From an uncultured bacterium (GTDB lineage Bacteria > Hydrothermota > UBA3073 > NMUJ01), in assembly GCA_965612795.1 (NCBI GenBank), contig CBFDTI010000012.1:1-22605 (forward strand): DNA of 22,605 nucleotides, written 5' to 3'. A program made the translations under genes and the position numbers. Below are positions 1 through 22,605 of this stretch, piece by piece (the first letter of the stretch is position 1; each line of letters begins with the position of its first letter). A model generated the notes under the pieces. It ran no database searches, was not told where the DNA came from, and saw only the letters and a program-made list of their open reading frames with translations.

Positions 1-402
1 ATCCGACGTGCACAGGCTACCTCCAACATCTGTACAAACCAAACCCTAATGGCCATACGTGCAGCTGTATACCTTGTGGTCATGGGTGGGGATGGTTTAC
101 GTAAGGTGGCAGAACTCTCACTACAGAAGGCACATTACCTCTACGAAAAGCTGACAGAACTTAGAGGGGTTGACCCTGTATATTCGTATCCGTTTTTCAA
201 CGAATTTCTGTTAAAATTACCGTTATCCGCCGAATACGTGGTAGAAAGGTTACTCGAACACAACATACTTGCAGGCGTACCATTGTCGCGGTTCTTCCCC
301 GAAAGAGATAAAGAGCTGCTGGTTGCGGTCACCGAGAAACGTACCAAATCGGAGATGGACCACTACGTTGATAGATTACGCCATGTAATAGATGGCGGGT
401 AG
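1..402 (+). CDS. gcvPA: Glycine dehydrogenase (decarboxylating) subunit 1, C-terminal part (5' end outside the window)
   Basis: The frame is open from base 1: IRRAQATSNICTNQTL matches the GcvPA motif IRRxxATSNICTNQ. It also has FFNEF and LLVAVTEKRTK. Confidence 0.93.
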   Translation: MRRAQATSNICTNQTLMAIRAAVYLVVMGGDGLRKVAELSLQKAHYLYEKLTELRGVDPVYSYPFFNEFLLKLPLSAEYVVERLLEHNILAGVPLSRFFPERDKELLVAVTEKRTKSEMDHYVDRLRHVIDGG

Positions 403-1147
403 ATTGGTGTTCCTTGGCACTGCAGGTGGTAGGGTTGTCGTTTACAAGCAGCTACGTGCATCAGGTGGGATATGGTTTGAATACAACGATACCCGTATGT
501 TGATAGATCCAGGTCCATGTTCGCTTAGATGTATAACGAAAAGCAAACATAAGCTCGACCCCACCAAGCTCGACGCTATATATGTATCGCATCGACACCT
601 GGATCATTCGATAGGTGCAAACGCTGTCATAGAGGCGATGACCGAGGGTGGGTTCAAGCCTCGAGGTAGATTGTTCATCACAAGGGATGCATTAGAAGAC
701 GATCCAGTAATACTTAAGTACCTACGAAAGTATCTCAAAGACATTGTACTACTGGAAGAGGGTAAAACCTTCAAGTTGAAGGATATTGAGTTTACCACAC
801 CTGTCAAACATATACATGGGGTAGAGACGTATGGGTTTAACTTACGTACGGATAAGCTGACCATCTCCTACATCGTGGATACAAAGTACTTTCCGGAGCT
901 ACCTGATTACTACAATGGCGATATCATGATAATAAATGTGGTCCGCTACCAACCCAGCAACCTACTTCACCTGTGTATACCCGAAGTGAAGCAAATCCTG
1001 ACAAGGGCTACCCCGAAGAAAGCGATCATCACCCATTTCGGGATGACCATGTTACGTGCACGCCCGTGGGAGGTAGCCGCAAGGTTAACAGAGGAGACAG
1101 GGGTTGAGGTGGTTGCCGCTAACGATGGTATGATGGTTGAGTTGTGA
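392..1147 (+). CDS. MBL-fold metallo-hydrolase (RNase Z/PhnP-like)
   Basis: FLGTAGG, LIDPGP, the HxHxDH motif SHRHLDH, and downstream H/D/THFG motifs. Overlaps the gcvPA stop by 11 nt. Confidence 0.88.
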   Translation: MAGRLVFLGTAGGRVVVYKQLRASGGIWFEYNDTRMLIDPGPCSLRCITKSKHKLDPTKLDAIYVSHRHLDHSIGANAVIEAMTEGGFKPRGRLFITRDALEDDPVILKYLRKYLKDIVLLEEGKTFKLKDIEFTTPVKHIHGVETYGFNLRTDKLTISYIVDTKYFPELPDYYNGDIMIINVVRYQPSNLLHLCIPEVKQILTRATPKKAIITHFGMTMLRARPWEVAARLTEETGVEVVAANDGMMVEL

Positions 1148-1148
1148 G

Positions 1149-1175
1149 TTGACACAGATAAAAATTTGTTAATTT
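1149..1175 (+). promoter_or_regulatory. Putative sigma70-type promoter for the GlmU-like/DUF2851/recG operon
   Basis: TTGACA 1149-1154 and extended -10 TGn-TAATTT 1167-1175, with a 15-nt spacer. Confidence 0.4.
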
Positions 1176-1227
1176 CAATGGAGTTATTATAACACTAAGA
1201 TGACAGGTATACCTAACATAATTGTAG

Positions 1228-2490
1228 ATGAATACTAAAATGAAGGTGGTAATTTTTGAAGATGTTGGAGTTAAGTGGCTTTATCCACTTACACTTACAC
1301 ATCCGGCGTGGGAACTCTTATGGGGTATGAGTACACTCGTAGAGCGTATACGTAGGGTATTCACGGATGACCAAATAATCCTTCATACACGTAGCTATCT
1401 CGTAGATGTGATCCGCGAAAAGTACAACCTACCCGTCAATATAGTACCAGACGATACAACACTATTCGTAAATGGTAGGTTGATGGAAGTTCTCTCCCCC
1501 GAGATTATCCCAAGCTCCACCGAAGAGCAACTTCTTCTCAACGATGATGGTGACCCTATCTTCGCAATAGTGTCACACAAGAACCTTGCCTGCCTTCACG
1601 ATAAGCTACTATATGGGTATGAATTTACGGTGGATGATTTCAATTTCATCTCCATCCGTAAGCAGATCAGACTTAAGCTTGCACATTACTTATGGGATTA
1701 CGTATTGTCAAACGCAACCGCCATCACAAAAGAGTTTGAACTCATCAAAGATACGCTGCCACAAACTACAAATACTACATATGAGGGTATCCACCTGCTA
1801 AACACTGATTCCATATACATACATCCGACCGCTAAACTCGCACCCTGTGTGGTACTTGATGCAACCAATGGCCCAATACTTATCGATAGAGACACGGTGG
1901 TGATGCCACATACAGCAATCGAAGGCCCCACATATATAGGACCGGGTAGCAAGATAAAGATTGGCACCAAAATATATGAGGGTACATCGATAGGCCCAGT
2001 CTGTAAGATTGGCGGTGAAGTCGACAACTCTATAGTGTTGGGCTACTCCAACAAGCAACACGATGGGTTTTTGGGTCACGCCTATATTGGGGAATGGGTC
2101 AATTTAGGTGCAGGTACCTCCAACAGCGACCTCAAGAATAACTATGGTTCAGTGAAGGTCTACCTACATGGAGAGGAGATAGACACAGGCCATATATTTA
2201 TCGGCTTGATGATGGGTGACCACTCCAAAACCGCTATAAATACTACGTTGAACACCGGTACAGTTGTAGGTGTTTCTGCTAACCTGTTTGGTGAAGGGTT
2301 TCCACCCAAGTATGTACCATCGTTTGCATGGGGTGGTGCGAAGGGGTTCACAGAATACAAGCTTGACAAAGCGATAGCCACCGCGAGAAAGGTTATGGCA
2401 CGCAGGGATAAGGAATTGACCACCTCCTACGAACGTATGTTACGTCACATATTCGATCTCACACGTACGGAAAGAGTTAGCTTCTCATGA
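1228..2490 (+). CDS. Alternative GlmU-like sugar-phosphate nucleotidyltransferase/acetyltransferase
   Basis: N-terminal FED..LYPLTLTHP..EL..G, left-handed beta-helix hexapeptides, and NKQHDGFLGHAYIGEWVNLGAGT.NSDLKNNY. The start may be 1228 or 1240. Confidence 0.85.
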   Translation: MNTKMKVVIFEDVGVKWLYPLTLTHPAWELLWGMSTLVERIRRVFTDDQIILHTRSYLVDVIREKYNLPVNIVPDDTTLFVNGRLMEVLSPEIIPSSTEEQLLLNDDGDPIFAIVSHKNLACLHDKLLYGYEFTVDDFNFISIRKQIRLKLAHYLWDYVLSNATAITKEFELIKDTLPQTTNTTYEGIHLLNTDSIYIHPTAKLAPCVVLDATNGPILIDRDTVVMPHTAIEGPTYIGPGSKIKIGTKIYEGTSIGPVCKIGGEVDNSIVLGYSNKQHDGFLGHAYIGEWVNLGAGTSNSDLKNNYGSVKVYLHGEEIDTGHIFIGLMMGDHSKTAINTTLNTGTVVGVSANLFGEGFPPKYVPSFAWGGAKGFTEYKLDKAIATARKVMARRDKELTTSYERMLRHIFDLTRTERVSFS

Positions 2491-3641
2491 GGGAAAGCGT
2501 GCTGTGGTATATCTGGGAAAATCAACTACTAACACCTCCTTTTTCGACCAAGTCCGGTAAATCATTGGAAATATTGGACAAGGGGATAGCGAACCACGAA
2601 TCGGGGCCCGACTTCAAATCCGCCAGATTAAAAATCGATGATACAATATTAGAAGGCGATGTAGAGCTCGACCTACACGGTCGTTTGTGGAAAGAACACC
2701 GTCATTCCGAGGATCCACGCTATAATAACGTTATCCTCCATGTGGTACTTTACTCGTCATCCGATTATGTTCCAAAAACTGCCGCCGGTAGGGAAGTGGA
2801 AGTTTTTGAACTTATAAACTTTCTATCCAAACCGCTAGAGGATTTAATTGATGAACTGACCGCACTATCTGAGTCAACCCCTTGCCAGCGGTTCAATGAT
2901 CCCACTGTCCTTCAACATCTGGGTATACGTAGGGTTGAAGCTAAGATTATGCAAATAAAGATACGTTGGAATAAGGAGGATCCATTCTCTACCCTATATT
3001 ACTTTCTGATGGAAGCCCTTGGTTATGAAAAGAATCGTGATAATTTTCGCACCTTAGCGACCGCTGTAACGTTGGAAAAGCTACGTACATTTGTAAAAAA
3101 TAACGATAGCGATGGGCTTACCGCATACTTATTAGGTAAGTCAAGCCTTATACATTGGGAGCACTCCGATCATCATGATACGTACTTGCAGCTGTGGCAC
3201 TCGTATCGCGAGCCACCAGTATTGTCGATGTACGATTGGCAGTTTTATAAGGTACGACCAAGCCACTCGCCAGTACAACGGATAAAATGGATGGCGCAGT
3301 TCCTCATCGAGACGGGTGCACAATTCGATAATGTAGTGGCTGAAATGGAAGCCATCGAACAACTGATCAGTAATTCCATGGGTAAGGGCATGTACGACAT
3401 TATAGTCTTTAATGTGCTGCTACCTTTCCTATATGTGTACTATGATATGCGTGACGATGAAAACCGATATCATGTGCTGGATAGGTTGAAATCGTATCCA
3501 CCACTACCGTCCAACCGTATCACCCGCTATATGAGTGATAAACTGCGCTATCATGCTACACTTGAGTTAGAGAACCAAGGTATGATATACCTCTACAAAA
3601 ACTGGTGTGCTATAGGTGATTGTGACAACTGTGTACTATGA
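2487..3641 (+). CDS. DUF2851 family protein
   Basis: N-terminal E..L.YIW, N..SGPDF..A, GDVE, W..H.H..DPRYNNVILHVV, and a C-terminal QG..YL...WC....C..C. ATGA overlaps on both sides. Confidence 0.85.
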   Translation: MRESVLWYIWENQLLTPPFSTKSGKSLEILDKGIANHESGPDFKSARLKIDDTILEGDVELDLHGRLWKEHRHSEDPRYNNVILHVVLYSSSDYVPKTAAGREVEVFELINFLSKPLEDLIDELTALSESTPCQRFNDPTVLQHLGIRRVEAKIMQIKIRWNKEDPFSTLYYFLMEALGYEKNRDNFRTLATAVTLEKLRTFVKNNDSDGLTAYLLGKSSLIHWEHSDHHDTYLQLWHSYREPPVLSMYDWQFYKVRPSHSPVQRIKWMAQFLIETGAQFDNVVAEMEAIEQLISNSMGKGMYDIIVFNVLLPFLYVYYDMRDDENRYHVLDRLKSYPPLPSNRITRYMSDKLRYHATLELENQGMIYLYKNWCAIGDCDNCVL

Positions 3642-5740
3642 GGTACACATTTGATACTTCAGTACAATATCTAAAAGGAGTGGGCCCAAAAATTGCCGAG
3701 CTATTCGGTAAGCTTGGGGTTAAAAATATCGAAGATCTGTTGTATCTCGTACCTAGGGATTACGTACCCACACGCAACATAAAAGATATAAAGGTAGGTG
3801 AACGCGTGTATATAATAGCACGTGTGCTATCTACGAGCGTGGAGCCCTCTTCTAAAGGTGATATGTTTGTGGTAAAAGTTACCGACGGTACCGGTAACCT
3901 TGACATTAGGTTTTTCAAGTACTCACCACGTGCGAGACATAGGTTCAGGTGGAACAAATGGGTAGGTTTCGAAGGCGAAATAAAGCTGTGGATGAACAAA
4001 CCGGAGATGATGCATCCATCCGTAGATTTCAACCCCCCAGATTTCCCGTATCCCTATCTACCGATCTATCCGTTGACACTTGGGTTAACTCAGTCGATGG
4101 TCCGTCGTGCAACATTGTCTGCATTGAGGGAACTCGAAGAGGAGCTAAGCGAGGAAATACTACCTGAGGAGATTGTCGAAAAGGAAAACTTCCTACCACG
4201 TCATAAAGCCTTCTGGTACTTACATTATCCACCCGATATGGAATACGTACGTGAGGCCAGCCGCAGGTTGAGCTTCGAAGAGCTGTTCTATTTACAGCTG
4301 TTGTTATTATATCGCAAACAGACATATCGACGCAAAGGTATAGCATTCCCGAAAGGTAGTAGGTTCTCACGTCAATTCCTGGAGTTATTACAAGCTGAGA
4401 ACCCCGGATTCAAACTTACCAAAGCACAAGTAAGGGTACTATGGGAGATATTCCGTGATATGGAAAGCCCCTACGCCATGAACCGCCTCCTACAAGGAGA
4501 TGTAGGTTCAGGTAAAACCATAGTCGCCACATTCGCTATACTGAAGGCGATAGAAGCCGGTTATCAAGCTGCATTCATGGCACCCACGGAGATATTGGCT
4601 GAACAGCATTATATTTCGCTCAAACCGTGGTTCGAGAAACTCAACATACCCATTGCGTTACTTATAGGTAGTGTACGCCCCAAAGATAAGAAACGTATAC
4701 ATGAGGAGATTGCCGAAGGTAAAATCAAATGTGTAGTGGGTACACATGCACTTATCGAAGAGAAGGTTAAATTCAAGAAACTCGGTTTCGTAGTTATCGA
4801 TGAACAACATAGGTTTGGTGTCATGCAACGTGTACGCTTACGTAGCAAAGGTAGGCGACCTGACTTTTTGGTGATGACTGCCACCCCCATACCAAGGACG
4901 CTTACGCTAACAATTTATGGCGACCTGGATGTATCGATAATCGATGAGATGCCACCCGGTCGCAAACCTATCATCACCAAATGGTACAAGGCACACGAAC
5001 GTGAATCCGCCTACGAGTTTCTGCGTGCACAACTCGACCGAGGTGCACAAGCATATGTAGTGTTCCCACTGGTGGAGGAGTCCGAGAAGGTTGAATTACG
5101 TGCAGCCACAAGTATGTTTGAAGAATTACAGAAAGGTATGCTTGCAGGCTATTCATTGGGGCTTATACATGGTAGGTTACCGGGTGCAGAAAAGGAACGC
5201 ATAATGCATGAATTTCGTGATGGTAAGCTACAGGCACTGGTGGCAACCACCGTAATAGAGGTAGGTATAGATGTACCCAACGCTACGGTGATACTTATCG
5301 AACATGCAGAGAGGTTCGGGCTTGCGCAGCTACATCAGCTACGTGGTCGCGTATGCCGTAGCACCAAACAGGCGTATTGCCTGTTGATATCGTCACCTCA
5401 CATAAGCGAAGAAGCCAAAGAACGTCTGTCATGGCTGGAGAAAGAGACAGATGGATTCAAGATCGCCGAAAAGGATCTTGAGCTACGTGGGCCTGGCGAG
5501 ATACTGGGGGTGAAGCAGCATGGTAAGATGAATACAAGGTTGGTCTCATTGCTAACACGACAGTTCAAGGATGAGCGGCTCATCTTCAAAGCTATCAATG
5601 ACACATTGGATCGCATCCGTATGTATATTTCTAATATTATGAGAGAGGATCCATTACTTACTTCACCCCAGCATTATATCCTTCAGCGTACACTTGCACA
5701 ACGTTACACACCGTCAGAGTTTTTACTGGATTCTGGATAG
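3638..5740 (+). CDS. recG: ATP-dependent DNA helicase RecG
   Basis: LKGVGPK, wedge domain, QGDVGSGKT, DEQH, MTATPIPRT, ERFGLAQLHQLRGRV and DLELRGPGE. Confidence 0.97.
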   Translation: MRYTFDTSVQYLKGVGPKIAELFGKLGVKNIEDLLYLVPRDYVPTRNIKDIKVGERVYIIARVLSTSVEPSSKGDMFVVKVTDGTGNLDIRFFKYSPRARHRFRWNKWVGFEGEIKLWMNKPEMMHPSVDFNPPDFPYPYLPIYPLTLGLTQSMVRRATLSALRELEEELSEEILPEEIVEKENFLPRHKAFWYLHYPPDMEYVREASRRLSFEELFYLQLLLLYRKQTYRRKGIAFPKGSRFSRQFLELLQAENPGFKLTKAQVRVLWEIFRDMESPYAMNRLLQGDVGSGKTIVATFAILKAIEAGYQAAFMAPTEILAEQHYISLKPWFEKLNIPIALLIGSVRPKDKKRIHEEIAEGKIKCVVGTHALIEEKVKFKKLGFVVIDEQHRFGVMQRVRLRSKGRRPDFLVMTATPIPRTLTLTIYGDLDVSIIDEMPPGRKPIITKWYKAHERESAYEFLRAQLDRGAQAYVVFPLVEESEKVELRAATSMFEELQKGMLAGYSLGLIHGRLPGAEKERIMHEFRDGKLQALVATTVIEVGIDVPNATVILIEHAERFGLAQLHQLRGRVCRSTKQAYCLLISSPHISEEAKERLSWLEKETDGFKIAEKDLELRGPGEILGVKQHGKMNTRLVSLLTRQFKDERLIFKAINDTLDRIRMYISNIMREDPLLTSPQHYILQRTLAQRYTPSEFLLDSG

Positions 5741-5741
5741 C

Positions 5742-6011
5742 TCACCAACCACGTGGTTTTCTTCTCTCTGTACGTGGACGTGCCTCGTTCACCTTAAGGT
5801 TACGACCTCTGAACTCCTTACCATCGAGTTCTTTCATAGCTTTCTCGGCTGCTGCACGTGATGGCATCTCAACGAACCCAAACCCACGTGATTCACCACT
5901 ATACCGATCCTTAATGATTACTACCCGCGTAACTTCACCAAATGGCTCAAACAATGCACGAAGCTCATCCTCTGTAACCTCACGAGCAAGGTTGCCTATG
6001 TAGATATTCAT
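5742..6011 (-). CDS. Single-RRM RNA-binding protein
   Basis: RNP2 IYIGNL, RNP1 RGFGFVEM, LKVNEARP, and an SD AAGGAGGT upstream. Confidence 0.95.
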   Translation of the reverse strand: MNIYIGNLAREVTEDELRALFEPFGEVTRVVIIKDRYSGESRGFGFVEMPSRAAAEKAMKELDGKEFRGRNLKVNEARPRTERRKPRGW

Positions 6012-6060
6012 TATAACCTCCTTTCCGCTGGGGAGTCCGCAGACTCACCAGATTACTTTT

Positions 6061-6087
6061 AAAATACGTGGTATTAAGAATTGTCAA
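6061..6087 (-). promoter_or_regulatory. Putative promoter of the RRM gene (divergent pair)
   Basis: Minus-strand TTGACA (6087-6082), 15-nt spacer, TATTTT (6066-6061). Confidence 0.35.
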
Positions 6088-6103
6088 TACAATTCAATTG
6101 AAG

Positions 6104-6131
6104 TTGACATACTCACTATTCGCATTATACT
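6104..6131 (+). promoter_or_regulatory. Putative sigma70-type promoter of the ICMT-lgt operon
   Basis: TTGACA 6104-6109, 16-nt spacer, TATACT 6126-6131. Confidence 0.6.
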
Positions 6132-6146
6132 ACAAGTGCTTATGGG

Positions 6147-6731
6147 ATGGAGAGCTTAAACCTGCGAAACTATATTTTAACGTCTTTAGTTTTTCTGCTA
6201 CTTATCTGGAGATGTACTGAAGCAAGATATGGGTTCAATATCCGAAACGTGGTGGTTAAAAGGGACAAAGGCTCCTTTTGGTTAATTTACCTATCTTTTT
6301 GTCTGGTACTTGGCTGGTCGATGATAGACTTCTATGTTTTCGGTTTAACACAAATCCGTCTTCTATACCCATATGTGAACTTTTTCGGTTTCGGCGTATT
6401 CCTGCTGGGCTATTGGGTAAGATACGTCTCACGTAAGCAACTTGGAGAATATTTCAACGAAGAAATCAGCTTAGCGAACGGTCATGAGCTGGTAAAGGAT
6501 GGGATTTATGCACATCTGCGCCATCCTTCATATTCCGGTATCCTTCTATTGGGGTTGGCTATCCCCCTGATATGTTCAGATTATGGTGGTATCTTAGGGT
6601 TTGTCATCCTCCTTGTACCTGCTGTACTCTATAGGATTAGGGTTGAAGAGTCGTTCCTTATCGAAAAGTTTGGTAACGAATACAGGGAGTACTGTAAATC
6701 CACAAAGAGGTTAATCCCTAACATCTACTGA
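6147..6731 (+). CDS. Isoprenylcysteine carboxyl methyltransferase (ICMT/PEMT) family membrane protein
   Basis: Several TM helices, HELVKDGIYAHLRHPSYSG, RIRVEE..L...FG.EY..Y, and RLIP. Confidence 0.9.
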   Translation: MESLNLRNYILTSLVFLLLIWRCTEARYGFNIRNVVVKRDKGSFWLIYLSFCLVLGWSMIDFYVFGLTQIRLLYPYVNFFGFGVFLLGYWVRYVSRKQLGEYFNEEISLANGHELVKDGIYAHLRHPSYSGILLLGLAIPLICSDYGGILGFVILLVPAVLYRIRVEESFLIEKFGNEYREYCKSTKRLIPNIY

Positions 6732-6732
6732 G

Positions 6733-7557
6733 ATGCACCCTGTACTCTTGCAATTGGGTTCCTTTAAGCTTAAGTCATGGGGGACAATGGTTGTTATTGC
6801 ATTCATAGCAGCCGTCATCGTTACTGTAATAAGGGCAAGAAAATACAAGATACCGCCCACAAGAATTAAAACTGTGCTACATTATCTCATCTTCGTGATA
6901 ATAGCAGGATTTGTTGGTGCTCGCCTCTTTTGTATGTTCGAACATCTACCCCTATTCCTAAGGCATCCAGGTACGATCTTCTCCTTACAGCATGGTGGGC
7001 TCAGCTGGTACGGAGGGTTGGTATTTGCATCCATCTGCGGATTCTTGTGCCTCAAGAAGGGCGGTTTCCGCATAAAAATAGTCGGTGATATAGTTGCCCC
7101 CGGAATAGCTATCGGTATTTTCTTGGGCAGGATAGGGTGTTTCCTAAACGGGTGTTGTTTCGGCAAACCCACCGATATGCCATGGGGTGTGGTATTCCCT
7201 ACCGGTTCATATCCCACATTGGTATATGGCCCTATGGTGAAGCTACATCCCACCCAACTTTATGCTGCCTTTGCGAGCTTGCTTAGCTTCTTCATCTTAC
7301 TCGGTATGGAGAAAAAGCTCAAATTCAGGCCTGACGGGTTGTTATTTGTCTCCTTCCTTATCCTCTATGGATTATGGAGGTTCATTATAGAGTTCTTCAG
7401 GTGGCACGAACCTGACTTATACATAGTGGGATGGTTCACAGTAGGACAGGCCTTCTCTATAGGGGTCATAATTTTCTCAATCATCTTGATATACCTGGAA
7501 TTTAAACTCAAAAGGATAACCACAGAGGGTATGGAAGCTATTAGAAGCTCGAAATAA
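6733..7557 (+). CDS. lgt: Prolipoprotein diacylglyceryl transferase family protein (divergent)
   Basis: MHPVL, GARL, GGLSWYGG, GRIGCFLNGCCFG, PWG..FP, HPTQLY and RFIIEFFR. Confidence 0.85.
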   Translation: MHPVLLQLGSFKLKSWGTMVVIAFIAAVIVTVIRARKYKIPPTRIKTVLHYLIFVIIAGFVGARLFCMFEHLPLFLRHPGTIFSLQHGGLSWYGGLVFASICGFLCLKKGGFRIKIVGDIVAPGIAIGIFLGRIGCFLNGCCFGKPTDMPWGVVFPTGSYPTLVYGPMVKLHPTQLYAAFASLLSFFILLGMEKKLKFRPDGLLFVSFLILYGLWRFIIEFFRWHEPDLYIVGWFTVGQAFSIGVIIFSIILIYLEFKLKRITTEGMEAIRSSK

Positions 7558-7566
7558 CTTCTAATA
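7539..7566 (+). terminator. Inverted repeat over the lgt stop codon, possible terminator
   Basis: TATTAGAAG-N10-CTTCTAATA. It is AT-rich and has no clear U tract. Confidence 0.3.
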
Positions 7567-7632
7567 ACGTTGCGTCACATTTGTCTATTGACACATTATC
7601 TCTAAAAATTAACTTTTTAAAAACCTCGAATT

Positions 7633-7663
7633 GGGATAAGAAATAGTTTCTATTTCTTATCCC
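7633..7663. repeat. Perfect 14-bp inverted repeat upstream of the secreted-protein gene
   Basis: GGGATAAGAAATAG-TTT-CTATTTCTTATCCC. Confidence 0.85.
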
Positions 7664-7698
7664 CTAAAGGGTTGGATAGGGGCCGTAAAGGAGGTAAG

Positions 7699-10056
7699 AT
7701 GAAGCGATTTTTGTACATAGTAGAGGGTTTAGCATTTGTGTTAACATTTTATGTACTAGTCAGCGGTTACGAAGGCGGTTGTATAACCACCAGCGTATGT
7801 CCCGATTATGGTTACAAGCTCGCTTCAGAACATCAAATACTGGCAAAATACAGGGATAGGATCTTAAATAACCGTAATTTGAATAGAGATAAGGCTCTTC
7901 CCGTTGATCCCAAAGACGGTGGCTGTATTTCAGGACGGGTGTTAGGTGAGGGTGTCCCATTGGAGGGAGTATGGGTTGATATCTTCGATACACGTTTCTA
8001 TTATGTAGGTAGCGGCTATACAGACAGCTTGGGTTATTACATAGTCTGTGGTCTATCAGATACCATCGCTTATAAAGCAAAAACCTGGAACAATCTCGGC
8101 TATATTGACAAGTGGTGGGATAACAAGCCCAACTTCTGGTCCGCCGACACTATAGTAGTGGTTGAAGGAGACACCACCACAGATATCAATTTCAACCTAC
8201 CGCTTGGGGGCTACATTTCGGGTAGGGTAACCGCCGAAGGTAAAAACGGTATCCCAGGTGTATGGGTTGATGTTTGGGACCCAGATTGGAACTATGTATC
8301 CTCCGGCTACACTGATAGCTTGGGATTTTATGTTGCCGGCAACATGGAAGAGGGTGTCCCCTACAGGGTGAGCACATGGAACGATCAGAACTATGTTGAT
8401 GAATGGTGGGACGATAAACCTGACATCGTATACGCCGACACTATAATGGTGGTGGCTGGTGATACACTCGAAAACATCGATTTCTCTTTAACAATAGGTA
8501 GCGCAATATCAGGTACCGTGACCGGTCCAGACAAGCAACCCCTTGAGGGCATCATGGTCCAGGCCAGGTCTGTCGTTAACGGCGGTTTCGTCAAAACCGA
8601 TTGGAATGGAACCGATTCCCTCGGTCACTACGTAATCACAGGGCTACCGATTGCTTACGGGTTCGTAAGTGGCTACCGGGTACGTGTTGTTGGATCGAGC
8701 CCGTACGCCCATCAGTGGTATAACGGTAAGTATAGTTTTACCACTGCGGATGTGGTCGACGTAACCCAACCCGGTGATACAGTCACAGGTATCGATTTTC
8801 AACTCGAACTCGGCGGTATCGTCAAAGGTGTGGTAACTGATGAAAACATGGATTCACTTCCAGGGATAGGTATCTACGTTTATGATAACACTTCCAACAG
8901 CCCCTTGGAGCCCGTAGCTTTCACGTTTACGGGATGGTGGCCTGTGATGGGTGGCTACGAGCTCGCCTTGCTACCCGGTACCTATAGGATACGCACCTTT
9001 AATAGAGGAGGCTATATCGACGAATACTATGATGATCAAATAAGTTGGGATGACGCCACCTTAGTTACGGTCAACGTTTCCGAAACCACCTACGTGAACT
9101 TCTCACTCAGTACAGGTGCCACAATCGAAGGCACCGTGTATAGAATGACGCAGAAGGATGGTATGGTTCCATTCCCACGGGTGGCCATAGTGGCTCTACG
9201 TGCCAATACAGGTGAGCTAGTAACCTTTGTCAACTCGTTTCTTGACGGAACTTATAAATTACGTGGGTTACCTACTGGATGGTACAAATTATATGCTTTC
9301 CCATCAGGTGATATGTTTTATCCGACATGGACTAACGTTATGCATGCACCCGAATTCTACAACGACAAGCTTAGCTGGGCTACCGCCGATTCGATATACG
9401 TTAGTGCACCAGATTCGATGATCACCGGGATAGATTTCGTACTTGGTACCGGTGGTGCTGTTGCTGGTAGAGTATCCGACTATCCTAAAGCACCCATCGA
9501 AGGGGCTCAAGTTACAGCTTTCGCATACAGTACCCCACATTATGGCTGGATACCTATACAAGCGCCAGCAGTTACAGATGCAGCCGGCGATTATGTAATA
9601 CCGGGTCTCAGCACCGGTGAGTACAAGGTACGTGCAGAGGCTGAGGGGTATCCAACCAAGTGGTGGGACAATAGGTCAGACTCGAGCAATGCCGACCTTG
9701 TATCAGTAGCTGCACCTGACACAACGGAAGGTATCAATTTCTATCTCTTATTGGGTATAGAAGAAGCTGATCGTGCCCTCACTTACGAACTCTATCAGAA
9801 CCAACCGAACCCATTCACACACAAAACCTACATACAGTATTCCATAGCCGGTAAGAAGCATATCTCGTTGAAGATTTACGACATAACAGGTAGGTTGGTT
9901 AAGACGTTAGTGGATGGCATACAAAAACCCGGCTATTATACGGTAGAGTGGGATGGCACAGACGCCGAAGGTAAGAAACTATCTGTGGGTATCTATTTCT
10001 ATCGACTTGATGCAGGTAACTTCCGTGCAATAAAGAAGCTCATCTTGGTACACTGA
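7699..10056 (+). CDS. Secreted protein with six carboxypeptidase-regulatory-like beta-sandwich repeats and a C-terminal FlgD-Ig/T9SS-type domain
   Basis: SD AAGGAGG precedes ATG 7699, followed by signal peptide MKRFLYIV... Six ~100-aa repeats follow the pattern G.ISGRV...TDSLG.Y...EWWD.K....AD.I.V...I.F.L (about 7918-9753). The C-terminus has QNQPNPF..IYDITGRLV..WDG..G..GIYFYRL. Confidence 0.85.
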   Translation: MKRFLYIVEGLAFVLTFYVLVSGYEGGCITTSVCPDYGYKLASEHQILAKYRDRILNNRNLNRDKALPVDPKDGGCISGRVLGEGVPLEGVWVDIFDTRFYYVGSGYTDSLGYYIVCGLSDTIAYKAKTWNNLGYIDKWWDNKPNFWSADTIVVVEGDTTTDINFNLPLGGYISGRVTAEGKNGIPGVWVDVWDPDWNYVSSGYTDSLGFYVAGNMEEGVPYRVSTWNDQNYVDEWWDDKPDIVYADTIMVVAGDTLENIDFSLTIGSAISGTVTGPDKQPLEGIMVQARSVVNGGFVKTDWNGTDSLGHYVITGLPIAYGFVSGYRVRVVGSSPYAHQWYNGKYSFTTADVVDVTQPGDTVTGIDFQLELGGIVKGVVTDENMDSLPGIGIYVYDNTSNSPLEPVAFTFTGWWPVMGGYELALLPGTYRIRTFNRGGYIDEYYDDQISWDDATLVTVNVSETTYVNFSLSTGATIEGTVYRMTQKDGMVPFPRVAIVALRANTGELVTFVNSFLDGTYKLRGLPTGWYKLYAFPSGDMFYPTWTNVMHAPEFYNDKLSWATADSIYVSAPDSMITGIDFVLGTGGAVAGRVSDYPKAPIEGAQVTAFAYSTPHYGWIPIQAPAVTDAAGDYVIPGLSTGEYKVRAEAEGYPTKWWDNRSDSSNADLVSVAAPDTTEGINFYLLLGIEEADRALTYELYQNQPNPFTHKTYIQYSIAGKKHISLKIYDITGRLVKTLVDGIQKPGYYTVEWDGTDAEGKKLSVGIYFYRLDAGNFRAIKKLILVH

Positions 10057-10160
10057 ACTATAGCGATAGGATAGGTTAACGTCAGCAGCGGCTCGTATTT
10101 TAGATAACGCAGGTAATCTTTTGCAACTTGTCGATTACTAATCCGATCTAATATTCAGTT

Positions 10161-11219
10161 ATGGGCAAATGTCGTGTATGTGGCAAGTCTTCTCTTTACA
10201 TATCAGATGGGTTAGGTATCTGCCTCGATTGTATACGTGATAGGTGGGAAGAAGTCAAACCCTTAGTCAAGGCGGTACACCGACGTGTGAGGAAGAAGTT
10301 CAACCTACCCGCAGAGGTACCACGTGCCGGTCAGCACCCCTGTACCGAATGTGGTAACGAATGTAAGATAGAGACTATCGGTTATTGTGGGTTGAAATAC
10401 GTCGAATCAGGTAAATTAAAGAAACGCGATGGGCTTCTCGAATGGTACTACGATCCGCTACCCACCAACTGTGTAGCCGCATTCGCCTGTGCCGCTACGG
10501 GATGTGGTTACCCCAAGTACTCACGTACAAATGGTGTTGAGTATGGGTACAAAAATCTTGCTATCTTTTACACTGCATGTTCGTTTAACTGTTTATTCTG
10601 CCAAAACTGGCACTTCCGTGTATGTAACCCACGACCAACCACACCAGAGGAGCTGGCCCAAAAGGTGGACCCCCGTACCGCATGTATCTGTTATTTTGGT
10701 GGCGATCCGGGTCCCCAGTTCATACATTCCATAAAGACGTCAGAGCTTGCCATCAAGCGTGGTACAAGGGTCTGTTGGGAGACCAACGGCAACCTCAACC
10801 CGTCTTTACTTGGACAGGCGTTTGAGCTCGCACTCGAATCTGGTGGTACGATTAAGTTTGATCTCAAAGCATACGATGAGAGGGTTGCACTCACGCTGTG
10901 TGGTGTATCCAACCGCCGTACGCTGGATAACTTCAAACGTGTGGGTGAGAGGTTTAACGAACGTCCAGTACCGCCGCCAGTAGTTGCAAGCACATTATTA
11001 GTACCTGGTTATATCGACGAACATGAAGTCGAACAGATAGCCAAATTTATCGCGGGTATCGACCCACGCATACCGTACTCGTTGCTCGCATTCTATCCAC
11101 AGTTCCAGATGAACGACCTACCCACAACACCACGTGAGTTAGCCCTACGTGCATATGAAGTGGCCAAATCGGTTGGGCTCGTAAACGTACACATCGGAAA
11201 TATACACCTACTTTGGTAG
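10161..11219 (+). CDS. Radical SAM protein (PflA/COG1180-like) with Cys-rich N-terminus
   Basis: CSFNCLFCQNW (CxxxCxxC), YFGGDP, WETNG, KFDLKA and STLLVPGY. Confidence 0.9.
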   Translation: MGKCRVCGKSSLYISDGLGICLDCIRDRWEEVKPLVKAVHRRVRKKFNLPAEVPRAGQHPCTECGNECKIETIGYCGLKYVESGKLKKRDGLLEWYYDPLPTNCVAAFACAATGCGYPKYSRTNGVEYGYKNLAIFYTACSFNCLFCQNWHFRVCNPRPTTPEELAQKVDPRTACICYFGGDPGPQFIHSIKTSELAIKRGTRVCWETNGNLNPSLLGQAFELALESGGTIKFDLKAYDERVALTLCGVSNRRTLDNFKRVGERFNERPVPPPVVASTLLVPGYIDEHEVEQIAKFIAGIDPRIPYSLLAFYPQFQMNDLPTTPRELALRAYEVAKSVGLVNVHIGNIHLLW

Positions 11220-11258
11220 TTCTTGATAATCACAGCTAACGAAATATTTTAAATCCTA

Positions 11259-12560
11259 ATGCCAGAGATAACCACATTGAAGGGGATGCACGACTTCCTG
11301 CCCACCGATATGTACGTACGACGTTACGTTATCGATAAGATACGCAATGTTTTCGAAAAATACGGGTATGAACCACTTGAAACACCCGCACTCGAGTACT
11401 ATGATGTACTGAGTGCCAAATACGGTGAGGAGGAACGCCTTATATATAGATTTCAGGATTATGGTGGTAGAGAGGTGGGGTTGAGGTTTGATCTCACTGT
11501 ACCACTTGCGAGGGTGCTCGCTTCACATAATGAGCTACCGTTACCATTTCGACGCTACCAGATACAACCCGTATGGCGTGCTGAGAAACCGCAAAAGGGT
11601 AGGTTCCGCGAGTTCTACCAGTGTGATGTTGATCTTGTAGGTATCAAGTCGATGGCTGCAGATGCTGAGATAATAGCTATCATCTACGATACACTTAAGA
11701 CGTTGGGGTTTGATAAATTCACCATCCGCATAAATAATCGCAAAATCCTGCAAACAATAGCGGAGAGGCTAAATCTACCCGCTGATAAATATTTACCGTT
11801 CTTCAGGGCTATCGATAAACTTGATAAAAAGGGATGGCCCGGCGTTGTAGATGAGCTCATGAGGTTAGGGCTCACCCACAGCAGTATCGAAGAACTTAAG
11901 GGGTTGCTCAAATTACGTGACGTACCTACGAAGATAATATCAACCCTACGTAGGGTGTTGGGTGATATAGAAGGGCTATCGGAAATGGAGTCACTCTTCC
12001 AGTATCTTGATGCATACGGGATACCTACAGAGTATACAGTGTTCGATGTAGCCCTGGCAAGGGGGCTCGATTATTACACCGGGCCTATACACGAGACAGC
12101 GGTGGATGCACCCAAAATCGGTAGCATCACAGGTGGTGGTCGTTACGATAGGTTGTTGGAGATATTCACTGGTAAACCCATACCAGCAGTGGGTACAACG
12201 TTGGGACTCGAACGTATCATAATCGTAATGAAGGAGACCGGCATGATACCTGCATCCGCTATACCAACGAGGGTACTTATGACAATCTTCGATACCACAA
12301 CCTACAAGAAAACGGTCGAGCTTGCACAGCGATTACGTGCGATTGGGGTTAATGTTGCCCTATACCCGGAGTTTGTCAAACTCAGGAAGCAACTCAAATA
12401 CGCAGATAAGGCGAATATACCATGGGTCATAGTCATGGGACCCGACGAGTTAGCTGAGGGTACCTTCCTATTACGTGATATGAAGTCAGGTAACCAATAC
12501 AAGATAAAGTTGACCGATTACCACAAGGTCAAGGAGTACATAGATGGGGTTTTGGGCTGA
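11259..12560 (+). CDS. hisS: Histidine--tRNA ligase
   Basis: KGMHDFLP, LRFDLTVP, WRAEKPQKGRFREFYQCD, RGLDYYTG, GGGRYD, GLERI and an anticodon-binding domain. Confidence 0.97.
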   Translation: MPEITTLKGMHDFLPTDMYVRRYVIDKIRNVFEKYGYEPLETPALEYYDVLSAKYGEEERLIYRFQDYGGREVGLRFDLTVPLARVLASHNELPLPFRRYQIQPVWRAEKPQKGRFREFYQCDVDLVGIKSMAADAEIIAIIYDTLKTLGFDKFTIRINNRKILQTIAERLNLPADKYLPFFRAIDKLDKKGWPGVVDELMRLGLTHSSIEELKGLLKLRDVPTKIISTLRRVLGDIEGLSEMESLFQYLDAYGIPTEYTVFDVALARGLDYYTGPIHETAVDAPKIGSITGGGRYDRLLEIFTGKPIPAVGTTLGLERIIIVMKETGMIPASAIPTRVLMTIFDTTTYKKTVELAQRLRAIGVNVALYPEFVKLRKQLKYADKANIPWVIVMGPDELAEGTFLLRDMKSGNQYKIKLTDYHKVKEYIDGVLG

Positions 12561-13767
12561 TCTTCACGTACATTCGAAATATTCGCGTGCTACGAGCCAA
12601 AACATGGACCCCGCAGGGATTGCGAAGATTGCCAAACTGAAAGGGCTCAAACTCATGGGTACGGGCGATTTCACCCATCCTCTCTATCTGAAGGAACTGA
12701 AACAGTTACTCGAGCCCACCGGTACAGGGTTGTTCGTTTATAACGATGTGTATTTCATGTTAACAACCGAGGTAAGCAATATTTACGAGAAACACGGTCG
12801 TACCTATAAAATACATAACATTATTCTGGCACCCGATTTCCAACACGTAGAGGTTATCAATCGCTACCTCAGCAAGTATGGGGCACTCGAATCCGACGGC
12901 CGTCCTATTTTGGGGCTTGACCCCGAGCTCATGGTACGTGAGTTAAAGAAAATCTCACCCCAGATCGAGGTAATACCAGCACATATATGGACACCATGGT
13001 TTTCGCTGTTTGGTGCCAATAGCGGGGTGAACAAAATCGAAGACGCATTCGGCGATATGACCGAACACATACTGGCACTCGAGACTGGGTTATCGTCGGA
13101 TCCATGGATGAACTGGCATTGGAGTGCACTCGACCGCTGGGCACTTGTGTCGAATTCGGATGCACATTCGCCACTAAATATTGGTAGGGAGGCTAACTAC
13201 TTTGAGACCAAACTCGATTACTTTGATATCATCGACGCCATCCGTACGCAGGACCGTAAGCGGTTCGGTTATACGATAGAGTTCTTCCCAGAAGAGGGTA
13301 AATACCATTACGATGGACATCGCAAGTGTGGTGTGAGGTTACATCCACGTGAGGCGATGTTCAACGACAACATTTGCCCCGTGTGTGGTAAACCCTTAAC
13401 GATAGGTGTGTTACATCGTGTGTATATGTTAGGTGATCGCACAGATGATGAGCTACCTAAGGATAGGATACCGTTTTATCACGTTATACCGTTGCGTGAG
13501 ATAATAGCGGATGTAGTCCATATGGGTAAAGATTCACATACGGTGGAGGACCGCTATATGAGGTTGGTGCGTGAACTTGGTACTGAGATGGAGATATTGT
13601 TGAACCTCAACATAGATGATATAAAAGCTATCGATCCGGAGGTTGGCACCGCTATCGATAAGATGCGACGTGGTGAGGTGAAGGTAGAACCCGGTTACGA
13701 TGGTGTGTATGGGGTGATAAAGATAGAAACAGAGCCACCGGAATCACCTCAGCTATCTTTGTTTTAG
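12544..13767 (+). CDS. Endonuclease Q family protein (PHP domain plus Zn ribbon)
   Basis: DLHVHSKYS, GTGDFTHP, PAHIWTPW, ETGLSSD, SNSDAHS, GKYH...HRKC..CPVCG and PGYDGVYG. Confidence 0.9.
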   Translation: MGFWADLHVHSKYSRATSQNMDPAGIAKIAKLKGLKLMGTGDFTHPLYLKELKQLLEPTGTGLFVYNDVYFMLTTEVSNIYEKHGRTYKIHNIILAPDFQHVEVINRYLSKYGALESDGRPILGLDPELMVRELKKISPQIEVIPAHIWTPWFSLFGANSGVNKIEDAFGDMTEHILALETGLSSDPWMNWHWSALDRWALVSNSDAHSPLNIGREANYFETKLDYFDIIDAIRTQDRKRFGYTIEFFPEEGKYHYDGHRKCGVRLHPREAMFNDNICPVCGKPLTIGVLHRVYMLGDRTDDELPKDRIPFYHVIPLREIIADVVHMGKDSHTVEDRYMRLVRELGTEMEILLNLNIDDIKAIDPEVGTAIDKMRRGEVKVEPGYDGVYGVIKIETEPPESPQLSLF

Positions 13768-13781
13768 TGAATGGAGGTATT

Positions 13782-14981
13782 ATGAAAATATTGACACTTT
13801 TTTGTGGTAACTTTGGCATCGAATACAATCTGTTCGATTTTACGGATAAGCGACTTATAAACTTAATAACCGGTATCATAACAGATATAGGGTCGAGGAC
13901 CGCCGATAACCGTTACGAATGTAAGGGCATGTCTAAGCACGACATACGTGAGGTGTCCAACGTGATTGCGGCACTTAAGTGGATAAACGATACATTGGTT
14001 AAGGAGGGCTTCATAACGACACCTGATGATATAGATGCCGTAGTACATAGGGTGATACATGGGTTGACGAAATACAGGAAAGAATTGGTGAAAGTAACAC
14101 CTGAGGTTATCGATGATGTGTTGGAGTTTGCCGATTTCGCTCCCGAACATAACCCCTATAATGCTGAGGGTATGAAAGCAGCGCTTATAGTTTATCCACA
14201 TGCGGAACAGTTTGCATTTTTTGACACCGCACCGTTTGTTGACTTACCAGCAAAGGCGTACATGTATGGGTTGCCGTATCAGTTCTATACCCAATACCAC
14301 ATACGGAGGTATGGGTTTCATGGGATATCACACTTATGTGCAATCAGCGAAGCATGTAAACTGATAGGTAAATCCATGCAACGTATGAAGATAATCAGCC
14401 TGTACGTGGGACGTGGTGTCTCAATGGCAGCATTCGATAAGGGGAAAGCTATCGATACCTCCATGGGGTTTTCGCCACTCGAGGGCCTCATAATGAAGAT
14501 GCGTTCAGGTAATGTAGATCCACAGATCCTGTTGTATCTTGCATCACGTGAGGGGCTATCACTCATTGAGATAGGTAGCATACTGAACAAGAGTAGCGGA
14601 TTATTGGGGCTCATCGGTACGACCGACATCGGGCATGCATACGAGGAGGCTACCCGTGGTAACGAACAGGCAAGGGTGGGGCTCGACACGTTTGTATACC
14701 AGATACAGAAGTACTTTGGTGCGTATTATGTGGCGTTGAAAGGTGTTGACTTGCTTGTGTTTATTGCACGTGATGAAGATGTGGTACCACAGCTGTGGAT
14801 AGATATTGTGAAAGGTCTGGAATTCATGGGTGCCGCTATAGATGAAACCAAAGCACATGCCACTGTACGTGAGGAGCCCACTATATTGAGTACTGACAAG
14901 TCTAGGTTCGCAATCGTATATGTACCAAGGCATGAAGAACGCTGTATGGCTAAGAGGGTGGCGGAGTTACTCCAAAGATGA
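13782..14981 (+). CDS. Acetate kinase paralog with degenerate ATP/Mg-binding motifs (probable pseudokinase)
   Basis: Full length and colinear with AckA (HRVIHG, APEHNP, FDT, RRYGFHG.SH, DTSMGFSPLEGL, RSG..DP, SGLLG). SD GGAGG precedes ATG 13782. Several catalytic motifs are altered. Confidence 0.85.
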   Translation: MKILTLFCGNFGIEYNLFDFTDKRLINLITGIITDIGSRTADNRYECKGMSKHDIREVSNVIAALKWINDTLVKEGFITTPDDIDAVVHRVIHGLTKYRKELVKVTPEVIDDVLEFADFAPEHNPYNAEGMKAALIVYPHAEQFAFFDTAPFVDLPAKAYMYGLPYQFYTQYHIRRYGFHGISHLCAISEACKLIGKSMQRMKIISLYVGRGVSMAAFDKGKAIDTSMGFSPLEGLIMKMRSGNVDPQILLYLASREGLSLIEIGSILNKSSGLLGLIGTTDIGHAYEEATRGNEQARVGLDTFVYQIQKYFGAYYVALKGVDLLVFIARDEDVVPQLWIDIVKGLEFMGAAIDETKAHATVREEPTILSTDKSRFAIVYVPRHEERCMAKRVAELLQR

Positions 14982-16186
14982 AGATATTGGTACTGAATTG
15001 TGGTAGCTCATCCATAAAGTATCGGTTATTCGATGACGATACAACAATCGCAAGAGGTGTGGTCGAGAAGATAGGTGAGGAGGTATCGTTATTCTCACAT
15101 CACTCCGAGGGTGTGGAGATCAAGAAACAGCCGATAAAAATACCTGACCATACCAGAGGTATCGAACTTGTGCTCAACACGCTCGTGGATAAGGGTGTCA
15201 TCCACGACTATGGTGAGATAGATGCGATAGGGCATCGTGTTGTACATGGGGGTGAGGAGTTCAAATCCTCGGTACTTATAGATGATAGGGTGATGCGTAC
15301 CCTCTATGCGTGTGTACCGTTTGCACCTTTACATAATCCACACAACATCAAGGGTATAGAGAGCTGTAAGCAGATATTGCCGAACGTACCACAGGTGGCA
15401 GTATTCGATACTGCATTCCATCAAACTATGGGGCCAGTAGCTTTCCTGTATGCGATACCATATCATTACTATGAAAGGTATGGGTTGAGAAGGTACGGGT
15501 TTCATGGTACATCACATTATTATGTATCAAACAGGGCTGCTGAGCTTATGGGGCAACCTATGAGCGAACTTAAGATGATAACTGCACATTTAGGTAACGG
15601 TTGCAGTGTGGCGGCAATCAAATCCGGTAAGGTGGTCGATACATCGATGGGGTTTACGCCGTTGGAGGGGCTCGTCATGGGTACAAGGAGCGGTGATATC
15701 GATCCAGCAATCGTTACATTCCTCATACGTAAGGAGAGGTTGTCACCGGACGAGGTCGATTCCATACTTAACAAGCGGAGTGGGTTGTTGGGTATTTCAG
15801 GTATATCCAACGATATGCGGCAACTCATAGATGCAAGCAACAAGGGTAACGAGCGTGCAAGGTTGGCGATCGATATATTCGCCTATAGGGTGAAAAAGTA
15901 TATATCCGCATATGCGGGTGTGTTGGGTGGGGTTGATGCAATAGTATTTACCGCAGGTATAGGTGAGAATGCACCTCTTGTGAGGAAGAAAATACTGGAG
16001 GGGTTGGAATTCATGGGTATACAGCTGGACGATGAGCTTAATGAATGTATGGTGGGTGGTAGGGAGGGGGTCATATCGAAACCTGATGCAAAGGTGAAGC
16101 TGTTTGTGATACCCACAAACGAGGAACTAGTCATCGCACGTGAAACCCGCAAGATAGTCGAACAGCTGCAGGGGGTGAAGCCATGA
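14978..16186 (+). CDS. ackA: Acetate kinase
   Basis: All canonical motifs are present: LNCGSSSIK, GHRVVHGG, APLHNP, FDTAFH, HLGNG, GTRSG, DMR, FTAGIGEN and PTNEE. Confidence 0.97.
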   Translation: MKILVLNCGSSSIKYRLFDDDTTIARGVVEKIGEEVSLFSHHSEGVEIKKQPIKIPDHTRGIELVLNTLVDKGVIHDYGEIDAIGHRVVHGGEEFKSSVLIDDRVMRTLYACVPFAPLHNPHNIKGIESCKQILPNVPQVAVFDTAFHQTMGPVAFLYAIPYHYYERYGLRRYGFHGTSHYYVSNRAAELMGQPMSELKMITAHLGNGCSVAAIKSGKVVDTSMGFTPLEGLVMGTRSGDIDPAIVTFLIRKERLSPDEVDSILNKRSGLLGISGISNDMRQLIDASNKGNERARLAIDIFAYRVKKYISAYAGVLGGVDAIVFTAGIGENAPLVRKKILEGLEFMGIQLDDELNECMVGGREGVISKPDAKVKLFVIPTNEELVIARETRKIVEQLQGVKP

Positions 16187-16857
16187 GTATTGCAAGGTTT
16201 ATTGACCAAACGTTACTCAAGCCTGACAGATCGGAAGCTGAGGTTATCGATTTCATCCGTCGCAGTAAAAAGTATCCGTTTGCAGCAATATTTGTGTTAC
16301 CGAGGTGGGTGACACTTGCGTGTGGGGAGCTCAAAGATACGAAGCTGAAGGTAGGTACGGTGGTAGGGTTCCCATTTGGTGCGAACAAGACTGAGGTTAA
16401 GGTTAAAGAGACACAGGTGGCGGTGGAGGATGGTGCGAAAGAGATCGATATGGTGATCGATATAGGGGGGCTCAAGTCAGGTGATTACGAGAGGGTGCTC
16501 ACCGATATTAAGGAGGTGGTGGCTGCTGCTGATGGTAGGTTGGTGAAGGTTATCATAGAGACAGCGTATCTTACTGAACGTGAGAAGATCAAGGCGTGTG
16601 AGCTCATAATTGAGGGCGGTGCACATTTTGTGAAAACATCCACCGGCTATGGGCCGGCAGGTGCTACAGTGGATGATGTGCGATTATTACGCCGGATAGT
16701 AGGTAATAGGGTGGGGGTGAAAGCCTCCGGTGGTATAAGGACTTACGCACAGGCGATGGATATGCTACGTGCGGGTGCGTCACGGATAGGTACATCAACC
16801 GGGATAGAGATTGTGGAGGAGGAGCATGCCAAATCTAAAGGAGATAATAGAGCGTAA
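16183..16857 (+). CDS. deoC: Deoxyribose-phosphate aldolase
   Basis: IDQTLLKP, VVGFPFG, EIDMV, KVIIET, FVKTSTG, VKASGGIRT and RIGTS. Confidence 0.96.
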   Translation: MSIARFIDQTLLKPDRSEAEVIDFIRRSKKYPFAAIFVLPRWVTLACGELKDTKLKVGTVVGFPFGANKTEVKVKETQVAVEDGAKEIDMVIDIGGLKSGDYERVLTDIKEVVAAADGRLVKVIIETAYLTEREKIKACELIIEGGAHFVKTSTGYGPAGATVDDVRLLRRIVGNRVGVKASGGIRTYAQAMDMLRAGASRIGTSTGIEIVEEEHAKSKGDNRA

Positions 16858-18067
16858 GAAGCGAGGCGAACCACTCACGGAGGATGAGATAGCGTACGTT
16901 GTACGAGGATATGTTAGTGGTGAGATACCAGATTATCAAGTGGCAGCATTGTTGATGGCAGTATACTTCAGGGGTATGGATGAACGCGAGACGTTTGTAC
17001 TCACATGTGAGTTCATCAAGTCAGGGGTTACGCTCGAGCTCGATGATATACCGGGGTTGAAGGTGGATAAACATTCCACCGGCGGGGTGGGTGATAAGGT
17101 ATCGCTGATAGTGGCACCATGGTTGGCAAGTATGGGGTTGGTGGTACCCATGATATCGGGTAGGGGGTTAGGCCATACCGGAGGGACGTTGGATAAGCTC
17201 GAATCCATACCGGGGGTGAGGACGGATTTCACGGTGGAGGAGTTCAAACAGCTATTGCGTGACCATCGTGTGGCAATAGTGGGGCAAACCGATGATATAG
17301 TGCCTGCGGATAGGAAGTTCTACGAGCTACGTGATATCACATCAACCGTGGATTCGCTACCGTTGATGGTTGCCAGCATAATGAGTAAAAAGTTGGTAGA
17401 GGATCTCGATGTGCTGGTGCTGGATGTAAAATGTGGTACGGGTGCGTTCATGAAGACACGTGATGCAGCTGAACAGCTGGCAAGCTTATTGGTTAAAGTA
17501 GGTCAATCCTATGGGGTGAAGACAGATGCGGTGATAACGAACATGGATGTACCATTGGGTAGATGTGTAGGTAATACGCTTGAGATGAAGGAAGCTATCG
17601 AATTTATGCGTGATGGTAAGATGGAGGAGGATCTAAAGCATGTGGTGATAACGATCATCGAAAGGGTGCTCGAGCTTGCGGGTATGGAGATGGATTACTG
17701 GCGGTACCTTGAGTCAGGTGCGGTATATGAGAAGTTTGTCGAACTTGTGGCTGCACAGGGTGGTGATACATCATACGTTGAGGATACGGGTAAGTTGAGG
17801 ACCGCAAACCATGTGGTGGAGCTCAAAGCATGGGAGACGGGTAACCTTCTAAGCATGGATACCGAACGTATAGGGTGGTTAGCTAACCACCTGGGGGCGG
17901 GTAGGTTCAAGAAAGGTGATAAGATCAACCATGCAGTAGGGTTTGTTTTCTGGCACAAAACTGGTGACATACACAGAGGCGATGTCATCGCCGAAATACA
18001 TGCAGATGACAGAGAGTTAGCTGAATGGGTGAGGGATGAGCTACGTAAAGCGATAAAGATTGGATGA
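16826..18067 (+). CDS. pdp: Pyrimidine-nucleoside/thymidine phosphorylase
   Basis: DKHSTGGVGDK, SGRGLGHTGGTLDKLESIPG, SIMSKK, DVKCGTGAFMK and LGAGR. SD GGAGGAG precedes ATG 16826. Confidence 0.95.
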   Translation: MPNLKEIIERKKRGEPLTEDEIAYVVRGYVSGEIPDYQVAALLMAVYFRGMDERETFVLTCEFIKSGVTLELDDIPGLKVDKHSTGGVGDKVSLIVAPWLASMGLVVPMISGRGLGHTGGTLDKLESIPGVRTDFTVEEFKQLLRDHRVAIVGQTDDIVPADRKFYELRDITSTVDSLPLMVASIMSKKLVEDLDVLVLDVKCGTGAFMKTRDAAEQLASLLVKVGQSYGVKTDAVITNMDVPLGRCVGNTLEMKEAIEFMRDGKMEEDLKHVVITIIERVLELAGMEMDYWRYLESGAVYEKFVELVAAQGGDTSYVEDTGKLRTANHVVELKAWETGNLLSMDTERIGWLANHLGAGRFKKGDKINHAVGFVFWHKTGDIHRGDVIAEIHADDRELAEWVRDELRKAIKIG

Positions 18068-18101
18068 AATAACCATTCCAGGGGAAAAGGTTTTGATTGG
18101 C

Positions 18102-18130
18102 TTGACGGAACTAAGATGTTTATCTATACT
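18102..18130 (+). promoter_or_regulatory. Sigma70-type promoter for the S41 peptidase gene
   Basis: TTGACG 18102-18107, 17-nt spacer, TATACT 18125-18130. Confidence 0.6.
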
Positions 18131-18208
18131 TGGTTGAAAAGAAAGACGAAATTGATATGATGATGTCGGAGACTGCATTCAATCCATGAGAGTGAAAAGG
18201 AGGAAGAA

Positions 18209-20044
18209 ATAATATTTGTAATAGTATTATTTGCAAGCTCGGTTTTGGAGGGACAGGTCTTTGCTACATTATCTCTAAAAGATGTAGAAGATATACAGGC
18301 GCTGATATCAAGTGGCTACGAGTTATTTGATAAAGGCTATGTTGATAGTGCATATAGATGCTTTGAGAAGATCATAAAAATGGATTCTACCATTGCAGCA
18401 GGATACTATCATACGGGTTGCTTATATGCAAAAGAAAGTAAGGATAGCGTAGCAATAACCTGGCTATGTCGTGCTCTGAAAAAGAAGATGTGCTTCGTAA
18501 CATATAGATGGGCACTATGCCTTGACCCAGATTGGAGAGAATTAAGGAAAAAATCGATATGGAAAAAGATTTACAATGCACTGGATATGAAAATCAAAAA
18601 TTTACTATCACTTGCTGATTCTGTAGGGATTTTCAAAAAAGATGTATATCTTGAGCTCGCAAGAATATATAGCGCAAGGAGGGATACAGGTAACACAATA
18701 AGATATTTGAAACTGGCACTTGAGCATGGACTGAGTAATCTAGCTGTTATAAGGGGAGATTATGATTTTGAACCAGTGAGTGATACATTGCAAAAAGTTG
18801 CAAAAAGTATAATCGAAGAAAGGCATAAATGGACTGGAACGGTTGAGCAGAAAATTTATGGATTAATGCTGGTACACTCTGCAATAAAGTATAATTGTGC
18901 TGCACTATGGTTGGCTGATTTCGATGATTGGGACAGTGAAGTACAAAGGTATATCCCACTCGTAGTAAAGGCAAAAACAAAATTGGAATATTATCGCATT
19001 CTCGAAAAATTAGTGGCAAGCATCAATGACGACCATACTCGGATAATATATCCATCTGATGTCTATAAAAAACTGGATAAACCTCCACTCAAAGTTATTA
19101 ACATAGAAGGTAAATTTTATATTGAGAAAGTACTTTCACCCGAATTGGTGAAAAGTGGTATAAAGCCTGGCATGGAAATAATCGAGATAAATGGTATCCC
19201 TGTTCACGAATATGCAAAAGATAGTGTCTATCTGTATATTCCTCAGAAACCAAAACACTCAGCAGATTGGGATTGTGCAAGGAGGTTGCTTACGGGCAAA
19301 AAAGGAACAGAGATAAGATTAGCATTACGAGATTGCAAAGGTAAAGTAAGTACTTTCAGAGTGAAGAGAAATGCTAAAGATATAGTAAAAGAAGAAGAGA
19401 AGCCATTAGTGGAGATGAAGAAATTTCCTGGCAATATTATTTACTTTAAAATTGGGGGATTTTGGGGTGATGTGGTGGATAAATTTTTGGAACATTTTAA
19501 GAAATTAAACCTGGATAAAGTAAAAGGGATGATAATTGATGTGCGTGAAAATCCAGGCGGAAACAGTGGTTTAGGTGATGAGATAATCTCTTACCTCATC
19601 GATAAGCCGGTGAGGAATTATGTAGGTATGTATTCGCCTGTTTACATTCCGCTGCGAAAAGCAAGAGCAAGCTACCCCAAAATAATGTTGAACTTGAGTA
19701 GTAAAGGTAGATTAATTTTCCCCGCAAAAGATAAAAGATATATAGGTCCACTCGTTATACTTACATCCCCGGGAACAGGTAGTGCAGCAGAAGATTTTGT
19801 CCGTCCATTTAAGGAATCCGGGCGCGCCACTATCATTGGTATGCCGACATCGGGTGGAACAGGCAACCCATTATATGTATACTTGCCAGGTGGAGGGATA
19901 CTGAGAGTTTGTGTGAATACAGAGCCATTTGTGGGCAAAGGAATAATGCCTGACATTTTGGTCTTCCCAACCCAGAAGGACATAGCAGAAGGCAAAGACA
20001 GAATACTTAATAAGGCACTTGAAATCCTTAGGCACAAAAATTAA
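18209..20044 (+). CDS. TPR-containing S41 family peptidase (PDZ plus catalytic domain); 5' end anomalous
   Basis: TPR helices at the N-terminus, NDDHT, a PDZ-like segment, IIDVRENPGGN, catalytic TGSAAEDF, IIG.PTSG and GI.PDI. An in-frame hydrophobic stretch IIFVIVLFASSVLEG starts at 18209, upstream of the TTG at 18245. Confidence 0.85.
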   Translation: MIFVIVLFASSVLEGQVFATLSLKDVEDIQALISSGYELFDKGYVDSAYRCFEKIIKMDSTIAAGYYHTGCLYAKESKDSVAITWLCRALKKKMCFVTYRWALCLDPDWRELRKKSIWKKIYNALDMKIKNLLSLADSVGIFKKDVYLELARIYSARRDTGNTIRYLKLALEHGLSNLAVIRGDYDFEPVSDTLQKVAKSIIEERHKWTGTVEQKIYGLMLVHSAIKYNCAALWLADFDDWDSEVQRYIPLVVKAKTKLEYYRILEKLVASINDDHTRIIYPSDVYKKLDKPPLKVINIEGKFYIEKVLSPELVKSGIKPGMEIIEINGIPVHEYAKDSVYLYIPQKPKHSADWDCARRLLTGKKGTEIRLALRDCKGKVSTFRVKRNAKDIVKEEEKPLVEMKKFPGNIIYFKIGGFWGDVVDKFLEHFKKLNLDKVKGMIIDVRENPGGNSGLGDEIISYLIDKPVRNYVGMYSPVYIPLRKARASYPKIMLNLSSKGRLIFPAKDKRYIGPLVILTSPGTGSAAEDFVRPFKESGRATIIGMPTSGGTGNPLYVYLPGGGILRVCVNTEPFVGKGIMPDILVFPTQKDIAEGKDRILNKALEILRHKN

Positions 20045-20189
20045 AGAGACTTCTGAAAAGCTTCCTATTACATTAATAAAAAGGGGAAAGCGCTTTTCCA
20101 TTTTATCCTTGACTTTTACTCCTATCTGCTATGTATTACTATCAATGCGCAATGGCTCAATACAGGATGCAAAATCGCCTTCTGTCAGA

Positions 20190-20236
20190 TTTGACTTTTG
20201 CACTTCGCAATCTTCATTTTGCAATTGCCGTAAGGC
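20190..20236. repeat. Degenerate heptamer tandem repeat followed by a small GNRA hairpin
   Basis: TTTGACT TTTGCAC TTCGCAA TCTTCAT TTTGCAA (20190-20224), then GCC-GTAA-GGC (20227-20236). Confidence 0.5.
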
Positions 20237-20349
20237 TATTAAGGCGCTACGTGGAGTTATCACACTTTGACAGGGCTACACCAAACCGCCCTATTGCAGG
20301 TTGATTCTTGAACTTTAGAAGCTCTAACTGCAAGATTTTTAGAAAACTA

Positions 20350-20394
20350 TTGACAAAGTTAGGAATACCTAATATAATTAAATTAACCTAATTA
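20350..20394 (+). promoter_or_regulatory. Consensus sigma70 promoter overlapped by DtxR/MntR-type operators
   Basis: TTGACA 20350-20355, 17 nt, TATAAT 20373-20378. Palindrome TTAGG-AATA-CCTAA at 20359-20372 and a second degenerate box TTAAA-TTAA-CCTAA at 20378-20391. Confidence 0.75.
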
Positions 20395-20406
20395 AGGAGG
20401 TGGCGG

Positions 20407-20487
20407 ATGGTGCAGGATGTTTCGGCTATCAGCCATTCGCTGAAGGATTATCTGCGGAGCATTTTTATAATTAAACAAGGGGGAAAG
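20407..20487 (+). pseudogene. N-terminal remnant (27 codons) of a DtxR/MntR-family metal-dependent repressor, fused in frame to the next gene
   Basis: SD AAGGAGG precedes ATG 20407. SHSLKDYLRSIFII resembles the DtxR first helix SxSxEDYLxAIYxL, and the operator boxes lie directly upstream. Confidence 0.55.
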
Positions 20488-21465
20488 ATGAAAAAGTATG
20501 CATTGGTTATGGTTTTAGGAGGTATTCTCATCTTTTCAGTCATTGAGAATGTCTTTGCGGAAGAGACTGTCGGCTGTCCTCACGCTGTGGGTAAGGGCAA
20601 ATTCAAGATTCGTGGTAAAGTAGCATATATCCAAGCCTCAAAATGCTACTCTGATGAAGTATGGAAGGCGCTCCACAGTGGTTCGCCATACTCGTTAGAT
20701 TATGACAAAATGGTGGATTTGCCCGATGGTTGGCATCTGAGGAAAACCAGAATTGTAATGGGGTTGGAGTATGGGATCATTGATAGGTTAAGTGTGGGAG
20801 CCCTTATCCCGTATGTGGTGAAAGATCTAAAGAGGCAAGTCTGGTCGAAGCAAGCGAATAAAACTGTGTGGAAGGAAGTCAAGGATAACGGGCTTGAGGA
20901 TCTCTGGCTCTCAGCCAAATATTTGGTATATTCAAAATCCCCCGGCTTGTTGGGTTTTGATTGGAAGGATGGCCTTTTCCTCGCCTTTAGCTACAAACCC
21001 TCTATCAGTTCCGATGGGAAGATAAAAAATGGTATAGGAAGCGGGACAGAGGATTTCAAAGTCGTGGTTCTCTCTCATCCTCACCTTACCGAAAACCTCT
21101 TCCTCTGTAGCGATGTATGGTATCAATACAGGGGAAAGGTTAAGGAGATAGATGGCTTTTCCAAGTCGGGTTGGGATCTGGGAGATAAGTTTGGATATCG
21201 CCTCTTCGTCGGCTATGAGTTTGACAAATTCGCTATAGTCGGTGGCCCACAGGGATGGATTGCCAGAAGCAACAAAGACAAGGACGGAAATGAACTTGAA
21301 GACAGCGACACATATTCCCATGGAATAGTAGTAAAGTTACGTTGGATGCCATTTGGGGATGAGGAAGCAGGCTCTATAGACCTTGGTATAAGGATACTTT
21401 ATGCAAATAAGACTGCCTTTGCTCCTGATTTTATGTCGGCTATTTGTGGTAGAATAAAATTCTGA
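20488..21465 (+). CDS. Exported, probable outer-membrane beta-barrel protein
   Basis: Purine-rich SD-like AAGGGGG precedes ATG 20488. Signal peptide MKKYALVMVLGGILIFSVIENVFA, amphipathic aromatic strands (GLEYGIIDRLSVG, GLEDLWLSAKY), and a C-terminal Phe. Confidence 0.7.
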   Translation: MKKYALVMVLGGILIFSVIENVFAEETVGCPHAVGKGKFKIRGKVAYIQASKCYSDEVWKALHSGSPYSLDYDKMVDLPDGWHLRKTRIVMGLEYGIIDRLSVGALIPYVVKDLKRQVWSKQANKTVWKEVKDNGLEDLWLSAKYLVYSKSPGLLGFDWKDGLFLAFSYKPSISSDGKIKNGIGSGTEDFKVVVLSHPHLTENLFLCSDVWYQYRGKVKEIDGFSKSGWDLGDKFGYRLFVGYEFDKFAIVGGPQGWIARSNKDKDGNELEDSDTYSHGIVVKLRWMPFGDEEAGSIDLGIRILYANKTAFAPDFMSAICGRIKF

Positions 21466-21486
21466 CGAAAGAATTAGCGAAACAGC

Positions 21487-21559
21487 ACCTAATAGCGGGT
21501 ATGCGGTTCGTGGAGTTTACCCAAACCTTACGGGCTTCGCATACCGCCAAGTGTTAGAT
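21487..21559 (+). mobile_element. Integron attC-like recombination site (solo, degenerate)
   Basis: R'' ACCTAAT (consensus RYYYAAC, last base altered), arms GCGGGTATGCG/CGCATACCGC, an imperfect inner stem, and R' GTTAGAT (GTTRRRY). It is 73 bp and starts 21 nt after a stop codon. Confidence 0.65.
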
Positions 21560-21814
21560 GATATGGCGAGCTTGCTAAATAGTAGGATAACTAATATAAT
21601 AACATTATGGGCGGTATGATTCTATACTGAGACCCCCGGGGGATACGATAGATTTGTCAAGAAAAAAATCTTTTAAAAATAGTCTTGACCTCTGCTTTTC
21701 TTTAGCTATATATTATATAATGTTAAACGATAATAAACTCTGGCAGGTACAAAAGGAGTTAAAAATAATGACCCTCGGGGAGACCACAAAATATTTAAAA
21801 AGAGGTGAAAAAAC

Positions 21815-21997
21815 ATGAGCAGGGCAACAAAGAATAATTGTCGTCCAGAGGGGAGTATATGCGAACCATTGGCATATCTTCCCAAATTGGTTGGTATATA
21901 CGACAGTTCGGATATGAGCGAATTAAGCGACATTTGTGAGGCTGTGTTAAATGGAGATAAGCTAAATGGAGAAAATACAATTAAAAAGACTGGTTGA
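21815..21997 (+). CDS. Small hypothetical protein (60 aa)
   Basis: Good SD GAGGTG before the ATG and a candidate promoter TTGACC-18-TATATT at 21685-21714. No recognisable family. Confidence 0.4.
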   Translation: MSRATKNNCRPEGSICEPLAYLPKLVGIYDSSDMSELSDICEAVLNGDKLNGENTIKKTG

Positions 21998-22605
21998 ACA
22001 TTGCGTTGACATTACGTCATCTATAATAATTCCTGAAATTACACCTAAAGGTTGTATTTTGGTTCGAAGTCCAGACGGAACGGTATATGAAGACGATGTT
22101 ACTACGCATCATTTAGTAGAGTTATTAACGCAACTAGATTCAGAAAGATTTTCATCCATAATCAAATCTGCAATAGAGTGGTTTGTAAAAGAAAGAAGCG
22201 ATCTTCACAATCCTTTTTTTGTGGATACAATAATCTCCGCTAGGAGTATATCTGATAAGGATATCAAAAAATTAATTGAAAAAAGTATATTGCTTCGAAA
22301 AAGAAAAAGTGGGTTAATTTATATGTACGCTGCCTTTCTGGACGGAGGAGATATTTTTTCTACGTTATGGGCGACAAAAATTCTTTTATCAACGCCTATT
22401 AAAAATGAATATTCTGAAACAATAAAGGAAGCTTTAGTTGCTGTATGGAAAAACTGGAACGATATTCATAGAACATCATTTAAAGGCTTCTTTTTAGAGC
22501 TTTTACTTAAAGCGAAAATAGATAATGATTTGCCCAATCCTAAAACAGTTATAGACGAGATAATTCACGAACAAAGAGAGAATTATTTATGGGATAGCTC
22601 ATATC
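21966..22605 (+). CDS. Hypothetical protein, possibly prenyltransferase/terpene-cyclase-like alpha/alpha toroid (runs off the 3' end; absent from the ORF track)
   Basis: Manual translation gives 213 open codons, MEKIQLKRLVEHCVDIT...SAIEWFVKE...GGDIFSTLWATKILL...IIHEQRENYLWDSSY. SD GGAG lies 9 nt upstream. Confidence 0.7.
   Translation, partial: MEKIQLKRLVEHCVDITSSIIIPEITPKGCILVRSPDGTVYEDDVTTHHLVELLTQLDSERFSSIIKSAIEWFVKERSDLHNPFFVDTIISARSISDKDIKKLIEKSILLRKRKSGLIYMYAAFLDGGDIFSTLWATKILLSTPIKNEYSETIKEALVAVWKNWNDIHRTSFKGFFLELLLKAKIDNDLPNPKTVIDEIIHEQRENYLWDSSY

Follow-up and report, generated by a model that had tools for sequence, protein, structure and literature searches.

What does an acetate kinase homolog do once the loops that would hold its nucleotide have been rebuilt? 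The question is raised by a gene pair in a 22,605-nucleotide contig from an uncultured bacterium (the window), in which an intact AckA-family paralog, here called A', directly precedes a canonical acetate kinase gene. Acetate kinase, a textbook enzyme, is a proposed ancestral ASKHA kinase, and acetyl phosphate is a global signal as well as an acetyl and phosphoryl donor. Judged from its sequence and its relatives, A' is very probably functional and nucleotide-blind. For the copies in the window's phylum (called WOR-3 here, after the name of a cluster-mate), we lean tentatively towards a mechanism in which A' pairs with the adjacent AckA and modulates it.

The initial annotation described two full-length ackA homologs that overlap by ATGA, and this description holds: the coordinates agree (Table 1), and both products match PF00871 from end to end. 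We place the A' start at ATG 13782 because all clade members begin MK/MN-IL at the equivalent ATG; a GTG at 13767 was considered as the start and rejected on the same ground. The ackA and deoC genes likewise share an ATGA (16183-16186, by sequence reading). A 4-nt overlap is thus the rule in this operon and therefore does not single out the A'/ackA pair. From 10161 to 18067 the genes are tightly packed on one strand; no terminator-like site was found on the + strand of this stretch, in a promoter and terminator scan whose overall counts were at the level of shuffled sequence. A contig from an RNA library covers 13550-16400, which shows presence and neither transcription nor a single transcript, as DNA carry-over is possible. 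The protein encoded upstream of A' found no match in a Pfam search at 1e-3.

Table 1. Features of the A'/ackA locus (window coordinates; residue numbers as in M. thermophila AckA)
Feature	Position	Strand	Remarks
TIGR00375-family (PHP-like) protein	12544..13767	+	14 nt upstream of A'; TIGR00375 193 bits, below the 326.6 cut-off
GGAGG, Shine-Dalgarno-like	13773..13777	+	4 nt 5' of the A' ATG; read from sequence
A', AckA-family paralog	13782..14981	+	399 aa, frame intact, nucleotide-side motifs replaced; PF00871 311 bits
Former PHOSPHATE1 loop	13797..13826	+	residues 6-15, LFCGNFGIEY for LNCGSSSIKY: N7>F, S10>N, S11>F, S12>G, K14>E
Former PHOSPHATE2 loop	14400..14423	+	residues 207-214, LYVGRGVS for AHLGNGCS: H208>Y, N211>R
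LOOP3	14493..14510	+	residues 238-243, MKMRSG for MGTRSG: G239>K, R241 kept
LOOP4 region	14619..14636	+	residues 280-285, TTDIGH: G at the R285 equivalent
Former ADENOSINE motif	14760..14786	+	residues 327-335, FIARDEDVV for FTAGIGENA: G331>R, I332>D, G333>E, N335>V
ATGA stop/start overlap, A'/ackA	14978..14981	+	read from sequence
Canonical acetate kinase AckA	14978..16186	+	402 aa, hallmark residues all present
Deoxyribose-phosphate aldolase deoC	16183..16857	+	TIGR00126 264 bits
Pyrimidine-nucleoside phosphorylase	16811..18067	+	TIGR02644 519 bits

A' is an acetate kinase homolog by every family measure applied. It matches PF00871 over residues 2-390 (311.1 bits, with 534.4 for AckA and a cut-off of 22) and narrowly passes the TIGR00016 cut-off (305.6 bits against 293.4; AckA scores 529). 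Identity is 36% to the neighbouring AckA (143/401, E 6e-92) and 33-39% to the solved AckAs; the weakest acetate kinase match in the PDB is Entamoeba histolytica EhACK (4H0O, 123 bits). The AF2 monomer model (pLDDT 83.8, pTM 0.82) is matched by Foldseek to 2iir_A (E 4.8e-40, TM 0.90), which points to the two-domain AckA fold. Low pLDDT at 163-180 and 229-280 falls largely on the modelled dimer interface, and we read nothing into the dip.

Residue comparisons use M. thermophila AckA numbering, transferred through the 1TUU alignment, and counts refer to 23 core rows of the A' clade, with P0171 and P0191 set aside and one partial row, L141, without its C-terminus. Compared with canonical AckA (M. 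thermophila 1G99/1TUY and T. maritima 2IIR), with which it shares family, fold and modelled dimer surface, A' differs at N7, S10-S12, K14, N211, G239, R285, G331, I332, G333 and N335. Replacement is found in 23/23 core rows at all of these except I332 and G333, which are replaced across the clade, and R285, replaced in most members. The altered nucleotide/Mg strings first reported for this gene are present in the translation as claimed (LFCGNFGIEY, YVGRG, TTDIGH and FIARDEDV). The new residues are themselves conserved: position 11 is aromatic in 22/23 rows (I in P0011), R211 occurs in 20/23, position 12 is G or D, position 14 is E or D, and 331 is bulky. Position 7 is D in the Eisenbacteria type and F in the window copy. 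The M. thermophila study (PMC4390882) gives the hallmark residues, the acetate-pocket determinants V93, L122 and P232 and a role for G239; it reports that single changes at N211, G239 or G331 lower activity 6- to 200-fold, describes G331 as completely conserved among acetate kinases except EhACK, and suggests that PHOSPHATE1 contacts the nucleotide phosphates. Given the combined replacements, we infer that A' lacks ATP-dependent acetate kinase activity.

The opposite side of the active site has mostly been kept. R91, H123, D148, F179, H180, P232, R241 and E384 are common to A' and canonical AckA, the first seven in 23/23 core rows and E384 in the core rows except P0004 (D) and the truncated L141; E384 and E385 are both retained in the clade. 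The set R91, D148, H180, R241 and E384, which we take from the M. thermophila literature to be the catalytic and transition-state residues, is complete in the window copy, and the motifs HRVIHG, HNP, FDT, GFHGISH, RSG and HEER are retained. The earlier statement that the acetate/phosphoryl side is kept thus stands for the quoted motifs and for R91, H123, D148, H180 and R241, and holds only in part at the acyl pocket. There V93 and L122 vary widely within the clade (L122 is E, V, R, K, T or L); in the window copy these two are I and E, and P232 is kept. Additional changes in the window copy are H152F, H208Y and N383H. We dropped an apparent charge swap between 122 and 239 (E/K in the window and G031, V/K in P0004, R, K or T/E in the Eisenbacteria type), as it amounts to only two independent lineages. 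By alignment and model, the A' clade has kept an AckA-like dimer surface together with the acetyl-phosphate/carboxylate-site residues R91, H123, D148, H180, R241 and E384. A protein serving purely as a scaffold would not need D148 and E384 to be so nearly invariant, and their retention fits residual catalysis.

How widespread is this form? In the tree, the A' clade is monophyletic (UFboot 100, SH-aLRT 99), separating 16 rows from 41 rows of canonical and other sequences. A' was found in 3 of 272 WOR-3 genomes and in 10 of 18 Eisenbacteria genomes. Among 80 loci listed by a profile search of genome contigs, one is A'-type by comparison of HMM scores (L005), and a search of metagenome contigs gave three A'-type loci of 77 (L154, L155 and L220). 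By identity, L154 matches the species of G031 (99.7%) and L155 the genus of the window (95.5%); these 77 loci held no new independent A' lineage, and the P0004 contigs were not recovered among them. Tandem ackA pairs, for which the initial annotation proposed a search, do occur in WOR-3, and the same kind of substitutions are common to the clade. In all three A'-bearing WOR-3 genomes, of the 272 searched, A' immediately precedes ackA and the two genes share an ATGA, and the metagenome loci L154 and L155 are arranged likewise; beyond the window copy, the overlap is present in G001, G031/L087, L154 and L155. The two genes have been inherited together, the window and G031 copies grouping with each other both for A' (99/89) and for AckA (99/98).

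The Eisenbacteria arrangement is different. A' is adjacent to canonical ackA in none of the 10 A'-bearing genomes, and in two genomes that may be incomplete (G274 and G279) Pta and A' were detected and canonical AckA was not. The clade as a whole therefore needs no co-translated AckA. Gene order around the Eisenbacteria copies is conserved (PHP, A', ECF-S-like protein, TonB receptor), and the membrane protein of the block occurs in 17 of 18 genomes. We considered these neighbours as a functional clue and set them aside, because the syntenic block exists without A' in all five of the A'-lacking genomes examined (there are eight such genomes).

Selection has been at work on A'. In the comparison of G000 with G001, A' has a dN/dS of 0.056 (55 nucleotide and 10 amino acid differences) and the adjacent AckA one of 0.080, which speaks for the purifying selection that the initial annotation proposed to test; against the metagenome locus L155 the values are 0.147 and 0.172. 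Five of six Eisenbacteria A' pairs have a usable dS and give dN/dS of 0.04-0.27, and the L138-L132 pair is saturated. Frameshifted orthologs, which would have spoken for decay, were not seen, and all 14 genome copies are free of internal stops. All 15 members listed, of the 26 in the 90% cluster of A', are 399 aa long, and no indel was found inside A' in the contigs of four public runs. The claim that selective loss within an open frame reflects retained function and not decay is thus borne out by the low dN/dS, the two-phylum clade and the lack of stops. These comparisons show, at the level of sequence, that A' belongs to an old and rare AckA-derived clade and that it is functional and maintained by selection. 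The terminal branch of the window A' is long (0.89, with 0.32 for the G031 copy), and given this length and the extra changes some relaxation in the lineage of the window copy is conceivable.

So, what might a nucleotide-blind acetate kinase do beside an intact one? In the mechanism that we tentatively favour for WOR-3, A' and AckA would come from one shared transcript, with the ATGA overlap keeping their amounts roughly equal; A', as a nucleotide-blind subunit still able to bind acetyl phosphate or acetate, would dimerise with AckA and modulate its activity or direction, a prozyme-like 'dead-paralog partner'. A model of the AckA+A' complex scores 0.91 (best control 0.01), with at least 97% contact agreement between runs and a partner pLDDT of 92, and passes a mark that 116 of 157 solved complexes attained, as did 2 of 215 mismatched pairs; because AckA homodimers have been solved, the pass indicates only likeness to these, and it does not tell whether A' forms a heterodimer or a homodimer. 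Identity between A' and AckA is 34/69 at the predicted interface and 109/325 elsewhere, and conservation within the clade is slightly better at the interface (0.80 against 0.73). AckA itself carries no signal for or against adaptation of its dimer surface to A': in the two tandem-lineage AckAs, derived shared positions number 1/70 at the interface and 4/332 elsewhere. The heterodimer first suggested for this pair therefore has the WOR-3 tandem arrangement and the passing complex model in its favour, and against it that Eisenbacteria A' never lies beside ackA.

Two known systems help to place this arrangement. As here, Lactococcus lactis has neighbouring ackA homologs that are conserved in its lineage (PMC3956926). 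According to that study, AckA1 and AckA2 keep their catalytic, substrate, nucleotide and metal sites, one ATP-site residue differing (V331 in AckA1, I331 in AckA2); their genes are separately transcribed with a terminator between them, and the two proteins are isozymes and not subunits. In the locus described here, by contrast with that account, the genes overlap and one copy is without its nucleotide site. Prozymes, such as the partners of trypanosomatid AdoMetDC and DHS, may be another parallel: they are reported to be catalytically impaired paralogs kept under selection beside an active sibling, which is our working model for the WOR-3 pair. They are eukaryotic, however, and the analogy is our own. 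Unlike the siblings of prozymes, the AckA of this locus looks self-sufficient, as all of its hallmark residues are present.

Possible too, with somewhat less weight than the partner mechanism, is that A' is an autonomous enzyme that carries out AckA acyl-phosphate chemistry with a non-nucleotide phosphoryl partner (Pi or PPi, water or another acceptor) and in WOR-3 shares the operon much as a second isozyme would. The invariance of R91, H123, D148, H180 and R241 across core rows with 40-50% overall identity fits such an enzyme, as do the non-random replacements (11, 12, 14, 211 and 331), the D at position 7 of the Eisenbacteria type, and the lone Eisenbacteria copies, among them those accompanied by Pta and by no detected AckA. 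The serines and lysine of PHOSPHATE1, however, have given way to acidic or aromatic residues, the window copy has F at N7, and the variation at V93 and L122 implies no single acyl substrate. The only described acetate kinase precedent that does not use ATP is EhACK (PMC5517563, PMC4390882). Like EhACK and the putative bacterial PPi-dependent enzymes of PMC5517563, A' has a bulky residue for G331 and changes at N211 and G239, and in the Eisenbacteria type bulky 331 with Met 332 recalls EhACK, in which the adenosine pocket is occluded (Q323, M324; PMC5517563). PMC5517563 gives two marks of EhACK, an extra Gly in PHOSPHATE2 and the ADENOSINE string D-Q-M..E or a conserved Asp beside it, the string as we deduced it from the E. 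coli-to-EhACK substitutions given there. A' has neither: its PHOSPHATE2 loop has the canonical AckA length, with no alignment gap and no second Gly, and the ADENOSINE positions read A-R-D-E-D-V in the window and A-F-M-A-E-G in the Eisenbacteria type. The PPi donor proposed earlier finds no support in either mark. A possible further difference from EhACK is the rebuilt PHOSPHATE1 of A'; the phmmer alignment to 4H0O begins at residue 84, beyond the EhACK N-terminus. It is rather doubtful, on present comparisons, that the clade represents a new reaction type in the acetate kinase family, a nucleotide-free acyl-phosphate enzyme that may replace AckA in some Eisenbacteria and run beside it in WOR-3.

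Less probable is that A' is a homodimeric sensor whose ligand would be acetyl phosphate, acetate or some similar acyl compound and whose target would not be AckA, or that it serves some other non-catalytic role. Retention of the ligand-site residues and dimer surface with loss of the nucleotide site would suit a sensor, and the differing contexts (ackA-deoC in WOR-3; PHP, ECF-S-like and TonB-receptor genes in Eisenbacteria) suggest a general rather than a pathway-specific role. However, A' has a plain single-domain AckA fold in which neither an output domain nor a partner is visible, and a block that persists where A' is absent says little about function.

It is improbable that A' is an acetate or propionate kinase that still uses NTP through non-canonical nucleotide binding. 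Its score above the TIGR00016 cut-off and the name 'acetate kinase' that database sources give to A'-type proteins would agree with this, as would the residual activity of M. thermophila single-site variants (PMC4390882), but in A' at least 11 nucleotide-side positions are replaced together, G331 among them, and the charge of K14 is reversed. That A' is a recently inactivated duplicate heading for loss is very improbable, since the long terminal branch of the window copy is outweighed by a dN/dS (0.056-0.147) that does not exceed the AckA values next door, by a clade that spans two phyla, by the stop-free genome copies, and by A'-lacking Eisenbacteria in which, judged by length, the flanking genes are separated by a gap of a few hundred nucleotides (in L231, 211 nt).

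No description of an AckA paralog without its nucleotide motifs was found in the literature searched, with subscription journals outside its coverage. Should A' be a pseudoenzyme, it would be the first in the AckA family and a bacterial 'dead paralog' partner; should it be an enzyme, it would represent a second non-ATP chemistry in the family. Either outcome bears on acetyl-phosphate control. Under the label 'acetate kinase', an absent activity may be counted when the metabolism of WOR-3 and Eisenbacteria is reconstructed. Both A' and AckA are small, soluble proteins.

The ackA-family paralog of the window (A') is an intact, constrained protein of AckA fold that lacks the nucleotide-side residues and retains the acyl-phosphate-side residues and, as modelled, the dimer surface. 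In WOR-3, the phylum of the window going by the source name of a member of its A' 90% cluster, it is co-inherited with canonical AckA as an overlapping gene pair. The whole Pfam Acetate_kinase profile matches both proteins (311 bits for A', 534 bits for AckA), which are 36% identical (143/401, E 6e-92), and A' lies narrowly over the NCBIfam ackA subfamily cut-off (305.6 vs 293.4). A GGAGG occurs four bases 5' of the A' ATG. Besides two butyrate-kinase-like partial matches, these are the only AckA genes in the window's own genome (1.42 Mb, 99.5% complete).

Features of the A'-AckA locus and its surroundings
Feature	Position	Strand	Basis
CarboxypepD_reg / T9SS-type protein, 794 aa	7672-10056	+	
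PHP-like gene upstream of A', 407 aa	12544-13767	+	
Raised GC skew	13000-19000		
A'	13782..14981	+	ORF and translation, 399 aa
AckA	14978..16186	+	ORF and translation, 402 aa
ATGA overlap common to A' and AckA	14978-14981	+	read from sequence
ackA, deoC and pyrimidine-nucleoside phosphorylase genes	14978-18067	+	
1-nt deletion in public-run contigs	16170		

Every motif string quoted in the initial annotation is found in the translation. With M. thermophila AckA numbering, taken from a phmmer alignment to 1TUU and applied to a table of 26 rows from the clade plus 6 canonical AckAs, the window copy carries N7>F, S10>N, S11>F, S12>G and K14>E in PHOSPHATE1, H208>Y and N211>R in PHOSPHATE2, G239>K in LOOP3, R285>G in LOOP4, and G331>R, I332>D, G333>E and N335>V in ADENOSINE. 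It retains R91, H123, D148, F179, H180, P232, R241, E384 and E385, and of these we take R91, D148, H180, R241 and E384 to be catalytic, from the M. thermophila AckA literature. PMC4390882 gives N7, S10, S11, S12 and K14 as hallmark PHOSPHATE1 residues and N211 as a beta-phosphate contact, and reports a 6- to 200-fold drop in activity when N211, G239 or G331 is changed singly. It names V93, L122 and P232 as acetate determinants, so the suggestion that the acetate side is kept stands for P232, but residue 93 is I and residue 122 is E in A'. We infer that A' cannot act as an ATP-dependent acetate kinase.

The losses are a property of a clade and not a private accident. Relatives from a word-index search (P0003 at 97%, P0004 at 49%, P0005-P0014 and P0016 at ~40-44%) all have the same kind of replacement. 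Across 23 core rows, residue 11 is aromatic in 22 (I in P0011), residue 12 is G or D, 14 is E or D, 211 is R in 20 (K in P0010, Y in P0011), 231 is S and 331 is bulky; the very divergent members P0171 and P0191, which have lost E384 as well, were set aside. In a careful IQ-TREE phylogeny of 57 rows, made after dropping six near-duplicates (P0006, P0008, P0014, P0017, P0018, P0087) and concordant with a quick tree, 16 A'-type rows form one clade (UFboot/SH-aLRT 100/99). Window A' groups with A' of G031, a WOR-3 genome of another family (99/89), and these two with P0004 (100/99); the window and G031 AckAs also group (99/98). The clade is rare, since among 1.84 billion representatives of 50% identity clusters only P0004 (659 bits against the clade profile) scores above the canonical proteins, the best of which reaches 481 bits. 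Seven metagenome AckA-like proteins (P0126, P0128, P0134, P0217, P0239, P0252, P0271) are likewise without the serines and lysine of PHOSPHATE1; several retain the GIGEN ADENOSINE motif, and all are placed outside the A' clade by IQ-TREE. Degeneration of AckA paralogs seems to have happened on more than one occasion. Some proteins are longer, at 570-800 aa (P0135, P0138, P0140, P0160, P0175, P0205, P0207, P0208, P0210, P0212, P0228, P0241), and have an AckA domain beginning near residue 165-175, fused to an N-terminal and often also a C-terminal extension.

By search profile A2, A'-type genes occur in 3 of 272 WOR-3 genomes (the window's own, its congener G001, and G031), and the next-best match (G134, 480 bits) is canonical. 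In all three carriers A' immediately precedes canonical ackA and shares the ATGA overlap with it, as it does in metagenome loci L154 (the species of G031) and L155 (the genus of the window). The genes further upstream differ, with a TIGR00375-like PHP protein in the window and icd in G031. Two canonical-scoring AckA matches on separate contigs were noted in each of G053-G057 (WOR-3 family f19), one copy each of G053, G055, G056 and G057 having canonical motifs, and two Bacteroidales MAGs (L012, L016) each have two canonical-type AckA-family ORFs ~1 kb apart on the same strand.

A' also occurs in 10 of 18 Eisenbacteria genomes (11 copies, two of them in G279), with no internal stop in any copy and none adjoining canonical ackA; G278 has both genes on a single contig, with 45 kb between them. 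Seven of the ten encode canonical ackA (E <= 1e-100), and G287 has a fragment. None was detected in G274 and G279, genomes that may be incomplete and in which high-scoring Pta is present; should AckA truly be missing, A' might stand in for it there. The Eisenbacteria gene order is PHP phosphoesterase, A', ECF-S-like membrane protein, then TonB-dependent receptor. These neighbours were considered as a clue to function and ruled out, because the same block occurs without A' in 5/5 A'-lacking genomes examined and is thus a phylum-level backbone.

Purifying selection on the paralog, which the initial annotation set out as a check, is borne out. Between G000, the window's genome, and G001, dN/dS is 0.056 for A' (55 nt, 10 aa differences) and 0.080 for AckA (54 nt, 12 aa), and between the window and L155 it is 0.147 and 0.172 (partial AckA gene), with A' the lower both times. 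Six Eisenbacteria A' pairs give 0.04-0.27 in the five with usable dS, the other being saturated. All 15 listed of the 26 members of the window A' 90% cluster are 399 aa long. Contigs from four public runs, which come from three studies (DNA of hydrothermal vents and sediment, and RNA in one marine-sediment study), contain substitutions only, and no indel, inside A'. The sole indel among those listed is in the AckA tail, where 3/4 runs (X18, X19, and X4 in part of its depth) are one nucleotide shorter than the window, which would change the last residues; AckA of G001 is 399 aa vs 402 in the window. Relative to G031, A' has the higher dN, 0.43 vs 0.34 in AckA, and window A' is the longest branch of its subclade in the IQ-TREE phylogeny. 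A' thus evolves faster than AckA yet is clearly under constraint.

The A' AF2 model (pLDDT 83.8, pTM 0.82) has a TM of 0.90 to T. maritima AckA. An AckA + A' complex test gave 0.91 (best control 0.01), with at least 97% of contacts shared between runs and a partner pLDDT of 92; of 157 solved complexes 116 attain this mark, as do 2 of 215 mismatched pairs. Because AckA homodimers are already solved, the pass is not proof of pair binding. It shows, in prediction, that A' retains an AckA-like dimer surface, and does not tell hetero- from homodimer preference. Identity between A' and AckA is 34/69 at the interface vs 109/325 elsewhere, a difference partly confounded by catalytic loops within the interface.

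We tentatively favor a reading in which window A' would be a subunit blind to nucleotides and would pair with the AckA made alongside it, or act on it. The main rival, in which A' would be an enzyme in its own right whose phosphoryl partner is not a nucleotide, is somewhat less likely, with retained catalytic residues, conserved new residues at the replaced positions and stand-alone Eisenbacteria genes in its favor. The initially suggested PPi donor does not take the known form, that of the PPi-dependent acetate kinase of Entamoeba histolytica (PMC5517563): that enzyme has an extra PHOSPHATE2 Gly and a D-Q-M..E string, whereas A' has neither and its PHOSPHATE1 is acidic/aromatic. A sensor role and residual NTP use rank lower, as does decay, given low dN/dS, no frame-breaking indel and no internal stops, with no degraded orthologs found.

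It is common for ackA to be present in several copies, also as neighbors. In L. lactis (PMC3956926) the neighbors are isozymes transcribed separately, and their catalytic, substrate, nucleotide and metal sites are intact save one ATP-site residue, whereas A' lacks the nucleotide-side residues and the genes here overlap. The literature searched, which did not cover subscription journals, yielded no description of an AckA paralog without nucleotide motifs, and a paper on WOR-3 genomics has a single mention of acetate kinase and none of A'. The question is easily testable and bears on acetyl-phosphate control, and also on annotation, because sources label A'-type proteins 'acetate kinase'.

Downstream, the end of ackA shares ATGA with deoC, which in turn overlaps the phosphorylase gene by 47 nt. 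This tight run suggests that in so small a genome acetate/ATP formation is tied to the catabolism of nucleosides (deoxyribose); PTA_PTB matches there are low-scoring only (<=139 bits). The gene 14 nt before A' encodes a protein whose N-terminus is PHP-like and which contains a zinc-ribbon-like CxxC stretch, with a sub-threshold TIGR00375 match (193 bits vs cut-off 326.6) and no Pfam match at 1e-3. The PHP-family gene upstream of Eisenbacteria A' is of another type, and the shared placement is probably coincidence. Further upstream, the 794-aa protein combines CarboxypepD_reg repeats with a sorting domain of Por_Secre_tail / T9SS type at its C-terminus, and fits an FCB-group organism. GC skew around the pair reaches +0.18 to +0.36, vs ~0 to 0.1 upstream, and all genes there are on the + strand.
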